Of a stretch of 64,000 nt of DNA, positions 1 to 64,000 are shown one piece after another. Source of the DNA: Candidatus Micrarchaeota archaeon. Its GTDB lineage: Archaea > Micrarchaeota > Micrarchaeia > Anstonellales > Bilamarchaeaceae. The notes under the pieces were generated by a model, which was not told the DNA's origin, made no database searches, and saw only the letters and a list, made by a program, of their open reading frames with translations. The number at the start of each line of letters is the position of its first letter. The stretch's first letter is position 1. The stretch is taken from NCBI GenBank assembly GCA_022627495.1, contig JAKEGJ010000008.1:8212-72211 (forward strand), given 5' to 3'. The translations under genes and the position numbers were made by a program.

Positions 1-134
1 GGGCATGGGGGCGGAACTCGCAGTGTGGGATGCGAATCCCATTGTGAAGACTGCCGGGGCGATTGATTAATACCCTTCAGATGCGGGGCAGACCGGATGG
101 GGGATTTCGGAAAGGCGGAATTGGGGTTCAGGTG

Positions 135-389
135 ATGACGGTGAAACTCAGTGAACTTGTTAAATCAAAGGAATTCCTGGATGCTAAGGCTAAGGTGCAG
201 GGCTGGAAGGTCCGGCTGGAGAAGGCCGGTTCGAACGAGGCCCTGCGCGTTCGGGACGAGAAATCCGCGTTCTTTGGCGGCCTGAAGGCGGCGAGGCCCG
301 ACCTGTACGCCGCGTTCCAGATGGAAGACAAGACGCTCAGCGAGGCAATTTTCAAGAAGCTGACCGGGAAGGACGTCATAATTGACTGA
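135..389 (+). CDS. hypothetical small protein (ORF 63..389; probable start MTVKLSEL at 135)
   Basis: Open frame with lysine-rich, coding-like composition. No recognisable motif. Confidence 0.4.
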   Translation: MTVKLSELVKSKEFLDAKAKVQGWKVRLEKAGSNEALRVRDEKSAFFGGLKAARPDLYAAFQMEDKTLSEAIFKKLTGKDVIID

Positions 390-406
390 CGGGTGCGGGG
401 AACGAC

Positions 407-1225
407 ATGGCAGATACGACATACCGGGACATTGATGGCCAGAACGAGGGCGTAGCGGCAGAAAGCGCGAAGCGCTTTCCGTCAGAATGCGCGCTAATGG
501 AAGAAGCGGTAGCCGCGTCCTTATCCCTCTTCGGCACCATTTCGCGAAATGCGGCGGGGCTTGATGCCCGCCGGCAGGACCTCCTGGCATTCTTCTACCG
601 GAACAGCATCTACCTCTCGGCATCCTACCATCTCATCCGCCGCGGGCTCCTGGACCCGGCCGGAAACAACATGCGCACGGTCTTCGAGACCATCCTCTGG
701 CAGTACGCATACCTGACCGACGACGGCATATACGCGAATTACCGCGAGATGGCCAGGATGGACGGGGACAAGCTGAAGCTTCTTAAGGACGGCAAATGGT
801 CGAACACGAAAGAGCGCGCCCTTGAGAACCTGCGCCGCAAGTACAGCTTCCAGAAGATGATGAAGGAGCTGTACTCCAAGGAAAGCTACGAGAAGCTCTT
901 TTACAGCCAGTACTGGGCGTTCTGCCAGAAATCCCACTCCAGCACTTTCGGCATCAACCACAACACGCCGAATATGGAAGGCGGCATGACGTTCGGGCGG
1001 GAAGGGGATGCGGAGGAGGTGCGCGGGAACCTCAGGGCCGCCCTTTACCTCTGCGCCGAGAACCTCATCTGTTTCCTGAACTGCTTTGCCGGCATTCTCG
1101 GGCAGGAGACCATCGACGAAACGCTGGCGGTTGCCAACCGCATAAACAGGCTGATTCCGCCATCGCCGGGCTTAGCCCCGGACACAAAGAAGCTCCCGTT
1201 CGTCCTGAGGTTCAGGGAGGTGTGA
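407..1225 (+). CDS. hypothetical protein, 272 aa
   Basis: Long ORF 18 nt after the previous stop. There is only a weak by-eye resemblance to helical Abi/DUF5677-like proteins (..NNMRTVFETILWQYAYL.. / ..YWAFCQKSHSS..), so no family is called. Confidence 0.5.
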   Translation: MADTTYRDIDGQNEGVAAESAKRFPSECALMEEAVAASLSLFGTISRNAAGLDARRQDLLAFFYRNSIYLSASYHLIRRGLLDPAGNNMRTVFETILWQYAYLTDDGIYANYREMARMDGDKLKLLKDGKWSNTKERALENLRRKYSFQKMMKELYSKESYEKLFYSQYWAFCQKSHSSTFGINHNTPNMEGGMTFGREGDAEEVRGNLRAALYLCAENLICFLNCFAGILGQETIDETLAVANRINRLIPPSPGLAPDTKKLPFVLRFREV

Positions 1226-1229
1226 CTGC

Positions 1230-2234
1230 ATGGACCGCAAGACAATCCTCATACTCATAAACGCCTTCATCTCCCTGGCCATCATGGCGGCCCTGCTCCA
1301 AATCGTCGGCGTCTCGGAAGTCCTCGGAAGGATGGCCGGAATGGACCTGTTCTTGCTTATCCTGAGCCTCCTTTCTTTGCTCGGGATGGACCTGGTTATG
1401 GCCTACCGAATCAGTATCCTGCTTGACGGGATGAAGGCCGGGACCGGGTTCATGCGCATCCTCCGCTCGCATTTCGTCGGGATGCTCCTGGCCGATTTCA
1501 CCCCGTCCCGCGCGGGATATTTCGCGACGGCGGCAACGCTCAGGTACAATTACGGCGTGCCTTCCGAAAAGGCCCTGCTCTCCATCTTCGGCCCCCAGAT
1601 ATTTGACTTCGCATTCAAGGTCGTGGCAGGGGGCCTGGCAATCCTCTACCTGATGATTGTATTCCTGGGGCCTGGCCAGGGGCTCGTGCTGATGGCCGGC
1701 GCGGTGGTCATCGGCGCATTCATAATCGTCATGCTCCTGGTGCTTTTCTCGAAGCGCTTTCTCGGCATTTTCTCGTTCGTGCGCAATCTGCCGCTCCTCT
1801 CAAGGCTCTATGACGTGCTCGTGCGGATGCAGGGCAGCTCGCACGTGGTGGTCCGGAAGACGCCGCACATCCTCGCCCTCATAATGGTGAGCTGGGTGTT
1901 CCGCTCGCTCTCCTGGTATTTCGCCGCGAAAAGCGTCGGCATCAGCCTCGGCACGGAATTCCCGGAAGTGCTCTTCTACTTCTTCCTCCAGCCGCTTGTG
2001 ACAATGCTGGAATTCGTCCCATCCCCCACCATAGCCGGCCTGGGCCTCAGCGAGAGCGGCACGACGCTCGTCTTCTCGCTATTCGGCATCCCGCTCGCGC
2101 AGGCGGCGACTTTTGCGCTCATAGTGCGGTTCAAGAGCACCCTCCTGCACCTTCCGGGTGTGCCGGATGCCCTCCGGCTGCCCCAGGGCATCGGCAATGG
2201 GGGCAGTTCTTCTGCAGGCACGGAAGCCGCCTGA
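1230..2234 (+). CDS. polytopic membrane protein, flippase-like / UPF0104 (LPG-synthase TM-region-like)
   Basis: 334 aa with about 8 hydrophobic segments. The family assignment is tentative, based on overall pattern. Confidence 0.5.
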   Translation: MDRKTILILINAFISLAIMAALLQIVGVSEVLGRMAGMDLFLLILSLLSLLGMDLVMAYRISILLDGMKAGTGFMRILRSHFVGMLLADFTPSRAGYFATAATLRYNYGVPSEKALLSIFGPQIFDFAFKVVAGGLAILYLMIVFLGPGQGLVLMAGAVVIGAFIIVMLLVLFSKRFLGIFSFVRNLPLLSRLYDVLVRMQGSSHVVVRKTPHILALIMVSWVFRSLSWYFAAKSVGISLGTEFPEVLFYFFLQPLVTMLEFVPSPTIAGLGLSESGTTLVFSLFGIPLAQAATFALIVRFKSTLLHLPGVPDALRLPQGIGNGGSSSAGTEAA

Positions 2235-2243
2235 GGCCGTCCC

Positions 2244-2864
2244 TCAGAGCCTGATAAGGAATGTAGTCCGGTACAGCCGCTTCCCCTGGTCCCGGCCGAC
2301 GAGCTTCTTCGTTATGAATGTCTTCAGGCCGAGGGTGGTTACGACTTCCACGACCGCCTTGGAATTGCCGACGTATATGTCCAGCCCTCCGTCCTTCTCC
2401 TCGCTTTTCGATATGAACGTCCGGTTTTCCAGCCTTTTAATCAGCATCGTGCCCTTCCCGAGCACGCGGAGGGGGTCCCCGCGCAGCTGGATGATGGCCT
2501 GGTAATAGCCGCCGCTCATCCTTGAGCACTGCTGGCAGATTGTTTTCTTCAAATCCAGCGGGATGATGCGCTCGACCTTCGCCCCGCTCCCGCTCATCAC
2601 GAACACGGCCGCCTGCCTTTCCATGTCGTAGCCGGCCGAATCGTAATCCCCCTTGCATTTCGAGATGATGTACTTCGCAATCTTCTTGTCCGAAAATTGC
2701 ATCCACTCCCCCTGCAGGCGGACGCGCGCGCACCGGGTGCACTGCTCCAGCTCCATCCTATCCGGGAGCTTGAGCCTGACCGGGTAGTCGTCCTTGCAGA
2801 AGGCGTCGATGAATTCGACTTCCTCTTCCGTCCTTCCGCATTTAGGGCACACGAGGGCTGACAT
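2244..2864 (-). CDS. NMD3-family protein (archaeal 60S-export NMD3 homologue)
   Basis: N-terminal CxxC..CxxC clusters (CPKCG...CTRCAR...CQQCSR) and a length of about 200 aa, as in archaeal NMD3-like proteins. Confidence 0.65.
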   Translation of the reverse strand: MSALVCPKCGRTEEEVEFIDAFCKDDYPVRLKLPDRMELEQCTRCARVRLQGEWMQFSDKKIAKYIISKCKGDYDSAGYDMERQAAVFVMSGSGAKVERIIPLDLKKTICQQCSRMSGGYYQAIIQLRGDPLRVLGKGTMLIKRLENRTFISKSEEKDGGLDIYVGNSKAVVEVVTTLGLKTFITKKLVGRDQGKRLYRTTFLIRL

Positions 2865-2907
2865 ATCGTTTTAAACCATTGAGAATGATATTAAAAACCG
2901 ATACCCG

Positions 2908-4668
2908 ATGAGCAAGAACATCAACCAGGCAGTGAACCTCACGTCCTACTTCATCAGCCTCCCCCCGGCGCGCTACATCGTGCTCTCCATCCTGCTCCTT
3001 GGCGTATCATTCGGCCTACTGATAAACCTGGGGTCGGGCAAGAGCATCGAGGGCGCGGTCGCAGACGGCCTCATGCTGCTCACATTGCCCGCGCTCCTCT
3101 CTTCCGCCGTGATAAAGCTCATGAGCCGGAAGATGCCCTACCGCAGGATAGCCGCCACCGCTTTGGGGGGCGAGGCCGTCTATGCGGTCGCGTACGGGGT
3201 GAGCCTTCTCCTTTCCGGCTCCAACCCGTTCCTGGCCCAGCTAGTGCTTTTCCTGGGCGCGGCCATCGTCGTCGTGTTCTGGTACGTGATAGCCCGTTTC
3301 GTGTTCATGCACAAGTACCGCTCCCTGCTTTTCGCTATTATCCAGCTCCTGCTCTACCTTGTCTCGCTCGTGAGCAACCAGGCGCTCTACGTAACGGACG
3401 AGCCGTTTTTGGGGACGGCCGCCAAGTTCTTCATCTCCTCCGCGGTTCTCCTGGCCGCGCTCGTCCTGTTCTTCTACATAATCAACGCGCCGATGAAGAA
3501 GAATCTGGGCCTAAGCAGCACGGATGCGATGTCCTACCTCTTCAGCCAGTGGCTCTACCGAAACAAGGATGTCGAAAAAGTCTTCGCGCAGGTGGGCGAG
3601 GACGTCCGAACGGTGCTGTGCGTCTCGGGCTTCAGGCGCAAGGGCGGGGACATATACTTCGTAACGCCATGCGTCCATTACGGCCCGTTCGGCAACCTCG
3701 GCGGGAGCGAGTTCTCCCACCTCATTGCGGAGGAGATAGACCGCCGCCACAACGCGAAGACCTTCGTCTTCCACGGCACGGTCACCCACGACCTCAATCC
3801 CGTCGCTACGAGCGAGATGTCAAAGATAATCGATGCGTTCGAGGCGTCCCTGGCCGATTCGGCCTATAAGGATGCGAAGGTTTCGATTTCAGTGGGCAGG
3901 GAGGGCGAATGCCGCGCCGAGGCCCTGCGCATCAACGATTCCGCCATTATAGGCCTCAGCCGCGCCCCCCTCGTCACGGAGGACATCAACTTCGGCCTTG
4001 GCCTTGCATTGCTTTTCGAGGCCGAGAAGCACGCGGCGAAAGCGATGGTGATAGACCAGCACAATGCGGAGACCGGGGACATAACCAGTTTCGAGCCCGG
4101 AAGCCCCGTGGGTTACCGCTACCTGGGAGCCATACGCGCCGCGCTTGCGCAGGCGCCTGCAGGCAGGCCGCTGCGCATCGGGGCGGCGTTCCGCCAGATC
4201 GAATCGGACGTTGTCGGCAAGGCCGGGATAAAGGTCGCAGTGCTCTCATCGTCACCAGAATACGTGCTCATCCTGATAGATTCCAACGGCGTCACCCCCG
4301 CCTTCCGCGACCGCATCGAGGCCGATGTCAAGGCGCTCGGGGCGGCTTCTGGCCGCGAATTCATAGTCGGCGTGTTCACGACGGACACCCACCAGACCAA
4401 CATGGTGCGCGGCGTTCTAAACCCCCTCAAGGAGGAGGAGAACGCCCTGAGCATTATCCGCGGCGCCTGCACGGAAGCGGCGTCGGACATGCAGACGGCG
4501 AAGTATTTCTCCGACACGCGGTGGTTCGACATCCGCGTCCTGGGGGCCAAGCAGTCGATTGAAGTTATTTCCACCGTGAATTCGATTGTGGCGGTGGCGA
4601 AGATCACCCTGCCGCTCGTTTTCCTGGGGGGCCTACTCCTGCTCCTGGCAATAGCATCCAAGTTCTGA
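2908..4668 (+). CDS. DUF2070-like archaeal membrane protein
   Basis: 586 aa. N-terminal multi-TM region, a large soluble domain, then a C-terminal TM. This architecture is typical of DUF2070. Confidence 0.5.
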   Translation: MSKNINQAVNLTSYFISLPPARYIVLSILLLGVSFGLLINLGSGKSIEGAVADGLMLLTLPALLSSAVIKLMSRKMPYRRIAATALGGEAVYAVAYGVSLLLSGSNPFLAQLVLFLGAAIVVVFWYVIARFVFMHKYRSLLFAIIQLLLYLVSLVSNQALYVTDEPFLGTAAKFFISSAVLLAALVLFFYIINAPMKKNLGLSSTDAMSYLFSQWLYRNKDVEKVFAQVGEDVRTVLCVSGFRRKGGDIYFVTPCVHYGPFGNLGGSEFSHLIAEEIDRRHNAKTFVFHGTVTHDLNPVATSEMSKIIDAFEASLADSAYKDAKVSISVGREGECRAEALRINDSAIIGLSRAPLVTEDINFGLGLALLFEAEKHAAKAMVIDQHNAETGDITSFEPGSPVGYRYLGAIRAALAQAPAGRPLRIGAAFRQIESDVVGKAGIKVAVLSSSPEYVLILIDSNGVTPAFRDRIEADVKALGAASGREFIVGVFTTDTHQTNMVRGVLNPLKEEENALSIIRGACTEAASDMQTAKYFSDTRWFDIRVLGAKQSIEVISTVNSIVAVAKITLPLVFLGGLLLLLAIASKF

Positions 4669-4809
4669 ATGCGCAATGCGGATGTGCCCCCGGCCGTGCC
4701 GTGCGATTCATTTATAATCATTTATCACCAGTAACCACTCAATTCCCTTTTGCACAGGCTGATTATTGTCCCAGCGCAACCCGCGGCAGAGGGAGTGTCA
4801 GGTGAAAAC

Positions 4810-5013
4810 ATGAATGTCAAGGTTCCAGGAACAAGGGATTTTCCCGCGCTTTTCGCAGAAATCAACCGGCTGCGGAGGAAAGAAGGGCTCGAGCCTGTCG
4901 GCGCCCTGGGATTCGCGCAGAAACTTGTGAGCCACTTCCACGAGTCGAAAAACGCGCGCGTAGCGGAGGCGCTTCGGAATATCGGCTTATCGGGCGCCTG
5001 CCCGGCCGAATGA
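4810..5013 (+). CDS. hypothetical small protein
   Basis: ATG at 4810 preceded by AGGTGA (SD-like, complementary to the 16S 3' end ..GATCACCTCC). 67 aa. Confidence 0.35.
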   Translation: MNVKVPGTRDFPALFAEINRLRRKEGLEPVGALGFAQKLVSHFHESKNARVAEALRNIGLSGACPAE

Positions 5014-5019
5014 GCCCGC

Positions 5020-5511
5020 CTAATACGTCCTTTTCCCCTTCCGGCCCTTCCAGCAATCCAGGAGCGCCAGGCACTCTTTCCTCATGAAGCCGCCTGTCAC
5101 TGCGACTTCCGAATTGCCTTCCCCCTTCATTCTCCTGCTGCTTATCGTCAATTCGTTGAATCCCAGCCGCCTGACGTCGGCTATCCGGGTGCCGAACACT
5201 ATGGATTTTGCGCCGGCCCAGTGAATCGCTGAAAAGCACATCGGGCAAGGTTCGGTCGTCGAATATACCGTGCACCCGTCAAGCTTGTATGACCCGAGCT
5301 TCCTGCACGCAAGGCGGATTGCGTTCATCTCGGCATGGTTCGTGGCGTCCTTTTTTTCAAGCACCGTGTTGTGCGCCAGCGCAACCGCTTTCCCGGCCCG
5401 CTCGATGCATGAGCCGAACGGGGAATCGCCCCTCCGCACGCCTTCCATAGCCTTGGCTATCGCCATCTCCATGAACTCCCTTCCGCGCGCTGTGGGTTCC
5501 CTTCCATTCAT
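5020..5511 (-). CDS. CMP/dCMP-type zinc deaminase (tRNA-specific adenosine deaminase / guanine deaminase-like)
   Basis: HAEMNAI and PCPMC zinc-binding motifs. There is a 4-nt ATGA overlap with the upstream DUF63 gene. Confidence 0.8.
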   Translation of the reverse strand: MNGREPTARGREFMEMAIAKAMEGVRRGDSPFGSCIERAGKAVALAHNTVLEKKDATNHAEMNAIRLACRKLGSYKLDGCTVYSTTEPCPMCFSAIHWAGAKSIVFGTRIADVRRLGFNELTISSRRMKGEGNSEVAVTGGFMRKECLALLDCWKGRKGKRTY

Positions 5512-6341
5512 GCCGCGACCACCATCCTCAGAATGTCCCTTATCCCGGGCGCAAAGCCCATTATCATCAGGACCAGCGCCACGAAATTGCGGTCCCCTCC
5601 ATCCATCTTCTCAGTCCGCAGCACGTGGGCGGCTGCGAACGCTATCCCCACCTTGAGGATGTAGAATGCGAAGAACGTCCCGAAGAACGCGCCGATGAAC
5701 CCCCCCACGACATGCTGCTCGAAATACGCGACTCCGGACACCTTCGAAAAGATGTCTATCACGAAGAACGTGGCCGCGCCGTCGAGCGCCTGCCCCGCGA
5801 CGACCAGGGCGAGCGCGTGGTCCTTGAAATGAACCCATGCGGCGTATGCCGGGACGGCCCCCAGGGCCAAAACGGGCAGGGCGTATGCCGCGTACGACAT
5901 GAACGGCACAAGGAGGAGGAAGTGCGGGAGCCACAGCGCGAGCCCCGCGTACTGGAGCCATCCGACGCGCTTCAACCGGTAGAGCACTGCAAGCGACGCG
6001 AGCATCAATGCAGCCGTCAGTATGTAGATGCCTGGCGAGACCGTGAGATAGCCGTAATCCCAGAGGTGGCTGTCGAGAACGAACTGGTGGGCGGGCGATA
6101 CCGGCTGGAACACGCGGTTGTCTATCGCGTCGGTGACGACGCGCATCGTGGATCCGAAAAGGACGAAGCAGAGGGTTCCGCGGATGAACTCCCCATCTAT
6201 TTTCACGCGGTTCCTGAGGATGATGCTCAGGGCGTACACTGCGGCCAGCGCAATCAGGGCGTATGCCGCGGTGTTCACCAGATTATACCCCGTGCGGTCC
6301 CATATCGGGCGGACAAAGTAATCGTATATAAAGTTATCCAT
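5508..6341 (-). CDS. DUF63-family integral membrane protein
   Basis: 277 aa, about 7 TM segments. The N-terminus MDNFIYDYFVRPI.. resembles archaeal DUF63. Confidence 0.55.
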   Translation of the reverse strand: MDNFIYDYFVRPIWDRTGYNLVNTAAYALIALAAVYALSIILRNRVKIDGEFIRGTLCFVLFGSTMRVVTDAIDNRVFQPVSPAHQFVLDSHLWDYGYLTVSPGIYILTAALMLASLAVLYRLKRVGWLQYAGLALWLPHFLLLVPFMSYAAYALPVLALGAVPAYAAWVHFKDHALALVVAGQALDGAATFFVIDIFSKVSGVAYFEQHVVGGFIGAFFGTFFAFYILKVGIAFAAAHVLRTEKMDGGDRNFVALVLMIMGFAPGIRDILRMVVAA

Positions 6342-6353
6342 CGAACCAACTGC

Positions 6354-6653
6354 ATGCAGAGTTCGCGGAAAAGCATTATAAATTCCAGCGTGCGTTCGTC
6401 GATAGCGAAGCTGCTGGCCAAGGCGCGCGAAGCCTATTCCGCGAAAAACGCCGAACGCTCGAAAAGGTACGTGAAAATGGCCTTCGAGCTTCTAAAGAAG
6501 AACAAGACGAAACTTCCCAAGGAGCTGCGCAACAGCTTCTGCAGGAAGTGTTGCCTGATATGGATACCAGGCCAGACCGCAACCGTGTCCTTCGACAGGA
6601 AGAACGACTGCCTCAGGATAACGTGCGGATGCGGCCACTCGAAACGGCTTTAG
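6354..6653 (+). CDS. rnp4: RNase P protein component 4 (Rpp21/Rpr2)
   Basis: 99 aa. Basic helical N-terminus plus the zinc ribbon CRKC...CGCGH. This is only the in-frame tail of the long spurious ORF 5625..6653. Confidence 0.75.
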   Translation: MQSSRKSIINSSVRSSIAKLLAKAREAYSAKNAERSKRYVKMAFELLKKNKTKLPKELRNSFCRKCCLIWIPGQTATVSFDRKNDCLRITCGCGHSKRL

Positions 6654-6723
6654 CGGCCCCGCGGGCAACCCCTATTGCCGGAATTGGTAAAATTTTTAAT
6701 AACGGGCTTATCAAGGTTTTGCC

Positions 6724-7710
6724 ATGGAACTCTATTCCCACATCAACAGCCATCTTTCGAAGGTGGAGGCGCTCATGGAAGAGTCCCTGGGGCCTGAGGA
6801 CGAGCGCATCTACGGCATGCTCCTGCCGTTCATCCGGCGCGGGGGCAAGCGCATCCGCCCCGCCCTCACCATCCTTTCCTGCGGCGCAGCCGGGGGCGAC
6901 TACCTGTCGGCGGCAGCTCCGGCGTCCATAATCGAGATGTTCCACAACTTCACGCTAATCCACGACGATATAGAGGACGACTCCCGCTTCAGGAGGGGGG
7001 AGCCTGCACTGCACGTCAGCCACGGCATAGCCATCGCCCTGAATTCCGGCGACGCCCTGTACACGCTCCTCTGGAAGAAGCTCCTCTCCTTCGACATGCC
7101 GCCCCGGCGCCTCATCCGGCTCCAGGCGCTTTACGCCGACTCGTTCAAGCGCGTCGTCGACGGCCAGGGGCTCGAGCTTTCATGGATACGCGGCGGGCGC
7201 TTCGACGTCAGCGAGGACGAATACCTACTGATGATCGGGGGCAAGACATCCGCGCTCATGGGCCTCTCGTGCGAGACCGGTGCCATGATGGCCGGCTCAT
7301 CCGCCCGCGTATCGCGCTCGCTCCGCTCATACGGGGAGAAGCTGGGCGCGGCATTCCAGATACAGGACGACGTGCTCAACATCACCGGCGACTTCGAGAA
7401 ATACAAGAAGGAAATCGGCGGGGACATCTCGGAAGGCAAGCGGACTCTCATGGTGGTGCATTTCCTGTCCGTCGCCCCGAAGGCCGATCGCGAGAAGCTC
7501 GTCTCAATCCTCTCGGCGCATTCGCGCGAGCAGGCGGATCTGGACTGGGCAATCAGCGCCCTGACGCGGGCCGGCTCCGTGGACTACGCCCGGGCGCGCG
7601 CCAAAAAGCTCGTGGAGGAAGCGAACCGGGAGCTCGCGCGCCTTCCGGATTCGCAGGACAAGCGCTCCCTCTTGGAAATCGCATCCTACGTGATTAGCCG
7701 CGAAAGATGA
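6724..7710 (+). CDS. idsA: polyprenyl (geranylgeranyl) diphosphate synthase
   Basis: First Asp-rich motif LIHDDIEDD and second motif FQIQDDVLN. Confidence 0.85.
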   Translation: MELYSHINSHLSKVEALMEESLGPEDERIYGMLLPFIRRGGKRIRPALTILSCGAAGGDYLSAAAPASIIEMFHNFTLIHDDIEDDSRFRRGEPALHVSHGIAIALNSGDALYTLLWKKLLSFDMPPRRLIRLQALYADSFKRVVDGQGLELSWIRGGRFDVSEDEYLLMIGGKTSALMGLSCETGAMMAGSSARVSRSLRSYGEKLGAAFQIQDDVLNITGDFEKYKKEIGGDISEGKRTLMVVHFLSVAPKADREKLVSILSAHSREQADLDWAISALTRAGSVDYARARAKKLVEEANRELARLPDSQDKRSLLEIASYVISRER

Positions 7711-9848
7711 AAAAGTATATAAATAAGGTATACCAATTATCTCCGATGACCTCCCATAAAGTCGTAGCGGCCCTATTGTTATTAATCGGCATATTCTCGG
7801 CTTTCAACCTGTCCGATTACATCTATCCGGAAGAGAAAAATGCCACGATATCCTTCACGAATTACACCGAAGGCGGTTTCGCCTACTCGATAGTCCGGAT
7901 TAACGGTGCCGATACGTTCCTGCTGAAAGGCGGCGAGCCGCTCACCGACCAGTCCGAAATCGAGTCCGCGATGTACTCGTATTACGTGAGGACCTACTAC
8001 CCCACTCCGGCGGAAATAGCCGAGCTCGAGGCTTTCATCAAGCAGTTCAACGACAGCAGGAACAACGGCTACGACTTCAAGAACAAGGAGGAATACGTCT
8101 GCCGCGACGACATTCTGCTTTCCAACGGCAAGATAACCATCTCGGGCGTCCCGGTCCGCTGCACGGACAACCAGTCCTGCCTGAAGAACGCGATGCTCCT
8201 GTTTTCGGTTTACGGCCAGGGCCTGGGCCTCGGCTCTCCCACGGTGATTATCGGGCCCCTTACCGAATTCACCCCCGCAAGCCTCAAGATGGACGGGCTT
8301 CTGGCGAATTACACGTACATGCTTTCAACGATGAACGACAGCAACGTGGTTGAAAACATCAACTACATCAAGGACACCTCCGGAGAGCTCAAGAACCTCT
8401 CGCTAACGGTGGAATCGACAATATTCCGCACCCCGCGGCTGAACGATTCTGTGGACCGGGCGGCCTGCCAGCTCAAGTGCTGGGCCATATGCCCCTCCTT
8501 CGACCTTGACCAGGCTGCGGCGGACGCAATCAAGACCAAATCCGCAGCGCTCGCTGCCAAGCTCGCCCCGCTAAGCGACTTCCAAGGCGCGTCTGATTCC
8601 ATCTACGACCGCACAGTGACGCGCATGGAACACGTCCGGCAGGACAACATGGCCACGTACTACGATGACGTCTTCGCCCCCCTCAACAAGACCGGCGCAA
8701 TGGCGATAGCGGATGCGGAAGAGGCCCTCGGCCGTGTCCAGAACAATAGCTTCGGGGCCAAGCTTGACAGCCTCAAGTCCCTGCACGCGACCATTCCAGA
8801 AGACATCTCCGCCCACCACTTCGACAACCTGGACGCGGACATTGGCGAATACTCAAACCTGACCGAAGAGGTAAGGGCAGGCACGGGAATACTGATGGGC
8901 GGCTACAACGCCACGCTGGAAGCGAAGAACCTCGAAAACTCGCTTCTCATAGTGCTTGAAAGCAAGGACCTCGACCCCGTATCGCTCCGCTCGCTCGAAC
9001 TGCTCAAAAACCAGACGTCGGACCTCGACGCCCAGTTCCGAGACGGGCTCAGCCTGGCTGAACTTGCGGCCCTCGAGTCAAACTACACTTCTCTGACTAA
9101 AATCGAGCAGGACCTCCTGAAAAGCGAGAGCGAGACGCCGGCAACGCGCGTCCTCCTGCTGTTCCGTGGCTTCGCCCGCAAGGTCAATTCCGGGATAGCC
9201 AGCGTGGCGGAGAAGACCGAGGTGGTGCCCCGCTCCGAGATTCCGGAGGGCCCGGCCACGCTCGGACTGTTCTCGCTCCTGGTGTTCCTGTCATTCTCAT
9301 CGATTGCCATGCTGGTCTTCCTCTACATCTTCTCCACGACCAGATTCACGATACCCAAGACCTCGCACATCCTGCTTGCGGCATTCCTGTGCGTTGTTGT
9401 GCTGCTTTTCGTATTCAGCTTCATGATGTACCTCTTCCTGGGAAAGACGTCCACTGATGCGACGCTGCCCGAATTCCTGGCCGATTTTGGCTCCCGCAAT
9501 TCCACATCCATTCTCGTGGACGTGAGGAACGCCTCGTTTTCGGATGCCAATGCCATGCGCATGTGCGCATCCACCCTGGCCTCATCCTTGGCGGAAAGCA
9601 ACAAGAGCTGGTCGCTCTACGTTCTGACGCCCAGCACCTGCACGAAGACAGACAGCAATGGCGGAAACGAGACGCTCGAGTCTTCCGAATGCCTCGGCGA
9701 AACCAGCAGCTCCGAATCATCCTTCCTGCTCGGGTATTCCCCGAAGAACGAGCCGCCGAAGTTCTCGGTGATATACCAGACACGCGCGGAAATCCGCTCC
9801 AATCTCGATTATTACGAATCATGCCCGCTTGTGGCTCTCTTCAGTTGA
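7707..9848 (+). CDS. large sequon-rich surface/membrane protein, hypothetical
   Basis: 713 aa. N-terminal TM/signal, about 19 N-x-S/T sequons, two TM segments near residue 520-580. The ATGA-type start overlaps the idsA stop. Confidence 0.6.
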   Translation: MKKYINKVYQLSPMTSHKVVAALLLLIGIFSAFNLSDYIYPEEKNATISFTNYTEGGFAYSIVRINGADTFLLKGGEPLTDQSEIESAMYSYYVRTYYPTPAEIAELEAFIKQFNDSRNNGYDFKNKEEYVCRDDILLSNGKITISGVPVRCTDNQSCLKNAMLLFSVYGQGLGLGSPTVIIGPLTEFTPASLKMDGLLANYTYMLSTMNDSNVVENINYIKDTSGELKNLSLTVESTIFRTPRLNDSVDRAACQLKCWAICPSFDLDQAAADAIKTKSAALAAKLAPLSDFQGASDSIYDRTVTRMEHVRQDNMATYYDDVFAPLNKTGAMAIADAEEALGRVQNNSFGAKLDSLKSLHATIPEDISAHHFDNLDADIGEYSNLTEEVRAGTGILMGGYNATLEAKNLENSLLIVLESKDLDPVSLRSLELLKNQTSDLDAQFRDGLSLAELAALESNYTSLTKIEQDLLKSESETPATRVLLLFRGFARKVNSGIASVAEKTEVVPRSEIPEGPATLGLFSLLVFLSFSSIAMLVFLYIFSTTRFTIPKTSHILLAAFLCVVVLLFVFSFMMYLFLGKTSTDATLPEFLADFGSRNSTSILVDVRNASFSDANAMRMCASTLASSLAESNKSWSLYVLTPSTCTKTDSNGGNETLESSECLGETSSSESSFLLGYSPKNEPPKFSVIYQTRAEIRSNLDYYESCPLVALFS

Positions 9849-10726
9849 TGCTTATGGCAGCAAAAAAATCCCGGCCGAAGAACGTTCGTAAGGGGGCAGC
9901 AGCGGCTCAAAAACCGCAATCGCCCGAGCCTGAAAACGAAATCGGGCAAGCGCCGCCGCAGGCGGCGGCGAAGCCGGCGATGCTTTCGGCAGTTCCGAGG
10001 CAGCTCAAGCCCCGCAGGATAGAGAAGCCTCCCGAGCCGGAGCAGGCGGAGCCTGAATCCGGGCAGGAGGCGGCGAATCAGGAACCCCCGGAATCCGAAG
10101 GGCCCGCTGAAACCGTCGAAACCGAAGCATCCGCTCCTCCTACGGGTCGGCTTGATGTGCCCGAAGCGGTTACGGGAGAGGAAAAGCAGGTCCTTCCCTG
10201 GGGCGGTGTCCCGAACGAGGCATCCCCGATGCCGCTGCCGCCTGCAGGCAGGGGGGAAGCTGGCAGTCCCATGAAGGCCTTCGCGGTTGTCGCCCTGCTC
10301 TGCGCCGCGGTCTTCCTTGCATACTACTTCATCACCCTCCCGGAGAACTCGTTTGTACCTGGGGCGAAGGTGGATGCCGAGACGTTCAAGGGGATATTCC
10401 TGGATGCCGCCAATGTCTATATCGTCATGGACGTGCGCGGGGCCGGAAGCGCCCCGGTGAGCACGAACATCCTCCAGTGCGGGGTGGATTTCGCGGCCAG
10501 CAGCGGCATGGGCGGCAAGAGCGTGACCTACCTCTCATTCGGCAGCGAAGGATGCGTCGCTCCCGACGGGGCGCACCCGCCCAAGGAATGCTTCGCGATG
10601 CTGAAAAACGGCATCACAATATACGTGAAGGAAGCTCCGGGCGAAGTCTCGTATTATTCGAACGGCATGGTCGTTCCCGTGGGCGCGGATTACGTGCAGG
10701 GCACCTGCGGCATAAAGAGGTACTAA
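9848..10726 (+). CDS. hypothetical membrane-anchored protein with P/E/A-rich N-terminus
   Basis: The ATG at 9848 overlaps the previous stop (TGATG). Low-complexity PEPE/AAA region, one TM, then a ~130-aa Cys-containing C-terminal domain. Confidence 0.5.
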   Translation: MLMAAKKSRPKNVRKGAAAAQKPQSPEPENEIGQAPPQAAAKPAMLSAVPRQLKPRRIEKPPEPEQAEPESGQEAANQEPPESEGPAETVETEASAPPTGRLDVPEAVTGEEKQVLPWGGVPNEASPMPLPPAGRGEAGSPMKAFAVVALLCAAVFLAYYFITLPENSFVPGAKVDAETFKGIFLDAANVYIVMDVRGAGSAPVSTNILQCGVDFAASSGMGGKSVTYLSFGSEGCVAPDGAHPPKECFAMLKNGITIYVKEAPGEVSYYSNGMVVPVGADYVQGTCGIKRY

Positions 10727-10829
10727 CAACAAATTAAATGCTCCCTCGCCCGCCCCCCCATTTCGGCGGAGGGGAGAACTGGGGGTAGCGAATCCGATTC
10801 CGGAATCCCATCGGGCGCCTTTTCCCCAC

Positions 10830-12047
10830 TCACCTTAGCTTGTATCTCAGGAAGGCGCCTATTCCGCCGAACCCGGTCAGGAACTGGTTGCCCTCGACGG
10901 TATTGGTCGATATGATCTCCACCGGGATGTCGTTCTGCCTTGCCAGTTCGTTCAGTTCGTCCAGGAGCAGGTCGCTGGACTGGAGCTTCATCTGGGCCTG
11001 GCATTTTACGCACGGGGCAGTGTCGCCGGGCTTCTCGCGCGACGCCTTCCTCTCCTCAGCCCCGCATGAGGGACATCTATATAGCCCGGAAATGTGCGTC
11101 AGGCCATCCGAGATGAGAACCTTCTCCGCCTGGTGCGAGAGAATCACCTCCCGGACCTCCCTTTCTCCGTAGGTGGCAAGGCCTTCGTTTATCAGGAGCT
11201 TGATGAACCTGTCCACGAGAATCTTCTCCTTTACCGCCTCCTGCTGGGACAGGATGGCTTCGCTTTTGGAGAGCACCTCGCGGATGCCGTACTCGTCGGT
11301 ATAGCCCGTATCCACCACGCCGAGGACTTTCAGCTGGTAGTTGAACGGGCTCATCTTCATGAAGAACTCCTTGGTCGGCCCTGGGCCGCCCACTATGACG
11401 CCCTTCACCGCCGGCTTCTCGTCTTTGAGGTATGCGCCATCCATCGCATCCCCGACCCTCTTGTAATAGACCTCTATTTGCTCTTCGATAAGCCTCTCGT
11501 ACCTGCGGGCGCTCTGGCCTCCCTTCCGTATCTTGGCGTGGGCTGTCGAGTTGAGCTTCTTAACCACGGTGATGTTCGTCCCTTTTACGATGGCTACCGT
11601 GGCCTCCCTGCCGTCCAGGACGACGACGCCGTATGAATCGGTCGAGCCGAGCATCGACTGCAGGGGCTCAAGGAAGAACCTGCTGTCGCAGCGGTAGGCG
11701 CCGATATGCAGAGGCTCCGGAGGATCGATGGAGAATAGCTCTATGTCGACCTTGGCCGTGTTGTCCGAGACGTTGCCCGCGAACACGGCAATCCCGTTCG
11801 GCGGCGCCCTCTTGTATATCTTGAAATGGTTCATGATCCGTTCAAGCGCGCCAAGGACATTGAGCTTGGTGGATTTGGACTTGATGTTGCTCGCCTGGCT
11901 CATCTCTTCCCTGAGCTTGTTGCCCATCTCGTGTATGGGCGAGCCTGCGGGTATGTAGACGGAAATCAGCTCGGTCCCGCTGCCGCGGTACGACTCGAGC
12001 TGGCGAAGCTGTTTTTTCAGCTGGTACATCTTCTCTGAATCTGCCAT
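10830..12047 (-). CDS. prf1: peptide chain release factor aRF1
   Basis: NIKS motif (SQASNIKSKS) and GGQ motif (RKGGQSARRY). Probable start is MADSEKMYQLKK. Confidence 0.9.
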   Translation of the reverse strand: MADSEKMYQLKKQLRQLESYRGSGTELISVYIPAGSPIHEMGNKLREEMSQASNIKSKSTKLNVLGALERIMNHFKIYKRAPPNGIAVFAGNVSDNTAKVDIELFSIDPPEPLHIGAYRCDSRFFLEPLQSMLGSTDSYGVVVLDGREATVAIVKGTNITVVKKLNSTAHAKIRKGGQSARRYERLIEEQIEVYYKRVGDAMDGAYLKDEKPAVKGVIVGGPGPTKEFFMKMSPFNYQLKVLGVVDTGYTDEYGIREVLSKSEAILSQQEAVKEKILVDRFIKLLINEGLATYGEREVREVILSHQAEKVLISDGLTHISGLYRCPSCGAEERKASREKPGDTAPCVKCQAQMKLQSSDLLLDELNELARQNDIPVEIISTNTVEGNQFLTGFGGIGAFLRYKLR

Positions 12048-12066
12048 TGTCGCCACATCCCCCCTT

Positions 12067-12504
12067 TCACGCCTTGAGCTTCTCCTTGAATTCAAGCAGG
12101 CGGCTTGACAGGGCCGCGTCGTTGAGCGCTAGAATCTGCACCGCGAGAAGTGCGGCGTTCTTCCCCATTCCTATGCCGACTGCGGCCACGGGCACGTTGG
12201 GGGGCATCTGTGCCACGGACATTAGGGCGTCCAGCCCCTGGAGGGATGCGTTCACGGGAACGCCGATTACCGGCTTCGCCGTCCGCGCAGCCACCACTCC
12301 AGGAAGCGCGGCGCTCATCCCCGCTATCGCAATGAATACCTGGGCGCTCGTCTCGCGTACGAGCCGGTCGACCTTCTCCGGGTTCCTGTGCGCCGAGGCG
12401 ACCTCGTACCTGTAAGCGACTCCGAATGCGTTCAGGACGTCCATGGCCTGTTTCGCAATCTCTTCGTCGCTCTTGCTTCCGGCCAGAATGAGCACTTTCT
12501 CCAT
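12067..12504 (-). CDS. purE: PurE-family AIR carboxylase / N5-CAIR mutase
   Basis: LAGSKSD...ASAHR...IAGMSAALPGVVA...PVIGVPV motifs. 145 aa. Confidence 0.8.
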   Translation of the reverse strand: MEKVLILAGSKSDEEIAKQAMDVLNAFGVAYRYEVASAHRNPEKVDRLVRETSAQVFIAIAGMSAALPGVVAARTAKPVIGVPVNASLQGLDALMSVAQMPPNVPVAAVGIGMGKNAALLAVQILALNDAALSSRLLEFKEKLKA

Positions 12505-12600
12505 GCTACCAACTCGCGCCGAATATTTTTAAACAAATAAGGAAGGATAAGAAAAAAACATGGGCGCGGCCTTCCAGTCCGCCGCCCCCGCCGGACTCCC

Positions 12601-13221
12601 TCATGCAATGATTTCGATTTTTCCGTCGAGATGGTATTTCATGCCGACGATTTTGAGCCTGCCTTCGTCAAGCTCCTTCTTCACCACCGGGCTTTTCTTC
12701 AGCTTGCGCATGACCGCCTTGACATTGAAAATCGCGGCCCTGTCCAGCTCCTCCTCCTCCGCCCCGCCTTTCTTCGCCTTTTTTATCGAAGGAGCGAGCT
12801 TCTTCACAATTGCCACGATGCTCGATTCGCCATGCCCGTGGTATGCCGCATTCACCGCGCCGCACTTCTCATGCCCCATGACCACAAGCAGCGGGGTGTG
12901 AAGGTGTCCGACGGCGTATTCAACCGAGCCTATCCCTATCTTGTCGACGACGTTGCCCGCGCTCACGACCGTGAATATGTCCCCCAGGCCCACATCGAAG
13001 ATGAACTCCGGCACTATGCGGGAATCCGAGCACGCCACGACCGTCGCGAACGGCTGCTGGCCCGCTTTCAGCTCCTCGCGCCTGGGCCCGAAGTTCTTCT
13101 GCTCCATCGTGCCGCTTACAAACCTCCCATTCCCTTCCATCAGTCTGCTCAAGGCTTCGTTCTGGTCCATTTTCTCATTCCTCTGACTGGCGCTTTTTGT
13201 AAAATAGCTCTTGGATTCCAT
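12601..13221 (-). CDS. beta-class carbonic anhydrase
   Basis: CSDSR and HEKCGA zinc-ligand motifs. Confidence 0.85.
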   Translation of the reverse strand: MESKSYFTKSASQRNEKMDQNEALSRLMEGNGRFVSGTMEQKNFGPRREELKAGQQPFATVVACSDSRIVPEFIFDVGLGDIFTVVSAGNVVDKIGIGSVEYAVGHLHTPLLVVMGHEKCGAVNAAYHGHGESSIVAIVKKLAPSIKKAKKGGAEEEELDRAAIFNVKAVMRKLKKSPVVKKELDEGRLKIVGMKYHLDGKIEIIA

Positions 13222-13332
13222 GATTTAAAAATACTGCACCTGCCGGTTTCCGAAGGCCTCAAGCAAACGGCAAACCCATCAATACCATGCAGTTTTTGTA
13301 ACATTTAAAAACAGTTTGAAGTCATTAAGCTC

Positions 13333-14457
13333 ATGGCTAGCCACAAAAAGGAGAACCAGATTGCTGAGAAGCCGGAAGGGGCCGGGCGGGCGCGCATGCA
13401 GCGCAGGCTGATGGACGGCTCACGGCTAAACGAACTGCACGAAATGCACGCCAAAGGACGGCTTTCCGCAAGCGAATCGCTCGAGCTTATCCTGGCCGGT
13501 AATGCCGAGCACGTGGCCGCCTTGAAAGGCGCCCCGATGACCGCGCACCAGCGCTATCTGAAAATCATGGCCGCCCAGGCCGACTACATGATTGTCCGCT
13601 GCTCCGACGCGCGGGTCCACAATACCGACAGCGAGCAGGATACCCTGGTGGGCCTGCACATCTACATCGCAGGGAACGTCATACCGGGGAAAAAGACCGC
13701 CTCATTGGATGAAATCGCGCAGGTGGCATCGCTCGTGCGCCCCGACGGCGCATGCCTTGACGAAGCGCACTGCAACTGCGGCGCGGTCAAGGAGCGCGTG
13801 AAATGGGTCGAAGGCGGCATGAAGCCGACCGGCAGCACGCCTCTGGACAACCTGCTTCACGAAGTCGTGGGGCCTTCGCCATATGACAATGCGATAGCCC
13901 AGCTTTCCAAGCTCCGCAACCTTCCCGGCCTTGGGGGGCGCGCCACCGGTGCGCTGCACTACGACTGGGAAAAGGGCGGAGTAACCGTAGTGAATGCGAG
14001 CCCGTCGCATTTGGTGGAACTCCTGGTGGACAATTTCAACAAAAGGCACGCAGACGCGAATGCCGACGGCCTTCTGGCGGAGCGCCTCGCGAAGCAGAAG
14101 CCCCATGCCATCATGGTCGGAAGCAACCTGCTGCCTTTCAGCATCGGGACCATCACCCACGCCCTCCAGAACGAGGTGTTCCAGACGACCGGCTCGGAAG
14201 ACGGCCTCGATGATTTCGACGAAGGCTCCATCCTCTACGCGGTCGAGCACCTGGGCGTCAGGCACATCCCGTTCGTCGCTCCGGGAACAGCCGCGAATGC
14301 GAAGGCGGTTACCGCCATGTTCGACAAGTGGGAGGCCGACCTGCGCTCGATGACCGTGAACGGCGAGCCAGTAATCTCCAGGATGCTGGACTCAGGAGAG
14401 CTGGCAATCAGCCGCCTGAGGTATGATTTAAGCAACGGCCGCCTTGTTCCCATCTGA
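13333..14457 (+). CDS. beta-carbonic-anhydrase-like protein with a degenerate second CA-like half
   Basis: The N-terminal half has CSDAR and HCNCGA. The C-terminal half (..HAIMVGSNLLP..YAVEHLGVRHIPFVAPG) looks CA-like but lacks the Cys/His ligands. Confidence 0.6.
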   Translation: MASHKKENQIAEKPEGAGRARMQRRLMDGSRLNELHEMHAKGRLSASESLELILAGNAEHVAALKGAPMTAHQRYLKIMAAQADYMIVRCSDARVHNTDSEQDTLVGLHIYIAGNVIPGKKTASLDEIAQVASLVRPDGACLDEAHCNCGAVKERVKWVEGGMKPTGSTPLDNLLHEVVGPSPYDNAIAQLSKLRNLPGLGGRATGALHYDWEKGGVTVVNASPSHLVELLVDNFNKRHADANADGLLAERLAKQKPHAIMVGSNLLPFSIGTITHALQNEVFQTTGSEDGLDDFDEGSILYAVEHLGVRHIPFVAPGTAANAKAVTAMFDKWEADLRSMTVNGEPVISRMLDSGELAISRLRYDLSNGRLVPI

Positions 14458-14557
14458 GCAGATGCGGCAGTGGAATCGTGCGGATTGGCTTTGCCCGCTT
14501 GCCCTTGCCCATCGGCATTCATTTAAACTCTTTTTCCCCCTTCTTCTATCGCATTCT

Positions 14558-16297
14558 ATGTGCGGGATAATCGGCTATGCGGGGTCCGGGCGGGCCTCGC
14601 AGGCGATAACGGACGGCTTAAAAAGGCTCGAATACCGCGGCTACGACTCGGTCGGGATAGCCGTCCTCTCTCCAAAAAGCAAGCTTGAAGTCCGCAAGGA
14701 CAAGGGCATGGTGGAGGAGGTCTCCTCTGCGCTCCGTTTCACCTCGATAGGGGGCAACATCGGCCTGGGCCACACCCGCTGGGCCACGCACGGGACCGTA
14801 TGCAGGGCGAACGCTCACCCGCATGCGGACTGCACCGGAAGCATTGTCCTGGCCCATAACGGCGTCATTGAGAATTACGCGAAACTCCGGGACAGCCTTG
14901 CAGCCAAGGGCCACAAGTTCGCTTCCGACACCGATTCCGAGGTTGTCGCACACCTGATGGAAGAGAACGCCAAGACCCAGCCCCTAATCCGGGCATTCAT
15001 GCGCACCATCGGCCAGCTCGAAGGCTCATACGCCATTGTCGCCATGAGCGCAGCGGACAAGGAGGAGCGCCTTTTCATCGCGCGGCGCAACAGCCCGCTG
15101 ATAATCGGCGCAGGGAAGGGCGAGATGCTCTGCGCATCGGACATCCCGGCTATGCTGAAATACACGAGGACATTCGTTCCCCTCCAGGAAGGCGACATGG
15201 CAATCCTGGCCCGGAACGGCTACAAGATATACTCTGCGGACGGGGCCGAAGCGGAGCGGAAGCAGATAACCGTGGACTGGGACATGGAGATGGCAAAAAA
15301 GGGCGGCTACCCGCATTTCATGCAGAAGGAGATATCGGACCAGAAGCATTTCATAAACGAAAGCCTCTCTTCCGACACGGCAGACGCAATGAAGCTCATA
15401 TGCGCTAGCGGACGCATCGACATCATCGCAGCAGGCACGTCCTACCACGCTGGCATCATGCTCTCATACCTTCTCCAGAGCACGGGCAGGGTGGCCCAGG
15501 CCTACATAGCAAGCGACTACCCGTATATCGCGAAGCCCGACAAAAAAACGCTTGTCATAGCCATCAGCCAGAGCGGTGAGACCGCAGACGTCCTGCAGGC
15601 GCTCAGGTTCGCCGAAGGCTGCAGGAAAATCGCGATAACGAACGTCGTCGGCTCCACGGTCACCGCGCTCGCCGACTGCGTCGTATTCCTCAATGCGGGG
15701 CCTGAAGTGGGCGTCGCAGCGACAAAGACGTTCACCTCCCAGCTGGCTGTAATCTACAAGCTCTTCTACGACAAGGAGCGGCTTAAGCCGCTCTCAGGGC
15801 TGATAGGCGCCATGCTGGAGCATGACAACGAGATAAAGGCGGTCGCCCAAAAAATCGCCGGCAAGGAAAACGCGTTCTTCATAGCAAGGGGGCGGAACGT
15901 TCCAATCGCTTATGAGGGCTCATTGAAGTTCAAGGAGATAACTTACATCCATTCCGAGGCGTATCCCGGCGGAGAGCTCAAGCACGGCACGCTCAGCCTG
16001 ATAACCCCCGGAGTACCGGTAATCGCGCTGGCGCCGAAAGACGAGACGCTCCCGAAACTGCTGGGCAACATCCGGGAAGCGAAGGCGCGGGGCGCATTCA
16101 TCCTCAGCATAACCGACGACGACGAGGTGAAGAAGGAGAGCGACATCTCCATAGCGCTTCCGCCGGGAACCGACCCCATCCTCTACCCGTTCGCGCTGAT
16201 TGTGCCCCTCCAGCTCCTTGCATACCACACGAGCGTCCTCCGGGGCGTCAATCCCGACCGGCCCAGGAACCTTGCCAAGAGCGTCACCGTGGAATGA
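14558..16297 (+). CDS. glmS: glutamine--fructose-6-phosphate aminotransferase
   Basis: N-terminal MCGIIGY (Ntn Cys), two SIS domains, C-terminal ..NLAKSVTVE. Confidence 0.9.
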   Translation: MCGIIGYAGSGRASQAITDGLKRLEYRGYDSVGIAVLSPKSKLEVRKDKGMVEEVSSALRFTSIGGNIGLGHTRWATHGTVCRANAHPHADCTGSIVLAHNGVIENYAKLRDSLAAKGHKFASDTDSEVVAHLMEENAKTQPLIRAFMRTIGQLEGSYAIVAMSAADKEERLFIARRNSPLIIGAGKGEMLCASDIPAMLKYTRTFVPLQEGDMAILARNGYKIYSADGAEAERKQITVDWDMEMAKKGGYPHFMQKEISDQKHFINESLSSDTADAMKLICASGRIDIIAAGTSYHAGIMLSYLLQSTGRVAQAYIASDYPYIAKPDKKTLVIAISQSGETADVLQALRFAEGCRKIAITNVVGSTVTALADCVVFLNAGPEVGVAATKTFTSQLAVIYKLFYDKERLKPLSGLIGAMLEHDNEIKAVAQKIAGKENAFFIARGRNVPIAYEGSLKFKEITYIHSEAYPGGELKHGTLSLITPGVPVIALAPKDETLPKLLGNIREAKARGAFILSITDDDEVKKESDISIALPPGTDPILYPFALIVPLQLLAYHTSVLRGVNPDRPRNLAKSVTVE

Positions 16298-16354
16298 TGG
16301 GCGGATTCGGCGCCCCGCCCGGATTCCGGCATCGCCCGCCGCCATCCTTTTTAA

Positions 16355-16489
16355 CCTGACTTCGCCACTGCGCTTTCTCCGGCAACGCGCCGCCATTCCC
16401 CCGACAATCAATAGAGATGCCGCCACCGGCCATTCTGATGCTCCATCGGCAGTTTGGGCAATTCGTCTGCCGCAACTGGCGAACTCGGG
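16355..16489. repeat. 135-nt repeated element, copy 1 (reverse complement of copy 2 at 26668..26802)
   Basis: Direct comparison shows near-identity over about 135 nt with about 10 mismatches in two small patches. The ends form imperfect inverted repeats (CCTGACTTCGCC ... GGCGAACTCGGG). Confidence 0.85.
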
Positions 16490-16754
16490 TTTTTAATCAC
16501 AACCCGCCATCTGGTTCGATATGAATCCCAACACCCGCAGGAATACCGCTACGCGCAAGGCCGGAGAGGAAACGAAAGCGACGCTTTCGTTCGGGAACCG
16601 CGCTCCCCTGGCGGAGCATATCGACATCCAGCGCGCGCTCCACGACGACTATGACATCCGCTCATGCCCGATGGGGGCTGACGCGCCGCGCCCGCTAAGG
16701 ATTAGCGACGAGCATTACGACCACCACCTGTTCTGACGCCGCCTGCCCCGCAAG

Positions 16755-18416
16755 CTACTTCTTTCTGGCCGCGAACTTCTGCCTCAGGAACCTGGTCCAG
16801 ACCTGCCATACGAGGATTATTATGAGCAGGACTCCTGCCGCGATATAAAGCGGATTAACCCCGCTCGCGTTAACGTTTATCTTCATGGTGGCGTCGTTGA
16901 AGCCGATTTTCTTCACCGTGATGACATACTCCCCGGGCGATGCTATGCTCGTGGTATAATTCTTGTCGGACATTATCGCCGCGCCGTCGCCGAACGATAT
17001 GTTGAACCTGTCCACGGTGGAGCCGTCATCGCCATCGTTGACATACACCGTGAAATTCCTGCCTTCAATCGGTTCAGGCGATACTGCAAGCACCAGGTCG
17101 CTCAAGGGCGCGGCCGAGTCGTGGTTTATACTGACGCTCGTGTATGCGGGGCCGCTTTCGCTTCCACCTGCGTCGGCCACCTGGCATGATATGACGTTGA
17201 GCCCGGGCGCGAGCATCGCCTTCGGGTTGATGTAGAATATCCAGCCGTCATCGGTTGTGTTCGCCTGCATCCATTCCCCCGAATTCACCTGGACGAGCAC
17301 AGTGGCGCCGCCGGCTTCGGAGACGTGCTTGCCTGTCACGACAAGCTCCTTGAGGCCTGTAATCGCCCCCTCGGGCGGGCTTGTTATCGAGCATGCCCTC
17401 TCGGTGCTGTATGCGTATACCTTGCCGTCGTCAGAGCCGAAAATGACCTTGTTCTGGTAGAAAAGCGGGCTTCCGACCGAAGCCGTCGACGACCCCTTCC
17501 ACACGATTTCCCCGGTTTCGGTTTCTATCGCGTAGATGCTCTTGTCGGTCCCGCCGGCGAAGACGACCGTTCTTCCGCCCATCAGGCCCGATTCAGGCTG
17601 GGTCTGGACCGCCAGCTGCGTCCTTGCCGCCCACCGTACAAATCCGTCGCCGCTGTCTACCGCATATATGCTTCCGTCGTTGCTGCCGAAATACACGACG
17701 CCCGCTTGGACGAGAGGGGTGCCTACAACCCAGTTGCGCGTGCGAACCGCCCAGACATCGCCGCCTGTGGCCGTGAAGAACGCGTGCATCTTGTCATCGA
17801 GAGCGCCGGCGTAGACGACGGTGCCTTCGATAGTGGGCCGGGAAAGCCAGAACGAGCCTTCATCCAGCTGGGCCTTCCACGGCGTTTGCCCGGTTTCGCT
17901 CTGGCGAATGAGCTGGCCGCCGCTTCCGTAAATCACATAATCCGCGCCTGCAGCCGGGGGGCTGAGAACCGAGTCGTTGAATGCCGCTATTTTCGACCTC
18001 ACGGTGCCGTCCTTCTCCATGATGAATACGCCGCTGTTTGCCGTGACGAAAAGCTCCCTGGCGTTCACCGCTATCCCGTATATGCGGGAGACGTTGTATG
18101 CCGAGACGTTGAGGTTGGTCTCCCACTGTTTGGCTCCGTTGGCCCCCAGCTTTACCACCTTTCCTGAACTGGTCGAGAGGTAAATCGCGTTATCCGCGGA
18201 AATCAGCTCATTCGGCCTCTTGCCGACTGCAGTCTGCCACCTGCGGACTCCTGTGGCGGGATCCAGCCCGTAGACGATGCCGTCATCGGATGCGACGGCG
18301 ACCGCTCCCTGGTAAATCACGGGCTTGCTGCTCACCGCGCCGTCGCTGGTGAACTCCCATACGAGTGATGCGTTCGAGACCGCCAATACCAGTAGAAGGA
18401 GGAGCGCGTGTCTCAT
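16755..18416 (-). CDS. secreted PQQ-like beta-propeller repeat protein with Ig/PKD-like region and C-terminal TM anchor
   Basis: Signal peptide MRHALLLLLVLAVSNA. Repeated ..G.VYA.D..TG...W.. blades. C-terminal hydrophobic segment plus a basic tail. Confidence 0.7.
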   Translation of the reverse strand: MRHALLLLLVLAVSNASLVWEFTSDGAVSSKPVIYQGAVAVASDDGIVYGLDPATGVRRWQTAVGKRPNELISADNAIYLSTSSGKVVKLGANGAKQWETNLNVSAYNVSRIYGIAVNARELFVTANSGVFIMEKDGTVRSKIAAFNDSVLSPPAAGADYVIYGSGGQLIRQSETGQTPWKAQLDEGSFWLSRPTIEGTVVYAGALDDKMHAFFTATGGDVWAVRTRNWVVGTPLVQAGVVYFGSNDGSIYAVDSGDGFVRWAARTQLAVQTQPESGLMGGRTVVFAGGTDKSIYAIETETGEIVWKGSSTASVGSPLFYQNKVIFGSDDGKVYAYSTERACSITSPPEGAITGLKELVVTGKHVSEAGGATVLVQVNSGEWMQANTTDDGWIFYINPKAMLAPGLNVISCQVADAGGSESGPAYTSVSINHDSAAPLSDLVLAVSPEPIEGRNFTVYVNDGDDGSTVDRFNISFGDGAAIMSDKNYTTSIASPGEYVITVKKIGFNDATMKINVNASGVNPLYIAAGVLLIIILVWQVWTRFLRQKFAARKK

Positions 18417-18420
18417 GGCC

Positions 18421-18891
18421 TCAGCCTTTTAGGAGCGAATCGTGCTTTCCTTCGTTGACCTCCTTGATTGCTTCCCTGGCGTTCCTTCCGTTGACGGTGA
18501 CGCCCATGCTGACGCACGAGCCGAGCACCTCTTTGAGCGTTTCCCGGAGTTCCTTGCCGAGCGAGTTCCTCTTGGATTTCGCTATCGCGACCGCCTTCTC
18601 GATTGTCAGGTTGCCGGCCGGGGCCTCCCGGTTTCCGGCGCCCTTCTCGATGCCGGCCTCCTTCTTTATGATTTCCGCGGTAGGCGGGCTCCCCACTTCG
18701 ACCGTGAACGACTTGGTCTTCGGGTCCACGTGGACCTTCACAGGGACCTTCATGCCTGAGAAATCCTTCGTCATCTCGTTTATCTTCGCAACCACCTGGC
18801 CAATGTTGACGCCCATGGGCGCCAGCGCAGGCGCAAGCGGCGGTCCGGGCGTTGCTTTTCCGCCCTCCACAATCGCATCAATAGTTTTCAT
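18421..18891 (-). CDS. rpl11: 50S ribosomal protein uL11
   Basis: GGKATPGPPLAPALAPMGVNIGQVV... is the canonical L11 N-terminal domain. Start chosen at MKTIDAIVEGG. Confidence 0.9.
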   Translation of the reverse strand: MKTIDAIVEGGKATPGPPLAPALAPMGVNIGQVVAKINEMTKDFSGMKVPVKVHVDPKTKSFTVEVGSPPTAEIIKKEAGIEKGAGNREAPAGNLTIEKAVAIAKSKRNSLGKELRETLKEVLGSCVSMGVTVNGRNAREAIKEVNEGKHDSLLKG

Positions 18892-19043
18892 ATCAAAACC
18901 TCTGAATATGACAAGTCTTCGAATTAATTCATCTGCTTCCTTTTTTAAAGCTAATCCCATCCGCCGGATGCTGGCGGAGGGGGCGCCGCGCCGGGCGCTC
19001 CCAATTCCGAGAATTATTTAAACCATGCGCTCGAATTGTTGGC

Positions 19044-19781
19044 ATGGATGACGACTTGGCCAGGACTTTCAAGTATGCGCAGGAATTCTACCTAAAGAGG
19101 CTCGGCCTCATCATAGTCTTTTCCGTGCCGTTCATACTCGCGTTCCTGGTGCCGGTCCTGGTTCCCGCGCCCACGTATCTGGCCCTTGGCGGGGTATTTC
19201 TCAGGACAGGCTCGCTCCCGGAGCTCTCCCTCCTGGACATAATAATCACGTCCATCGCCTACGCCTTCGCGATGTTCATCATGGGCGACACGCTCGTGAA
19301 CATCAACATCATCATCCGCTCGAAAAGGACGCTGACATCCATCAGGCACGAAGTGATCAGCGCGATGGGCACATACGCCATGAGGATATTCTATATCTCC
19401 ACCATGTTCCTGCTAATCATGTTCATCCTCCAGCTGATTACTTACGACAACCCGTTCCAGTCCTGGATTTACCCGCTCGCAACCCTTGTCCTCTCATCCC
19501 TGCTCTTCTTCGTGCCTCCGGCTGTCGTGATAGACAATTCCGACACGCCGACCGCCATCCGCCGCTCGGTTGCGATGGCCCTGCAGAACCCGCATTTCGT
19601 GCTTCTCTGGACAATCCTTCTCCTTCTGTCGGTCTCGGCAGTAAAAATCGCGGCGGATTTCGTCTTCTCCAGCCCGTTCTCCGGCTTCTTCGTTCTGCTT
19701 GTGAACTGCCTTCTCATCCTGCCGTTCTTCACCGTGCTCCAGACGCAGATGTACATGGAGAGGTACCCGCTGGCAAGGTAA
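19044..19781 (+). CDS. hypothetical polytopic membrane protein
   Basis: 245 aa with about 6 hydrophobic segments. Confidence 0.5.
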   Translation: MDDDLARTFKYAQEFYLKRLGLIIVFSVPFILAFLVPVLVPAPTYLALGGVFLRTGSLPELSLLDIIITSIAYAFAMFIMGDTLVNINIIIRSKRTLTSIRHEVISAMGTYAMRIFYISTMFLLIMFILQLITYDNPFQSWIYPLATLVLSSLLFFVPPAVVIDNSDTPTAIRRSVAMALQNPHFVLLWTILLLLSVSAVKIAADFVFSSPFSGFFVLLVNCLLILPFFTVLQTQMYMERYPLAR

Positions 19782-19785
19782 TCCG

Positions 19786-20775
19786 ATGGACAAGTCTAAG
19801 ACCGAATCGCGCAAGAAAGACCACGTGGAGCTTGTGGTATCAAAGGGCGCGCAATACGCGAGGACCACCGGGCTTGAGCGGATGGACTTCATCCACAACG
19901 CGCTTCCTGAGGTTTCCATGGATTCGGTCGACCTTTCCGTTGAATTCCTCGGAAAAACCCTCCGGTATCCGATTCTGATAACCGGGATGACTGGCGGGTA
20001 TGGCGATGCGGAAGGCATAAACCGGAGCCTTGCCCAGGCCGCGCAGAAATACGGCCTCGCCTTCGGCGTCGGCTCTCAGCGCGCGATGGTTGAGAAGCCG
20101 GAGCTTGCGAAGACGTACCGGGTCCGGGACGTCGCTCCAGGCGTGCCGATACTCGCGAACATCGGCGCCTACCAGCTCAAGAAATACTCTTTAAGCCAGG
20201 TCGAATCCCTTGTCAGCGCAATCGAAGCGGACGCACTGGCCATACATCTGAATGCCCTCCAGGAAGTCATTCAGGGCGAGGGCGACACGGATTTTTCCGG
20301 CGTCCTCAATGCCATAGGAAGGACATGCGAAAAGCTCTCCGTTCCTGTCGTGGTCAAGGAGACCGGCGCAGGCATCAGCCAGGACGTGGCCATCAAGCTG
20401 AAGAGCGCGGGAGTGAAATATCTTGATGTCGCCGGCGCCGGCGGCACATCCTGGAGCAAGGTGGAATACCTCCGCACGGACGCTGTGCCCGGGTTCGAGG
20501 ACTGGGGCATACCGACTGCGGAGTCCATCATCCAGTGCAGGGGCGTCCTCCCCATGATTGCGAGCGGCGGTATCCGCAACGGTATAGACGGGGCAAAATG
20601 CATCGCACTCGGCGCCGATATGTGCGGCGCCGCATATCCGTTCATCCGCGCCCTTAGGGAGCATTCGCTTGACGGCTATATCGAGACGTTCCAGAATCAG
20701 ATGCGGATGTGCGCCTTCCTGACCGGCTCCCGCACGCACGCGGATTTGAAGAAGGCCAAGCTCATTTTCAGGTGA
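19786..20775 (+). CDS. fni: type 2 isopentenyl-diphosphate delta-isomerase (FMN-dependent)
   Basis: N-terminal ..RKKDHVEL.., ITGMTGG, GVGSQRA and a TIM-barrel-like pattern. Confidence 0.88.
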   Translation: MDKSKTESRKKDHVELVVSKGAQYARTTGLERMDFIHNALPEVSMDSVDLSVEFLGKTLRYPILITGMTGGYGDAEGINRSLAQAAQKYGLAFGVGSQRAMVEKPELAKTYRVRDVAPGVPILANIGAYQLKKYSLSQVESLVSAIEADALAIHLNALQEVIQGEGDTDFSGVLNAIGRTCEKLSVPVVVKETGAGISQDVAIKLKSAGVKYLDVAGAGGTSWSKVEYLRTDAVPGFEDWGIPTAESIIQCRGVLPMIASGGIRNGIDGAKCIALGADMCGAAYPFIRALREHSLDGYIETFQNQMRMCAFLTGSRTHADLKKAKLIFR

Positions 20776-20984
20776 ATGCCCTACTGCCGCCGTGAAACCG
20801 GACAAGCAGCCCCCTGATTTTTCGAAATTCGGAACATTTTTGTGACATATGTTTATAAATCATCAATTCCTACAACCACTTGCGACCAGGGTTTCCGAAA
20901 GGTCAGACGTGAGTCCAGTGCATATGAGTGTGTTACAAAATGGAAAAACATATATTTAAAAGGGGTTTTGACCATAATACTACT

Positions 20985-22418
20985 ATGGCAACCACACGTT
21001 ACCTTCTTGGGGCTGCTTCAAAGGCAGTCCAGCCCAAATCCTCTCCTTTCCACCTCCCGTTCTCGCCCCAGGTAGAGCCCCTGCAGCTCCGCAAACAGGA
21101 CGAGCTTTCCATACTATCCCCGGAAATACAATTCATGGCCATGCAGGCCCGGGAACACTATGTCGCCCTGGGGGCCGAGGACATCTACAAGCACGTATAC
21201 CAGGTGCTTAGGGCCGCGGTCCGGGGAAAGCTGATACTTCCCTCGACAAACGGCGCGGACCCGTTCTCGAAACAGGTAGCCGAACTCATACTTTACCACT
21301 CGCTCGATTCGGTGAGCCACATCCCGAACCAGCCATTCATACCCGGCTTTGAAAAAAGGTTCCTGCTCCAGAACCGCTTCAAGAAGCTCGACAGCTGCTC
21401 TGGCGAGCGCTCGAATGCCTACAACCAGCTGCTGAACGACTGCTCCATCGACCTCACAGACCTCCTGGTGGTGCTGTATGCCAGAATAGCGGACATGATG
21501 GCCATGCACCTGCCCGGCACGGTCAAGGCCGCATCGACCAAGATGCCAGGCATATTCCCGATGCACAACGATTGGGAAGAGGTCAAGAAGTCCTGGGCAT
21601 GGCCGATGCTCAACATATACTGCCCGATAGCAGACTGGGGAAGCCTGACGACCGCCTACCGCGAGATGAGGGACAATGCGGTCGCCTACCTTTACCCCCG
21701 GGAAGTCGCCCAGCTCTCCGGCCGCGTAAGGGGGCTGATGCCCGCGCTCCAGAATACCGGGAAGATTCTCGATTCGGTCCTTTCCGACATGTCGACCACG
21801 CTCGGCATCCGGGTGCTGGTGGCAGACGACAACGACTCGATGTCGGCCGGATTATCCCAGCTGGACGACCGGACCGTCATCGTTCGGAAAAGGCCGTTCA
21901 AAGGTGAAGGCGGGCTGATATACAAGGCCATCAAGAAGGATATCTCCGTCGACATGGTCCACGACTGGGCCGGCGCCACGATAATCACGGAGAACGAGGA
22001 CCTTCTATACAAGGTAGTCTCGTACCTCTATGCCGGCGGCATTCAATCTGCGGCCCGGGCGAACGGAGTCCGCGACCTTCTGACGCTGCCCCCGGTCGAT
22101 TATGTCAGCAGCCCAAAACCCGTCACCCTCTACCAAAGCATACACATAGACACGGTGAGCCGCGACCCGCGCATGGTCCCGCTGGAGATAATCGTTCGCA
22201 CTGCGGCCATGCACAGGAATGCCGACATCGGAACTGCCGGCCATGAGGTGTACAAGCTGTGCCCGCTCCACAACGGGGAGCGCGCACGCTTCATGCAGAG
22301 GCTGGCCGAGATTCAATCCATCGTGCAGCCCTATGCCTGCCGCATGCCGTTCCAGCTTGTATCCGGAATATACATGCCCCTTGGCGCCGACCAGACCGGG
22401 AACCGCCTCGCTGCCTGA
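20985..22418 (+). CDS. RelA/SpoT-homologue-like protein 1 (degenerate HD region + synthetase-like nucleotidyltransferase domain)
   Basis: Motifs VRKRPFKGEGGLIYKAIKK / HDWAGATIIT / LYQSIHID / PLEIIVRTAAMHRNADIGTAGHEVYK. The ORF opens at a GTG at 20928. The ATG at 20985 lies about 25-30 nt after the TATA-like ATATATTTAAAA (20951-20962). Confidence 0.6.
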   Translation: MATTRYLLGAASKAVQPKSSPFHLPFSPQVEPLQLRKQDELSILSPEIQFMAMQAREHYVALGAEDIYKHVYQVLRAAVRGKLILPSTNGADPFSKQVAELILYHSLDSVSHIPNQPFIPGFEKRFLLQNRFKKLDSCSGERSNAYNQLLNDCSIDLTDLLVVLYARIADMMAMHLPGTVKAASTKMPGIFPMHNDWEEVKKSWAWPMLNIYCPIADWGSLTTAYREMRDNAVAYLYPREVAQLSGRVRGLMPALQNTGKILDSVLSDMSTTLGIRVLVADDNDSMSAGLSQLDDRTVIVRKRPFKGEGGLIYKAIKKDISVDMVHDWAGATIITENEDLLYKVVSYLYAGGIQSAARANGVRDLLTLPPVDYVSSPKPVTLYQSIHIDTVSRDPRMVPLEIIVRTAAMHRNADIGTAGHEVYKLCPLHNGERARFMQRLAEIQSIVQPYACRMPFQLVSGIYMPLGADQTGNRLAA

Positions 22419-22584
22419 GCATGCCTCAGGGCGCGCAGGGTTAGGGCGGTTGCAATCCTTTTTTTAATCTTTTTAGACACATCCCCATCATCCGCCTGCC
22501 AGCTTGCCTCACGGACCGCCGGAGTTATATTGTGGTGGAAATAGGAAGAATGTAAGTATTATAAATTGTTTTACCAAGTGTTTA

Positions 22585-24060
22585 ATGATGGCGATAATAT
22601 CCACGCTGCCAAGCGCGCAGTCCGACATTCAGCGCATGCGCCATTTCTACAAGAGCATGGGCCAGATCAACCAGTACAACCATTCCCATGCCGTCTACAC
22701 CAAAGCGACGCGGTTCAACATCATCGATGAAGGGATAATCCGCGATGAGGGCAAGGATCCTTCCCTGCGCATCAACCACCTTCTGCGGCGCAGGCTCGCG
22801 TTCCTGCACGTGGTGGATTCCGGCAAGATAAAAGACTTCCCGGGCCTCCTTCCGCGAGGAATCGCGGATGACGCGCTCCTTCAAGAGCTGGACGTTTTCG
22901 AGAAGCTTACCGCCCTCGAACGCCGCGGCGCTCCCAAATCGGAATTCCTTGCCCTGCTGAATAACGGCAGGCGCCCGCTCGCCCCGCTCATCAAGATACC
23001 CGACTGCTCGCTGACCCACGACACGGAAGAACAGCTCGCCGGCTTCATCGCCAACGGCGTCCCTTCGATAATCCGGCAGTATGAATCGGTTGGGGAAGCC
23101 CGCCTTGCCATGAAGCTGGACCTCAAAGCGGCCGAGAAGCTATGGGCGCCCCTTGCAGGATTCTACGGCTACCAGGAGCTTTCCGGCGACATCTTCCAGC
23201 AGTCCTACCGGGTGAACCATCCGGAGATACACGACCGTGTAATTGCCAACATGGCCGACCCGGTTACGAATGAGCGGATAGCCCGCACCTACCACCTGGC
23301 GAAAGTGGCCGCGCGGATGGTTGCGCGTGCCCTGGAATCCTACGGCGTGGAGGCAGAAGTGCCTGTACGGAAAGTGAAGCATCCGGGGAAGCAGATGGAA
23401 AAGGCGTACCGCTTCCTTCTCCAGGATTACGAAGCCACGCCCATCGACAGCCGCCTGTGCAGGAGCGAGTTCGTCACCAGCCGGGTTTCCAGCTTCGATT
23501 TCGGACGTTTCAACGACATGGTTGCCGTAAGGGCGATAATCTCGCGCTTCAACGGTATGGGCATCGACCAGCTCATAAAGGATTCGGGCCATGCAGTGGA
23601 GCCGGGGGTCGAAAACCGGCAGTTCGACCTCAATGAAATCGGCAGGCTCCTAGACGTCATCAGAATCCCGGCACTTAAAATCGCTGTCAAGGCCATAGCG
23701 GACGTGCTGACCTCGCTCTCCATCCTGCATCCCGAACCCATGGGGAGCTTCGCCTGCGGCGTCGAGTACAAAAAGAAACCAAACGGATACCACGGCTTCC
23801 ATTTCGACATACGGGCGCAGGGCAAGGGGGGCGCCATCCTTGTCCCGTTCGAATTCCAGCTTCGGACAAGCGAATGGCACTACATCTCCGAGCGCGGAGG
23901 CGCCGCGCACTTCCTGCTCAAGGGAGGCGACGAATCAGGCCCCATAGACGGAGAACTGATCGAGACGCTCGGCAACGGCTACCATGACCTGCTTTACGGG
24001 CCCGACCCATCCATGCCGCCAAGCAGCCGCATCTGCCCACCCTGCGGGAAAAGCGGCTGA
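22585..24060 (+). CDS. RelA/SpoT-homologue-like protein 2 (degenerate HD region + synthetase-like nucleotidyltransferase domain)
   Basis: Motifs VRKVKHPGKQMEKAYRFL / NDMVAVRAIIS / NGYHGFHFDI / PFEFQLRTSEWHYISERGGAAHFLLK. TATA-like TATTATAAATT at 22557-22567 sits about 20 nt before ATGATG at 22585. Confidence 0.65.
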   Translation: MMAIISTLPSAQSDIQRMRHFYKSMGQINQYNHSHAVYTKATRFNIIDEGIIRDEGKDPSLRINHLLRRRLAFLHVVDSGKIKDFPGLLPRGIADDALLQELDVFEKLTALERRGAPKSEFLALLNNGRRPLAPLIKIPDCSLTHDTEEQLAGFIANGVPSIIRQYESVGEARLAMKLDLKAAEKLWAPLAGFYGYQELSGDIFQQSYRVNHPEIHDRVIANMADPVTNERIARTYHLAKVAARMVARALESYGVEAEVPVRKVKHPGKQMEKAYRFLLQDYEATPIDSRLCRSEFVTSRVSSFDFGRFNDMVAVRAIISRFNGMGIDQLIKDSGHAVEPGVENRQFDLNEIGRLLDVIRIPALKIAVKAIADVLTSLSILHPEPMGSFACGVEYKKKPNGYHGFHFDIRAQGKGGAILVPFEFQLRTSEWHYISERGGAAHFLLKGGDESGPIDGELIETLGNGYHDLLYGPDPSMPPSSRICPPCGKSG

Positions 24061-24068
24061 ATGCATAA

Positions 24069-24533
24069 TCAGACCTCGCCGAATTCCGTCAGCCTGCTGA
24101 CGACGTTCAGCACCATGTTCGTATTCGTCTTCCGAACGCCTTCGGTGGCGAGTATCCTCTTCACCGTTGCGCTCAGCTCCCCCCTCGTCTTGCACATCAG
24201 GACCGCCAATGCGTCGTATTCGCCGGTGGTGTCCCAGACCGCGGCCACATGGGGAAGCTTCGCGACCTTCTCCTCTATCGCAATCAGGTTCTTTCCTGAC
24301 ATGCTGATCTCGACTATCGCCATGAATTCGAAACCGAGCTTGAGGTAGTTCACCCTCGCGCCGTAGCCTGTGATAAAGTCTTTCCTCTCAAGCGACTTTA
24401 TGCGCTCCACGAGGGCGGCCGGGGACAGGCCTATCTGCTTCGCGATATTGCGGTATGAGCGCCCTGAATCGGCGATAAGTTCGCGCATTATTCTGGCGTC
24501 CATTTCATCTATTTCCTGCGTCTTCTTGCTCAT
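24069..24533 (-). CDS. Lrp/AsnC-family transcriptional regulator
   Basis: HTH (..DARIMRELIADSGRSYRNIAKQIGLSPAALVERIKSLE..) plus a RAM/ACT-like C-terminal domain. Divergent from glnA. Confidence 0.85.
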   Translation of the reverse strand: MSKKTQEIDEMDARIMRELIADSGRSYRNIAKQIGLSPAALVERIKSLERKDFITGYGARVNYLKLGFEFMAIVEISMSGKNLIAIEEKVAKLPHVAAVWDTTGEYDALAVLMCKTRGELSATVKRILATEGVRKTNTNMVLNVVSRLTEFGEV

Positions 24534-24655
24534 AATTACGAACATTTGATGTTGATATTTATAAATCTGCCAGTATTTTGTTCTGTTTAAACGAATTTAA
24601 GCAATATTTTAATACCCTAACGCTCACAACGCTTCTAGGGGGCCGGGTGACTTGA

Positions 24656-26065
24656 ATGGATGCAAAATCAGCCAAAGCGCTTTCGGAAAAGGAAGGATTG
24701 GAGCTTGTCGACGTAAAATTCTCGGACCTCTTCGGCCAGTGGAAGCACTTCACGATGCCAAAGGACCTGCTGGATTTTTCTGAAAAGGACCGGCTGCCTT
24801 TTGACGGCTCGTCAATCCACGGCTTCAAGGAGATCCACGAAAGCGACATGGAGCTTGTCCCGGATTACGCCACTTCCTTTGTGGACCCGTTCGCGAGCAA
24901 CAGCCTGTCCATGATATGCGACGTATACGACCCGCACTGCAAGAAATTCTTCGACCGCGACTGCCGGACCATCGCCCGGAAAGCAGAGGCCTACCTGAAA
25001 ACCACCGGCATCGCAGACACGGCATATTTCGGCCCCGAGGCCGAATTCTTCGTGTTCGACGACCTGCGTTTCGACCAGAGCGAGAACTCCGGGTATTACT
25101 TCATCGACTCCGACGAGGGCATCTGGAACTCCGGAAACGGCGTGAAGCGAAACCTCGCATACCGCCCCCGGTTCAAAGATGGGTACATCCCGGTGCCGCC
25201 TAACGACGCCCTGCAGGAAGTGCGCACGGACATGATTCTGACCATGCGCAGGTGCGGATTGAAAATCGAAAAGCACCACCACGAGGTCGCCACCGCCGGC
25301 CAGTGCGAAATCGGAATCCGCTTCGACACGCTGACCCGGGCGGCGGACAATGTCATGATTTACAAATACATCGTGAAAAACATCGCGAGGAAGCACGGCA
25401 AGGTGGCGACGTTCATGCCCAAGCCCGTCTTCAACGACAACGGGTCCGGCATGCACTGCAACCAGAGCCTCTGGAAGGACGGTGCGAACCTGTTTGCGGG
25501 AGACGGCTATGCGGGCCTGAGCCAGACCGCGTTATACTATATCGGCGGCCTCATCGACCATGCCCACTCGCTCGCAGCAATACTCTCGCCGACCACAAAC
25601 TCGTATAAGCGCCTGGTCCCCGGTTTCGAAGCTCCGGTGAACCTCGCATACAGCCAGGCCAACCGCAGCGCCGCGGTGAGGATACCCCTGACTCCGGAAG
25701 GCAACACCTCGGCAAAACGGATAGAATACCGCCCTCCGGACCCAAGCTGCAACCCCTACCTCGGATTCGCCGCCATGGTGATGGCAGGTCTGGACGGAAT
25801 CCGGAAAAAAACCGACCCAGGCGAAGCTGTACGGGAGAATATCTACCACATGCCCAAGGACCGCTCGGCGAAAATCAAGAAACTCCCCCAAAGCCTGGCA
25901 GAGGCGATGTCGGAGCTGGAAAACGACCACGACTATCTGCTGCAGGGCGGCGTCTTCACAAAAGACGTCATCGAAACCTGGGTGGATTTCAAGCGCAACA
26001 AGGAAATCAGCCCGCTGAACCTTCGCCCCCATCCCTACGAATTCCACCTCTACCACGATGTGTGA
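24656..26065 (+). CDS. glnA: glutamine synthetase type I
   Basis: 469 aa. VDVKFSDLFGQWKHFT.., ..NGSGMHCNQSLW.., ..NSYKRLVPGFEAP.. motifs. Confidence 0.92.
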   Translation: MDAKSAKALSEKEGLELVDVKFSDLFGQWKHFTMPKDLLDFSEKDRLPFDGSSIHGFKEIHESDMELVPDYATSFVDPFASNSLSMICDVYDPHCKKFFDRDCRTIARKAEAYLKTTGIADTAYFGPEAEFFVFDDLRFDQSENSGYYFIDSDEGIWNSGNGVKRNLAYRPRFKDGYIPVPPNDALQEVRTDMILTMRRCGLKIEKHHHEVATAGQCEIGIRFDTLTRAADNVMIYKYIVKNIARKHGKVATFMPKPVFNDNGSGMHCNQSLWKDGANLFAGDGYAGLSQTALYYIGGLIDHAHSLAAILSPTTNSYKRLVPGFEAPVNLAYSQANRSAAVRIPLTPEGNTSAKRIEYRPPDPSCNPYLGFAAMVMAGLDGIRKKTDPGEAVRENIYHMPKDRSAKIKKLPQSLAEAMSELENDHDYLLQGGVFTKDVIETWVDFKRNKEISPLNLRPHPYEFHLYHDV

Positions 26066-26149
26066 ACCCGGGTATGCCGTGCAATATTATCGCTTTTTTT
26101 ATATTTATGAAACAAGCGCCGATCTGCGGTCGGAAATTGGGAATAGTAT

Positions 26150-26311
26150 CGGGCTCAGAGGGATTTGAACCCTCGACCTGCGGATTTCCGCTTTTTAGGA
26201 AAAAGCGGCCAAAAACTGGCTGTTAATCGCGTTTTCCAAAAAGTAAAAGTCCGACGCTCTACCAAGCTGCTCTCCGCCTTCGTGATGAGGGCGAAACTGA
26301 GCTATGAGCCC
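26150..26311 (-). tRNA. tRNA-Lys(UUU) with two introns (D-loop ~26266-26296; canonical 37/38 ~26186-26243)
   Basis: Removing a 31-nt and a 58-nt segment restores a 73-nt cloverleaf: GGGCUCA UA GCUC AGUUGGUA GAGC G UCGGA CUUUUAA UCCGC AGGUC GAGGG UUCAAAU CCCUC UGAGCCC G. CCA is not encoded. Confidence 0.8.
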
Positions 26312-26432
26312 ATATGTTACGGGATTGACTAGCCTAGAATTATTTTTAAATGGATTAGAGCAATTCCATTCAAGAAAGCCAAGCCTTCCGGTGCAGCGGG
26401 CTGTTCCGGAGGAGGGGTTTTCTGAATTGAAA

Positions 26433-26596
26433 GCCGGGTTGGCAGATCGGCTATGCGCCCGCCTGCAGTTCCCACCTTTTAGGAAAAGGTGGGGTCAAAA
26501 CCGTTTGGAAAAAAACGGGCAGCGGCAAGCGGATTAGAGGGGTTCAAATCCCCGCCCCGATTACCGGGGTTTGGAGGGCATTTCCTCTACCCGGCT
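26433..26596 (+). tRNA. tRNA-Cys(GCA) with two introns (canonical 37/38 26469-26527; T-arm ~64/65 26554-26587)
   Basis: Removing a 59-nt and a 34-nt segment gives GCCGGGU UG GCAG AUCGGCU AUGC G CCCGC CUGCAGA GCGGA UUAG AGGGG UUCAAAU CCCCU ACCCGGC U. This has a perfect 7-bp acceptor, a canonical T-loop and discriminator U73. Confidence 0.72.
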
Positions 26597-26667
26597 TTCT
26601 TTCTTTTTCATCTTATCGTAAATTCAAAAGAATTTCCGATTCGGACAAATTTTGCGAAAATTTGTCC

Positions 26668-26802
26668 CCCGAGTTCGCCAGTTGCGGCAGTAGGATTGCC
26701 CAAACTGCCGATGGAGCATCAGAATGGCCGGTGGCGGCATCTCTATTGATTGTCGGGGGAATGGCGGCGCGTTGCCGGTGAAATCGCAGCGGCGAAGTCA
26801 GG
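26668..26802. repeat. 135-nt repeated element, copy 2 (inverted relative to copy 1)
   Basis: See copy 1. It lies between tRNA-Cys and the stop of the CaCA antiporter gene. Internal hairpin CGGCAG-N14-CTGCCG is conserved in both copies, with a variable loop. Confidence 0.85.
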
Positions 26803-26806
26803 CTTT

Positions 26807-27796
26807 TCACATCTTCAGCCGAACATATATCTCCGCGGCCATCGCGATGATATACAGCACGATCAGGTTCGCGCCGTCGATGCGCGTGACCGAGCCCTTG
26901 AGGGTGAAGATGAAGAACGCGACCGTCACGATAAGGAGCGCCGGGGCCGTGACCATCGCGGTCGCGTAATCCAGCTGGATGGGGCGCATTATCGCGAGAA
27001 TTCCCAGGGTTATCAGGAGAGTGAACACGTTCGAGCCTATCGTTTCCGATATGGCCAGTTCGTCGTATCCCCTGCGGACCGCCTGAAGCGAGGCTGCGAG
27101 GTTCGGGATGCTCGGGCCGAGAGCCCCGATTGTGAGGCCTATCAGTATCTCCGGAATACCGAATGAACCCGCGACCATTATCAGCGCGTTCGTGAACCAC
27201 TCCGCGCCCAAAAGAAGCATCCCTATTCCTGCAAGGAATATTACTCGCGTGTCCTGGATGGCCACGTCCACCCCCCATATTTTGCCCGTGAACTGGAGAG
27301 TCTTCGTTATCATCTCCGATTCCTTTTTCCTTTCCTTGAGGGCCAGGGACTTTTCCTGCTCATATATGTTTATCAGGTAGGGGATGAACAGGAGGAGGAA
27401 CACTATCCCATCCCTGCTTGTGACCTGCAGGTCCTCAAGGGCTATCAGGCTGACCACAATCGTCGCTATAAGCATGAAAACCGAATCGCGCGTGATGACA
27501 TGCCTCGGAATCCTCAGCGGATGGATGAACGCCGATATGCCGATTATGAGGCCGAGGTTCACGATTATGGACCCGATTATCACGCCGACGCCGACGCTGC
27601 TGTGGCCCTTCAGCACCGTGGATGTCGAAACCAGGAGCTCCGGCAGGCTAAGGAGCACTGAAACCAGTACCAGGCCCACGGCAACGTGTGTTGTGTTGAG
27701 GTATGCCGCAAGCGGCACTGCGGCATCCGTGACCAGCTCGGATCCCTTGAGGATAAGGGCCAGTCCGACTACGGCAAGCGCAATCTCCAGGAACAT
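26807..27796 (-). CDS. Ca2+/Na+ antiporter, CaCA (YrbG-like) family
   Basis: 329 aa, about 10 TM segments. Two alpha-repeat-like segments (..GLVLVSVLLSLPELLVS.. / ..GLTIGALGPSIPNLAAS..). Confidence 0.82.
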   Translation of the reverse strand: MFLEIALAVVGLALILKGSELVTDAAVPLAAYLNTTHVAVGLVLVSVLLSLPELLVSTSTVLKGHSSVGVGVIIGSIIVNLGLIIGISAFIHPLRIPRHVITRDSVFMLIATIVVSLIALEDLQVTSRDGIVFLLLFIPYLINIYEQEKSLALKERKKESEMITKTLQFTGKIWGVDVAIQDTRVIFLAGIGMLLLGAEWFTNALIMVAGSFGIPEILIGLTIGALGPSIPNLAASLQAVRRGYDELAISETIGSNVFTLLITLGILAIMRPIQLDYATAMVTAPALLIVTVAFFIFTLKGSVTRIDGANLIVLYIIAMAAEIYVRLKM

Positions 27797-27923
27797 TGAA
27801 GGGAATGGAACTGCAACATTAAAAAATATCCTTGGGGCGATTGGAATTAGACGCTTGTCTAACTTAGACGGATGTCCAATTTTACGGCGATATGTTTATA
27901 TATGAAAAAAGCGGTATAAACTA

Positions 27924-28149
27924 CGCACTTGGGCATTCCGGGTGTGGAAGCGACCTGTCGCGGGTTGCAACGGTACTGACTGAGGGCTTTTACCCCTGAG
28001 GGCTCGCCCCGTCACCGCTTGCTCGATCTGCGGGTGCTTCTGCGCGGGTGTTGGCTTGCTGCCTTTGCCGGCGGCACGTTATGCCTGCCCGGGCCTTGAG
28101 GGTCTTCGGAGGGCGCCGTAAAATGGCGGTCTCCGGTTTCCCAGGTGCG
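27924..28149 (+). ncRNA. candidate structured non-coding RNA (identity unresolved; SRP/7S RNA is one possibility)
   Basis: No credible ORF. TATA-like TTTATATAT at 27895-27903 lies about 21-29 nt upstream. The 5' end CGCACTTGGG..CCGG (27924-27941) pairs with CCGG..CCCAGGTGCG (28133-28149), and one pair is G-U only on the + strand. There are several internal GC-rich hairpins, e.g. UGCUGCC-UUUGCC-GGCGGCA. Confidence 0.35.
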
Positions 28150-28193
28150 ACAACATTTTCCGCTTCAGACCCCTCCATATGCGTTTCCATGCG

Positions 28194-28436
28194 CTAAGCG
28201 CACCTATTTTCCTCGCCGCAGGACAATCCTTCCATGCAATCACTGCTTTCAATGCAGAAGCCGCCTTCAGGGGATTTGATTGCCTCCGATGCCATCCGGT
28301 TAATCCGCTCCGTTTGGTTGCCAATCGTGGCGCTCGTCTCCTTTGCCGTTCCCATCAGCTGGTTCGCTGCTATCGCAATTACCGCCATCACGACTACAAC
28401 CAATACAAGCATCTCGGCTGAAAGCTGTCCCTTCAT
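28194..28436 (-). CDS. class III signal peptide protein (archaeal type IV pilin-like)
   Basis: N-terminus MKG/QLSAEMLVLVVVVMAVIAIA (prepilin-peptidase-type site plus hydrophobic helix). GGAGGGGG SD lies about 7 nt upstream of the ATG. Confidence 0.7.
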   Translation of the reverse strand: MKGQLSAEMLVLVVVVMAVIAIAANQLMGTAKETSATIGNQTERINRMASEAIKSPEGGFCIESSDCMEGLSCGEENRCA

Positions 28437-28855
28437 ATCCTTCCCCCTCCATGGCCGGTTTCACATCATCGCTTCCGGGCGCTTCTTCAGGCAGTCCCAT
28501 CTTCCTCCGAATAGCGCGGAGCCTCAGGTACATCGCAAGACGTTCTTCGGGCTCCATCTCGATGCGTTTTTTCCGGAAAAAAACAGGGAAATGGGCGAGC
28601 ATGACGGAGGCCCTGTCAAGGTGTGGGGATAGTTTTGCAAACAAAACTACCAAAGCATCCCCGCCATACCCGTTCATCCCATCCCCGGATTTCTTCTGAA
28701 AAACCAGCCTATTAATATTTTTTGTGAAATATTTGGTGGATTGCCCTTATTTTTCAAATTAAAACTGTGCCTCCGGATATTTCATTCGAAGCCAGATACG
28801 GAAAACCGGCTATTCAATACCAATATTTATAACTATAAACAACCAAATCAGTCCC

Positions 28856-30484
28856 ATGGCTAATGCTCAGATTGATTCTCATGTAAAAGCTGCCCGCGAA
28901 AGGTCTGATGAGAGGCGCAAGGCCTTTTTCACGGAGGCCAAGGACCGTTTCGAGAAATCCGCCCTCGCAAGCGGCTCTTTCTGCATCGGGAGGACGGATG
29001 ACGGGAAGCCTGCAGACACGCGCTCCGTCTCATCGCTCAACATCACGATAAGCGGATGGTTCGTCAAGACGGTCTTCATGCGCGATGACATCGGTTTGCT
29101 TAAAGGGCGGGATTGGCGCGATGTCGAGCGCGATGCGCGGGCCGGAGACATCCCAACGCGTGCTGTGGTTTCTGAAAACCACATCATAACTGCGGTGCGC
29201 GAACTCAAGCACGTGCGGGAGGGGTACTATTCGGAAATCAAAGCGACGAAGACCGTCGTAGACCGGATAACTGCCCTGAATTCCCTAATCGCCAACAAAC
29301 CCCACCCGGTAAGCGATTCGGACATTTCTAATGTCGTTAAAGGGCTGCGTGAGCTGCGCCCGGAAATCGAGAAGAAGGACGGTCCGCTCAAGCAGATTGT
29401 GGGCCTTGGCAGGCTGGATGAGGCAATCCGCAGGTTCGAGTGCGTTCTTGAGCCGGAATGCATAAACCGAGCCCTGGAACTTGGGCGCGCATGCGCGGTC
29501 CTTTTGTCCGTTCCCGAACGCCTTACGACCTGGCGCGACAAAAGGATTGCCGGAGGAGTCGCCTACACCACGCTCCGGGAGACCTCGCTCCGCGTGGAGC
29601 GGGACAAGTGGGTGTTTTCAAAACTCGCCTGGTTCTCCTCCGCAACCAACCGGGTAAGCCAATACGCCGAAGAGGATGGAAAGAAAAACGACGCCCTTGT
29701 GCGTGTCCGGGGCATGCTGGACGAACTGGATGCGCTCCATGCGCCGCTACGAAGGCTCCGCAAGATTGAAAAATGGCCGGCCGACGACGAAGCGAAGCTT
29801 CTTGAGGCAAGGAAATCTCTCGAATCAATGGAGCAGGAAGCATCCCGTACACCTTGGGCCGACAAGGAAATGAGGGCCGGGCTCAGAAAACAAATCACTA
29901 ATCTCGAGCGCAAGAAAACGCGTTCGGTTGAAGAATCAGAAGAGCTTGCTGATGCAAAAAAAAGAGTTGAGGAGATGAAAGCTGTGGCGATGCGCCTGCC
30001 CTGGCATGATGCGGCTGCCCGGGGCATCCTGCGCAAGACCATCCGCCGGCTCGAGGAAAAGAAAAAACGCGCGCAAGCGAATGCCGAAAAGCTGGATAGC
30101 GCGGAGAAGGCGTTCGCGGAGAAGAAAACCGAGGCCATGCGCTGCCTCTGGGCCAATTCCAAGCTGTTCGCCCCAACCAAGGATGGAAAAAAGCCGGCCC
30201 ATCTCTCAGGCGATTACAGCTGGGTGCACCGCCACATCAAGAACGAGCGGCTAGGGGAGGCCCGGGCGAAGCTGGACCGCCTGTCGCTGTTCCTAAACTC
30301 AAACAAGCCCAGGTTCATTTTTGATGAGCTTTCGGCAACCCGGGACAGCTACCTGGAACCCGTTCTTTCGGAAATGCGGCCCGCGGTCGCGGCATTCGAA
30401 TCTAAAGACTTGAGGGCGGCGCAGAGGCATTTCGCACAGGCGGCGCTCGAGATGCGCAAAATCGTATATCCGGAATCGCGGTGA
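28856..30484 (+). CDS. hypothetical helical/coiled-coil protein with ~49-aa internal repeats
   Basis: 542 aa, rich in K/R/E/A. Repeated (P)W..(8)..LRK.I..LE.KK.R modules at residues ~300-440. AT-rich upstream region. Confidence 0.6.
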
Positions 30485-30488
30485 TGGC

Positions 30489-30902
30489 ATGAAATCGAAG
30501 ACCGTCTACCTGGCATTCGATACGGAAAAGAAAATACAGATTGTCCGCATCACGGACAAGGTGGAACAGGCCGTTCGGGAAAGCGGAGTGAAGGAAGGGC
30601 TCGTCCTCGTCAACCCGATGCATATAACTGCCGCCGTGGTCGTGAACGACGATGAATCCGGCCTCCATGGCGATTACCTCCGCATCCTTGAGAAGCTCGC
30701 TCCGTACAGTGCGGATTACCGCCACAACGATACCGGTGAAAATAACGCTGCGGCACACATCTGGCGGCAGCTCATGGGGCACCAGGTCGTGATGGCGATA
30801 ACGGGCGGCAGGCTAGATCTGGGCACATGGGAGCAGATATTCTATTTCGAGTTCGATGGCAAAAGAAGCAAGCGGGTATTGCTCAAGATAATCGGCGAGT
30901 GA
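30489..30902 (+). CDS. YjbQ/UPF0047 family (secondary thiamine-phosphate synthase-like)
   Basis: 137 aa. [19 protein letters not shown]...[10 protein letters not shown]...[14 protein letters not shown] pattern. Confidence 0.82.
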
Positions 30903-30913
30903 ATGCCACCGGC

Positions 30914-31717
30914 TCAATACGGCTCATCCAGCTCGAACTCCTCGAGCGTCTTATGCGCATCCGCATGCGGGGGCTTCCCGGTTCCGAGCGCCTCCCAGCC
31001 GTTTTCCCTCAGCCACCTGCGCTTCTCCCGGTGGTCCGGCACTATCTTTTCGACAAGGTCCCAGAAACGGACGCCGTGGCTGCGGTATCTCGTGTGCGCG
31101 AGCTCGTGGATTATCACGTAATCCAGGACGTCCTGGGGCATGAAGAGGAGCCTGAAATTCAGGCTGATGGAGCCGTCCGGGGAGCAGCTGCCCCACCGGC
31201 TCGAATTGTCCCTGATCGTCACTCTTGGCACATTGGCGCCGAAATGACGCTCGTTCAGGAGCCGCACCCTCTCAAGGAGCCGGGGCCTGGCCTCCTCAGC
31301 AATCCTTCTCATGGCGAGCCTTGAGGCTATATCGCCTTTTCTCGGATGGCTCTCAACCACACTGACCTCCACCCTCCCGTCCCGCGACCTGCTCCCGAAC
31401 CGTTTGGCCGGCATGTACACTATGTCGAGCGGCATTCCCATGGCGATGACTCTTTGCCCGTGGAAGAGCGCCACCTTGCTTCCCTGCTCCGCCTTCCATC
31501 TGCCCTTCTCTATCGATTTCACCGCCCTCATAAGCAGGTTTGCCGCGACCTTCTCCTGTTCAGATGGAGGCCACCTTGCAGGAATGCTTATCACGATGAT
31601 GCGGCCTTTGAGCCTGGCGCTGGCTGTGCGATTAACGCTCGTTATGCGCCTGATTTCGAATACGATGCCGTTTATCTCGACCGATTCCAAGTGGACGCCT
31701 CGACACTCATTCGCCAA
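30914..31717 (-). CDS. YgjP-like (DUF45/WLM-type) zinc metallohydrolase
   Basis: HELAH motif (VIIHELAHTRYRSHGVRFW) near the C-terminus, as in the DUF45 family. Confidence 0.78.
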   Translation of the reverse strand: MANECRGVHLESVEINGIVFEIRRITSVNRTASARLKGRIIVISIPARWPPSEQEKVAANLLMRAVKSIEKGRWKAEQGSKVALFHGQRVIAMGMPLDIVYMPAKRFGSRSRDGRVEVSVVESHPRKGDIASRLAMRRIAEEARPRLLERVRLLNERHFGANVPRVTIRDNSSRWGSCSPDGSISLNFRLLFMPQDVLDYVIIHELAHTRYRSHGVRFWDLVEKIVPDHREKRRWLRENGWEALGTGKPPHADAHKTLEEFELDEPY

Positions 31718-31855
31718 GAAAACTTAAAACGGTATCCGATGCGAACTGTGTTTCCCCGGCCCGCGCATGGCGTTTCCAAGGTATATCCTTATATTTGCGG
31801 GTGGAATATCACAATACCAGCATCCCACGCGATTGAGAGACACCGGGTTGGCGAT

Positions 31856-33106
31856 ATGACCAAGGACCAGACTGCAGACGGCGGAGGCCTACAGAAGCTC
31901 CTAGCCATCCACATGCTCTACACGTTCATCGTGTCCGCCTTGGGGGTGCTCGTCCCGCTTTACCTGCTGGACCAGCATGTCGATATCGCCATGGTGGGCG
32001 TCATCCTTTCCCTGGGCCCCCTGACATTCACGGTGTTCCGGCTCCTGTTCGCGAGCATATCGGACGACGTGGGGACGAGGGTGATTTCGATCTTCTATTC
32101 AATGGCGAACCTTCTCGCGATTGAATTCTACACCCTGTTCATCTCCCCCATGGGCTTCGTGGCGGCAATACTGTCAGAAGGCCTGCGGACGTCCGGTTTC
32201 TGGGCCATCGCGCGAACCGACGTGCTGGCCGGAAACCACCTCAAAGAGCCCGGGCGCGAGCTTGCCCGCTTCTCGAACATGCGCCAGCTTGCAGACGGCC
32301 TGGGCAGGCTCGCTATCGGGTTCCTGCTCGTCTATTTCGCCTTCAGCGGCTCCCTGTCCATCCTCCTGGTCCTCTCGCTTTCCCTGATAGTGCTCATAAT
32401 ATCCAGTTCAGACAAAGTGCATGTCGGTTTTCGCGTAGGGCAGAGCACGCTGAAGCACATCTTCAAGCCTCGTTCAACGAGCTTCTGGAAGGCCGCCCTG
32501 CTCCAGCTTCTCGTATGGCTTCCCTACAATATGCTGCAGGCTTTCCTTATCCCAGTATACCTCATATCGGAACTGAAGCTCGGGTATTCTGACGTAGGCA
32601 TGGTGCTGGCCATGCTATCCCTTGCGACGGCCGGGATTTCGATACTCCTGATGAAGCTGGGCATCCCGAACAGGCTGCTGCTCTTACTTACGCTATTAAG
32701 CGTCCCGGCGCTCGTCTTCCTGCCATTCCTCGGCGCGGATGGCCTCATCCTGCTCGCGCTTATGGCGGTTTCATTCGGCTGCAGCAACATAGTCGGCGAA
32801 TACATCCTCGTAGACGTCGTCTTCCGGAGCAAGGAGGTCTCGGCCGATATCGGGGTGCTTTATGTTCCCCTCAAAATCGCCGAGGTGCTTTTCCTATCGC
32901 TCGGAGGCCTTGCAATCGCACATTTTGGCTACGTCCCGCTGTTCTTAACGCTGGCCGCATCCATCGGCCTGTTCGTCATTCTCGGCCACGCGGTGCTCTC
33001 GCCATCGAGCAGCGGGGCTGCGGCCATTCCGGACGGCCATGCGAAGGCACCTGGAGCTGGGATGTACGGGATAAATGCCAGGCCGCGCCGCTCAAAAAGT
33101 ATTTAA
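31856..33106 (+). CDS. MFS-type transporter
   Basis: About 12 hydrophobic segments. Start taken at the ATG at 31856, because the upstream part of ORF 31346.. is antisense to the ygjP-like gene. Confidence 0.7.
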   Translation: MTKDQTADGGGLQKLLAIHMLYTFIVSALGVLVPLYLLDQHVDIAMVGVILSLGPLTFTVFRLLFASISDDVGTRVISIFYSMANLLAIEFYTLFISPMGFVAAILSEGLRTSGFWAIARTDVLAGNHLKEPGRELARFSNMRQLADGLGRLAIGFLLVYFAFSGSLSILLVLSLSLIVLIISSSDKVHVGFRVGQSTLKHIFKPRSTSFWKAALLQLLVWLPYNMLQAFLIPVYLISELKLGYSDVGMVLAMLSLATAGISILLMKLGIPNRLLLLLTLLSVPALVFLPFLGADGLILLALMAVSFGCSNIVGEYILVDVVFRSKEVSADIGVLYVPLKIAEVLFLSLGGLAIAHFGYVPLFLTLAASIGLFVILGHAVLSPSSSGAAAIPDGHAKAPGAGMYGINARPRRSKSI

Positions 33107-33130
33107 TGCGCCAGCGCGTTAGCAGTCCCG

Positions 33131-33406
33131 ATGATGGCCCAGGAAAAGATATCCGGCGGAAAGCTCGTCTGCATCGAAGCGCATGCCGCCGGAGGCAAAG
33201 CCGCGAGGGTGAAAATCACGGGGGATTTCTTCCTGCACCCTGAAGACCGCATCAGCTCGCTCGAAGCTGCGCTTGTCGGCGTTCCGCTTGATATGGGCGA
33301 AGGGGAACTGGAGACCCGACTTCAGGACGCTCTGGGCGACGGCATCCTAATCGGAGCTACATGCAGGGACTTGGCGCGGATTTTCTGCAAGGCGGTGAAA
33401 AAATGA
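33131..33406 (+). CDS. lplB: lipoate-protein ligase C-terminal-domain protein (LplB-like)
   Basis: 91 aa. ..VKITGDFFLHPED... is typical of the LplA C-terminal domain. ATGA overlap with the next gene. Confidence 0.68.
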   Translation: MMAQEKISGGKLVCIEAHAAGGKAARVKITGDFFLHPEDRISSLEAALVGVPLDMGEGELETRLQDALGDGILIGATCRDLARIFCKAVKK

Positions 33407-34149
33407 GATGGCGCGTAATCGACTATGCTGAGAACGACGCATTCATGAACATGGCTATCGACGAGGCAGTCAGCGAGGCCGTGGGAGCCGGAGCGAGCCA
33501 GCCGACCATCCGGTTCTATGGCTGGAATCCAAGCGCCGTCTCGATAGGCTATTTCCAGAGCCTTGACAACGAGGTTGATTCCGCAGCCTGCGCCCGGGAG
33601 GGCGTAGACATCGTCCGCAGGCGCACGGGCGGCGGGGCGGTGTACCACGACACCCTGGGCGAAATCACATACAGCGTCATAGCTTCCGAAGGGCTTTTCC
33701 CCAAGGACATCCTGGCATCATACCGCGAAATCTGCGGCTGGATTGTCGATTCGCTCGCCATCCTGGGACTCAAGGCGGAGTTCAAGCCGATAAACGACAT
33801 CACCTTAAATGGGAAGAAGATTTCCGGAAACGCCCAGACGCGGCGCGGGGGCGTCCTTCTCCAGCACGGGACCGTCCTGCATTCAGTGGATGTGGACCGC
33901 ATGTTCTCGCTCCTCAGAGTCCCGGACGAGAAAATCAAGGACAAGATGATATCGAGCGTAAAGGAGCGGGTGACTTCGGTCGCACAGGAAAACGGGGAGG
34001 GAAGGGACTCCCTCTACCGCTCACTGGTGAAGGGGTTCACAGAAGGAAAAACAATCGAGTTCGGCCAGCTTTCGAAAAAAGAGATGTCACGGGCGGCCTG
34101 GCTGTCCAGAACCAGGTACATAACTGAAGAATGGAACCGGATGCGCTGA
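33403..34149 (+). CDS. lplA: lipoate-protein ligase A catalytic subunit
   Basis: RRRTGGGAVYHD and KKISGNAQ motifs. Confidence 0.85.
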   Translation: MRWRVIDYAENDAFMNMAIDEAVSEAVGAGASQPTIRFYGWNPSAVSIGYFQSLDNEVDSAACAREGVDIVRRRTGGGAVYHDTLGEITYSVIASEGLFPKDILASYREICGWIVDSLAILGLKAEFKPINDITLNGKKISGNAQTRRGGVLLQHGTVLHSVDVDRMFSLLRVPDEKIKDKMISSVKERVTSVAQENGEGRDSLYRSLVKGFTEGKTIEFGQLSKKEMSRAAWLSRTRYITEEWNRMR

Positions 34150-34179
34150 TTTCGCTACTTTTTTAATCGATGATGGAGA

Positions 34180-36465
34180 TTGGTTTCCATGTCATCATTG
34201 CGGATTCTCCAGTTGCTGGCCGTTCTGCTCATTTTCGTTTCGGCCTCATTTGCCGAATCAGACGATGCAAGGGCCCAGCGCGCCCTCCAGAAGGCAGCCG
34301 ATAACCTGGGCTGGTCCACTGCGGTCACTACGGACGAAGAGGATGATGTGGGCACGGGCAAGACCTACACGATTTCGCCGGAAGGGACCGGAAGCGACGA
34401 GGATTTGCACGGCTCCATCATCGTGTTCGCCACCGACCAGGAGCCCGGAGTCTGGCTTGGCTTCCTCGACGAGCAGTTCGACATGGACCGCTCGAGCTAC
34501 CTTGGCCGCGACGCTGTAATCCAGCGCTATGGAGAGAACTGCAACCCCACCGGAATTCCCAAGATTATAAACGATTTCGTGGTGGGGTTCTTCGAGGACA
34601 TATTCGGCGAATCGGACGACCCTGACAAGAACTGCGTCACAGAGCACGGCGCCATAGTCTTCGCATGCGGCAAGATGCTTTTTGCAGCGAGCGACGGCCG
34701 CGAAGATGAGGGCGGTGAGGAGGACAATATCGCGGCAGCGATATTCAGCGCGGCGCAGGAGGAGGGGCTCTGCGAATACGGAGACACGCTCATAATACTG
34801 GTCGATACGCCCGAGCTGGCCGGTTCAGAATTCATAAGCGAGAAGGTGAAGATGGCGCAGAAGGTCAACGAGTATTACGGCGTCATTTCCTACGGCCAGC
34901 GGCCGCCGTTCCGCGTATCGGTTTTAGATTCGGACGGCTCGCGCGGGCCCTTGGACTACTATACCCTCCCGACGCCGATGTCTTCTTTCAATGGTGATGC
35001 GAACAAGTGGAACAACTTCGAGAAGGCTGCGGTTCAGAAAGCGTTCAACGGCACCACCCTCTCCGAGGACCTCTATTTCGAGCGCATCGTGCTTGTCTAT
35101 GCGGGCCCGCCCCAACAGACCGCCCCCGCAGTTCCGTTCTACGACGCCTGCGACTACAAGCGCGACAGCGATTACGTGGAAGTGGGGACCACAACCGGGA
35201 CGAAGCGCATCTACAACAAGAACTTCATCTTCCTCAGCGAGGACAGCGAACTCGGCCAATGGGCGCATGAGTTCGGGCATTCGCTTCCATCCCGATACAT
35301 GCTTCCGGCGCCCCTGAGTTACGACCGGATAAGCGACAGGTACAATGTCGGCGCATTGGCTGACCGCCAGTACGGCGAGGTCAACAACTGGGGGCTTATG
35401 GGCTACGGTGTATGGTGGCCGAACGATGCGACATCACCGGTCCATATGGAGGGATTCACAAAGTTCGCCGCAGAGTGGCTAGGAACAAGCAGCGCTTCGC
35501 TCAACCAGACCTACACCGTGACCGCGCTGGAGCGCATGAAGAAGGGCGACAGCATTTTGACACTTGACGACCCCGCGTCCAACGATGCGGATTCCTATTA
35601 TATCATCGAGGCGCGCGACCCAACAGCGTTCTTCGGCGCTCCTGAATCCGGCGTGGTCATATACAAGGTGAGCAAGTCCGCAGGCCACCATGTAGTGAAC
35701 GCCCTGGCCCCCCAGTCCGGCGCGGTTACGGCAAGCAGCGCGCAGGGCAGGCAATACCAGAAGGCAACACTCACCGCAACGTCGGGCGACGCCTCGAACT
35801 ATACGAACGTGCCGGGCGGGTTCAGGATACGCCTCCTTGACAAGGGAAACAACGCGTCCATTGTGAAGGTGGAAGAGTTCGCGCCCGCAAATATGGTGGG
35901 TGCGGCAGCCGCCCCCAACGGCTCAATAATCGGGGCGATGCCGGGAATGAACAACAGCGTTAATCTGCCCCCGAAAGACTCCTTCGGCCCCAAGCCCGAC
36001 ATGGACCTGCACGCCTATGATTCGCAGGGCAGCCATGTGGGCATGAACTACCAGAGCGGCCAATACGAGAACCAGATCCCGGGCGCAATCGCATCCGGCG
36101 ACCTGAACGGCGATCAGGAGTGGATATTCGTCCCATCGGGAACGCAGGTCCGGTTCGAGATTTCCACCTACGACACCCAGCGGTTTATGCAGGCCAATCC
36201 CTCGCTCGCGGCCTTTGCGAAGCCGCAGGGGTATTCCGCCACCGCCATCAAGTACGATGCGGGCGGCGAGCGCTACGAGGCGGACCTCGGTGCGGGCAAT
36301 GTCCAGGCGGGGCAGTCATTGCAGCTGAAATCGCCGACAGACCCGTCCCTCAGCTATAAGAAGAAAGCGATTCCAGGGGCAGGGAACAACTGCTTCCTTT
36401 CAGGCGCCCTGCTCCTCTTTGTCGGCGCAGGGGCGCTGTTTTCGCTCCGGGGGAGGGCCGGTTGA
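34180..36465 (+). CDS. secreted HExxH zinc metalloprotease (M6/immune-inhibitor-A-like) with C-terminal TM anchor
   Basis: Signal-like N-terminus. HEFGH motif (GQWAHEFGHSLP). C-terminal hydrophobic segment. Confidence 0.65.
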   Translation: MVSMSSLRILQLLAVLLIFVSASFAESDDARAQRALQKAADNLGWSTAVTTDEEDDVGTGKTYTISPEGTGSDEDLHGSIIVFATDQEPGVWLGFLDEQFDMDRSSYLGRDAVIQRYGENCNPTGIPKIINDFVVGFFEDIFGESDDPDKNCVTEHGAIVFACGKMLFAASDGREDEGGEEDNIAAAIFSAAQEEGLCEYGDTLIILVDTPELAGSEFISEKVKMAQKVNEYYGVISYGQRPPFRVSVLDSDGSRGPLDYYTLPTPMSSFNGDANKWNNFEKAAVQKAFNGTTLSEDLYFERIVLVYAGPPQQTAPAVPFYDACDYKRDSDYVEVGTTTGTKRIYNKNFIFLSEDSELGQWAHEFGHSLPSRYMLPAPLSYDRISDRYNVGALADRQYGEVNNWGLMGYGVWWPNDATSPVHMEGFTKFAAEWLGTSSASLNQTYTVTALERMKKGDSILTLDDPASNDADSYYIIEARDPTAFFGAPESGVVIYKVSKSAGHHVVNALAPQSGAVTASSAQGRQYQKATLTATSGDASNYTNVPGGFRIRLLDKGNNASIVKVEEFAPANMVGAAAAPNGSIIGAMPGMNNSVNLPPKDSFGPKPDMDLHAYDSQGSHVGMNYQSGQYENQIPGAIASGDLNGDQEWIFVPSGTQVRFEISTYDTQRFMQANPSLAAFAKPQGYSATAIKYDAGGERYEADLGAGNVQAGQSLQLKSPTDPSLSYKKKAIPGAGNNCFLSGALLLFVGAGALFSLRGRAG

Positions 36466-36466
36466 C

Positions 36467-37279
36467 ATGTGCGAATTATTGGGGCTATGCTTCAGCAAGC
36501 CTATTAGGCCCAGCATATCATTCATCGGATTCCGGCAGCGCGGCGAGGTAAACCGCCATGGCTGGGGCGTGGCATTCTATCCTGACAACTCGGCTCAGGT
36601 GATTAAGGAGCCCATAAACGCGGGGGCGAGCGAGCTCTCGAACTTCCTCAAGGATTACCGACACATGTATTCGAAAATCCTGCTTGCCCATGTCCGGCAT
36701 GCCACAGTCGGCAGCCACACGCGCATGAATACGCACCCGTTCCAGCGCGAACTTTGCGGGCGCGATTACGTATTCGCGCACAACGGCCACCTGAAAGATT
36801 ACCGGAAAGCCCTTCCGCTCGGCGTTTATCGCCCAGTCGGAGAGACCGATTCCGAGCATGCGTTCTGCCATGTGATGGAGCTTATCAGGAAACGGGGCAT
36901 CGTGCACTGGTCGCACGCAGACTATGCCTGGCTCGAGGCGCAGCTCCGGAGGATTAACCGCTTCGGGGTTCTGAACTGCCTTCTATCGGACGGCGAGCAT
37001 CTTTTCGCATACCGCGGAACTGACGAAAAAAGGACGCTCTTCTTCCTGAACCGGGTGCCGCCATACGGGCGCGTGCGCCTCCTTGACGGCGATTTCTCCA
37101 TCGACCTTGGCCAGACAAAGGATTCTGAGTCGTTCGGCTTCATAGTCGCGACAAGGCCGCTGACAGACGAGGCATGGATTCCGTTCCCGCCCGGGCACCT
37201 CCTTGTTTTCAAGGACGGGAAAACCGTGTTTTCCGATGCCAAAATGCCAAGGCACGTAAGGGACGACCCGATGGGATGA
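36467..37279 (+). CDS. class II (Ntn) glutamine amidotransferase domain protein
   Basis: Starts MCELLG (catalytic Cys2), with ..HGWGVAFY.., ..HVRHATVG..NTHPF. Confidence 0.72.
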   Translation: MCELLGLCFSKPIRPSISFIGFRQRGEVNRHGWGVAFYPDNSAQVIKEPINAGASELSNFLKDYRHMYSKILLAHVRHATVGSHTRMNTHPFQRELCGRDYVFAHNGHLKDYRKALPLGVYRPVGETDSEHAFCHVMELIRKRGIVHWSHADYAWLEAQLRRINRFGVLNCLLSDGEHLFAYRGTDEKRTLFFLNRVPPYGRVRLLDGDFSIDLGQTKDSESFGFIVATRPLTDEAWIPFPPGHLLVFKDGKTVFSDAKMPRHVRDDPMG

Positions 37280-37297
37280 ATATATTTAAATCCGCCC

Positions 37298-37681
37298 ATG
37301 GAATGTGATTTTGTGAAAAACGACACGGTGCTTCTATTCGGCATACTGGGCGTGGCTGTCCTGGTGGCCGCAGCCATTTTCATATTCTCGCCAGGGAAAT
37401 ACGATGACCTGGCGAAGTGCCTAAGCGGCAAGGGCACGAAGATGTACGGCGCGTTCTGGTGCACGCATTGCAAGGAGCAAAAGGAGATGTTCGGCAAAAG
37501 CTGGCAGTATGTCGATTACGTCGAGTGCTCCACGCCTGACGGCCTCAGCCAGCTCGACATATGCAAAGCCGCGAATATCACATCGTATCCGACGTGGGTG
37601 TTCGCTGACGGGACAAGGCATTCCGGCCCGGTAACTTCCGAGCAGCTCGCAGTGAAGGCAGGCTGCCCCCTTCCGGTTTAA
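37298..37681 (+). CDS. membrane-anchored thioredoxin-fold protein (CxxC)
   Basis: One TM, then GAFWCTHCKEQK and ..YPTW.., resembling the Trx-like domain associated with VKOR-family proteins. Confidence 0.6.
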   Translation: MECDFVKNDTVLLFGILGVAVLVAAAIFIFSPGKYDDLAKCLSGKGTKMYGAFWCTHCKEQKEMFGKSWQYVDYVECSTPDGLSQLDICKAANITSYPTWVFADGTRHSGPVTSEQLAVKAGCPLPV

Positions 37682-38892
37682 ACTGCCTGTCTGATTAGCC
37701 CCAGCTCGCGCCCGACCATCCCGATTTTGTCGATGGCGAAATCCAGCTCTTTTTTGCTGTGCTCTGCGGTAATCATCGATCGAATCCTGGCCTTGTCCTT
37801 GGCCACCATGGGGAATACTATCGGGAGCGCGTAGACGCCCTCTTCGAAGAGCCGCAGGCTCATCTGGCGGGCCTTCCCCGCATCATAGGTCATGATTGGC
37901 GTGATTGGCGTCTGGCTGTTGCCGGTGTCGAAGCCGAGCTCCTTGAGCCTTTTCTTGAAGTATTTCGTGTTACTCCACAGCTTTTTCACCAGCTTGTCGC
38001 TCTCCATCAGGAGCTCGATAGCGGCTATCGATGCCGCTACCGTGGCCGGGCCATGCGAGCCGGTCAGGAGCCAGGTCCTGGACTTATTCAGAAGATACTG
38101 CTTATTGGTCTTAGATGTGGCAATCAGGCCGCCCATGGTCCCGAAGGCCTTGGAGAACGTGCCCATCTCGAAATCCACCCTGCCTTCCAGCTTGAAATGG
38201 CTGACGATGCCTCTGCCATTCTCGCCCAGGACGCCGTCGCCGTGAGCGTCGTCCACGTAGGTCGCCGCGTCGAAGCGCTCGGCGAGCTCGACTATCCGGT
38301 CCAGGGGCGCTATGTCCCCGTCCATCGAGAATACTCCGTCGCTAACGATAAGGATGCGGTTCGGCTTCTTCGGCCTCGCGGCCATCTCCTTCAGCTTCGC
38401 TTCGAGGTCGGCCATGTCGTTGTGCCGATATATCATGCGCTCAGCCTTGCTCAGGCGTAGGCCGTCTATTATCGAGCCATGGTTCAGCTCATCTGATATG
38501 ACCGTGTCGCCTTCGCGAAGAAGAGCCGGCAGGGCTCCGCTGTTGGCTGTGAAACCCGAATTGTAGTAAATGCAGTCTTCGGTGTGCTTGAACTTCGATA
38601 TCAGCTCCTCCAAACGAATATGGAGGTCCATGGTGCCGGCAATCGGCCGGACTGAACCGCTACCCGCCCCATACTTCCGGACAGCCTCGATGGCGGCTTT
38701 TTTCAGCTTCCTGTGGTTGGCCAGGCCAAGGTAGTTGTTCGAGCAGAGCATCACGGCCTCCTTGCCGTCTATCATAGTTTTCGCCGAAGAAGGGCCGTTC
38801 AGCGTCCTGGGGTTCCACAGGAGGTTCTGCGTTCCAAGGCCGTCCAGTTCCTGCCTAAGCTCGGTTTCAAGTTTCTTATTCATAAAAGTCAC
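37678..38892 (-). CDS. kbl: 2-amino-3-ketobutyrate CoA ligase (glycine C-acetyltransferase) / alpha-oxoamine synthase family
   Basis: PLP fold. ..SNNYLGL.., ..DDAHG.., GTFSKAFG (PLP lysine). Divergent from tdh. Confidence 0.82.
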   Translation of the reverse strand: MTFMNKKLETELRQELDGLGTQNLLWNPRTLNGPSSAKTMIDGKEAVMLCSNNYLGLANHRKLKKAAIEAVRKYGAGSGSVRPIAGTMDLHIRLEELISKFKHTEDCIYYNSGFTANSGALPALLREGDTVISDELNHGSIIDGLRLSKAERMIYRHNDMADLEAKLKEMAARPKKPNRILIVSDGVFSMDGDIAPLDRIVELAERFDAATYVDDAHGDGVLGENGRGIVSHFKLEGRVDFEMGTFSKAFGTMGGLIATSKTNKQYLLNKSRTWLLTGSHGPATVAASIAAIELLMESDKLVKKLWSNTKYFKKRLKELGFDTGNSQTPITPIMTYDAGKARQMSLRLFEEGVYALPIVFPMVAKDKARIRSMITAEHSKKELDFAIDKIGMVGRELGLIRQAV

Positions 38893-39043
38893 CGGTTCCG
38901 GTTGAGCGCTGGTTAGGAATTTAAACCTAAGCCACCTGTCATCAAATATACGTCTTTTATCGAAGTATCCAATGGCGCCGGTGCGTCTTTTTTAACCCTT
39001 CCCACCCTATCGGTCTATCCCGCATGTGCTTAGAGGTATTGTT

Positions 39044-40090
39044 ATGGAAAAGATGCTTTCAGTCTGGAAAACGCACCCGAAAGAAGGCCTTGAGCTCAAG
39101 GATGCCCCGATTCCCAATCCCAAAGACGATGAAGTCCTGGTGAAAGTGAAGGCGACATCGATCTGCGGTACTGACAACCACATCTACAAGTGGGACGAAT
39201 GGGCGCAGAAGCGCATAGGCAAGAACATACCATACATCTTCGGCCACGAGGTTTCGGGCGAAGTAATATCGGCCGGCAAAAGCGCAAAGGGGGTGGCTGT
39301 CGGAGACCATGTCTCGGCCGAAACGCACATCTCCTGCGGCTACTGCTACCAGTGCAAGACCGGCAACGAGCACATCTGCCGGAACGTCAAAATCCTGGGC
39401 GTGGACACGAACGGCACTTTCGCCGAATACGTTACCATCCCCTGCCGGAACGCCTGGGTTAACGACAAGAAAATCCCGCACTGGGTGGCGACGGCTCAGG
39501 AGCCCCTTGGAAATGCCGTCCACACGGTTTTCGATGGCGAGGTCGCGGGGAAGACCATCACTGTTTTCGGCATGGGCCCGATTGGCGTGTGCGGCGTCGC
39601 GCTCTGCAAGGCGGCCGGGGCCGAGAAAGTCATCGCAATCGACCACCATGAAGGCAGGCTGAAGTTCGGCAAGGATTTCGGCGCAGATGTAATAATCCAG
39701 AGTGGAGACGGGGCGGATGTAAGGAAGCAGATTATGGACGCCACGGACGGCCTCGGGGCCGACGTTTTCCTTGAATTCGCAGGCGCCCCGCAGGCTTTCA
39801 ACGACGGCATCGCAACGCTCCGTCCCGGCGGGCGCGCATCCATCCTCGGCGTTTTCCCGAAGCCTTTCGAAGTGGATGTGACGAACGATATCGTCTTTAG
39901 GGGCATACGGCTCAGCGGCATCAACGGACGGAAGATGTTCGACACATGGTACAAGGCGCGCGCCTTCCTCAGTTCGGGCAAGGTCAAGCTCGAGAAGCTC
40001 GTCACCCACAGGTTCAAGCTCTCAGAGATAGAGAAAGGGTTCGATGTCCTCAAAAGAAGGGAGGGGATGAAGGTAGTCCTCGAGCCTTAA
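39044..40090 (+). CDS. tdh: L-threonine 3-dehydrogenase (Zn-dependent MDR)
   Basis: GHEVSGEV, CGYCYQCKTGNEHIC, GMGPIG. GAGGT SD lies before the ATG at 39044. Confidence 0.85.
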   Translation: MEKMLSVWKTHPKEGLELKDAPIPNPKDDEVLVKVKATSICGTDNHIYKWDEWAQKRIGKNIPYIFGHEVSGEVISAGKSAKGVAVGDHVSAETHISCGYCYQCKTGNEHICRNVKILGVDTNGTFAEYVTIPCRNAWVNDKKIPHWVATAQEPLGNAVHTVFDGEVAGKTITVFGMGPIGVCGVALCKAAGAEKVIAIDHHEGRLKFGKDFGADVIIQSGDGADVRKQIMDATDGLGADVFLEFAGAPQAFNDGIATLRPGGRASILGVFPKPFEVDVTNDIVFRGIRLSGINGRKMFDTWYKARAFLSSGKVKLEKLVTHRFKLSEIEKGFDVLKRREGMKVVLEP

Positions 40091-40096
40091 GTTTTC

Positions 40097-40651
40097 TTAC
40101 TGCTTGATGAGCGCGCTTACTGCCCTGAACTCTTCGCTTCCAGCCCTGTCCATGAGTTGGAACAGGACCATCTCTGTCGTGGCGATGAAGACGCCGGACT
40201 GGCGCATCCTTTCGATGCCTGCAATGCAATCAATCGCCTTCCTTGAGGATACGGCATCCGCGACGACATGGGTGCCGAACCCGGCCTTCCTGGCATCCAG
40301 CGCAGTCTTCAGCACGCATATGTGCGCTTCGGTGCCGAAAATGACCAGCGTGTCCCGCTTCAGATGGTGCAGCCGCTCATTGAAATCATCCGAGCCGAAG
40401 CAGCTGAAACTGACCTTTTCTATCGGCGCAACGTCCTGCGGGAGCGCGATTTTCCCGCTTGTTCCTCCGAGGCCCTTGGGGTATTGCTCGGTCACAATAA
40501 GGGGAATGCCGAGTATTTTCGCCGATTCGACAAGCCGATTCGCGTTCGCCACGATAAGCGCGCCGTCATGCATGGCCGAGATCAGCCTATCCTGCATATC
40601 CACCATTACGAATGCCGTCCTGTTCCGGTCTATCATGCCCAATGAGTCCAT
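40097..40651 (-). CDS. isochorismatase-family cysteine hydrolase
   Basis: ..TAFVMVDMQ.., ..GTEAHICV.. motifs. Start MDSLGM avoids overlap with lpdA. Confidence 0.78.
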   Translation of the reverse strand: MDSLGMIDRNRTAFVMVDMQDRLISAMHDGALIVANANRLVESAKILGIPLIVTEQYPKGLGGTSGKIALPQDVAPIEKVSFSCFGSDDFNERLHHLKRDTLVIFGTEAHICVLKTALDARKAGFGTHVVADAVSSRKAIDCIAGIERMRQSGVFIATTEMVLFQLMDRAGSEEFRAVSALIKQ

Positions 40652-40673
40652 GCCAACACCGCGAGTGTGCCCC

Positions 40674-42098
40674 TTATTTCGCCCTTTTCCGATATAGGTG
40701 GATTCCCCTGCCAAGCGCATCCTCCGCCGCCTCCATCACGCTTTCCGGCATGGTGGGGTGCGCATGAATCGTCGCCGCCAAATCCTCAAGCACAGCGCCC
40801 ATCTCGATAGCCAGGGCCGCCTCGGCAATCAGGGTGCCCGCTCCTGCTCCTGCGATGTGGGCCCCAAGAATAGTCCCTCCAGCCTTGTCTGCGATGATTT
40901 TCACGAATCCTTCGGGCCTGGCCATTGATTTGGCCCTTCCTGAGGCTGAGAACGGCATCTTGCCGATCAGAATCCCATATCCCCTGGCTTTGGCTTCGGC
41001 TTCCGTCAGTCCGACGCTGGCCAGCTCAGGCTCCGCAAATACGACCATGGGGATTGCTATGTTGTCGAAGGCGCTTTTCTGCCCTGCAATCGCTTCGGCC
41101 GCGACCTTGCCCTGGCGGAACGCCTTGTGGGCGAGCTGGGGGCCAGCCACCGCATCCCCGACCGCATAGATGCCGTCATCGGCGCTCTTCATCGTTGCAT
41201 CGACCTCGATGAGGCCGGCTGAATCGAGCCTTACCAAAGTCCTCCCAAGGCCAAGGGACTCGAAGTGCGGCGTTCTTCCTGCCGCAACGAGCATCTTGTC
41301 GAAACGAATCCGCGTTTCGGCACCTTCTGTCCTTACTACGGCCTCGTTTCCGTCGGCCCGCGCGACCTCGCTCTTGAACAGCACCTCGGCGCCAAGGCTT
41401 CTCAACCCTTTCAGCGCGGCTTCCCCCAGTTCAGGCTCCATGTTCCGGAGCAGGCGTTCACCGCGATAGACGATAGTCACTTTCGAGCCGAGCCTGGCAA
41501 AAAGCGCGGCCATCTCCACTGCGATATACCCGCCGCCCACGATGATTAATTCGGCCGGGAGCGAATCGAGCGCGAAGACATCGTCCGAGCTGATTATTTT
41601 TTCATGGTCGAAAGGCAGGTTCTCGAGGCCCATCACCTCTGTGCCGGTTGCTATGACCGCCTTGCCGAACTCAATCGTCCTGAGCCCGGACTCTGTTTCC
41701 ACAGAGAGCGTTTTCGATGATGTGAAAAATGCCCTGCCCTTTATGATTTCAACTCCGTTCAGTTTGCAGAGCGTGGAAATCCCGTCCCGCAAATCCTTCA
41801 CGACGCCGGCCTGCCATTCCTGGGTTTTTTGGAAATCGAGCCTGATTGAAGCCTGAAGTCCCATGCGTTTTGCCCGGTCCGATGCGGCGTCGTGGTAAAG
41901 CTCAGCGGCATGGATCAGCGCTTTGGACGGTATGCAGCCAACGTTGGTGCAGCATCCTCCGAGCAAGCTCTTCTCAATCAGGATGACGTCCAGCCCGAGC
42001 TGTGCCGCCCTTATCGCGGCCGTGTAGCCGCCCGGCCCGCCGCCGATTACTCCCACATCCGTTTTAGTCGAAAGCTCCCCCATTACCATGAGAATCAA
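40674..42098 (-). CDS. lpdA: dihydrolipoyl dehydrogenase (E3)
   Basis: GGGPGGY...GGCCTNVGCIPSK redox-active disulfide. C-terminal ..HAHPT..E. Confidence 0.9.
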   Translation of the reverse strand: MILMVMGELSTKTDVGVIGGGPGGYTAAIRAAQLGLDVILIEKSLLGGCCTNVGCIPSKALIHAAELYHDAASDRAKRMGLQASIRLDFQKTQEWQAGVVKDLRDGISTLCKLNGVEIIKGRAFFTSSKTLSVETESGLRTIEFGKAVIATGTEVMGLENLPFDHEKIISSDDVFALDSLPAELIIVGGGYIAVEMAALFARLGSKVTIVYRGERLLRNMEPELGEAALKGLRSLGAEVLFKSEVARADGNEAVVRTEGAETRIRFDKMLVAAGRTPHFESLGLGRTLVRLDSAGLIEVDATMKSADDGIYAVGDAVAGPQLAHKAFRQGKVAAEAIAGQKSAFDNIAIPMVVFAEPELASVGLTEAEAKARGYGILIGKMPFSASGRAKSMARPEGFVKIIADKAGGTILGAHIAGAGAGTLIAEAALAIEMGAVLEDLAATIHAHPTMPESVMEAAEDALGRGIHLYRKRAK

Positions 42099-42128
42099 CC
42101 CCCATCGCCGTCCAATCCGCGCATTCTG

Positions 42129-43418
42129 CTATATCATGTCCACGAGCATGAGGTCCGGGTCCTCGAGGTGCTTCATCACGACATTCATGAAAACCGTCGC
42201 TTCTGCGCCATCGGCCACCCTGTGGTCGAAGCACATGGAGATTCCCATGACCTTGCGGGCCCTGATTTTGTCATTTTCCATCCCCGGAAGCTCCTTTATC
42301 CTGTGGATGCCCATGATTGCCACTTCGGGCGGATTTATGATTGGCGTCGAATACATGCCGCCGACGCTCCCCACGTTCGTGATTGTGAATGACCCGCCGC
42401 GCATATCCTCAAGCCGCAGCTTCCTTTCTTTTGCGGCCGCTGCAAGGTGCTCGATATCCTGGGCAATTTCTACAATGGACTTCCGGTCGACATCCTTCAC
42501 GACCGGGACCATCAGCCCTTCGGTCGTATCTACCGCGATTCCGATGTTGTGCATCTTCCTTATCACGAGCTCGCCCTTTTTCTCGTCGAAATGCGCGTTG
42601 AATCGCGGATACTCCTTGAGCGCTATCGCAACCGCCTTGACGATGAACGGCAGGAATGTCAGCTTAACGCCTTTGGGCTCGAAATTCTTTTTCTCCTTCT
42701 CCCGAATCTCAGCCAGCCGCGTGACATCCACATAATCCATTCCGCATGCGTGCGGTATGTGGGTTTTGGAATATACCATGCGCTCTGCGATGGTATTGCG
42801 GAGCCTGGTGAGTGGCACGCGCTGGTCGCCTTCTTCCGACGCGATTTCAGGCGCCCAGGCCTGCGTTCTTGCAGGCGATGCTGGGGCTGCTGCAGATAGG
42901 GGTGCCCGGCTGCTTTCCTTCGCGGCCAATTGCGGCGTCTTCGAAGATGCGGCCTTCACGTCCTCGTCCGTGACCCTTCCTCCGGGCCCGGTTCCTATGA
43001 CTGTTTCGATATCGACATTGAGTTCGCGGGCGAGCCTGCGCGTAGCTGGTGCCGCCTGATGGTGGCCTGGATGCGAAGAGGGGGGCATGGTTGCTGCCGG
43101 GATTGGACTGGGGCGTGCCACACCTGCGGGCGCCGATATTGATGCCGGGGTCCCAGATGCCGGAACGCTTTCGCCCGAAGCTCCGATTACCAGAAGCACT
43201 TCGCCGACCTTGACAGTCTGCCCTTGGGCATAGTTGATTTTAAGGAGCGTGCCTGCTCCCGGCGATGGCAATTCCACTATCGCCTTGTCTGTTTCCACCT
43301 CAACAAGCACCTGGTCCACCCTGACCGAATCGCCCACCTTGACGTGCCATTTGACAATGGTGCCCTCGTGAATCCCTTCGCCCAAATCCGGAAACCTGAA
43401 TTCCAAAACTATAACCAT
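42129..43418 (-). CDS. 2-oxoacid dehydrogenase E2 (dihydrolipoamide acyltransferase)
   Basis: Lipoyl domain ..VEVETDKAIVELPSP.., E3-binding region, catalytic ..DHRVADGA.. Confidence 0.88.
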   Translation of the reverse strand: MVIVLEFRFPDLGEGIHEGTIVKWHVKVGDSVRVDQVLVEVETDKAIVELPSPGAGTLLKINYAQGQTVKVGEVLLVIGASGESVPASGTPASISAPAGVARPSPIPAATMPPSSHPGHHQAAPATRRLARELNVDIETVIGTGPGGRVTDEDVKAASSKTPQLAAKESSRAPLSAAAPASPARTQAWAPEIASEEGDQRVPLTRLRNTIAERMVYSKTHIPHACGMDYVDVTRLAEIREKEKKNFEPKGVKLTFLPFIVKAVAIALKEYPRFNAHFDEKKGELVIRKMHNIGIAVDTTEGLMVPVVKDVDRKSIVEIAQDIEHLAAAAKERKLRLEDMRGGSFTITNVGSVGGMYSTPIINPPEVAIMGIHRIKELPGMENDKIRARKVMGISMCFDHRVADGAEATVFMNVVMKHLEDPDLMLVDMI

Positions 43419-43452
43419 CACCCTGCCATGCATTGATTTTGATAATGCCGCA

Positions 43453-44433
43453 TCAGAACTTTGCGGCCTTGAGTATCCCCTTCAATATCCGGCTTGTGCC
43501 GGGATAGAAATAATCCTCCTGGTTCGGATATGGTATCTGTATGTCCCACCCGGTGACGCGCCCGACCGGAGCCTCCAAATCAAGGAAGTCGCTCTCCATT
43601 ATCCTCGCCGCGATTTCAGCCCCGAACCCAAGAGTCCGAAACGCCTCATGGACCACGACCGCCCGCCCGGTCTTCCGGACCGATGCGTGTATGGTGTCCC
43701 AGTCGCACGGAGAAAGCGAGCGCAAATCCAGATGCTCCACAGACACGCCCTGCTTCTGCGCCTCGGCTATCGCATCCCTGCATACGTAGGTCATCGCTCC
43801 CCAGGATATCAGCGTCACGTCGCTTCCCTCCAGGAGGACGTTTGCCTTTCCTATCGGAACCTCGTACCTCTCTTCCGGGACCTCCTCCTTGTAGGCGCGA
43901 TAGAGCCTTTTCGGCTCGAAGAATAGCACCGGGTCCTCGCTCGCAAGCGATGCCGCGAGCAGGCCTTTCGCATCATATGGCGACGAGGGATACACCACGT
44001 TCAGCCCGGGCATGTGGATGTATATGCTCTCGGCGCTCTCGCCGTGGTGCTCCAGCGCGCGGATGCCTCCGCTTGCAGGAAGCCGGATTACCATCGGCAC
44101 AGTGATTGAGCCGCGCGTCCTGTTGCGGAGGCGGGCGATATGCTGGACGACCTGGTGGTAACCCTCATAATCGAATCCCTGGAACTGGATTTCCGGGACA
44201 GGCCGCAGGCCCATTGCGGCCATGCCTATCGCCGTGGCGATTATCCCGTTTTCGGAAAGCGGCGTGTCTATCACGCGCTCCCTGCCGAACCTGCCTATTA
44301 GCCCCTCAGTGACCCTGAATACGCCGCCATCCACGCCGACGTCTTCACCCATGACCACGATGCTGGCATCCCGTTCCATCTCCTGATTAAGGCAGGCGTT
44401 TATCGCTTCGACCATGTTCATCTTCATCAGCAT
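43453..44433 (-). CDS. 2-oxoacid dehydrogenase E1 beta subunit
   Basis: ..VVMGEDVG..GGVFRVT.., ..PLSENGI... TGATG start/stop overlap with E1 alpha. Confidence 0.88.
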   Translation of the reverse strand: MLMKMNMVEAINACLNQEMERDASIVVMGEDVGVDGGVFRVTEGLIGRFGRERVIDTPLSENGIIATAIGMAAMGLRPVPEIQFQGFDYEGYHQVVQHIARLRNRTRGSITVPMVIRLPASGGIRALEHHGESAESIYIHMPGLNVVYPSSPYDAKGLLAASLASEDPVLFFEPKRLYRAYKEEVPEERYEVPIGKANVLLEGSDVTLISWGAMTYVCRDAIAEAQKQGVSVEHLDLRSLSPCDWDTIHASVRKTGRAVVVHEAFRTLGFGAEIAARIMESDFLDLEAPVGRVTGWDIQIPYPNQEDYFYPGTSRILKGILKAAKF

Positions 44434-45524
44434 CAACCTTCCATCCTGGCATCGCCGGAACTGCCCCCGAAGCATTCCCCCATCTGCGCTTCGAGGTCTT
44501 TGGGCATCTTCGCATACATGAACCTGAATATGTCCCTGGGTTCCGGCCGGAATGACTCGGCATCCTGCACGGTCTTCTCAACGAATGCCGCTACCTCTTC
44601 CTGCAGTTTTTTCTCGTATTCCTCGCTCCAGGCTCCCTTCCCTTTCAGGTAAGCCTGCATCCGCTTAATGGGGTCCCGCTCCCGCCAGTGCGCCAGCTCA
44701 TCTTCCTTGCGGTATTTCTTCGGGTCGTCGGCCGTGGTGTGCGGCCCCATCCTGTATGTGACGCACTCAATCAGCACCGGGCCTTTTCCTTCCCTGGCGC
44801 TGTCGGCAGCTTCCTTCACCGCCCTGTACACTGCGAGGATGTCGTTGCCATCCACCTGCACGCCGCGGATTCCGTAAGCGAGCGCCTTCTGGGCAAGCGT
44901 CTCGGATTTTGTCTGCATGGACCTTGGGACTGAAATCGCCCACTGGTTGTTGGACACGATGAAAACGCACGGCGCGTTCCACACCCCAGCGAAATTCAAT
45001 GCGTCGTGGAAATCGCCCTCGCTCGTGGCCCCGTCGCCGCAGAACGCGATGCACGCTGCCTTCTCGCCCTTCATGCGGAGCGCATAGGCGGCGCCAACGG
45101 CATGCGGCAGCTGGGTGGCTATCGGCGTGGCGTATGGGAAGCACCTAATCTTCCGGTCGAGGAGAAGGCCGTCCTCAAGCCCCATCCACATCAGGTTTGA
45201 GCGGAACGAAGGATGGCCGCGCATGTAATAGACCAGCGAAGCCTCCCGGTATGTCGGGAACAGCCAGTCCCCCGGGCCTGCGGCGAGGGTCGCGCCGACG
45301 CAGATGGCCTCCTGGCCTTCAAGGGGCGGAAACGTGTACATCCTGCCTGTCCTTTGAAGCGCGAGGGATTTCTTGTCCCACACCCTTCCCAGGACGAGGA
45401 GGCGGTACATGCGCCCGAGCATGTCCGTCGGCAGGCGAGGGTCGAGCGCCGCATCTGCATGCCCATCCTTGTCCAGGATCTGCATGCTGTCAATCTTACC
45501 TTCGAACACTGTTTTTATCGGCAT
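44433..45524 (-). CDS. 2-oxoacid dehydrogenase E1 alpha subunit (TPP-binding)
   Basis: ..GDGATSEGDFHDALNFA..PCVFIVSNNQWAIS.. is the TPP motif. Confidence 0.88.
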   Translation of the reverse strand: MPIKTVFEGKIDSMQILDKDGHADAALDPRLPTDMLGRMYRLLVLGRVWDKKSLALQRTGRMYTFPPLEGQEAICVGATLAAGPGDWLFPTYREASLVYYMRGHPSFRSNLMWMGLEDGLLLDRKIRCFPYATPIATQLPHAVGAAYALRMKGEKAACIAFCGDGATSEGDFHDALNFAGVWNAPCVFIVSNNQWAISVPRSMQTKSETLAQKALAYGIRGVQVDGNDILAVYRAVKEAADSAREGKGPVLIECVTYRMGPHTTADDPKKYRKEDELAHWRERDPIKRMQAYLKGKGAWSEEYEKKLQEEVAAFVEKTVQDAESFRPEPRDIFRFMYAKMPKDLEAQMGECFGGSSGDARMEG

Positions 45525-45582
45525 AGAACTCGATAGGCAATACCGAGATTAGTTTAATAGGTTTATCGTTAACCAGCCGGAT

Positions 45583-46485
45583 TTATCGGCGCGCATTCGC
45601 TTTCAGGATGCCCTTGATAAAAGGCTCGGCAGCGCGGTAGGAGCTTCTGACAAGCGGGCCGCTTGCTACATGCAAAAAGCCCAGCGCGTATCCAATCCTC
45701 CCGTATTCCGAGAACTTCTCCGGGCGGATGTACTCCTTCACCGTCAGGTGGCGCGCGGTTTTAGAAGGCGAAAGATACTGCCCTAACGTAAGGATGTCCA
45801 CGCCCGCTTCCCGCAAATCAGCCATCGCCCCGCGGACTTCATCGTCAGTCTCCCCAAGGCCCACCATCAGGCCGGATTTGGTAATCACCTCTCCGCCTGA
45901 AATCTCGTGATACTTGCGGAGCGCCTCCAGCGACTGGCGGTAGCCCGCCCTTCTGTCCCGGACAATCGGCGTGAGCCTTTCGACTGTCTCGATATTGTGC
46001 GAAACGACGTCCGGCCCGGCCTCGGCCAGCGTCCTTATTGCTTCCTTATCCGCCCGGAAATCCGGGACAAGCGTTTCGATTATGACGCCTGGAATCCGCC
46101 TCAATTCTCCGACGCATCTCGCGATATGGCCCGCTCCGCCATCAGGCAAATCATCCCTCGTTACGGATGTGACCACGACGTATCTGAGCCCCAGTGATGC
46201 GACTGCATTCGCAAGCCGGACGGGTTCATCCGGGTCAAGGGGCGTAGGCTTCGCCATTGTTTTCACGGCGCAAAAGCGGCATGCGCGCGTGCAATATTCG
46301 CCCATCACCATGAACGAGGCGGTTTTCGCCGCCCAGCATTCGCTCCGGTTAGGGCAATGGGCGCTCTGGCAGACGCTGTGAAGTTTGAGGCCGGACAGCT
46401 GTGCGGACACCTGATGCGTGTTCGCATTTGTACTGTGGCGTATCTTCAGCCATTCTGGAAGATTTGAAGCGGCTTTGGTTTCCAT
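45583..46485 (-). CDS. lipA: lipoyl synthase
   Basis: CPNRSECW and CTRACRFC Fe-S cluster motifs. Confidence 0.9.
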   Translation of the reverse strand: METKAASNLPEWLKIRHSTNANTHQVSAQLSGLKLHSVCQSAHCPNRSECWAAKTASFMVMGEYCTRACRFCAVKTMAKPTPLDPDEPVRLANAVASLGLRYVVVTSVTRDDLPDGGAGHIARCVGELRRIPGVIIETLVPDFRADKEAIRTLAEAGPDVVSHNIETVERLTPIVRDRRAGYRQSLEALRKYHEISGGEVITKSGLMVGLGETDDEVRGAMADLREAGVDILTLGQYLSPSKTARHLTVKEYIRPEKFSEYGRIGYALGFLHVASGPLVRSSYRAAEPFIKGILKANARR

Positions 46486-46512
46486 GCGAAAAAGAATAAG
46501 TAAAGAAGGCTT

Positions 46513-47208
46513 TTAGGCGTGCCGCAACGGTGCCCGAACGGCCGCAAGCATGGGCATCTGGATGACCTTGGCGCATTGCATCGGCTTGATTTCGGGCATG
46601 GCAACCGGCATGAGGCCCGCCATCGTCTTCTGCGCCATCGCCTTGGCTTTCTTCGTGCCTTTATCAGCGAGCAGCTTGAGGAACTCCATATGGCTCGGCG
46701 TGTCCTCCAGTTTTGCCAGCACCTGCTTAAGCTCCCTGCAGCTGTATGTGGACAGCTCGGCTAGGAGCCTTCCTGCACCGTCCCGCGTGAAATTGCCCTC
46801 GCAAAGCGAGTCCTGCGCCTGCTCGACAAGCCGGTCGATACGGAAGACGCTCCCCCTGGTCTTTCCGAGGGCTTTCAGGACCACCATCGCCACGGACTTC
46901 ATATCCGCTTGCCAATATGTTTTGGCGTCTATGTCGCTGGCCTTCATCATCCTGCCGACAAGGCGTATCCTGTCGGTCAGTTTGCCGTTGAGTTCCTCTT
47001 TCACGGATTCAGGCGGTTCCATCTCCGATACGAGCCCGCCCAAGGCCTCGTCCATCCGGTCGTAAGCTTCGACAAGCGCACCCTTGTCGCGTGCATTGAT
47101 AAGCATCTCGCGCGTGCCCCTTGCGAGCACCGCATTCGCTTCCTGCCAGAACGATTGGCTGTCGAAGCCGACCGTCGGCAACCCGCTGTTCCCATCCATT
47201 TTCCCCAC
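46513..47208 (-). CDS. hypothetical protein, 231 aa
   Basis: Long ORF with coding-like composition. No recognisable motif. Confidence 0.5.
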   Translation of the reverse strand: MGKMDGNSGLPTVGFDSQSFWQEANAVLARGTREMLINARDKGALVEAYDRMDEALGGLVSEMEPPESVKEELNGKLTDRIRLVGRMMKASDIDAKTYWQADMKSVAMVVLKALGKTRGSVFRIDRLVEQAQDSLCEGNFTRDGAGRLLAELSTYSCRELKQVLAKLEDTPSHMEFLKLLADKGTKKAKAMAQKTMAGLMPVAMPEIKPMQCAKVIQMPMLAAVRAPLRHA

Positions 47209-47395
47209 CTCTTTATGGATGCTTCGGGCTTACCCCGTTTTTTTTGTTTCCGCTACCTATGGGTGGTTAAGGGTTTATATATCTTGCTCTGCTTTGTGGG
47301 CAAAAATGCAAGGATTTAGGAAATATGCGATTTAAACCCACACAAAAACAGCGTTTTTTGGTGATATAGGACGGTATCGTCGTAAGGAAAAGCGG

Positions 47396-47665
47396 CTATT
47401 CCATCGGGCGGAAGCCTTTCTGCGAAAATACGTCCGGCTGCCTGCTTATCCATACCTCATACATGGCTAGCCCGGCCTGGGACTTCTTTACTACGCTCGC
47501 CGTAAAACCCCGGAGCTCGTATTGGGATGCGATTCTCTCGGCCTCTTCTATGCTCTGCGTCCTGGCTACAAGGCGCGTATTCTTCTCCGGTTCGATATCC
47601 GGCCTGTCCATGGCTAGGCAATCATGCTTAACCATAAAAAGGATTGGGATGCTCCGGATGGCCAT
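47396..47665 (-). CDS. hypothetical small protein, 89 aa
   Basis: ORF with plausible composition. No motif. Confidence 0.4.
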   Translation of the reverse strand: MAIRSIPILFMVKHDCLAMDRPDIEPEKNTRLVARTQSIEEAERIASQYELRGFTASVVKKSQAGLAMYEVWISRQPDVFSQKGFRPME

Positions 47666-47732
47666 GTCCCTTTGGGAAAGGGGGTTCGGTGAGCGGTGGT
47701 TCTTGGTTTAGATGTTGAAAATAAGGGAAATC

Positions 47733-48073
47733 GGGGTAGTTGCGGCCTTGCAAGCCGCTCCCCCCCCCATTTCTTCGAAATGGGGTCGTTGTGGCCATGC
47801 GTGGCCACTTCTCCCCCATTTTTCTTGAAGCAGAGCTTATGCTAATCATGATAAAATAATGAAAAATGGGGTCGTTGTGACCTTCGGTCACTTCCACCCC
47901 AATTCTCAATGAGGCATTCTGATGCCTTAACAATGGGAAAAGGAGAATTGGGGTCACTGTGATTTGAACACAGATCAAAGCCTTGTCCTAGCCCTTTGGT
48001 TGTTGCCGCTCTCACGGCTTTTGGGGTCAAGCCCTTTTGCCATGAGAATTGCGGAAGCCAAAAGGGCTGCCCG
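47733..48073 (+). repeat. array of five GGGGTC-(variable hairpin)-C-run modules with AT-rich interlocking junctions
   Basis: GGGG(T)C cores start at 47733, 47782, 47868, 47950 and 48023. Each is followed by a different perfect hairpin: GCGGC/GCCGC, GTGGCCA/TGGCCAC, GTGACC/GGTCAC, CTGTG/CACAG, AGCCCTTTTG/CAAAAGGGCT. Strand is not established. Confidence 0.75.
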
Positions 48074-48175
48074 AAGGCTCCAGTCTACCAGGTTAGCCCA
48101 TGACCCCGGCTATGTCTTGTTTGATATTGTTTTCTCGAAACATTTAAGAGGGCATCGCGAAACGCCTGCCTGGGC

Positions 48176-49123
48176 CTACAGGCACTCGGTATCATCGCTA
48201 AGCCGCGGCTTTGCATTGACGTAGTCCAGCCATTTGATGTACCTCTCGTCCCTCCCCTGGACGACGTCGAAGAACGCCTCGCGTATCGCCTTCGTGACCG
48301 GGCCGGGATTCGCACCTATCTCCCTGCGGTCCACGCTCAGGACCGGCGTGACCTCGGCGGCCGTACCGCACAGGAACATCTCATCTGCCGTGTATATTTC
48401 GTCCCGCAGAATCGAGCGCTCGCTGATCGGGATATCCATCTCGCGGGCAAGCTCCATGATGGTCTGCCTGGTGATGCCCTTAAGGACGCCGTCGTGAAGC
48501 GGAGGCGTCACAAGCTCGCCATCCCTTAGCACGAAGATGTTCTCGCCAGTGCCTTCGGAAACGTGCCCGTCGTGCGAGAGCATGATGGCCTCATCGTAGC
48601 CGGCGTTCACGGCCTCCCTTTTTGCCAGGGCGGAATTGAGGTAGTTCGCCGATGCCTTGACATGCGGCGATAGGATGTTGGTGCTTATCCTCCTCCAGCT
48701 AGACACCATGCATTTGATGCCTGATTCCGCCTTCTTTCCGAAGTATTTGGAGAAGTCTATCGGTATTATCGACAATTCAAACGGCTTGCCCTCGGTGCTG
48801 ATTCCTATCTCCGAGTATCCAACGTACAGGATGGGCCGTATGTAGCAGCTTTTCACGCCGTTCCTGCGGATCAGCTCCCGCGTCGCCCTCATCAAATCGT
48901 CCATGGGGTAGTTTATTTCGAACTGGTAGGACTTCGCACCCTGGTAGAACCTCTTGTAATGGTCCTTCATGCGGAAAATCGCAGGCCCTTCGGGTGTGTC
49001 GTAGCATCGCATGCCCTCGAAAATCGCCGTAGCATAGTGCAGGCCGTGGGTGAGCACGTGGATTTTCGCATCCTTCCAGTTGACGAACCTGCCGTTCATC
49101 CAAATCTTCTTGAGGGGCTTCAT
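48176..49123 (-). CDS. ilvE: branched-chain amino acid aminotransferase
   Basis: ..IWMNGRFVNWKDAKIHV..HGLHYATAIFEGMRCY.., fold-type IV PLP pattern. Confidence 0.87.
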   Translation of the reverse strand: MKPLKKIWMNGRFVNWKDAKIHVLTHGLHYATAIFEGMRCYDTPEGPAIFRMKDHYKRFYQGAKSYQFEINYPMDDLMRATRELIRRNGVKSCYIRPILYVGYSEIGISTEGKPFELSIIPIDFSKYFGKKAESGIKCMVSSWRRISTNILSPHVKASANYLNSALAKREAVNAGYDEAIMLSHDGHVSEGTGENIFVLRDGELVTPPLHDGVLKGITRQTIMELAREMDIPISERSILRDEIYTADEMFLCGTAAEVTPVLSVDRREIGANPGPVTKAIREAFFDVVQGRDERYIKWLDYVNAKPRLSDDTECL

Positions 49124-49174
49124 GAGCAAGCTAATCCGGCACGATTTTTTAACCTTTGTCGCCGAATCCTGTCC

Positions 49175-49411
49175 ATGGCGAAGGTCATAGTCTACACGAA
49201 GAACGACTGCCCCTGGTGCGTGAAGGTCGAGGACTTCCTGAAACAGCACAATATCCCGTTCGAAGAGCGGAACGCGCAGGCGAACCCGGAGTTCGCGAAG
49301 GAGGTAGTGGCGAAAAGCGGCGGCGCAGCGGTTCCGGTCACTGAAATCGAAGGCACAATCATCCTGGGCTTCAATGTGAAGAAAATCAGGGAAGCCCTGA
49401 ATATCCGGTGA
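49175..49411 (+). CDS. glutaredoxin-like small redox protein
   Basis: 78 aa. VIVYTKNDCPWCVKV...GGAAVPVT. Confidence 0.8.
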   Translation: MAKVIVYTKNDCPWCVKVEDFLKQHNIPFEERNAQANPEFAKEVVAKSGGAAVPVTEIEGTIILGFNVKKIREALNIR

Positions 49412-49454
49412 CCGGCGGTTCTATTTTATAAATTGTTACTTTCTAAGTCTAATC

Positions 49455-50498
49455 ATGGGATTATTGGCCAGCAAGGCGGGGGGCCAATCACCAGGGGCGG
49501 CAAGGGCGCGGGTATTGCCGCTTGAAGAGCCCCGGACAAGTCTTTGCAGCGGGCATTTCTCAGGGCTATTCCGGCTTTTCCTGTCAGCGTTTTCCCACGA
49601 AATCGGCAATTCGCTCCAGACTTTCAGGCTGATGGCCCAGCATTCCAACGGCCTGGGGGATGATTTGGTCAACGGCATGGTGGATGATTTCAAGCGGCTA
49701 AGGCTCCTTGGCGAAGTCGCATCCAAGCCGGTCGATTCGAATATGGCTTCTGAATTCAACCGCCTGTTTCCGGAGAGGCTTTTCGAATTGCAGGACCTTG
49801 ACGATTTTGCCAAGGACTCGCAGGTCCGGAGCCTTTCCCTTTCCTGCGTCATGAGGCTTGAGCAATCAATCTGCGAATCTGGAAGGCTGTTCCGCGATGC
49901 GGCGTCCAGGCGCAAAGACCTCAAGTTCCATTTTAACCGGGTTATGGCGTACGGCAGCCTGATTTGTCAGGCAATCAGGAAGATTATACTGGATGATTTC
50001 GACTTCTCCAGCGAATGCGGGCCGCAAAAAGCCCTGGGGCGGGGGTCAGTCGCGCATGCCTGCGCAAAGGCTGTTCAGGAAGCCAGCCTCAAGATAAAAT
50101 TCTGCGAAATCGACGCATCGATAGGCCAGGCATGCGTCCGGTCCAATCCACTAATCCTCCGCCTAATCCTTGCGAACGTATGCTCGAACGCTAAGCGGGC
50201 GCTGGAAGCCTCTGGCGCCGACCCTCTTGTCCGGGTATTCGTGAATCGGGAGGGGGACGGCATCCTAATCAGATTCGCGGATTCCGGCTGCGGCATGGAT
50301 TCCGAAACCCGGGACAAGCTGAATTCCGGAGTCCAGACCAGCACAAAAGCCGAAACCGGCCATGGTGTGGGGTTTTCTTACTGCCGGAGCCTTGCAGAAA
50401 AGATCGGCGGTGAGCTGTATGTAGAATCCAGCGAGCCGGGCAAAGGGTCTGTTGTGGCGCTAAGGCTGGAAATCACGGACCGGGCCCCGGATAAGTGA
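49455..50498 (+). CDS. cytoplasmic sensor histidine kinase (HisKA + HATPase_c)
   Basis: H-box FSHEIGNSLQ. N-box ..NVCSNAKRAL... G1 DSGCGM. G2 GHGVGF. Confidence 0.7.
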   Translation: MGLLASKAGGQSPGAARARVLPLEEPRTSLCSGHFSGLFRLFLSAFSHEIGNSLQTFRLMAQHSNGLGDDLVNGMVDDFKRLRLLGEVASKPVDSNMASEFNRLFPERLFELQDLDDFAKDSQVRSLSLSCVMRLEQSICESGRLFRDAASRRKDLKFHFNRVMAYGSLICQAIRKIILDDFDFSSECGPQKALGRGSVAHACAKAVQEASLKIKFCEIDASIGQACVRSNPLILRLILANVCSNAKRALEASGADPLVRVFVNREGDGILIRFADSGCGMDSETRDKLNSGVQTSTKAETGHGVGFSYCRSLAEKIGGELYVESSEPGKGSVVALRLEITDRAPDK

Positions 50499-50505
50499 CG
50501 CCTGC

Positions 50506-52293
50506 CTAAGGGGCTCGCTTGTCTTCCGAAGCACGGTCGAAATAGAAATACTCCCCCGCCGCCTTCTGCTCCGAATCGAGCTGGCTGCCGGGCTTGTTTA
50601 TCCTCGGCCTGCTGCTGTCCCGGTCGCGCCTCATCGTTATGCCCGCCACTTTCAGGAAGCCGTTCATGCCGCTCCTCTTGTTGAGCGGCGCGGACGCATG
50701 CCCGTGCATCGAGCTCTTTCCGTCGAAAACCACCAGGCGGTTCGCGATTGCGTCGATGAAGACGATGTCATGGTCCACGACGAATGCGCATTTCTCGCTC
50801 TCGCTGATGACGCGCCGGAGCAGCGATGCGAATTCAAACCTCTGCTCAATGTCCAGGAACGCGCTCGGCTCGTCGAAAAGGTATGCGTCCGCGTTCTGGC
50901 TTAAGGCCAGCGTCAGCGCGACGCGCTGGAGCTCTCCCCCCGAGAGCTGATTCAGCTCCTTGTCCATCAGCATCGTGATATTCAGCTTGCGCTTGCATTC
51001 CTCCAGGACGCCCATATTAAGGTCCTTTCCCGCGAACATTGCGGATACGACGACGGGCTCCGCGGTTATGTACTGGGGCTTGTAAGAAATCCTGAGGCCG
51101 AGCTGTTCGCCGTCGTCAGCCCGCTCCACGCCCGCAAGCATCTTTACGAAAAGCGATTTCCCGAGGGCGTTCTTCCCGACAAGGCCGAGAATTTCCCCCT
51201 TTTTTATCTCGCCTGGGTCGCTGGAGAATCTGAAGCCGGAGGATTTGCCCTTGAATTCCTTGGCCATCGCGCCGTATTTCACGAGCGCAGCGGCCTTTAT
51301 CTCGCCTTCGCTGTGCTTGCTGAACCCTATCTCATAGCCGCGGAAGCGCACGTTCTCGTCTTTGAGGTATCCTGCGATATATTCGTTGATGCCCACCCGG
51401 ACATTCTTCACGCCGGAGACCACACCATAGACGTTTTCGTCGCCGTAGAGTATGTAAACGTAATTGCTGACATAGTCCAAAAATGTCAAATCATGCTCGG
51501 CCATCATCACGCTCCTGCGCTCGGCCAGCTCCTTGATGATGACCGCCATCCGGAGCCGCTCTTCGATATCCAGGTAGTTTGTGACTTCGTCGAAATAGTA
51601 TATGTCGGACTCTTTCATGTACGCAGCCGCTACCGACACTTTCTGCAGCTCTCCGCCGGACAGCTGGTCCAGCTTCCGCTCCAGTATGTCTTCGATGCGG
51701 AATAGCCCTGCGATTTCGCCAAGCCGGGCCTTGCTTCCCGAAACGTTCCCCAGGAGCTCGGCGACCGTGCCCTTGAAAGCCTCCCGGACGCGGTCTATGT
51801 GCTGGGGCTTGACGCTGAGTTTTAGGCCCTCCCTTGTCTTCGCGAAATACCTCCTCGATTCTATCGGGAGCTTCGCCATGACTTCATCGTCAGTCCATTC
51901 CTTCCCGAACTGGGCGAAATTGGGCTTCACCTGCCTGCTTAGGAGCTTGATGGCGCTGGTCTTCCCGATGCCGTTCTTGCCCACGAGTGAAACCGCCCCT
52001 TCGATGGGGAGCGGGAGGCCGTAGAGCCGAAACGTGTTGACGCCGTACTGGAAGACCGGGTCGCTAAGCTCCTGTGCGACGTTGATGATTGAGATGCAAT
52101 TGACCGGGCATTTCTTCACGCACAGGCCGCAGCCTATGCACAGCGCCTCGGAGAACACCGGGTAGATGCCGTTTTTCTCGACAACGATGCATTCCTCGCC
52201 CATCCGGTTCGGAGGGCAGACCTTGGCGCAGACGTAGCCGCACCGTTTCTCTATGCATACGTCCCTGTCCATCACTGCGACCCTGGTGACCAT
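50506..52293 (-). CDS. abce1: ABCE1 (RNase L inhibitor) ribosome-recycling ATPase
   Basis: N-terminal 4Fe-4S motifs (CIGCGLCVKKCP) plus two ABC cassettes (GKNGIGKT, LSGGELQ twice). Confidence 0.92.
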   Translation of the reverse strand: MVTRVAVMDRDVCIEKRCGYVCAKVCPPNRMGEECIVVEKNGIYPVFSEALCIGCGLCVKKCPVNCISIINVAQELSDPVFQYGVNTFRLYGLPLPIEGAVSLVGKNGIGKTSAIKLLSRQVKPNFAQFGKEWTDDEVMAKLPIESRRYFAKTREGLKLSVKPQHIDRVREAFKGTVAELLGNVSGSKARLGEIAGLFRIEDILERKLDQLSGGELQKVSVAAAYMKESDIYYFDEVTNYLDIEERLRMAVIIKELAERRSVMMAEHDLTFLDYVSNYVYILYGDENVYGVVSGVKNVRVGINEYIAGYLKDENVRFRGYEIGFSKHSEGEIKAAALVKYGAMAKEFKGKSSGFRFSSDPGEIKKGEILGLVGKNALGKSLFVKMLAGVERADDGEQLGLRISYKPQYITAEPVVVSAMFAGKDLNMGVLEECKRKLNITMLMDKELNQLSGGELQRVALTLALSQNADAYLFDEPSAFLDIEQRFEFASLLRRVISESEKCAFVVDHDIVFIDAIANRLVVFDGKSSMHGHASAPLNKRSGMNGFLKVAGITMRRDRDSSRPRINKPGSQLDSEQKAAGEYFYFDRASEDKRAP

Positions 52294-52336
52294 AAGAACA
52301 CGTTTCCGGTTTCAAACGGATATTCGTTGATGCGGA

Positions 52337-53374
52337 TTATTTATTAGCTATGATGTTGCCGAACGGCGAATCCTTCCGCTTCAGCAGGACGATTCTCGAG
52401 ATTTCATCGTCATCCTCGATGCGGTAATCGGGCATCTCTGCAACGAGGCTCTTTGCGAACTGCATGACCTGCCAATGCTCTGCCATGAAATCCGGCCCAA
52501 GCCGTTTCCTTGAGAAGCCCAGCGCCATGTATGATTTGACCTCGACAAAATCCGCCTTCGATTTCGATATCAGGGCGGAGTATCCCGCTAAGGCGTCGTC
52601 AGCGTCATTCAGCCCTTTGATTAAGGTAAGCCTTATCACCCGGCGGCAGGGCAAACCGGCCATAAGTTCCAGAGAGCGCATCAGCCTCGCCCACCCGTCC
52701 TTATGAACGCTCCTGTTGATTTTCCCGAAAAGCTCCTCGTTCGGGGCGGCCAGGGAGATGTACAGCTGGGTCGGGAGGGACTCATCGCGGGAGAGCTGGG
52801 CAAGGCGTTCGGGTTCCTGCCCGTTCGTCACAAGGAAAACCGTCCTGACCTCCGGATTCTCCCTGAGTTTCCGTATCATCCGCCCCAGTTTCGGGTAAAT
52901 CGTCGGCTCGCCGCTAAGGGATATAGCCCAGTGCGAAGGGAAAAGCTTGAAGGCCTCGTTGAATTTCCGCAGGTCGCATTTGGGGCCTCCCTTTATTCCA
53001 GACACCAGCTTACGCCGCGCCTTGACCGTTTCCGCGATTATAAAATCCGGCTCGTCCACCTCGTCCTCTCCTAACGCGGTCCGCTTCATCCATTCCATCG
53101 GGCGCCAGCAGAACACGCACGCCTCGCTGCACCAGGCCAGGGCGGGCGACATCTGGGCGCAGCGGTGGCAGTCTATGCCGTAGAATTTGACCTTGTAGCA
53201 TCCCCTGTGCCCCTGGATGGATTTCTTGTTCCACAGGCAAATCTGCACCCCGCTGTGGTTTCCGGCGAGGCCGTAGCTCTTTGAATACTGCCTGCGGGCG
53301 GCATCTTTGAGCGCTATCCTGCCCCCAACAAAACGCTCTTCCAGCCTGCCTTCGGCTTCGCCCCTGCTCTCCAT
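52337..53374 (-). CDS. taw1: tRNA 4-demethylwyosine synthase (TYW1/Taw1), radical SAM
   Basis: ..CHRCAQMSPALAWCSEACVFCWRP.. cluster motifs. Confidence 0.82.
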   Translation of the reverse strand: MESRGEAEGRLEERFVGGRIALKDAARRQYSKSYGLAGNHSGVQICLWNKKSIQGHRGCYKVKFYGIDCHRCAQMSPALAWCSEACVFCWRPMEWMKRTALGEDEVDEPDFIIAETVKARRKLVSGIKGGPKCDLRKFNEAFKLFPSHWAISLSGEPTIYPKLGRMIRKLRENPEVRTVFLVTNGQEPERLAQLSRDESLPTQLYISLAAPNEELFGKINRSVHKDGWARLMRSLELMAGLPCRRVIRLTLIKGLNDADDALAGYSALISKSKADFVEVKSYMALGFSRKRLGPDFMAEHWQVMQFAKSLVAEMPDYRIEDDDEISRIVLLKRKDSPFGNIIANK

Positions 53375-53432
53375 GACGTATGATTTCCGCGATGGGTTAA
53401 AAAATAGAGAATAAAAAAATGGAAAAAAGGCA

Positions 53433-53867
53433 TCACTCGCCCAGAAGCGTACGCAGTTCGAGCGCGTGCTCCTCCTCGTCCATTATGATGTGGCGGAGCT
53501 TGTGCTCTATGTATTCGTACTCGTATTTCAGTTCCGCCCTGCAGGTCTGGAGCTCTGCGACTATCGTCCGGTAGAAGTCGACGGCGTCTCTTTCATCCTT
53601 AAGGTTGATTTTAAGGATGTCCTTATTCGCTTTCGCTGGATGCCCCGGGGCCATCTTTATCGAAGGCGCAGCGTCGAGCATCTCGAGGCATTTGCGGAAC
53701 AGGTCCGCGTGCTTGTGCTCGTCGCCTGCTATCTCGATTAGCCTCTCGGTGAGCGCATCGGCCGTCTCTCCGCTAAGGAGTGTCGCATGGCTCAGGTACT
53801 GCGCTTCTGCCTGGTGCTCGAGTTCGAGCCCCTTATTCAACAATTCTATCAGTTTTTCTTTTCCCAT
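53433..53867 (-). CDS. ferritin-like (four-helix-bundle di-iron) domain protein
   Basis: Paired E...ExxH patterns (LELEHQAEAQY..GDEHKH / ..MDEEEHALEL). Confidence 0.65.
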   Translation of the reverse strand: MGKEKLIELLNKGLELEHQAEAQYLSHATLLSGETADALTERLIEIAGDEHKHADLFRKCLEMLDAAPSIKMAPGHPAKANKDILKINLKDERDAVDFYRTIVAELQTCRAELKYEYEYIEHKLRHIIMDEEEHALELRTLLGE

Positions 53868-53923
53868 TCAATTCACCCGAGCTTACCTCAGAGAGAGATT
53901 ATTTAAAATTTTCCTGCGCTGTT

Positions 53924-54166
53924 ATGGCCATGGCTAAGAGCGTCACAGTATATTCGGCGGAGTGGTGCCCCTGGTGCCACAAGGTCATGGATTTCCTCAA
54001 GGAGAATAACGTCAAATTCGAAGTTAAGGACGTTGACGATGGGGAAAACGCAAAAGAATGCATGGAGAAAAGCGGCCAGGGCGGAATCCCGGTCACAATC
54101 ATAGACGGCGAAGCAGTCGTCGGCTTCGATACGGCAAAGCTGAAAGTTCTTCTAAACCTGAAGTAG
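53924..54166 (+). CDS. glutaredoxin-like small redox protein (paralogue of 49175..49411)
   Basis: VTVYSAEWCPWCHKV...GGIPVT. TATA-like ATTATTTAAAATT lies about 20 nt upstream. Confidence 0.8.
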   Translation: MAMAKSVTVYSAEWCPWCHKVMDFLKENNVKFEVKDVDDGENAKECMEKSGQGGIPVTIIDGEAVVGFDTAKLKVLLNLK

Positions 54167-54224
54167 TGCGCATTCCCGGCCGATTTCGAATGTGCGCCGT
54201 GCGGCCATTTCGCAATGCTGCCAT

Positions 54225-55586
54225 CTAATACCGCGGCCTTCTTCGCCGATGCTCTCCGCCCCGCTCCCCGTGATTATGGGCGCCTGATTCATGGCTGCGG
54301 CCTTCCGGAGCGCCGCCTTGGGCGCCGGAGTGCGATATCCGGCCAGAATGCCCTGTTCCGTAGCGGGCGCTCCCTTCGTGCGGCCTTGCGCCTTGCCCTC
54401 CGTGGCTTGGCCTTCCGCCATGGTGCTGTCCGTGCCTGGGCGGCCCCCTGCGATGCGGCCTTTCACTGCTGAAGGCGCTCGTCCCGCCCTGCTTCATCCA
54501 TGCAAAATCCGGGTGGTCCGCGCTCATGCGCTCATCGAGCGTCTCCTTGCGCTGGATGAAGTTGATGGCCTTTCCCTCCTGGCCCATCCTGCCTGTGCGC
54601 CCTATGCGGTGAAGGTGGATCTCCTCGCTTTGCGCCTTGTCGTAATTAACGATGAGGCCGAGATTGTCCACATGCAAACCCCTGGCCGCCACATTGGTCG
54701 CGACCAGTATCTTGATGCGCCCTTCCTTGAAATCCGCTATCGTGCGGTTTCGCATGGCCTGCGTCATGTCCCCCTGGAGGACGCCCGCGCGAACGCCGCG
54801 CTGCCAGAGCCTTTCCTGGAGCCTGGAGGCCCCCATCTTGGTCTCCCTGAAAATAAGCGTCTTCATGTCAGCATGAGACCGGAGCACTTCGAGGAGCCTG
54901 GGGAACTTCTCCCGGTCCGTGGTCTCCATATGCTCCTGCTTTATCGTTTCCGCAGCCTCCACTTCGCCGATTTCGATTGTCAGGGGCGCTTTGACGTATT
55001 TATGCGCGATGCTCATTATGCTCTCCTGGAGCGTCGCTGAGAGCAGGAGCGTCAGCCTCTGCGCAGGCAGCTGGTCCAAAATCGAGGTGACATCGTCTAT
55101 GAAGCCCATATCAAGCATCTGGTCCGCCTCGTCAAGGATAGCGATGTCGAATTCGCCAATCCGGACTGCGCCCCGCTGCGTCAAATCTATGAGCCTTCCG
55201 GGCGTGGCCACGAGGATATCGACGCCCCCGTGCAGCTCGTCCAGCTGGACGTTGATGCTCGCACCGCCGTAGACGACGTGCACGCGCAGCTGGTGCATCT
55301 GCCCTATGGCGCGGATTTCCTTGCATACCTGGACGGCCAATTCGCGCGTCGGCGTTAGTATGAGCGCCTTTTTCGACTTGCCGGCCGTTATCCTTTCCAC
55401 GATGCCTATCCCGAAAGCCGCAGTCTTGCCCGTTCCGGTATGGCTCCGTACGACCAGGTTCCTTCCTGAGATGATTTCAGGGATTACCCTTTCCTGCACT
55501 TCTGTCGGCTCTACATAGTTGATTTTGGCAAGAGCAAGAAGCGTTTTCTCGCTAAGGCCCATGTCGCTGAATTCCATTGTTCTCAC
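54225..55586 (-). CDS. DEAD-box ATP-dependent RNA helicase with basic Gly/Arg/His-rich tail
   Basis: GTGKTAAF, PTRELA, DEAD, SAT, HRIGRTGR motifs. Confidence 0.9.
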   Translation of the reverse strand: MRTMEFSDMGLSEKTLLALAKINYVEPTEVQERVIPEIISGRNLVVRSHTGTGKTAAFGIGIVERITAGKSKKALILTPTRELAVQVCKEIRAIGQMHQLRVHVVYGGASINVQLDELHGGVDILVATPGRLIDLTQRGAVRIGEFDIAILDEADQMLDMGFIDDVTSILDQLPAQRLTLLLSATLQESIMSIAHKYVKAPLTIEIGEVEAAETIKQEHMETTDREKFPRLLEVLRSHADMKTLIFRETKMGASRLQERLWQRGVRAGVLQGDMTQAMRNRTIADFKEGRIKILVATNVAARGLHVDNLGLIVNYDKAQSEEIHLHRIGRTGRMGQEGKAINFIQRKETLDERMSADHPDFAWMKQGGTSAFSSERPHRRGPPRHGQHHGGRPSHGGQGARPHEGSARYGTGHSGRISHSGAQGGAPEGRSHESGAHNHGERGGEHRRRRPRY

Positions 55587-55737
55587 TCCTGCATTAGTGT
55601 AATTCTAATCTCAGAATAGGGAATTAATTACACTAATTAACATAATTTCAAACATATTACTCAGGCCGAGTATATAATTCTTCCTGATTGCCTTTTGCTG
55701 ATTAGCTAATAAAATCCTTTGCCCCCATCAAAAAAAC

Positions 55738-56103
55738 ATGGAAATCCTGGTTTTCGGCCTCGCTAACGAAGACTCGCTCCTCGGGAGGCTGCGAAAACGC
55801 TTCCCATCCGTCGGCTTTCGGAAATGCGACCTGGCCCAGGAACTCGAAGGCGAGGGGCGGCGGCCCGTCGTCATAGACACCCTCAAGGGGCTGGAGCGCG
55901 TAACCCTCCTGGATGATTTGGGTACCGTGAACCCGAAGAGGGCCCTCGACGGCTCGGGAATCATCATAACCCTCCGCATCCTGATGCGACTCGGCTCCAT
56001 CGATTCTGCAAGCGTGATTGGCGTCCCGGAAGGATACCCCGAAGACCTGGCGTACGAAGAGATGAGCGCCATCATAGCCGCTCTGGCGGGCCAATCCGCG
56101 TAG
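55738..56103 (+). CDS. hypothetical protein, 121 aa
   Basis: Clean ORF. There is only a vague resemblance to hydrogenase-maturation-protease-type folds, so no family is called. Confidence 0.45.
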   Translation: MEILVFGLANEDSLLGRLRKRFPSVGFRKCDLAQELEGEGRRPVVIDTLKGLERVTLLDDLGTVNPKRALDGSGIIITLRILMRLGSIDSASVIGVPEGYPEDLAYEEMSAIIAALAGQSA

Positions 56104-56174
56104 TCTTTCGGCCAAGGGCGCAACATTTCCCCCCTGGATATAAATATTGGCCGCACACTACCTGCGGTGATGAA

Positions 56175-57218
56175 ATGGCTGAAAACAATCCAACCCTGCT
56201 GGTCCTGGGCGTCGTTTTAGTGGTGCTCATGACAGCGGGCCTGACATACTACATTACGAAGGCTGGCGGAGAAGCCCCTCCTCCGGTTCAGAACGGCACG
56301 AATGTGACTGGCGAAACCCCGACCATCATGGTGCGCGGCGAGGCCACGAAGACGCTTTCGCCGGACCTGCTCACTATCGGCATAACGATAGAGACGCTTG
56401 GGGCGAACACTTCGGATGCCCAGTCCAAAAACGCGCAGGAAGTGGCAAAGGTCAAGGCCGCCCTCCTCGCGGCCGGCGTGAACGCCAGCGACATACAGAC
56501 CAATTCGTATTATACGTATCCGGAATACAACGAAACGTGCCGCAAGAACTGCCATTACCCGTATTATGATTATCAGTACGGCGGCGAGGCGGTTCCAGCG
56601 GAAGATGCCGTTTATGAGAAAGGTGTTGGCACGAGCGCGCCTGCAGAGCGCTGCATCGGAGCGAACGGAGAGGCGATGACCGGCCCGAACGGGGAAGTGT
56701 ACCGCTGCGGAGCATCGGCTTCGCTGGATGGCGCCGAGGCGGGCGTCGCATACGCGGACGTCGCCCCCTCGTACCCGTATCCGTACCCCTGCGAGAACAA
56801 CTGCAGCATAATCGGCTACAAGACGACGCACGTCCTTAGCGTCGCCACCGGAAAGACGACCGAGGGCGGCAAGATGGTCGAGTCTGCGCTCAATGCCACC
56901 AATTCCTCGAAAATCGACTACATCTATTTCTCCATCAAGGAGGAAACGCGAGTGAAGGTGGAATCCGAGCTCCAGGCATCTGCTGCGGTTGCCGCCAAAT
57001 CCAAGGCTGACAATATCGCTAAGGGACTCGGGGCAAAGCTCGGGAAAATCGTCTCGATAAACCCGGATTACTACTACCCCTACCCGATATATGCGTATGA
57101 CCGGGCCGAGTCTTCCGGAGGGACATCATCCGCACCGGCCATGCCGCCGACCGAGATATTCCCGACCGACACGACGATGAGCAGCTCGATAACGGTCGTG
57201 TACGAGATTGTCCAGTAG
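56175..57218 (+). CDS. SIMPL/DUF541-domain secreted protein
   Basis: N-terminal TM, then ..IMVRGEATKTLSPDLLTIGITIET..AQ..NAQEVAKVKAAL... A Cys/Tyr-rich insertion sits mid-protein. Confidence 0.7.
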   Translation: MAENNPTLLVLGVVLVVLMTAGLTYYITKAGGEAPPPVQNGTNVTGETPTIMVRGEATKTLSPDLLTIGITIETLGANTSDAQSKNAQEVAKVKAALLAAGVNASDIQTNSYYTYPEYNETCRKNCHYPYYDYQYGGEAVPAEDAVYEKGVGTSAPAERCIGANGEAMTGPNGEVYRCGASASLDGAEAGVAYADVAPSYPYPYPCENNCSIIGYKTTHVLSVATGKTTEGGKMVESALNATNSSKIDYIYFSIKEETRVKVESELQASAAVAAKSKADNIAKGLGAKLGKIVSINPDYYYPYPIYAYDRAESSGGTSSAPAMPPTEIFPTDTTMSSSITVVYEIVQ

Positions 57219-57287
57219 CCCGGATGATTAGCCTTTTTTCTTTTCTCTTTTCATCTTTTTGCGATAATTTGTGCCCATGCTTCACGA

Positions 57288-58445
57288 TTAAACATGCCAG
57301 GTCGTATTCTTCAACGGAATCGGTATGACCAGTTCACCGTTAATCCTGCGGTCGCTGCCCGCCTCGCGCTCCAATTCGAGGGCATAATGGAGGAATGCCG
57401 ATATCTCTCCCGCTTCAGCGGGGCTCAGGAACCCAAGTGCCCTTAATGCGTTGGAATATCTGCCTTCAGAAACGCATGCCCGGATTGTCCCCATCGCCAT
57501 CTTCGAAGTATCCCCCGGGATATCGAGACCTGCCAGTTCGGCCATATTCGCAATCAGGCCGGTTACCTCATGGTCTTCTATATGCCTGCCACGAAAGCCC
57601 ACGAGGCGGGAAGGGTAGTTCTGATAAAGGAGCCGGGATATGTTTCTAACGACCGCCGCCTTCAATTCCTCCCGGGTTATTCCGTATTGTGACATATACG
57701 GACCGGAGAACCCCTCAATGTTTCTTCGCGCTTTTTCTATTTCGCCTATCCCGAAATCTATGTAAAGGAGGGCCACCGACTCTATCGCGGCTTCCCTGGC
57801 TATCGACACCAAGCCATATTTTTCTGCCTCTGATATTACTTCCTGGTAGTCTTCGCGGATTCCGCTCCTGAGGATATCATGTGACCTATCCTTCCGTGAT
57901 GCGTGCAGTTCGGCTAGGCGTCCCGTCAGGCGTTTCTCTATTTGTGAAACCTTGTCCTGCGCTTTCCAGACAATCGTGAGGGTTATCCTCCTTGCTTCCC
58001 CGGCCGGTCTTTCGGTTTTGCCCGCCCTTAGCCTGGCAAGTTCCTCCAGCGCCTGGCTAATCTCTTCCCTGCTGATGCCTAAATTCGAGAACCGGTCCTC
58101 GGCGTATTTTACCATGTGCGACGGGCCTTCCATTGCCTCCAGGGCAAGGATGCGCGTTCCGGCTTTCCTCTCAAGGTCATCTAGCCCATGCCGGCCCGCT
58201 ATATCCGCAGCATCATAATACCCATCCCTCAAAAAATCATAATGCGTGAATCCGGATTTTTCCAGTGCATCCAGAACCTTCTCGGTCTTCCTTCTCGCCA
58301 GCTTTCTGGCCCATTCTTCCTTCCCGGCATTTTTCGAGATTTTGACCAGTGCTGAAAGCCTGTCAAGCTCAGGGAGCATTTTTGTGAACTTGATAATCCC
58401 GCTATTTTTGGCCTTCACTGGCACTTCTGCGGTTTTTTGCACCAT
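57288..58445 (-). CDS. hypothetical protein, 385 aa
   Basis: Long ORF with coding-like composition, no motif recognised. Confidence 0.55.
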   Translation of the reverse strand: MVQKTAEVPVKAKNSGIIKFTKMLPELDRLSALVKISKNAGKEEWARKLARRKTEKVLDALEKSGFTHYDFLRDGYYDAADIAGRHGLDDLERKAGTRILALEAMEGPSHMVKYAEDRFSNLGISREEISQALEELARLRAGKTERPAGEARRITLTIVWKAQDKVSQIEKRLTGRLAELHASRKDRSHDILRSGIREDYQEVISEAEKYGLVSIAREAAIESVALLYIDFGIGEIEKARRNIEGFSGPYMSQYGITREELKAAVVRNISRLLYQNYPSRLVGFRGRHIEDHEVTGLIANMAELAGLDIPGDTSKMAMGTIRACVSEGRYSNALRALGFLSPAEAGEISAFLHYALELEREAGSDRRINGELVIPIPLKNTTWHV

Positions 58446-58576
58446 AATTTAATATATTTAATAACAAGTATTTTTAATACCCTCCACGTCCCCCAAAATT
58501 TTCTAAACGAAAAATCCCATATCTGAAAAATCGCGTAGGTGGGGGAATTTATCAATTTTTCCTGCATATCTCATTC

Positions 58577-59200
58577 ATGCTAAAGCAGGACGAAGGCGCT
58601 AAAGGCGCGCAGGCCTCAATCGGCAGGGCGCTCGCTGTCATCCCGCTCTCGCCGAACCAATGGACCGTGCTCTCGGTCCTAATTGCCATTGGCGCCGGCA
58701 TTTCCATCGCGGCGACGCAGGACCTTTTCCTCGGGCTCGCGCTCTTCGCGCTCGCCGGCCTCTGCGACATAATCGACGGTGCCGTGGCAAGGGCGAGGGG
58801 CGAGGCGAGCGCGCTCGGCGGATTCATCGATGGCGTGGCCGACCGGTTCGTGGAAGGGATTTTCCTGCTTTCATTGATGTTCGTCCCTCTCCCGCAGGTC
58901 CTTGTCGAGGCAAAAATCTGGCTGGCGCTGACGATTTTTCTCGGCACCTGCATGCCTTCATTCGTGCGGGCTTATGCCGACCACAAGGGCGTGATAAGCC
59001 GGGAAAAAGCGCTTGCCCTGGGAGGCGTGTGCGAACGGAGCGAGCGTCTGCTGATTCTGATACTCGGTCTCGGCGCCGGGCTCGCGCTCGGGATGGAATA
59101 TCTCATATACGCGCTGGCTGCGGTATGCTTTCTTTCCGCGGTGACGATCATCCAGAGGATTCTTGGCGTTCTTGCCGCTCAGCCGAACGTGAAGGCATAG
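58577..59200 (+). CDS. CDP-alcohol phosphatidyltransferase family (archaetidyl-headgroup synthase-like)
   Basis: DIIDGAVARARGEASALGGFIDGVADR matches D-G-x2-A-R-x8-G-x3-D-x3-D. Confidence 0.85.
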   Translation: MLKQDEGAKGAQASIGRALAVIPLSPNQWTVLSVLIAIGAGISIAATQDLFLGLALFALAGLCDIIDGAVARARGEASALGGFIDGVADRFVEGIFLLSLMFVPLPQVLVEAKIWLALTIFLGTCMPSFVRAYADHKGVISREKALALGGVCERSERLLILILGLGAGLALGMEYLIYALAAVCFLSAVTIIQRILGVLAAQPNVKA

Positions 59201-60093
59201 ACGCGGACTTTTCCGCTGAATTCAAGCGAAAGGTCCTTCTCGGAGTAATCCTTCTCCTGATAGACCGTGTACATGCCAGGATTGTCCAGTTTCAGCTTGC
59301 CCGCCTCCTTCCCGTCCAGAAGCACGAGCGCATCGCAGCCTTTTTCCAGCGGCTCGATTACGACATTGGCCTGCCTTGCGTTGAATTTATAGGATATCCT
59401 ACCACGCGCACCCTTCAGCTCCAGGTAATCCTCCATCTGGACCCACTCGCCGTCGGGATAGATAACGTTCCTGTCATGTTCGCCGCCATCCACGTACCGA
59501 TCGCACCCCGACTTATCGCACGCGAGGCCTGAACCGAGCCCCAAATTCGCCCCGAATCCCGCATATGTCTCGGGGCTTTGGTCGAATAGGTATCCTGGGA
59601 TTTCTTCCTTCTCGGTTTCCCCGCTTATCCCCAGCAATCCCTGGATTTTCCGCTCTGTTTCGGCATAGCCGCCCTCGCCGAAATGGACGTACTGGACGTA
59701 GCCCTCTTTGTCGATAAGGAATTCGGCTGGCCAGTACATGTTCGAGAATGCATTCCAGGTCTCCCTGCCGCTGTCTGCGGCCACCGGGTATTTGATGCCA
59801 ATATCCTTCACAGCGCGTTCGATGTTCCGGACGTCGCCTTCGAATTTGAATTCCGGGGAATGGACGCCGATGATTACGAGCCCTTTTTTCGAGTATTTCT
59901 CGTGCCAGCGCTGCAAATGCGGCATGGAGCGGATGCAGTTGATGCACGTATATGTCCAGAAGTCGACGAGCACCGCCTTGCCCCTCAAGTCCTCCACTGT
60001 CAGCGGCTCGCTGTTGTACCAGGCCTTTATGCCGGGGAATCCCGGAGCCTTTATTCTGAGCCAAGGCAATCCTTCCATGTGATGGGAATTCAA
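59179..60093 (-). CDS. thioredoxin-fold (TlpA/DipZ-type) protein
   Basis: ..VLVDFWTYTCINCIRSMPHL..VIIGVHSPEFKFE.. plus a DipZ-like C-terminal beta domain. Confidence 0.7.
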   Translation of the reverse strand: MNSHHMEGLPWLRIKAPGFPGIKAWYNSEPLTVEDLRGKAVLVDFWTYTCINCIRSMPHLQRWHEKYSKKGLVIIGVHSPEFKFEGDVRNIERAVKDIGIKYPVAADSGRETWNAFSNMYWPAEFLIDKEGYVQYVHFGEGGYAETERKIQGLLGISGETEKEEIPGYLFDQSPETYAGFGANLGLGSGLACDKSGCDRYVDGGEHDRNVIYPDGEWVQMEDYLELKGARGRISYKFNARQANVVIEPLEKGCDALVLLDGKEAGKLKLDNPGMYTVYQEKDYSEKDLSLEFSGKVRVYAFTFG

Positions 60094-60142
60094 AGAAAGA
60101 ATATAAATACAGATTATCCCGGCCAGCCCTCTCGGCCTGGAT

Positions 60143-60808
60143 TCAGGGCGCAGGCTGCCTCATCCTGTTATAGGCGAGTATCCCCACGCAACCAACCAGC
60201 GTGACCATGCTTATCGCGCCGACTGCGAGCGGCATCGTGAGGTCTTGCGTTGCTGCCGCCTCCTTCTGCTCTGCTCCGCCATCCGTCCCGTCTGCCGAAG
60301 TTGCGGCGGCTCCCAAAGTTGTCTCGCCCCCTTCAGCCAGGTTCCTGGACGCCCCTTCAGGTGGCCGCTCCCCGGATTCGGAGTCCGCCACTGCAGGGTA
60401 AGCCCCCGCCATCAGCTGGGGCCCCCCGTCCGTAGCTTCCGGCGCAAGCGCCTGCCCGGCCATCATGGCGGGCGGTGAAAACAATGCTATCATCGAAGCG
60501 ACAAGAGCGATGGTCGAGATGGAAAGCAGTATCCACACGCGCAGTTCGCGCGGGGCGACGATATCGCTGCCCTTCTTCGTCAATTCGTAGTACTTCCATT
60601 TGTGGCCGTCGTCTTTTTTCTCTATCAGGCCGACGCCTTCGAGCGTCTCCAGGTGCTCCTTGACGCCTGAAACGGACATGCCCTGCTCCTTGGATATCTC
60701 GGAAAGAGTCTTCCTGCGGACTTTCAGGGACTTGAGAATGCGCACGCGCGTGTCCACTGCGAGCGCCTCGAAGCTTTTCCGGTCCAGGACGATTTTGTCC
60801 TCATCCAT
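60143..60808 (-). CDS. ArsR-type winged-helix regulator fused to TM segments
   Basis: ..ALAVDTRVRILKSL..RKTLSEISKEQGMSVSGVKEHLETLEGVGLI.., followed by two hydrophobic segments flanking an acidic/Ala-rich loop. Confidence 0.72.
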   Translation of the reverse strand: MDEDKIVLDRKSFEALAVDTRVRILKSLKVRRKTLSEISKEQGMSVSGVKEHLETLEGVGLIEKKDDGHKWKYYELTKKGSDIVAPRELRVWILLSISTIALVASMIALFSPPAMMAGQALAPEATDGGPQLMAGAYPAVADSESGERPPEGASRNLAEGGETTLGAAATSADGTDGGAEQKEAAATQDLTMPLAVGAISMVTLVGCVGILAYNRMRQPAP

Positions 60809-60953
60809 GGGAAGACTCTGACCGGCTGTTTATAAATAAGTTCACTTATATTCCGGTCTGGGCCTAAAAATCGCGTGGTTTTCACATGCTCCAGGGCATA
60901 TAACGAGTCCCTGCGGGAATTTTCACGACGGTATTTCCCTGATTTAAGGAACC

Positions 60954-60963
60954 TTTATAAATA
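60954..60963 (+). promoter_or_regulatory. candidate rRNA promoter TATA box (second TATA-like element at 60974-60980)
   Basis: TTTATAAATA in an AT-rich tract about 130 nt upstream of the 16S 5' processing stem. Confidence 0.45.
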
Positions 60964-61090
60964 CGTGTATCGCTATATATCCTTCGCGCGTTCTGGCGCT
61001 TTCTAAGGCATCAGAATACGTAATCTAAGCACATGGCCTCCGTTTTTTGCGGGGGGACGCTTTTTGTGGAAAACTATCTCTCATAGTTTT

Positions 61091-61119
61091 GACTCACGCT
61101 TCAAGAGCAATTGATCTGT
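61091..61119 (+). other. 5' strand of the 16S rRNA processing helix
   Basis: GACTCACGCTTCAA...TTGATCTGT is complementary to 62802-62830 (ACAGATCAA...TTGAAGCGTGAGTC): 14 bp plus 9 bp around an internal loop. Confidence 0.75.
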
Positions 61120-61193
61120 GCAATGTCAATTCTTTAAGAATAGGAATTGCAAACGTACCAAATTCGTGTAATTAAAAAAGCACGATCGACTGA

Positions 61194-62731
<1,538 letters not shown>

Positions 62732-62801
62732 AAAATTACTGAAGTCACATTCAGGAATTTGTGGAAGCAGTGTGCGAGTACGACGAAGCGAAAGCTTCGG
62801 T

Positions 62802-62830
62802 ACAGATCAACTCTAATTGAAGCGTGAGTC
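62802..62830 (+). other. 3' strand of the 16S rRNA processing helix
   Basis: Complementary to 61091-61119. Confidence 0.75.
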
Positions 62831-62876
62831 ATCCTAATTATTTTAGACTCTTGAAGCGATAGCGCGAGCCAGGCCG
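62806..62876 (+). repeat. 71-nt direct repeat, copy 1 (overlaps the 16S 3' processing strand)
   Basis: 66/71 identical to 63661-63731. The last 46 nt differ at one position. Confidence 0.9.
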
Positions 62877-62948
62877 ATATATTTTAGGGCCCCTTTGGTG
62901 GAAACCAAAGCATATATAATCTGAATGCGTGGTTATATATGCAATAAG

Positions 62949-63632
62949 ATGGTAATTATGGCAGATACCGGGAAATTCAAAAAAACGCTGAAGGCGCCAG
63001 GTGCCGCCAGAGTCATCCTTAATGAGGGGAACCAGGTCACACGCCGGGATGTGCTCGCCGAGGTTAAGCGCCGCAACCGCCTTCATATAGCCTCATTCGG
63101 GCGCCCTCCAGAAATCTCCCATCTGGATTTCATGAAAAAGAATGCGCGCGTCGATAAGTCCGTAGAAGAGCTGATGGCGAGAGAAGGCGACGATTTGCCT
63201 TCACAAGATGAAAAAGCAATGCCTGTTTATTATGCGAGCCCAACACACGAATTCCTCGCCTCTTTTAAGGACGGTTTTTTTCAGATGCTAAGTTTTGCCG
63301 TTTCCAGCGACAAACCGTTCATAAGAGAGGTGGAATATTGCCTGGGGAGTCTTTGTGCGCTCTGTCGCGGCAATAATCTCGACCCGGACGACCAGATTGA
63401 TTATTTATTCTTCGAAATCAAGGACGAATTTGAAGTATCCGGAAAGCTCAGCCATACTATGAGGGATGGAAGAGCCATCCAATTCTCATTTGAAGAGCTC
63501 GTTTTCATAAATCAGCTAGGAGCGCTAGCAAAACGTCATTTGGAAACCGGCCAGTGCACAATGTCTGAAGCCATGATCCTGTGCCTGAAAAAAGCATGGG
63601 AAGACAAGCAAAAAGCCAAGAATACTGCCTAG
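62949..63632 (+). CDS. hypothetical protein in a low-GC segment between the 71-nt repeats (ORF opens at 62925)
   Basis: Uninterrupted 235-codon frame. TATA-like CATATATAAT at 62911-62920. Visibly more AT-rich than the flanks. No motif recognised. Confidence 0.55.
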   Translation: MVIMADTGKFKKTLKAPGAARVILNEGNQVTRRDVLAEVKRRNRLHIASFGRPPEISHLDFMKKNARVDKSVEELMAREGDDLPSQDEKAMPVYYASPTHEFLASFKDGFFQMLSFAVSSDKPFIREVEYCLGSLCALCRGNNLDPDDQIDYLFFEIKDEFEVSGKLSHTMRDGRAIQFSFEELVFINQLGALAKRHLETGQCTMSEAMILCLKKAWEDKQKAKNTA

Positions 63633-63660
63633 GATTCCGAAGCTAAAATCTTCCCTGCTA

Positions 63661-63731
63661 ATCAACTCTGATAGAAGCGCGGGTCATCCTAATTATTTTA
63701 GCCTCTTGAAGCGATAGCGCGAGCCAGGCCG
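63661..63731 (+). repeat. 71-nt direct repeat, copy 2
   Basis: See copy 1. Confidence 0.9.
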
Positions 63732-63805
63732 GGGCATCTGGTTATCCCCCCTCGAGGGGATGCATCAGGTTATATAAGTCTTTTCCTGAATATATGTGTG
63801 GCATT

Positions 63806-64000
63806 ATGAAAAAAGTTGATGGTAAAGCAATCCAGGGGCAGTCTGGGGGGGACACCATTTCCCGGAAAGAATTTCTTGAAAGAATCAGGACCGAAGCCGG
63901 AATGATGGAAGCGGTGCGGGAAATGGAGCGGGAAAGCGCGGATGGGCCGAGGTTTGATAGGTTCGAGCCGGATTCGCAAGAGGCCCGGGATTTCATCAAC
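63806..64000 (+). CDS. hypothetical protein, 5' fragment (runs off the window)
   Basis: ATG at 63806 is preceded by the TATA-like TTATATAAG (~63770). The frame stays open to the window end (MKKVDGKAIQGQSGGDTISRKEFLERIR...). Confidence 0.45.
   Translation, partial: MKKVDGKAIQGQSGGDTISRKEFLERIRTEAGMMEAVREMERESADGPRFDRFEPDSQEARDFIN

Follow-up and report, generated by a model that had tools for sequence, protein, structure and literature searches.

What do two adjacent RelA/SpoT-like genes do in Candidatus Micrarchaeota, a tiny DPANN archaeon? A first-pass annotation of the 64,000-nucleotide stretch analysed here (the window) had read them as very divergent RelA/SpoT homologues (RSHs) and proposed that they could form a two-component or toxin/partner module. 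Their products are identical to the NCBI entries 'hypothetical protein L0Y65_02030' of Candidatus Micrarchaeota archaeon (ORF1) and 'hypothetical protein L0Y65_02035' (ORF2). RelA/SpoT homologues have been reported in the DPANN groups Diapherotrites (69%), Woesearchaeota (42%), Pacearchaeota (21%) and Nanoarchaeota (19%) and were attributed to transfer from Bacteria (PMC8407392). Micrarchaeota are not listed in that survey, which gives no description of either domain architecture or tandem paralogues (PMC8407392).

The features of the locus are collected in Table 1. The mechanical starts, GTG 20928 for ORF1 and TTG 22504 for ORF2, were rejected in favour of ATG 20985 (MATTRY) and ATG 22588 (MAIIS).

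Table 1. Features of the RSH locus, in window coordinates
Feature	Position	Strand	Basis
fni, type-2 FMN-dependent IPP isomerase, upstream neighbour	19786..20775	+	orthologues with Pfam FMN_dh; context only
ORF1 promoter block (GTGTGTTACAAAATGGAAAAACATATATTTAAAAGG...CATAAT...)	20928..20984	+	DNA-level conservation among relatives
ORF1, 477 aa, family-1 CTD-less RSH	20985..22418	+	Pfam, AF2, Foldseek, hhalign
ORF1 HD-fold (pseudo-hydrolase) domain, residues ~40-195	21102..21569	+	model and alignment to SpoT 4-148
ORF1 inter-domain helical linker (PMLNIYCPIADWG..AYREMRDNAVAYLYP)	21573..21803	+	aligned to Rel/SpoT 'YSPLAHRLG...LYP'
ORF1 SYNTH domain	21810..22256	+	Pfam PF04607 and residue mapping
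T-run (TTTTTTTAATCTTTTT) 3' of ORF1 stop, likely archaeal oligo-T terminator	22459..22474	+	sequence and conservation
ORF2 TATA-like box (AGTATTATAAATT), ~27 nt 5' of ATG	22555..22567	+	sequence and conservation
ORF2, 490 aa, class-2a CTD-less RSH	22588..24060	+	Pfam, AF2, Foldseek, hhalign
ORF2 HD-fold domain, residues ~10-153	22615..23046	+	model, alignment, residue table
ORF2 inter-domain helical linker (EKLWAPLAGFYGYQELSGDIF..)	23089..23340	+	aligned to RelA/SpoT linker helices
ORF2 SYNTH domain	23347..23922	+	Pfam and residue mapping
lrp, AsnC/Lrp-type regulator, convergent downstream neighbour	24069..24545	-	orthologues with Pfam HTH_AsnC-type/AsnC_trans_reg; context only
glnA, glutamine synthetase, divergent from lrp	24656..26065	+	orthologues with Pfam Gln-synt_N/Gln-synt_C; context only

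Family, fold and architecture

Both proteins passed the cutoff of 27 bits for Pfam RelA_SpoT (PF04607), ORF1 with 41.8 bits and ORF2 with 28.7 bits; the ORF1 match covers residues 310-424 in the 477-aa numbering, which are 329-443 of the scanned 496-aa GTG-start ORF. HD_4, the other Pfam family suggested for the pair, had no match in either ORF at E<=10. Among relatives the gene in the ORF2 position (slot 2) diverges fast and falls into three classes. PF04607 scores are 33-44 bits for 2a and 2b; the Pfam search had no match for 2c, whose profile match is no more than borderline (E 1.7e-4, probability 49%).

Against a reference profile of 42 long-RSH N-terminal sequences, hhalign aligned the ORF1 family over 366 columns (E 4.9e-28, SpoT 4-386) and the ORF2 family over 349 columns (E 4.9e-19, SpoT 8-373). 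PDB sequence matches of both ORFs were Rel/RelA in every case. The AlphaFold2 models (pLDDT 82.5 and pTM 0.81 for ORF1; 84.8 and 0.84 for ORF2) bore out the expected structural likeness. Their best Foldseek matches were Rel/RelA/SpoT HD+SYNTH structures, aligned along the full Rel N-terminal region over ~400-480 alignment columns (E 6e-10 for ORF1, 4e-7 for ORF2), and SAS, CapRel and Tas1 ranked far weaker. The Rel N-terminal region (T. thermophilus 6S2T/6S2U, S. aureus 7OIW, RelSeq 1VJ7/24IO, B. subtilis 6YXA) was the best structural and profile match, at an identity of only 13-21%. TIGR00691 reached 49 bits in ORF1 and 24 bits in ORF2, against a cutoff of 499. Both ORFs are thus very divergent RSHs, as first read, and match the N-terminal catalytic part of long Rel/RelA/SpoT.

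The two proteins are as dissimilar to each other as had been noticed, with a best BLASTP HSP of 28% over 57 aa and 17% identical positions in a profile alignment of 355 columns. Over these 355 columns, the N-terminal domain included, the two families aligned with an hhalign E of 1.9e-12. By this alignment they are paralogues.

Both proteins end ~30-50 residues past SYNTH, and Pfam and NCBIfam searches found no TGS/ACT C-terminal region in either, in line with the first reading. The first ~250 residues of each make up an HD-fold domain and the long-RSH linker, whose helix had been recognised upstream of SYNTH and was matched in both ORFs. The ORF1 linker is the best-conserved block of family 1, with invariant columns from P207 to Y235. 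They share the lack of a CTD and the SYNTH motifs with RelQ/RelP (SAS1/SAS2), the ribosome-independent RSH synthetases, which were secondary Foldseek and HMM matches. However, a SAS is SYNTH alone: these single-domain proteins (~200-250 aa) assemble into homotetramers and lack an HD fold and the long-RSH linker, whereas the archaeal pair has both domains.

Catalytic residues of the SYNTH and HD-fold domains

The RSH synthetase motif series was found in both ORFs, with every quoted motif in place on the + strand: VRKRPFKG...HEVYK in ORF1 (~21882-22256) and VRKVKHPGK...FLLK in ORF2 (~23365-23922). The joint matches are far above chance. We took residue roles from RelP/FaRel2 structures (PMC5794853, PMC11782079). 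Every canonical residue is present in ORF2 (R261/K262, K264, K272, D310, R315, K397, N399, Y401, H405, E422, Q424, R426, T427, H441). ORF1 keeps K306, K314, D327, K378, Y383, H387, E401, R405, T406 and H420. The Mg2+ ligands, the Asp of DxxGxR and the Glu of ExQxRT, are D327/E401 in ORF1 and D310/E422 in ORF2. At the donor-ATP site both phosphate-binding lysines are present in both ORFs, and R315 and R261/K262 of ORF2 stand against T332 and P304 of ORF1. The acceptor site (K-x-N-G-Y-x-S-x-H, whose G-loop Tyr stacks on the acceptor base) is K397, N399, G400, Y401 and H405 in ORF2 and K378, Y383 and H387 in ORF1, with T381 for Asn.

The deviations announced for ORF1 are real, namely T332 for the second adenine-stacking Arg and I403 for the Gln; P304 replaces the first stacking Arg and G310 occupies the Ser position of RxKxxxSxxxK. 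ORF2 was rightly called more canonical, but it carries two insertions in SYNTH (~25 and ~45 aa) rather than a single one of ~40 aa.

Conservation across groups was read from an 87-sequence alignment in SpoT numbering. No archaeal group shows any change at D259 and E319 (Mg2+), K238, K246, Y303 or H307, and outside class 2c the same holds for K299 and H338. R323/T324 are mostly retained. Class 2c keeps the metal ligands and has N301 changed to P, Q321 to H and H338 to G. Only class 2a, that of ORF2, retains R264, N301 and Q321 among archaeal groups. The adenine-sandwiching arginine pair is a feature of every characterised RSH synthetase, SAS among them (PMC5794853), and both arginines are missing in ORF1, so its ATP binding may be impaired. 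Nevertheless, the same donor-site state (no stacking Arg, no ExQxRT Gln) is common to single-copy relatives in other archaea, which suggests that ORF1 is probably active, not dead. The pair had been described as active/degenerate. The canonical motifs of ORF2 agree with this, but it is the ORF2 slot that evolves fast, and the ORF1 donor site is the usual one in single-copy relatives.

The dyad readings HS and HV proved correct: H105-S106 of ORF1 and H74-V75 of ORF2 lie in register opposite SpoT H72-D73. In its AF2 model the ORF1 HD-fold domain is all-helical, and H70, H105 and D170 are conserved. The ED pair is missing from this domain and from that of ORF2 as well, where H34, H74, D77, D139 and T143-H144-D145-T146-E147 are invariant within the family. 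The first His, the dyad His and the Asp on the KLADRxHN helix are invariant in all archaeal groups, so the domain is constrained, more than simple decay would leave it. Since the His-Asp dyad and the Glu-Asp pair are lost, the HD-fold domain of both ORFs is unlikely to be a canonical (p)ppGpp hydrolase; an allosteric or regulatory role is more probable. The hydrolase half had been called inactivated as in RelA, and the loss of the dyad Asp and ED pair fits this. As in E. coli RelA, the catalytic dyad is gone and SYNTH is intact, which makes the proteins synthetase-only by motif. However, in E. coli RelA the dyad reads F-P, with His and Asp both lost, and most other HD ligands are gone, whereas the archaeal proteins keep H...H...D. 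E. coli RelA also has a full ribosome-binding C-terminal domain, and the archaeal pair does not.

The pair shares with Rel HD+SYNTH the two-domain fold, domain order, linker motif, Mg2+ Asp/Glu, phosphate lysines and acceptor Tyr/His. Unlike long Rel, it has no TGS/helical/ZFD/ACT C-terminal half and has lost the Asp of the HD dyad as well as the ED pair, and it carries a ~25-aa insertion past the KLAD-like helix; ORF1 is without the ExQxRT Gln and the two adenine-stacking Arg, and ORF2 has its two SYNTH insertions.

Transcription units and the chromosomal slot

ORF1 has a TATA-like core at 20950-20961, ~30 nt 5' of its ATG, so its mRNA is probably leaderless. The promoter block is near-invariant DNA in 8 species, third codon positions included, and an in-frame stop within it in one relative (L004) indicates that it is not coding. 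No second copy occurs elsewhere in the window. The T-run after ORF1 is conserved in the window and in L001, L002 and L005, and the same three relatives have a TTTAAA-type box at the equivalent ORF2 position. The ORF1-ORF2 spacers measure 170-210 nt. Judged by these conserved promoters and the terminator, ORF1 and ORF2 are separate transcription units. The separate TATA-like boxes, as well as the neighbours fni and lrp-glnA, had already been seen at first pass.

Besides the window, 17 related Micrarchaeota-type loci keep the slot fni-[RSH]-lrp-glnA, at least 18 in all. The pair occupies it in the window and 11 species, and all 11 GTDB species found share the order L11-TM-fni-ORF1-slot2-lrp-glnA. 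The tandem is thus conserved in these genomes but not in five loci of the slot, which hold a lone gene (class-2a in L018-L021, family-1-like in L017). Two further relatives, L014 and L016, have single genes at other locations. In L011 the family-1 gene is a probable pseudogene and the class 2c gene is intact. Each type is found alone in the slot, which argues for autonomy of the paralogues and against the obligate two-component module first proposed.

Synteny persists across deep divergence (glnA down to 38%), and fni orthologues share 70-84% identity across all syntenic loci. GC content of the pair is typical of the window, and the reading frames have no frameshifts or stops. Given the fixed synteny in 11 species, the typical GC and the intact frames, the pair are vertically inherited chromosomal paralogues. 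Both RSH genes evolve much faster than their neighbours (e.g. 53% and 74% identity vs 79-94% for fni and L11). The single-copy relatives P0057-P0067, which may overlap with the published DPANN set (PMC8407392), are CTD-less HD-like+SYNTH proteins of 390-570 aa; the gene of P0058 adjoins the peptidyl-tRNA hydrolase gene PTH2. The relatives' tree is distance-based and unrooted, with weak inter-group nodes and a support of 67/100 for 2a+2b.

Possible functions of the pair

We consider it fairly probable that the two genes are separately transcribed, vertically inherited archaeal RSH paralogues, CTD-less and built of pseudo-HD and SYNTH domains, that work as active pyrophosphokinases. This reading builds on the observed fold, architecture, catalytic-residue conservation, synteny and separate promoters with a terminator. 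Within the RelA/SpoT-homologue superfamily, ORF1 and ORF2 would belong to an archaeal branch of Micrarchaeota/DPANN type, in which a conserved helical linker would couple the HD-like domain to a nucleotidyltransferase-fold SYNTH. From their residues they are most likely autonomous nucleotide pyrophosphokinases. Each would transfer, with Mg2+, the beta,gamma-pyrophosphate of an NTP donor to the 3'-OH of a purine-nucleotide acceptor stacked against the conserved Tyr. For ORF2 the predicted product is a (p)ppGpp-type alarmone, because all canonical ATP-donor and guanine-acceptor residues are present. For ORF1, whose metal, phosphate and acceptor residues are kept, activity is probable, through a remodelled donor pocket or with a different substrate preference. 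The pair probably arose by tandem duplication within the fixed slot, followed by rapid divergence and lineage-specific loss. Since there is no C-terminal domain, control would not depend on the ribosome; it would be transcriptional and intramolecular, from the HD-like domain to SYNTH. Several observations weigh against this explanation. No archaeon has ever yielded detectable (p)ppGpp (PMC8646023, PMC10249747), a search of both proteins and the rest of the 64-kb window found no canonical hydrolase that could turn over the product, ORF1 is without the stacking arginines, and the fast divergence of both genes could reflect relaxed constraint or conflict. The sequence does not reveal the acceptor either, since tRNA-targeting toxSAS also conserve the acceptor Tyr, and the unrooted tree has weak nodes between groups.

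The pair might instead be an enzyme with a regulatory paralogue, a heteromer in which one subunit is catalytic and the other, pseudo- or semi-active, tunes it. Sub-functionalisation after duplication would then explain why the tandem is retained, as it is in the window and 11 species. The active sites are complementary (canonical donor site in ORF2, remodelled in ORF1), the domain-coupling linker is the most conserved section of family 1, and slot 2 evolves very fast, with class 2c losing several substrate residues and keeping the metal ligands, a pattern typical of regulatory paralogues. However, either type is solitary in the same slot in at least five loci, an intact class 2c gene stands beside a probable family-1 pseudogene in L011, and the genes are separate transcription units, so we regard this arrangement as rather unlikely. 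Another option keeps the pyrophosphokinase activity but gives one or both proteins a non-alarmone or non-guanine acceptor and a role in housekeeping or growth control instead of (p)ppGpp signalling. They could make (pp)pApp, pyrophosphorylate the CCA end of tRNA like FaRel2/CapRel, or act on some other 3'-OH. Adenine nucleotides and tRNA are known substrates of RSH-fold enzymes (PMC11782079). A non-canonical donor/acceptor set, with no stacking Arg and with T381 and I403 (ORF1 numbering) where Asn and Gln are canonical, is common to ORF1, the outgroup and class 2b, P0058 lies next to PTH2, and the failure to detect (p)ppGpp in archaea would fit. Against it, ORF2 retains K397-x-N399-G-Y401-x-x-x-H405 like guanine-specific long RSHs, Foldseek puts CapRel and Tas1 far under Rel, and we recognised no toxSAS-type N-terminal tRNA-binding extension or pseudo-zinc-finger. 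On these grounds we hold it to be improbable.

The toxin-antitoxin or anti-phage module that had been proposed, pairing a toxic synthetase paralogue with one that would be its partner or antidote, was disfavoured. The genes are adjacent, on the same strand and fast-evolving, and toxSAS and CapRel are likewise stand-alone RSH synthetases (PMC7229694, PMC11782079), as is Tas1; these toxic RSHs evolve fast too, and some use non-guanine acceptors. However, those systems show a patchy distribution and occur in compact TA operons, as pseudo-ZFD antitoxin fusions or in secretion clusters, whereas the archaeal pair has strict housekeeping synteny over deep divergence, away from any mobile-element or defence-island context, and forms no compact or overlapping bicistron, its spacers holding a terminator and separate promoters. 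Structural similarity to them is weak (E ~1e-3 to 5e-2), and the fold is long-RSH-like with an HD-like domain. PADLOC had no match for any of the four paralogue classes. The vertical slot, separate units, lone occurrences and missing defence match therefore do not support a toxin/partner role, which we judge very improbable.

For the favoured reading of archaeal pyrophosphokinases, this locus is a concrete test case for alarm-nucleotide synthesis by archaea.

Family membership, fold and gene structure

The synthetase and linker motifs from which the first-pass annotation had recognised a tandem pair of RelA/SpoT homologues (RSHs) are all present where it had placed them. In the Pfam RelA_SpoT search ORF1 scored 41.8 bits and ORF2 28.7 bits, against a gathering score of 27. 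The NCBIfam long-RSH models matched only the synthetase (SYNTH) part, far under their cutoffs, and PDB sequence searches with both proteins returned only Rel/RelA/SAS entries, with the inter-domain linker helix included. With E. coli SpoT as a single sequence in hhalign, the match comprised the linker and SYNTH only; the HD region aligned only with a profile of 42 bacterial long-RSH N-terminal regions. Against this profile, family 1 (29 ORF1 homologues) aligned over 366 columns (E 4.9e-28, SpoT residues 4-386) and family 2 (13 ORF2 homologues) over 349 columns (E 4.9e-19, SpoT residues 8-373), so that both the HD and the SYNTH domains are covered. The two families also matched each other in hhalign (E 1.9e-12, 17% identity, 355 columns), and judged by these profiles ORF1 and ORF2 are distant full-length paralogues.

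The AlphaFold2 models had pLDDT values of 82.5 and 84.8 and pTM values of 0.81 and 0.84 for ORF1 and ORF2, respectively. Their top Foldseek matches were the HD+SYNTH catalytic regions of Rel from T. thermophilus, S. aureus, B. subtilis, M. tuberculosis and S. equisimilis, plus RelA and SpoT, with best E values of 6e-10 and 4e-7 over ~400-480 alignment columns covering the whole target. Scores for CapRel, Tas1 and the small alarmone synthetases were poorer than those for Rel by orders of magnitude. Both proteins thus have the fold of the Rel catalytic region and an [HD-like]-[SYNTH] architecture that ends before the C-terminal (TGS/ACT) half.

Both genes have exact public matches from 'Candidatus Micrarchaeota archaeon' at NCBI. 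Since these are currently annotated as 'hypothetical protein', an improved annotation is one immediate practical gain. The mechanical ORF calls begin upstream of the real start codons. The DNA alignment showed that the block preceding the ORF1 ATG is almost invariant across 8 species, third codon positions included, and has an in-frame stop in the related locus L004; it is therefore non-coding, with a BRE/TATA-type promoter ~30 nt before the ATG. For the same two reasons we rejected the peptide 'MEKHIFKRGxxHN', read upstream of MATTRY from 20940, as an N-terminal extension of ORF1. The block is more conserved than the coding sequence itself and longer than a simple TATA box, which suggests an extra, predicted regulator-binding site besides the TATA box. 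It has no second copy elsewhere in the 64-kb window, and a search for a motif common to the ORF1 promoter and lrp/glnA, or elsewhere in the window, found none. A separate TATA-like box, also conserved, precedes the ORF2 ATG by ~27 nt. With this box and the T-run after ORF1 the two genes are separate transcription units, each with the TATA-like box that had been noticed at first reading.

Coordinates of the features in the window and, where a locus is named, in related genomes
Feature	Position (strand)	Details
PQQ-like beta-propeller protein	16755-18416 (-)	553 aa, secreted or anchored
Membrane protein (TM245)	19044-19781 (+)	245 aa, multi-pass, no Pfam domain
ORF1, mechanical call	20928-22418 (+)	
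Block before ORF1	20928-20984	~57 nt, GTGTGTTACAAAATGGAAAAACATATATTTAAAAGG..CATAAT
ORF1	20985-22418 (+)	ATG 20985 (MATTRY...); 477 aa; L0Y65_02030; catalytic set K306, K314, D327, K378, Y383, H387, E401, R405, T406, H420
T-run 3' of ORF1	22459-22474	conserved
ORF2, mechanical call	22504-24060 (+)	
ORF2	22588-24060 (+)	ATG 22588 (MAIIS...); 490 aa; L0Y65_02035; catalytic set K264, K272, D310, K397, Y401, H405, E422, R426, T427, H441
THDTE segment of ORF2	22999-23028	ORF2 residues 138-147
16S rRNA gene, archaeal	61194-62732 (+)	complete; Rfam RF01959, 1394 bits
Split family-1 gene	L011:7950-9450	at least 4 reading-frame fragments; MAG MFD05942.bin.2.360
eRF1 with intein	L014:3360-6092	910 aa
eRF1 with intein	L015:483-3215	910 aa

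Synthetase active site and HD-like domain

We aligned 87 sequences residue by residue: family 1, the classes 2a, 2b and 2c of the gene in the second RSH position (slot 2), the single-copy outgroup, and bacterial long RSHs with E. coli RelA/SpoT. In SpoT numbering, the Mg2+ ligands D259/E319, the phosphate-binding K238/K246 and the acceptor-site Y303/H307 are invariant in all archaeal groups, and K299 and H338 in every archaeal group but class 2c. R323/T324 are mostly retained, with Lys or Asn/Ser replacements in some slot-2 classes. In SaRelP and FaRel2, two arginines corresponding to SpoT R236 and R264 sandwich the donor adenine (PMC5794853, PMC11782079). ORF2 has R315 and, at the first Arg position, R261/K262, as well as the canonical Asn (N399) and the Gln of ExQxRT (Q424). 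In ORF1, P304 and T332 stand in place of the two stacking arginines, accompanied by T381 and I403. The same departure from the canonical residues is seen in class 2b and the single-copy outgroup, which have I at Q321 and lack an Arg at 264.

The first His of the N-terminal domain is invariant in all groups (ORF1 H70, ORF2 H34). The His of the catalytic dyad is present (H105, H74), its Asp is replaced by S in ORF1 and V in ORF2, and the ED pair is missing. Pfam HD_4 did not match the window proteins even at E<=10, nor, at E<=0.1, ten outgroup relatives that are RelA_SpoT-positive (P0057-P0064, P0067, P0068). The HD domain is therefore non-canonical. An Asp on the KLADRxHN-like helix (ORF1 D170, ORF2 D139) is nevertheless invariant across all archaeal groups; its register falls on SpoT N143 by MAFFT and the family-1 profile and on D139 by HMMER, the family-2 profile and the alignment of the two families. 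Family 2 has an additional invariant THDTE a few residues past the conserved KIPD Asp, which could be a relocated His-Asp pair. The corresponding stretch in family 1 and the outgroup is a semi-conserved 'vHDpxT'; in ORF1 it reads MHLPGT.

The first-pass annotation had regarded the hydrolase half as inactivated in the manner of RelA. The loss of the dyad Asp and the ED pair agrees with this, but the comparison with RelA holds only in part, since E. coli RelA has F-P at the HD dyad whereas the archaeal domain keeps a conserved His/His/Asp set. Judging from these residues, the HD-like domain is clearly under constraint, in contrast to that of E. coli RelA.

Conservation and history of the locus

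Close homologues of ORF1 and ORF2 all come from Micrarchaeota-type MAGs. The pair itself is conserved: the scan of GTDB species representatives, which used family-1 peptides and is biased to genomes carrying family 1, gave a lower bound of 11 loci, and all 11 have the order L11(-), TM protein, fni, ORF1-type gene, slot-2 gene, lrp(-) and glnA. The slot-2 gene is always on the + strand and encodes 430-570 aa. Class 2a is ORF2-like (31-73% identity to ORF2) and class 2b, at ~25% identity, is Pfam-positive. Class 2c has no Pfam hit; its proteins are likely paralogues of family 1, to judge from a borderline but collinear 330-column profile match with the motifs in register (E 1.7e-4, probability 49%), in a comparison that predates five extra members (7-sequence alignment A4). 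The PQQ-like and 245-aa membrane proteins are part of the conserved block L11 - TM245 - fni - RSH, and both are kept in all related loci. At the other end of the window, we found no 23S match in the 1.27 kb left after the 16S gene and, by ARAGORN, no tRNA gene in the whole 64 kb, which suggests that the rRNA genes are not linked.

In an exhaustive HMM search across 1.8 billion representatives we obtained 8 family-1 clusters and ~20 more proteins of 390-570 aa that matched the whole profile; in ordinary long RSHs of 700-760 aa the match was confined to the SYNTH domain. The outgroup proteins (P0057-P0068) are inferred to be archaeal from their gene context. Each RSH type also occurs autonomously. 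A lone family-1-like gene fills the position between fni and lrp-glnA in L017, and a lone class-2a gene does so in four loci (L018-L021), Ca. Bilamarchaeum included. A single relative follows fni in L014/L015 and lies elsewhere among archaeal housekeeping genes in L016. The distant archaeal genome of L014 and L015, which carries the single-copy relative P0061, also encodes an eRF1 whose intein bears a LAGLIDADG homing-endonuclease domain. The family-1 gene of L011 is broken, whereas its neighbours there (fni, the class-2c RSH, lrp, glnA, L11 and the TM gene) are all undamaged; the close relative L003 has an intact family-1 gene. The broken gene is probably a pseudogene, with long-read assembly errors as the alternative.

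In a bootstrapped, unrooted distance tree, whose bacterial sample is biased to the sequences closest to family 1, the archaeal groups separated from bacterial long RSHs with 100/100 support. Each archaeal group was supported at 83-100, and 2a and 2b were weakly joined (67). Both RSH genes diverge much faster than their neighbours: identity between the window and locus L001 is 94% for L11, 79% for fni, 78% for lrp, 74% for ORF2 and 53% for ORF1. The locus is vertically inherited, and its past is most simply read as an ancient tandem duplication in a fixed position, followed by fast divergence and lineage-specific loss.

Proposed function and significance

From the conserved residues, we propose that ORF1 and ORF2 would act as Mg2+-dependent pyrophosphokinases. 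The ATP-donor and guanine-acceptor site of ORF2 is canonical throughout, and its predicted product is a (p)ppGpp-type nucleotide. ORF1 and the single-copy relatives would retain the chemistry with a remodelled adenine pocket, pointing to altered donor binding or specificity rather than to a dead enzyme; the acceptor may, especially for ORF1, be other than guanine ((pp)pApp or tRNA). Since the C-terminal domain is absent, ribosome sensing is unlikely. In Rel/RelA, HD and pseudo-HD domains serve as intramolecular regulators, and by this likeness the HD-like domain probably has such a role here. Where both genes occur, they may also form a heteromer of an enzyme and a regulatory paralogue.

The tandem arrangement had at first suggested a toxin/partner or anti-phage module. 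A toxin-antitoxin or defence role is disfavoured: PADLOC gave no hits, the housekeeping synteny is fixed, the genes are separate transcription units with a long-RSH-like fold, and single-copy forms exist. The adjacency of lrp-glnA hints at nutrient control of the pair, as guilt by association. A more far-reaching reading, to which we give well below even odds, is a native, vertically inherited and ribosome-independent alarmone system of CTD-less [HD-like]-[SYNTH] RSHs in Micrarchaeota and related DPANN. In it, the ORF1-type donor pocket would be re-engineered for a different donor or acceptor nucleotide, and the HD-like domain (H...H...D; THDTE in ORF2) would serve either as a hydrolase of non-canonical type or as an allosteric sensor of nucleotides.

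According to RSH censuses, archaea lack long RSHs and have just sporadic SAS/SAH gained by transfer (PMC3153485); archaea are not discussed in the main text of the 2020 census update. In a survey of DPANN, RelA/SpoT homologues are listed for four phyla, and Micrarchaeota are not among them (PMC8407392). According to reviews up to 2023, (p)ppGpp has been found in no archaeon, where RSHs are rare and long RSHs absent (PMC3153485, PMC8646023, PMC10249747). Our literature search found no publication on this locus, and on this search the archaeal branch of CTD-less, pseudo-HD RSHs that it represents, marked by tandem paralogues and by a donor site that has been remodelled, appears to be new. Unlike a sporadic bacterial import, it is a chromosomally fixed, promoter-equipped and purifying-selected locus common to a whole group within the Micrarchaeota, and its build is equally distinctive, joining pseudo-HD and SYNTH domains without the ribosome-sensing half and with the donor site of one paralogue remodelled. 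The locus bears on how RSHs are controlled without a C-terminal domain and on how a donor pocket changes while the catalytic core is kept. Named genes and residues are now at hand for asking whether archaea make alarmone-type nucleotides. If the proposed system is true, it would give Archaea their first functional pathway of (p)ppNpp-type signalling, located beside the nutrient-response genes lrp-glnA.

Follow-up and report, generated by a model that had tools for sequence, protein, structure and literature searches.

The 564-nt gap between ilvE and a gene for a 71-aa hypothetical protein, both encoded on the minus strand of the 64,000-nt stretch of Micrarchaeota DNA analyzed here (the window), contains at 48107-47949 a minus-strand feature that is, judging from its sequence, its predicted folding and its comparison with related genomes, a tRNA-Pro(CGG) gene with an 86-nt intron. 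A preliminary description of this interval reported five modules, each consisting of a GGGG core and a hairpin, as one family; the central fact that it missed is the intron-containing tRNA gene, to which modules 4 and 5 belong, and only modules 1-3 are true repeats. These are ~50-nt hairpins that lie in the tRNA trailer on the tRNA strand, and sequence comparison identifies them as paralogous copies of an element that is conserved at this locus in related genomes. The gap probably constitutes a minus-strand transcription unit composed of a TATA-like box, the intron-split tRNA-Pro(CGG) gene and a trailer with three hairpin modules.

A predicted tRNA-Pro(CGG) gene downstream of ilvE

The first part of the proposed unit comprises the following features:

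48142..48147, minus strand: TATA-like box (TTAAAT) of the tRNA gene, read from the sequence
47949..48107, minus strand: predicted tRNA-Pro(CGG) gene, 159 nt with intron (ARAGORN, introns allowed); mature tRNA 73 nt, CCA not encoded
48070..48107, minus strand: exon 1 (positions 1-37), with acceptor strand GGGGUCA, D-arm, anticodon stem GAGCC and loop UUCGGG
47984..48069, minus strand: 86-nt intron at 37/38 with a relaxed bulge-helix-bulge (BHB) motif, its geometry computed for nine genomes
47949..47983, minus strand: exon 2 (positions 38-73), with GGCUU, variable loop, T-arm, acceptor strand UGACCCC and discriminator A73

A search using ARAGORN with introns allowed identified a tRNA at c[47949,48107]; at default settings, the same program did not call this gene. 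Read on the minus strand, the GGGGTC of module 4 becomes GACCCC followed by A, that is, the 3′ acceptor strand of the tRNA and its discriminator base, and the module as a whole corresponds to the T-arm and 3′ acceptor strand in exon 2 (CUGUG-UUCAAAU-CACAG, then UGACCCC-A). The matching 5′ acceptor strand, GGGGUCA, begins at 48107, beyond the interval previously described. The minimum free energy (MFE) fold of the feature contains the acceptor stem, the T-arm and an extended anticodon helix. When the sequence is spliced at the sites defined by the BHB motif, the resulting 73 nt are called as tRNA-Pro(cgg) by ARAGORN and accepted as a cloverleaf; they contain the universal nucleotides U8, A14, G18G19, A21, U33, G53-C61, U54U55C56 and A58, as well as the G37 and A73 that are typical of tRNA-Pro. 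The D stem has a single Watson-Crick pair (G10.U25, G11-C24, C12.A23, U13.G22).

The intron placement given by ARAGORN itself was rejected; it lies 2 nt too early and leads to orthologues being named inconsistently as Val, Arg, Phe or Leu. The junction defined by the BHB motif was preferred, because it gives the anticodon CGG in every genome. RNAalifold applied to the pre-tRNAs did not return the cloverleaf, owing to competing intron helices, but returned the conserved inner intron helix. Searches against Rfam, both at the gathering threshold and at E<=10, gave nothing relevant for the tRNA or the modules; the sub-threshold matches were snoZ188 (16.6 bits versus a threshold of 50), SNORD46 (14.6 versus 40) and RMST_1, with E-values of 2.7-7. 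At least one further disrupted tRNA gene in the same window is likewise missed by default tRNA finders and Rfam.

The TTAAAT box is positioned 35-40 nt 5′ of the mature tRNA end, directly past the ilvE stop codon (48176-48178, minus strand), and the block CCCTCTTAAATGTTTCGAG at this box is kept in the related loci L001, L282 and L296/L297. It is designated here as the putative promoter of the tRNA gene.

The intron and its BHB motif

The outer part of the BHB motif is formed by the anticodon stem GAGCC/GGCUU, with a 3′ bulge CA|A and a 5′ bulge GG|C; the central helix UUCG/AGGA consists of three pairs plus G35.A, and the inner helix in the window is AGCCCUUU/AAAGGGCU. Splicing at these sites gives the anticodon loop UUCGGGA. 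Both bulges and both flanking helices were found in all nine genomes, and the G35.A mismatch is conserved; in L290, L291 and L294, a second mismatch in the central helix leaves two pairs. As modeled, the motif is a relaxed form of BHB, not the strict 3-4-3 arrangement. The sequence of the inner helix (h′) changes among the genomes, with AGCCCUUU, GAGC, AAACUUUUUGG and GAA represented, and its pairing is kept. The intron and the anticodon arm would fold into this relaxed motif, which would be cleaved by the archaeal splicing endonuclease; joining of the exons by a ligase would then yield the 73-nt tRNA.

The intron is located at 37/38 in all of the genomes compared, where it varies in length from 55 to 86 nt and falls into three sequence types. 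Module 5 of the preliminary description (the core at 48023 and the AGCCCTTTTG/CAAAAGGGCT repeat) falls inside it, and the UGACCCCA of this module occurs only in the intron type that is common to the window, L284 and L296. Within this type, the intron of the window is 93% identical to that of L284 and 85% identical to that of L296, as compared with 53% identity at the third codon positions of ilvE, and the conserved inner intron helix shows covariation. In an unlikely reading, this unusually conserved 86-nt intron might itself be a functional (circular) RNA.

The tRNA locus in related genomes

The loci of relatives were collected via homologues of ilvE and of a neighboring gene encoding a 228-aa protein; a metagenome scan using ilvE found almost no close relatives. 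The ilvE of the window is closest to that of Micrarchaeota/DPANN assemblies, and the window also contains an archaeal 16S rRNA gene. The same exons, intron position and CGG anticodon were found in eight relatives (L282, L283, L284, L289, L290, L291, L294 and L296). Across these eight loci the exons are invariant apart from compensatory changes, which affect the acceptor pair 5-68 (U-A to C-G), a T-stem pair (U-A to A-U) and pair 27-43 (G.U to A-U).

The tRNA-Pro locus is also a hot spot for insertions in relatives. In L291, an insert of 2.86 kb is flanked by a repeat of the promoter and tRNA nucleotides 1-16; in L001, a tyrosine integrase gene is positioned immediately past tRNA nucleotide 13; and in L002, foreign AT-rich DNA begins past nucleotide 16. 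Hairpins built of tRNA nucleotides 1-13 plus GACCCCA are present in the 5′ leaders of L002 and L290, and a degenerate module was identified in L282 beyond an inserted DUF4177 gene.

Hairpin modules in the tRNA trailer

The region downstream of exon 2 contains the following features (R1 denotes the covariance model of the modules described below):

47912..47927, minus strand: small trailer hairpin AGGCAU-CAGA-AUGCCU, from the alignment
47860..47907, minus strand: module W3 (module 3), GAGAAUU-GGGG-UGGAA-GUGACC-GAA-GGUCAC-AACGA-CCCC-AUUUUUCA; R1 66.9 bits, MFE -26.8 kcal/mol, z -6.1
47825..47859, minus strand: T-rich tail of W3 and conserved spacer (AUUAUUUUAUCAUGAUUAGCAUAAGCUCUGCUUCAA), from the alignment
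47776..47824, minus strand: module W2 (module 2), GAAAAAU-GGGG-GAGAA-GUGGCCA-CGCA-UGGCCAC-AACGA-CCCC-AUUUCG; R1 58.6 bits, MFE -26.4 kcal/mol, z -6.8
47725..47775, minus strand: module W1 (module 1), AGAAAU-G9-A-GCGGC-UUGCAAG-GCCGC-AACUA-CCCC-GAUUUCCC; R1 55.1 bits, MFE -28.1 kcal/mol, z -4.1
47396..47640, minus strand: gene for the 71-aa hypothetical protein (gene call; ATG at 47611) with its TATA-like box

The five GGGG cores reported previously (47733, 47782, 47868, 47950 and 48023) and the five hairpins quoted with them are all present in the sequence. The start (A/T)TGGGGTC that was ascribed to every module does not apply to the first core, which reads CGGGGTA, and the C-run said to follow each hairpin is found in modules 1-3 only; module 4 continues with ATCAAAGCC and module 5 with GCCCGAAGG. 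TGGGGTC occurs eight times in the window, which is at chance level (7.8 expected); four of the eight occurrences fall within 248 nt on one strand, a clustering far beyond chance according to a Poisson estimate. A strict search of the whole 64 kb for GGGG, 1-7 nt, a perfect stem of >=5 bp, 1-7 nt and CCCC identified modules 1-3 only.

In each module, the order of elements is an A-tract, GGGG, a 5′ loop strand (G/A)GAA, an upper stem, a 3′ loop strand (A/G)AC-N-A, CCCC, A or G, and a T-rich tail. The upper stem is 5-7 bp long, variable and covarying, with a terminal loop of 3-7 nt; the asymmetric internal loop GAA/AAC is kept in nine of nine module copies with differing upper stems, and A.A mismatches are conserved. 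The arms common to modules 1-3 are GAAAWWTGGGG/CCCCAWTTTYC, and the consensus CCCCAWTTYC/GRAAWTGGGG is found in every unit as well as in the 3′ end and trailer of the tRNA. When the final 14 nt of the modules are compared with the tRNA 3′ end, 8-12 of the 14 positions agree (for example, TCACAACGACCCCA versus TCACAGTGACCCCA). Modules 1-3 were also considered as 3′ halves of tRNA-Pro(GGG) or as pieces of split tRNAs, and this was rejected, as they are shorter than such pieces by ~6 nt and have mismatches in what would be the acceptor stems.

The three complementary junctions noted previously are present, and the arms of neighboring units do pair, including a perfect match of the tRNA 3′ end and trailer with the 5′ arm of W3 (47896-47907 versus 47943-47954, 12/12). 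Mutually exclusive, interlocking folds were deduced from this in the preliminary description; adjacent modules switching between such folds would behave like a riboswitch or attenuator. Such folds are not needed to account for the array; W1, W2 and W3 each form, when folded alone, a single long hairpin (z-scores -4.1 to -6.8; the range over modules is -2.4 to -6.8), and the own hairpin of each module takes up 29-79% of its predicted ensemble. Interlocking is expected as a by-product, without switching, because all copies share the same inverted arms; module spacing and order differ between genomes, and the next gene has its own promoter. Switching is consequently very improbable. That promoter is a TATA-like box of the 71-aa gene (UUUUUAUGG, 47640-47632), which is kept in L289 and L294, and its presence indicates that the modules are not the 5′ UTR of this gene. 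A Pfam search with the 71-aa protein gave no match.

Distribution and covariation of the modules

The window contains three module copies downstream of the tRNA, L283 and L284 contain two each, and L289 and L294 one each, giving six further copies in four relatives, all of them just downstream of the tRNA; L282, L290, L291 and L296 have none there. W1 corresponds to module a of L283 and L284, and the spacer after the W3 tail aligns with the one that separates modules a and b in L283, L284 and L289. The small hairpin at 47912..47927 belongs to a 36-nt insertion that is specific to this genome and is absent from L283 and L284.

The covariance model R1 was built from the nine module copies of the five genomes. 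Over 465 kb, including the 64-kb window, every relative and unrelated controls, R1 identified no copy outside tRNA-Pro trailers. A dispersed REP/MITE repeat was rejected as an identity for the modules, since R1 finds no copies away from the tRNA-Pro trailer in the 64 kb and 400 kb of other loci. In the R1 alignment, 88% of the cells are standard pairs, a share that drops to 42-54% once the partners are shifted by 1-3 columns, and double changes are seen at three of the six upper-stem pairs (U-A/C-G, G-C/A-U and A-U/C-G). The earlier claim that selection acts on structure and not on a reading frame is borne out by these double changes and by the lack of conservation of the ORF. A coding reading of the ORFs at 47628-47978 and 47964-48224 was rejected; neither has a Pfam match, and the frame is broken in L283, which reads ATGGGGGAGAAGTGA in the module ORF and so acquires a stop.

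Modules 1-3 could also be functional structured RNAs, that is, small acceptor-like hairpins that are cut from the tRNA primary transcript or separately transcribed and bound by a protein through the GAA/AAC loop and the GGGG/CCCC stem. The retention of the asymmetric internal loop in nine of nine copies with differing upper stems, the strong folding, the related leader hairpins in L002 and L290 and the lack of an Rfam match are in favor of this reading. It is nevertheless distinctly unlikely: nothing points to a separate promoter, the 465 kb hold no further copies, modules are missing in close relatives that retain all of the neighboring genes, and the loop is, by eye, unlike a K-turn, a loop E motif or an H/ACA pocket (C/D boxes and BHB motifs within the modules were tried by eye in the same way and did not fit either).

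The array might alternatively act as DNA, in the form of protein-binding palindromes or cruciforms such as recombinase sites or, as had been suggested, origin recognition boxes (ORBs) around an AT-rich unwinding element. The modules are indeed palindromes with G-runs beside A/T tracts, R1 scores them on both strands, and a count of wobbles, used as a strand test, gave 10 G.U versus 7 A.C, which singles out neither strand. However, the dyads differ among copies, which a sequence-specific binding protein would not tolerate, and the conserved A.A mismatches break the dyad symmetry. As for an origin, the cumulative GC skew is monotonic across 44-52 kb, with no inflection, and no orc1/cdc6 gene was found among the neighbors within ~6 kb; the AT-rich stretch in the middle is simply the T-rich tail of W3 plus spacer. 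A role at the DNA level therefore deserves very little credence.

The spacer between modules is conserved; the spacing and order of the modules vary among genomes. The W2-to-W1 junction (CCCCATTTCGAAGAAATGGGG) is identical to the junction between the tRNA and module a in L284, from which it follows that the array has been reshuffled by recombination between its repeated arms. According to the main rival of the termination role proposed below, modules 1-3 are recombination relics: att-like, non-functional duplicates of the tRNA 3′ end that remained after mobile elements had inserted and been deleted, or after unequal crossing-over at a recombination hot spot, and that are slowly decaying. Besides the shared junction, the 8-12 matches in 14 positions to the tRNA 3′ end, the insertions in L291, L001 and L002, the copy number of 0 to 3 with differing order and the degenerate module past the DUF4177 gene in L282 are all consistent with such an origin. 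Against it, the pairing of the upper stem has been kept through double substitutions; conservation of the arms, of the internal loop and even of the spacer far exceeds the 53% identity at ilvE third codon positions; the 5′ arm of the modules belongs to no tRNA 3′ end; and every documented insertion affects the 5′ end of the tRNA, and none its 3′ end. We regard this explanation as rather unlikely. The modules were separately rejected as attachment repeats of an integrative element, as they bracket only 50-86 nt and no genes. A scan of viral contigs for the 14-mer CGGGGTCATGGGCT gave chance matches only, in genes of bacterial phages, and a BLAST search of the region against phage and plasmid collections gave no match.

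A possible role in termination and 3′-end formation

Our tentative best guess is that modules 1-3 are hairpin/oligo-U termination or 3′-end elements derived from the tRNA 3′ end. According to this proposal, the modules would have arisen via duplication of the tRNA 3′ end; they would terminate transcripts that start at the strong tRNA promoter, set stable 3′ ends and protect the lipoate/2-oxoacid dehydrogenase operon that lies downstream. The preliminary description came close to this in considering, among other options, a minus-strand terminator cascade in which each module ends in CCCC-A and a U-run. That cascade was attributed to ilvE; it trails the tRNA gene, not ilvE. A separate TATA-like box, belonging to the tRNA, comes immediately after the stop codon of ilvE.

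In support of termination, the modules are co-oriented with the tRNA and their tails carry runs of T5-T9. Only T3-T4 is found directly past the tRNA in the window, L283 and L284, where the modules supply the first long T-runs, and among the 145 runs of T5 or longer in the window, the sites of W2 and W3 have the two most stable upstream hairpins. Hairpins are not needed for archaeal termination, and they are not general at the T-runs of this genome, which is an argument against the proposal. In archaea, a run of five to six T residues is sufficient to terminate transcription, and tandem oligo-dT terminators are known (PMC2253867); the efficacy of termination is set by U-tracts together with aCPSF1 (PMC8716108). 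Further points against termination are that L289 and L294 have T5-T6 directly past the tRNA yet keep a module, that L291 has neither a direct T-run nor a module, that a pure terminator role does not account for the conserved internal loop, and that the wobble count does not single out the tRNA strand. The modules are dispensable, because they are absent from L282, L290, L291 and L296, and a simple terminator scan did not flag modules 1-3.

The trailing modules and the leader hairpins of L002 and L290 may, in a further and unlikely interpretation, together represent a new family of elements of the tRNA-Pro(CGG) locus that mimic tRNA ends and are confined to one clade of Micrarchaeota. In that case, tRNA-processing enzymes could excise the modules in the form of acceptor-like minihelices; alternatively, the modules could be protein-bound insulators at a hot spot for the insertion of mobile elements.

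The consequences for annotation are practical: default tRNA finders and Rfam under-count tRNAs in such genomes, and a gene of this kind then looks like an odd intergenic repeat field. A small puzzle is the retention, in one clade of ultrasmall archaea, of two or three acceptor-like hairpins behind one particular tRNA gene, with compensatory changes. Should the modules prove to be hairpin-dependent terminators or processed minihelices, they would be a modest new element in archaeal RNA biology.

Comparison with known systems

Among mobile and repeated elements, the tRNA attachment sites of tyrosine recombinases resemble this locus in that repeats of the tRNA 5′ end bound the insertions in the relatives L291 and L001, the latter with an integrase, and in that the last ~14 nt of the modules are common with the tRNA 3′ end; the modules differ in lying on the 3′ side, without cargo, and in having inverted arms and compensatory pairing. 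REP/MITE-like palindromes are likewise short, imperfect and tandem, with conserved arms and variable copy number, whereas the modules are not dispersed and occupy a single locus in every genome examined. ORB and mini-ORB elements share the G-string beside a short dyad near an AT-rich stretch; in the modules, however, the dyad is not conserved, the G-run and C-run are on opposite sides, and there is neither an orc1/cdc6 neighbor nor a change of skew.

Among terminators, the tandem oligo-dT terminators of a Pyrococcus histone gene (PMC2253867) are similar in having consecutive T-runs past a short, strongly transcribed gene, and oligo-dT or U-tract-aCPSF1 termination (PMC2253867, PMC8716108) is similar in that T5 or longer is enough to terminate. 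The arrangement here departs from archaeal oligo-dT/U-tract terminators in that each T-run is paired with a matching A-tract and forms the 3′ arm of a long conserved hairpin; the other T-runs of the genome lack this. Bacterial intrinsic (bidirectional) terminators also have a GC-rich hairpin between an A-tract and a T-tract, with the stem reaching into the U-run; the present modules differ in belonging to an archaeon, in the conserved 5x5 internal loop within the stem and in not being called by the simple scan.

Beyond the tRNA gene, the unit continues with a small array, conserved and restricted to the lineage, of acceptor-like hairpin/oligo-T modules, for which a role in termination or 3′-end formation is the best guess. 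The core is an ordinary intron-containing tRNA-Pro(CGG) gene that evades annotation, of a kind already described in Micrarchaeota. Its intron resembles other archaeal BHB introns in its canonical 37/38 site and in the splice sites in 3-nt bulges beside the anticodon stem, and differs from them in its length (86 nt), its 85-93% identity between genomes and its conserved central G.A. [quoted passage not shown]

Conservation of the tRNA-Pro(CGG) Intron

The intron of the tRNA-Pro(CGG) gene (positions 47984-48069, minus strand) and those of its orthologues are 85-93% identical, compared with 53% identity at the third codon positions of ilvE in the same genomes, and an inner helix of the intron, UCUCAUGGC/GCCGUGAGA, is conserved with covariation. 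Because of this high identity and the covarying inner helix, the intron may have a role beyond its removal by splicing.

Insertions and Hairpins at the 5′-End of tRNA-Pro(CGG)

Among the relatives, the 5′-end of this gene is a hot spot for insertion. The loci concerned, and those with hairpins in the 5′-leader, are as follows.

Insertion loci
L291, 6116-8994
L001, 5030-6133
L002, 3116-3185
L285-L287

Leader hairpins of tRNA-Pro(CGG)
L002, 3116-3154
L290, approximately 4640-4680

L291 carries a 2.86-kb insert that contains HNH genes and is bounded by a repeat of the promoter and tRNA nucleotides 1-16; in L001, a tyrosine integrase lies directly after nucleotide 13 of the tRNA, and in L002, nucleotide 16 is followed by foreign AT-rich DNA. 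The leader hairpins, located approximately 15 nt upstream of the mature 5′-end, combine a copy of tRNA nucleotides 1-13 with a stem formed by TTGAAC and GTTCAA and with either GACCCCA or GCCCCG. The hairpins of L002 and L290 are homologous, and the two genomes are fairly distant.

Other Disrupted tRNA and tRNA-Like Genes

26150-26312, minus strand, second disrupted tRNA gene (manual splicing and ARAGORN)
approximately 26432-26600, plus strand, putative further tRNA-like gene with a T-arm and a possible acceptor-stem

The former harbors two introns, one of 30 nt in the D-loop and one of approximately 58 nt at position 37/38; ARAGORN made no call for this gene, even with introns allowed, and identified it as tRNA-Lys(ttt) after splicing by hand. 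The latter contains the T-arm GGGGTTCAAATCCCC and at least one insert, within which one of the eight TGGGGTC matches in the window (at 26490) falls, and GCCGGGT/ACCCGGC is possibly its acceptor-stem.

Structure Upstream of T-Runs

Across all runs of five or more T residues in the window, the mean upstream minimum free energy was -9.6 kcal/mol, as against -11.5 kcal/mol for random sequence, which corresponds to less structure than random; therefore, hairpin-type terminators are not a general feature of this genome.

Neighboring Genes and Mobile Elements

46513-47611, minus strand, genes of 71 and approximately 228 amino acids (also in orthologous loci)
L282, 8667-8913, minus strand, Cas12f1-like/TnpB fragment adjoining the lipoyl synthase gene

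The 71- and ~228-amino-acid genes, neither of which has a Pfam match, are always positioned between the tRNA-Pro locus (upstream) and lipA (downstream), and appear to be confined to this clade, since a search of 5.8 billion proteins yielded no more than 14 homologues. The Cas12f1-like/TnpB fragment, present in the one relative L282, is a sign of IS200/IS605-type elements in the clade.

Follow-up and report, generated by a model that had tools for sequence, protein, structure and literature searches.

Duplicated 16S rRNA trailer copies as probable scars of cassette insertion behind a stand-alone archaeal 16S gene

In a 64,000-nt stretch of a Candidatus Micrarchaeota genome (the window, in whose numbering all positions are given), the 3' trailer of a stand-alone 16S rRNA gene occurs twice, on either side of a small cassette with a single ORF. 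We consider it probable that an inserted cassette left these two copies behind as scars, one on its left and one on its right, and that the site is an rRNA-trailer hotspot. Directly observed are the repeat, the bulge-helix-bulge stem that its first copy helps to form, empty sites in relatives, a recurrence of the arrangement elsewhere and at the 23S trailer, and the conservation of a short element, termed box B. The relevant features are the following.

61090-61119, + strand: 5' strand of the pre-16S processing stem (TGACTCACGCTTCA-AGAG-CAA-TTGATCTGT), from inverted repeat and co-fold
61194-62732, + strand: archaeal 16S rRNA gene (Rfam RF01959, 1394 bits)
62791-62876, + strand: repeat copy 1 (part of trailer hairpin, A1, T-tract and box B), from repeat search and alignment
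62802-62831, + strand: A1, the functional 3' strand of the stem (ACAGATCAA-CTCT-AAT-TGAAGCGTGAGTCA), from inverted repeat and co-fold
62832-62847, + strand: T-rich tract (TCCTAATTATTTTAGA), read from the sequence
62848-62876, + strand: extended box B (CTCTTGAAGCGATAGCGCGAGCCAGGCCG) with core TAGCGCGAGCC at 62860-62870, from conservation behind rRNA genes
62876-62888, 62910-62921 and 62932-62942, + strand: TATA-like boxes in the ORF1 cassette, from sequence
62877-63645, + strand: unique part of the ORF1 cassette, low in GC and absent from all relatives examined
62893-62910, + strand: hairpin in the ORF1 cassette, from sequence
62958-63632, + strand: ORF1, an ORFan of 224 aa by profile and protein searches (alternative start 62925, 235 aa)
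63646-63731, + strand: repeat copy 2, from repeat search and alignment
63657-63686, + strand: A2, decayed copy of the 3' strand (GCTAATCAA-CTCT-GAT-AGAAGCGCGGGTCA), from co-fold with the 5' strand
63687-63731, + strand: T-tract 2 and box B2 (core 63715-63725), 44/45 identical to copy 1
63733-63769 and 63768-63780, + strand: hairpin and TATA-like box upstream of ORF2, from sequence
63794-64000, + strand: beginning of ORF2 (136 aa; start 63794 or 63806, end at window-equivalent 64204), from ORF reading

As the initial annotation had stated, neither a tRNA nor a 23S gene lies behind the 16S gene: ARAGORN finds zero tRNAs within the 64-kb window, the 23S rRNA gene is located on another contig (C4:52325-55270) and the 5S gene on a third (C13), so that the three genes are unlinked. 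The helix previously proposed around 16S (61091-61119 / 62802-62830) was recovered as a 30-nt inverted repeat (61090-61119 / 62802-62831) with a co-fold energy of -43.9 kcal/mol. Its geometry is that of a canonical 3-4-3 bulge-helix-bulge, with two 3-nt bulges on opposite strands (CAA on the 5' strand, AAT on the 3' strand) and a 4-bp central helix (AGAG/CTCT) between them. The A1 core, ACTCTAAWTGAAGCGTGAGTC, is near-invariant in the genus and found downstream of 16S only. According to two reports (PMC7038931, PMC7714728), archaeal pre-rRNA stems with bulge-helix-bulge motifs are cut by the splicing endonuclease EndA. Copy 1 agrees with such stems, being the 3' strand of a canonical 3-4-3 motif around 16S; what differs is that this strand is duplicated downstream, in a second copy that pairs much less well and is without a 5' partner of its own.

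The direct repeat had been described as 71 nt long with 66 identities. This core, starting at 62806, is confirmed, and in its longer form the repeat comprises 86 nt at 87% identity (62791-62876 vs 63646-63731), with a fainter similarity extending back to ~62782; a genome-wide search with the repeat yields two copies only (E = 1.5e-24). The bulge-helix-bulge 3' strand, the T-tract and box B together make copy 1 the working trailer of 16S. The T-tract, which has a counterpart at the equivalent place in all congeners, is presumed from its sequence to be the terminator, of archaeal type, of the 16S transcript. Between the copies there are 11 differences in 86 positions, 10 of which fall in the first 41 nt (hairpin and processing strand) and one in the last 45 nt (T-tract and box B; Fisher p = 0.0026). 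The earlier claim that the differences cluster in the pairing part thus holds, but not that copy 2 can no longer form the helix: in the co-fold of A2 with the 16S 5' strand (-25.7 kcal/mol), both outer helices contain mismatches, and the helix appears weakened rather than abolished. Inverted-repeat searches revealed neither a 5'-strand partner for copy 2 between the repeats nor internal inverted symmetry within the repeat unit. The left part of copy 2 holds a lineage-specific trailer hairpin; hence, the duplicated unit must stem from this locus or a very close one, in spite of the foreign look of ORF1.

The weakened, bulge-helix-bulge-like duplex of A2 would also suit a role at the RNA level, in which copy 2, or box B, serves as an alternative partner of the 16S 5' strand or leader, and read-through transcripts are cut or circularised otherwise, tying ORF1 expression to rRNA processing. 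In addition, CTCTTGAAGCG is exactly complementary to 61097-61107 (11 nt), on which a claim of alternative pairing had been based. This complementarity is real but weak (-21 vs -43.9 kcal/mol), and it arises because that part of box B equals the processing strand minus the AAT bulge. We regard an RNA-level role as highly improbable, since the true strand is ahead by 18-23 kcal/mol, a T-tract lies behind every copy, the substitutions of copy 2 fall exactly in the pairing part and the cassettes of relatives occur in both orientations. Moreover, box B also lies behind 23S, whose 5' strand is unrelated, and its complementarity to the 16S leader is not above controls: in 8 genomes, the duplex energy with the own leader is no better than with the leaders of other genomes, and box B as a helix strand with the leader was rejected.

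Box B has the consensus YAGCG-NN-AGCC, two conserved halves with a free central dinucleotide. It is located at +100 to +155 after 16S in 16 of 19 congeners, and behind 23S in this genome and at least 12 congeners. Beyond the genus, 23 of 59 genomes of the order have it after 16S, which corresponds to a ~60-fold enrichment. Its distance from the preceding T-tract is 10-25 nt, for 16S as well as for 23S. The best-conserved part of the repeat, T-tract and box B, thus belongs to the host and is not foreign, as it accompanies 16S and 23S throughout the genus and order. The initial annotation had considered that the repeat might simply be an element common to all rRNA loci; this applies in part, to box B, which 16S and 23S trailers share, but not to the 86-nt duplication, which is locus-specific. 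As a general stable-RNA signal box B was rejected, being absent after 5S and after 6 ARAGORN tRNAs, and likewise, as a general rule, as promoter of the next gene, since it is present in empty sites whose next gene is convergent. Near the additional box B occurrences on C21 and C11, Rfam recognised no family.

The ending of archaeal rRNA transcription is a poorly understood process, for which box B is a candidate signal, given its shortness, its strong enrichment across the order and its position after 16S and 23S alike. We infer that box B may end or insulate rRNA transcription, e.g. as a protein-binding roadblock just past the T-tract. Eukaryotic RNA polymerase I terminators consist of a T-rich element and a subsequent binding site for Reb1, Nsi1 or TTF-I. 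The succession of T-tract and box behind large rRNA genes appears similar, and two halves with a free dinucleotide are seen in many protein sites; this likeness is no more than an analogy.

The 23S locus also bears on the second reading of the initial annotation, in which the repeat survives from the 5' processing strand of 23S (or, equally, from a one-time 16S-23S spacer) and now serves as a promoter module. A/T-rich, TATA-like sequence often directly follows box B, as would be expected of such a module. On C4, however, the 23S 5' strand (GAGTGTGAAGTGACGGCAAG...) is unrelated to the repeat, and the common motif, box B, lies in the 3' trailer of the gene, not 5' of it; in empty sites, box B is found without a following plus-strand gene. 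This reading, which we find barely conceivable, was rejected.

Relatives reveal the locus in its empty state. The gene order ArsR, 16S, spacer, Zn-ribbon, HTH, GluRS is kept in the genus, and the distance from the trailer to the conserved downstream genes is 116-194 nt in G023, G035 and G010, but ~4.07 kb in this genome. In the metagenome contig Ga0265297_10000381, where 16S and trailer are 98.9% identical, the spacer measures ~320 nt and contains three box B copies and none of ORF1-4. Empty sites are thus present in these genomes and in the contig (116-320 nt), the latter being the one close relative recovered by a second metagenome scan; the predicted ORF1-less junction did not turn up in the first. 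Homology to relatives stops at ~62869-62871 and resumes at L004 7151-7157 (window-equivalent 66939-66945), which delimits a lineage-specific insert of ~4.07 kb, from 62870 to ~66940, with ORF1, copy 2 and ORF2-4. The earlier reading of a small cassette in the rRNA 3' flank, with att-like repeats and no integrase, is therefore borne out by the empty sites, by trailer-bounded cassettes in three congeners and by the lack of an integrase, yet the insert is ~4.07 kb rather than ~780 bp long, and the T-tract and box B are not foreign.

These comparisons also speak to an assembly artefact, i.e. a chimeric contig created by a false join across a short repeat. The assembly is indeed a MAG (29 contigs, 82% completeness), and one trailer copy of G032 coincides precisely with a contig break. 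Nevertheless, with copies that differ at 11/86 positions, both outer flanks syntenic with relatives on one contig, ORF3 paralogues in the same genome and a host-like GC of ORF3-4, such a chimera is extremely improbable.

The composition of the insert is uneven. As had been noted, the segment between the copies is AT-richer, with 46.8% GC where the genome averages 57.7%, which places it among the lowest 3% of 700-nt windows, and the GC3 of ORF1 is 53% compared with ~71% for long ORFs of the genome. ORF1 and ORF2 are atypical in both GC and GC3. Past the window end follow ORF3 (92 aa) and ORF4 (776 aa) with host-like GC, so the ~4.07 kb hold two low-GC ORFans and a host-like pair. T-tract 2 and box B2 now adjoin ORF1 on its 3' side, ahead of the promoter of ORF2; the second TATA-plus-ORF unit reported behind copy 2 corresponds to ORF2, at 63794/63806 behind its TATA-like box. 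ORF2-4 have no trailer copy behind them, and the scar reading therefore leaves the larger share of the 4-kb insert unaccounted for.

Reiterated trailers are not confined to this genome. Trailer-strand copies, all downstream of 16S only, number four in G021 (spacing 1159, 660 and 685 nt), three in G032 and two in G030, and the cassettes of congeners carry nucleotidyltransferase+HEPN pairs or ORFans in either orientation. In G021, identity to the 16S-proximal copy drops with distance (100%, 87%, 71%), which suggests an ordered accretion of units. Compared with G035, the 23S trailer of this genome is longer by a 347-nt insert with a small ORF, and ~16 nt of box B occur twice there; G156, from another genus, has a 15-nt box B at +84 and again at +885. 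In both cases it is duplicated box B alone, without the 16S strand, that flanks the cassette. The units have their right edges a few nt past box B in the 16S and 23S trailers of this genome, in G032 and in G156, and units in other genomes stop 2-6 nt after the AGCC of box B; new DNA thus appears to enter immediately 3' of box B. The left extent varies from box B only (15-16 nt) to hairpin, strand, T-tract and box (~95 nt), and two G021 copies are without box B, so that a single precise att core cannot explain all cases. Overall, reiterated trailers occur in four of ~27 congeners with a 16S flank and, the box-only case apart, in 0 of 56 other genomes of the order. Strong cases in the order-wide screen are thus limited to this genus, plus one box-only case in another; its weak matches are no commoner than in the inverted-orientation control (12 vs 8).

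Machinery of known mobile elements was searched for with Pfam and PHROG. ORF1-4 contain no recombinase domain, and neither the insert nor its immediate neighbourhood contained an integrase; the genome's one tyrosine recombinase is encoded on contig C29, and counts of tyrosine recombinases do not correlate with arrays, G021 and G032 having none. The insert ends show no terminal inverted repeats, no transposase was detected, and the duplication length, 15 to ~95 nt, contrasts with the short fixed length of target-site duplications. There is likewise no intI gene adjoining the array, and attC-type imperfect palindromes between the cassettes are absent, the unit being a copy of the rRNA trailer. 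The locus resembles an attL/attR pair in its direct repeats on either side of the insert, in the overlap of the proximal one with the RNA locus and in the empty site of relatives, but no integrase or recombinase is encoded within the element.

Absence of an integrase, together with unit lengths that differ from event to event, is also what would be expected if ~95 nt of trailer had been duplicated locally by slippage, unequal crossing-over or template-switch break repair and had trapped foreign DNA. Recurrence would then reflect a fragile, highly transcribed rRNA gene end and not a cassette platform. The hairpin of this genome's own trailer in copy 2, the uncorrelated integrase counts and the rarity of reiteration beyond the genus agree with such an event. 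Still, the right edges consistently lie a few nt past box B, in 16S and 23S trailers as well as in G032 and G156, arrays of 3-4 units part unrelated genes in both orientations, and the decay of G021 copies with distance suggests ordered accretion. Altogether, we judge local duplication to be unlikely.

Under the preferred reading of a cassette insertion, the small ORF1 cassette (855 bp copy-to-copy) would have entered the 3' trailer of the 16S gene by recombination at or next to box B, mediated, as we infer, by a trans-acting recombinase or by recombination, over short homologies, of excised cassette circles in which a copy of the trailer is included. Copy 1 would stay the working trailer, with its strand in the stem predicted to be cut by the splicing endonuclease to free pre-16S. 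Copy 2 would be the duplicate at the far side of the cassette, whose processing-strand half, no longer needed, decayed; its near-unchanged T-tract and box B may either still work, as a module that ends or insulates ORF1 beside the ORF2 promoter, or have been copied later. Within the genus, the site between box B and the zinc-ribbon/HTH/GluRS genes is a variable hotspot. More tentatively, and with considerable doubt, box B might have a dual role across Micrarchaeales, as an rRNA transcription end or insulation signal and as the attachment point of an integrase-less, trans-served cassette capture. Each cassette would then bring or regenerate a trailer copy, so that 16S processing outlives insertion, and the system would be an rRNA-anchored counterpart of an integron.

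tRNA and tmRNA gene ends are classic landing sites for mobile DNA, and their 3' ends host integrative elements and genomic islands, of which several may accumulate in tandem at a single site (e.g. tycheposon-type). The locus shares with these islands the flanking direct repeats, with the proximal one supplying the functional 3' portion of a stable RNA locus, the existence of empty sites in relatives, tandem units with older distal repeats decayed, the atypical composition and a cargo of toxin-antitoxin-type genes and ORFans. Unlike in these islands, the target is a pre-rRNA trailer (processing strand, T-tract, box B) and not a tRNA gene, the units are only 0.35-1.2 kb long with 1-2 genes, none contains an integrase, and the repeat ranges from 15 to ~95 nt. 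In the literature searched, we found no description of an rRNA processing trailer as a landing site for mobile DNA, which would be a new kind of insertion site. In genomes of ~1-1.5 Mb with a single 16S, it would offer a compact entry and exit point for accessory genes (toxin-antitoxin pairs, ORFans), and thereby a handle on gene flow in DPANN archaea, in which, to our knowledge, no manipulation is possible yet.

Integron cassette arrays (IntI, attI, attC) have been reported from archaeal MAGs, too (bioRxiv 10.1101/2022.02.06.479319 / PMC9668308). Like the trailer arrays, integrons comprise small 1-2-gene cassettes parted by a recurring site, with ORFan and toxin-antitoxin cargo and the newest unit apparently nearest the anchoring site. 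Unlike integrons, the trailer arrays have no intI nearby, their repeat is not an attC-like imperfect palindrome, their cassettes come with TATA boxes of their own and in both orientations, and the anchor is an rRNA trailer.

With respect to cargo, the earlier description of ORF1 as a single ORF without recognisable family stands: it has no Pfam or PHROG match, is absent from 60 relatives and finds only itself among 5.8 billion clustered proteins (word search) and 1.84 billion representative proteins (full HMMER). A single-sequence AlphaFold2 model predicts a mostly helical protein, with a pLDDT of 51, at which similarities to known folds would carry no meaning. ORF2, ORF3 and ORF4 have no family matches (Pfam, PHROG), and a related-locus search for ORF4 found none. 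ORF3 has paralogues elsewhere in the same genome, next to large genes with no detectable kinship to ORF4, and G007 carries homologues of both ORF3 and ORF4 downstream of its own 16S.

The source MAG (1.45 Mb in 29 contigs, 82% complete; the window is C8:8212-72211) carries one archaeal 16S rRNA gene at 61194-62732 (Rfam), and ARAGORN finds no tRNA in the window. Since 16S (C8), 23S (C4) and 5S (C13) lie on separate contigs, the rRNA genes are unlinked, and the initial annotation was correct that no 23S follows the 16S. The gene is 1539 nt long, against a model of 1478 positions, and has a short insertion immediately upstream of the 515 region (61640-61720). Flanking the gene is a 30-nt inverted repeat (61090-61119 / 62802-62831), whose two strands co-fold at -43.9 kcal/mol into a textbook bulge-helix-bulge composed of the following parts:

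14-bp helix, TGACTCACGCTTCA / TGAAGCGTGAGTCA
AAT bulge, 3' strand
4-bp helix, AGAG / CTCT
CAA bulge, 5' strand
9-bp helix, TTGATCTGT / ACAGATCAA

Behind the 16S, a repeat search aligns 62791-62876 with 63646-63731 (86 nt, 87% identity), and weaker similarity begins near 62782. The 71-nt direct repeat first noticed there is therefore real, its 66/71 identity being confirmed, and a genome-wide search (E = 1.5e-24) returns these two copies only. The 11 differences between them are unevenly placed (Fisher p = 0.0026): ten fall in the 41 nt of trailer hairpin and processing strand, and one in the 45 nt of T-tract and subsequent box, termed box B. With the 16S 5' strand, copy 2 co-folds at only -25.7 kcal/mol.

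Gene order around the locus is conserved genus-wide as ArsR, 16S, spacer, zinc-ribbon, 92-aa HTH and GluRS. Homology with four congeners breaks off at 62839-62871, namely at the 3' edge of box B (62869-62871) for G023 and G010 and already at about 62840, the end of the processing strand, for G035 and G030; it picks up again at the equivalent of 66939-66945. The spacer measures 150 nt in G023, 194 nt in G035, 116 nt in G010 and about 1350 nt in G030, against about 4.07 kb in the source genome. Furthermore, the metagenome contig Ga0265297_10000381, 98.9% identical to the source genome over 16S and trailer, has a spacer of about 320 nt in which box B is present three times and ORF1-4 are all missing. 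Such a near-identical 16S and trailer with a short spacer free of ORF1-4 indicates that the insert is recent. The empty sites thus bear out the proposed insertion, but not its size: the insert exceeds the ~780 bp between the copies, reaches about 4.07 kb, and contains:

ORF1, 62958-63632, 224 aa (235 aa if started at 62925)
copy 2 of the direct repeat
ORF2, 136 aa
ORF3, 92 aa
ORF4, 776 aa

The segment between the copies has a GC content of 46.8% (genome, 57.7 ± 4.4%). By GC3 (53% in ORF1 and 61% in ORF2 versus about 71%), ORF1 and ORF2 are compositionally foreign; ORF3 and ORF4 are host-like. ORF1 has no match in Pfam or PHROG and no relative among 60 related genomes; searches of 5.8 billion clustered proteins and 1.84 billion representatives recover nothing but ORF1 itself, and single-sequence modelling with AlphaFold2 gave no usable structure (pLDDT 51). 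Because a frame of this length is very unlikely by chance at 47% GC, we treat ORF1 as a gene of unknown function. Paralogues of ORF3 in the source genome adjoin other large genes, and the related genome G007 encodes homologues of ORF3 and ORF4 downstream of its own 16S. This small ORF3 family (C23:35998-39266, C23:9999-13260, C25:251-4600 and C5:31774-32043) includes three members directly upstream of very large helical proteins (946-1336 aa) of unknown function, a repeated two-gene module of the source genome.

Similar arrangements recur among relatives. Across the genus, pattern scans detect the 21-nt core of the processing strand downstream of 16S only, usually once per genome and three times each in the congeners G021 and G032. 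G021 has four trailer copies spaced 1159, 660 and 685 nt apart, the distal ones 100%, 87% and 71% identical to the 16S-proximal copy. The genes between these copies are a nucleotidyltransferase+HEPN pair and two opposite-strand ORFans. G032 has three units of strand, T-tract and box B, with an ORFan and a HEPN/wHTH pair between them; in G030, two units flank a 195-aa ORF. Box B alone can also mark cassette junctions, as in G156, of another genus, where a 15-nt box B lies at +84 and again at +885, and in the source-genome 23S trailer, where comparison with G035 reveals:

C4 about 51850-52220 (loci L079/L005), minus strand, 23S-trailer insert

This 347-nt insert, flanked by a box B duplication of about 16 nt, holds its own TATA box, a small membrane ORF of ~80 aa (MAKTIELGTVLL...) and a hairpin plus T6. 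In both source trailers, G032 and G156, the repeated units stop 2-6 nt past the AGCC core. Reiterated trailers are uncommon: of about 27 congeners that have a 16S flank, four show them, and, the box-only case aside, none was found among 56 further genomes of the order.

Box B itself belongs to the host. Of 19 congeners, 16 have a T-tract after the 16S processing strand, succeeded by box B at positions +100 to +155 relative to the end of the 16S (consensus YAGCG-NN-AGC(C/G), often with ATA next). The 23S locus has the box too: it comes after the T-tract that lies downstream of the 23S processing strand, both in the source genome (CTTCTTGAAACGGATCAGCGTTAGCCAGG) and in at least 12 congeners. Across the order, 23 of 59 further genomes carry it between +84 and +219 after the 16S, many with a different processing strand. 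As the rest of these loci, 364 kb in all, contains only 10 sites, this amounts to a ~60-fold enrichment; behind 5S and ARAGORN-found tRNAs the box is absent. Since box B is also present where the next gene is convergent, it is not simply that gene's promoter. The suggested alternative pairing of the repeat with the 16S 5' flank does exist, because the left part of the source-genome box B (CTCTTGAAGCG) equals the processing strand minus the AAT bulge, but is worth only -21 kcal/mol, and complementarity between box B and the 16S leader does not exceed that of controls. We infer that T-tract and box B form a putative end-of-transcription or insulation module of strongly transcribed rRNA genes.

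Altogether, the direct repeat is the scar left by a cassette that inserted just 3' of box B, at a recurrent hotspot. Selection for rRNA processing maintains the proximal copy, the distal processing strand decays, and the distal T-tract and box B are nearly intact. As to mechanism, the data are matched about equally well by excised circles recombining through short homology, by repair-associated duplication and by a dedicated site-specific enzyme. Bearing on this are the lack of any recombinase among ORF1-4 in Pfam/PHROG searches and tyrosine recombinase counts that do not follow the presence of arrays in six genomes (source genome 1, G021 0, G032 0, G030 3, G023 1, G035 4). Further such points are unit lengths varying from 15 to about 95 nt, two G021 copies without box B, and the left part of copy 2, which carries the source lineage's own trailer hairpin. 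We found no description of rRNA trailers as cassette sites in the literature.

Several further observations concern related elements. The G023 spacer (L044), otherwise empty, contains a second box B (CTAGCGTCAGC) and, ~70 nt away, an exact reverse complement of it (GCTGACGCTAG), both between +160 and +245 past the end of the 16S; they could represent a long hairpin or an inverted box pair. In another Micrarchaeales genome (L166, G041:C1:63904-71004), a 30-nt repeat (GTTAAAAAAGACCTATAGTAGGATTGTGAC) occurs six times at ~69-nt spacing from +190 to +560 after the 16S end, an arrangement suggestive of a CRISPR array directly adjoining the rRNA trailer. A 466-aa ORF on the minus strand of source contig C21 (96235-97635; L108 1235-2635), with motifs resembling bacterial sigma-70 regions 2-4, is adjoined by a small membrane ORF, then a T-tract and box B, and could reflect horizontal transfer or binning contamination. 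Finally, on the minus strand at 47740-47960, three hairpin modules lie behind an intron-bearing tRNA-Pro, each resembling the T-arm and acceptor end of the tRNA (e.g. GGGGTGGAAGTGACCGAAGGTCACAACGACCCCA). This is a further case in the source genome of a stable-RNA 3' end repeated downstream; in this one, the copies have no genes between them.
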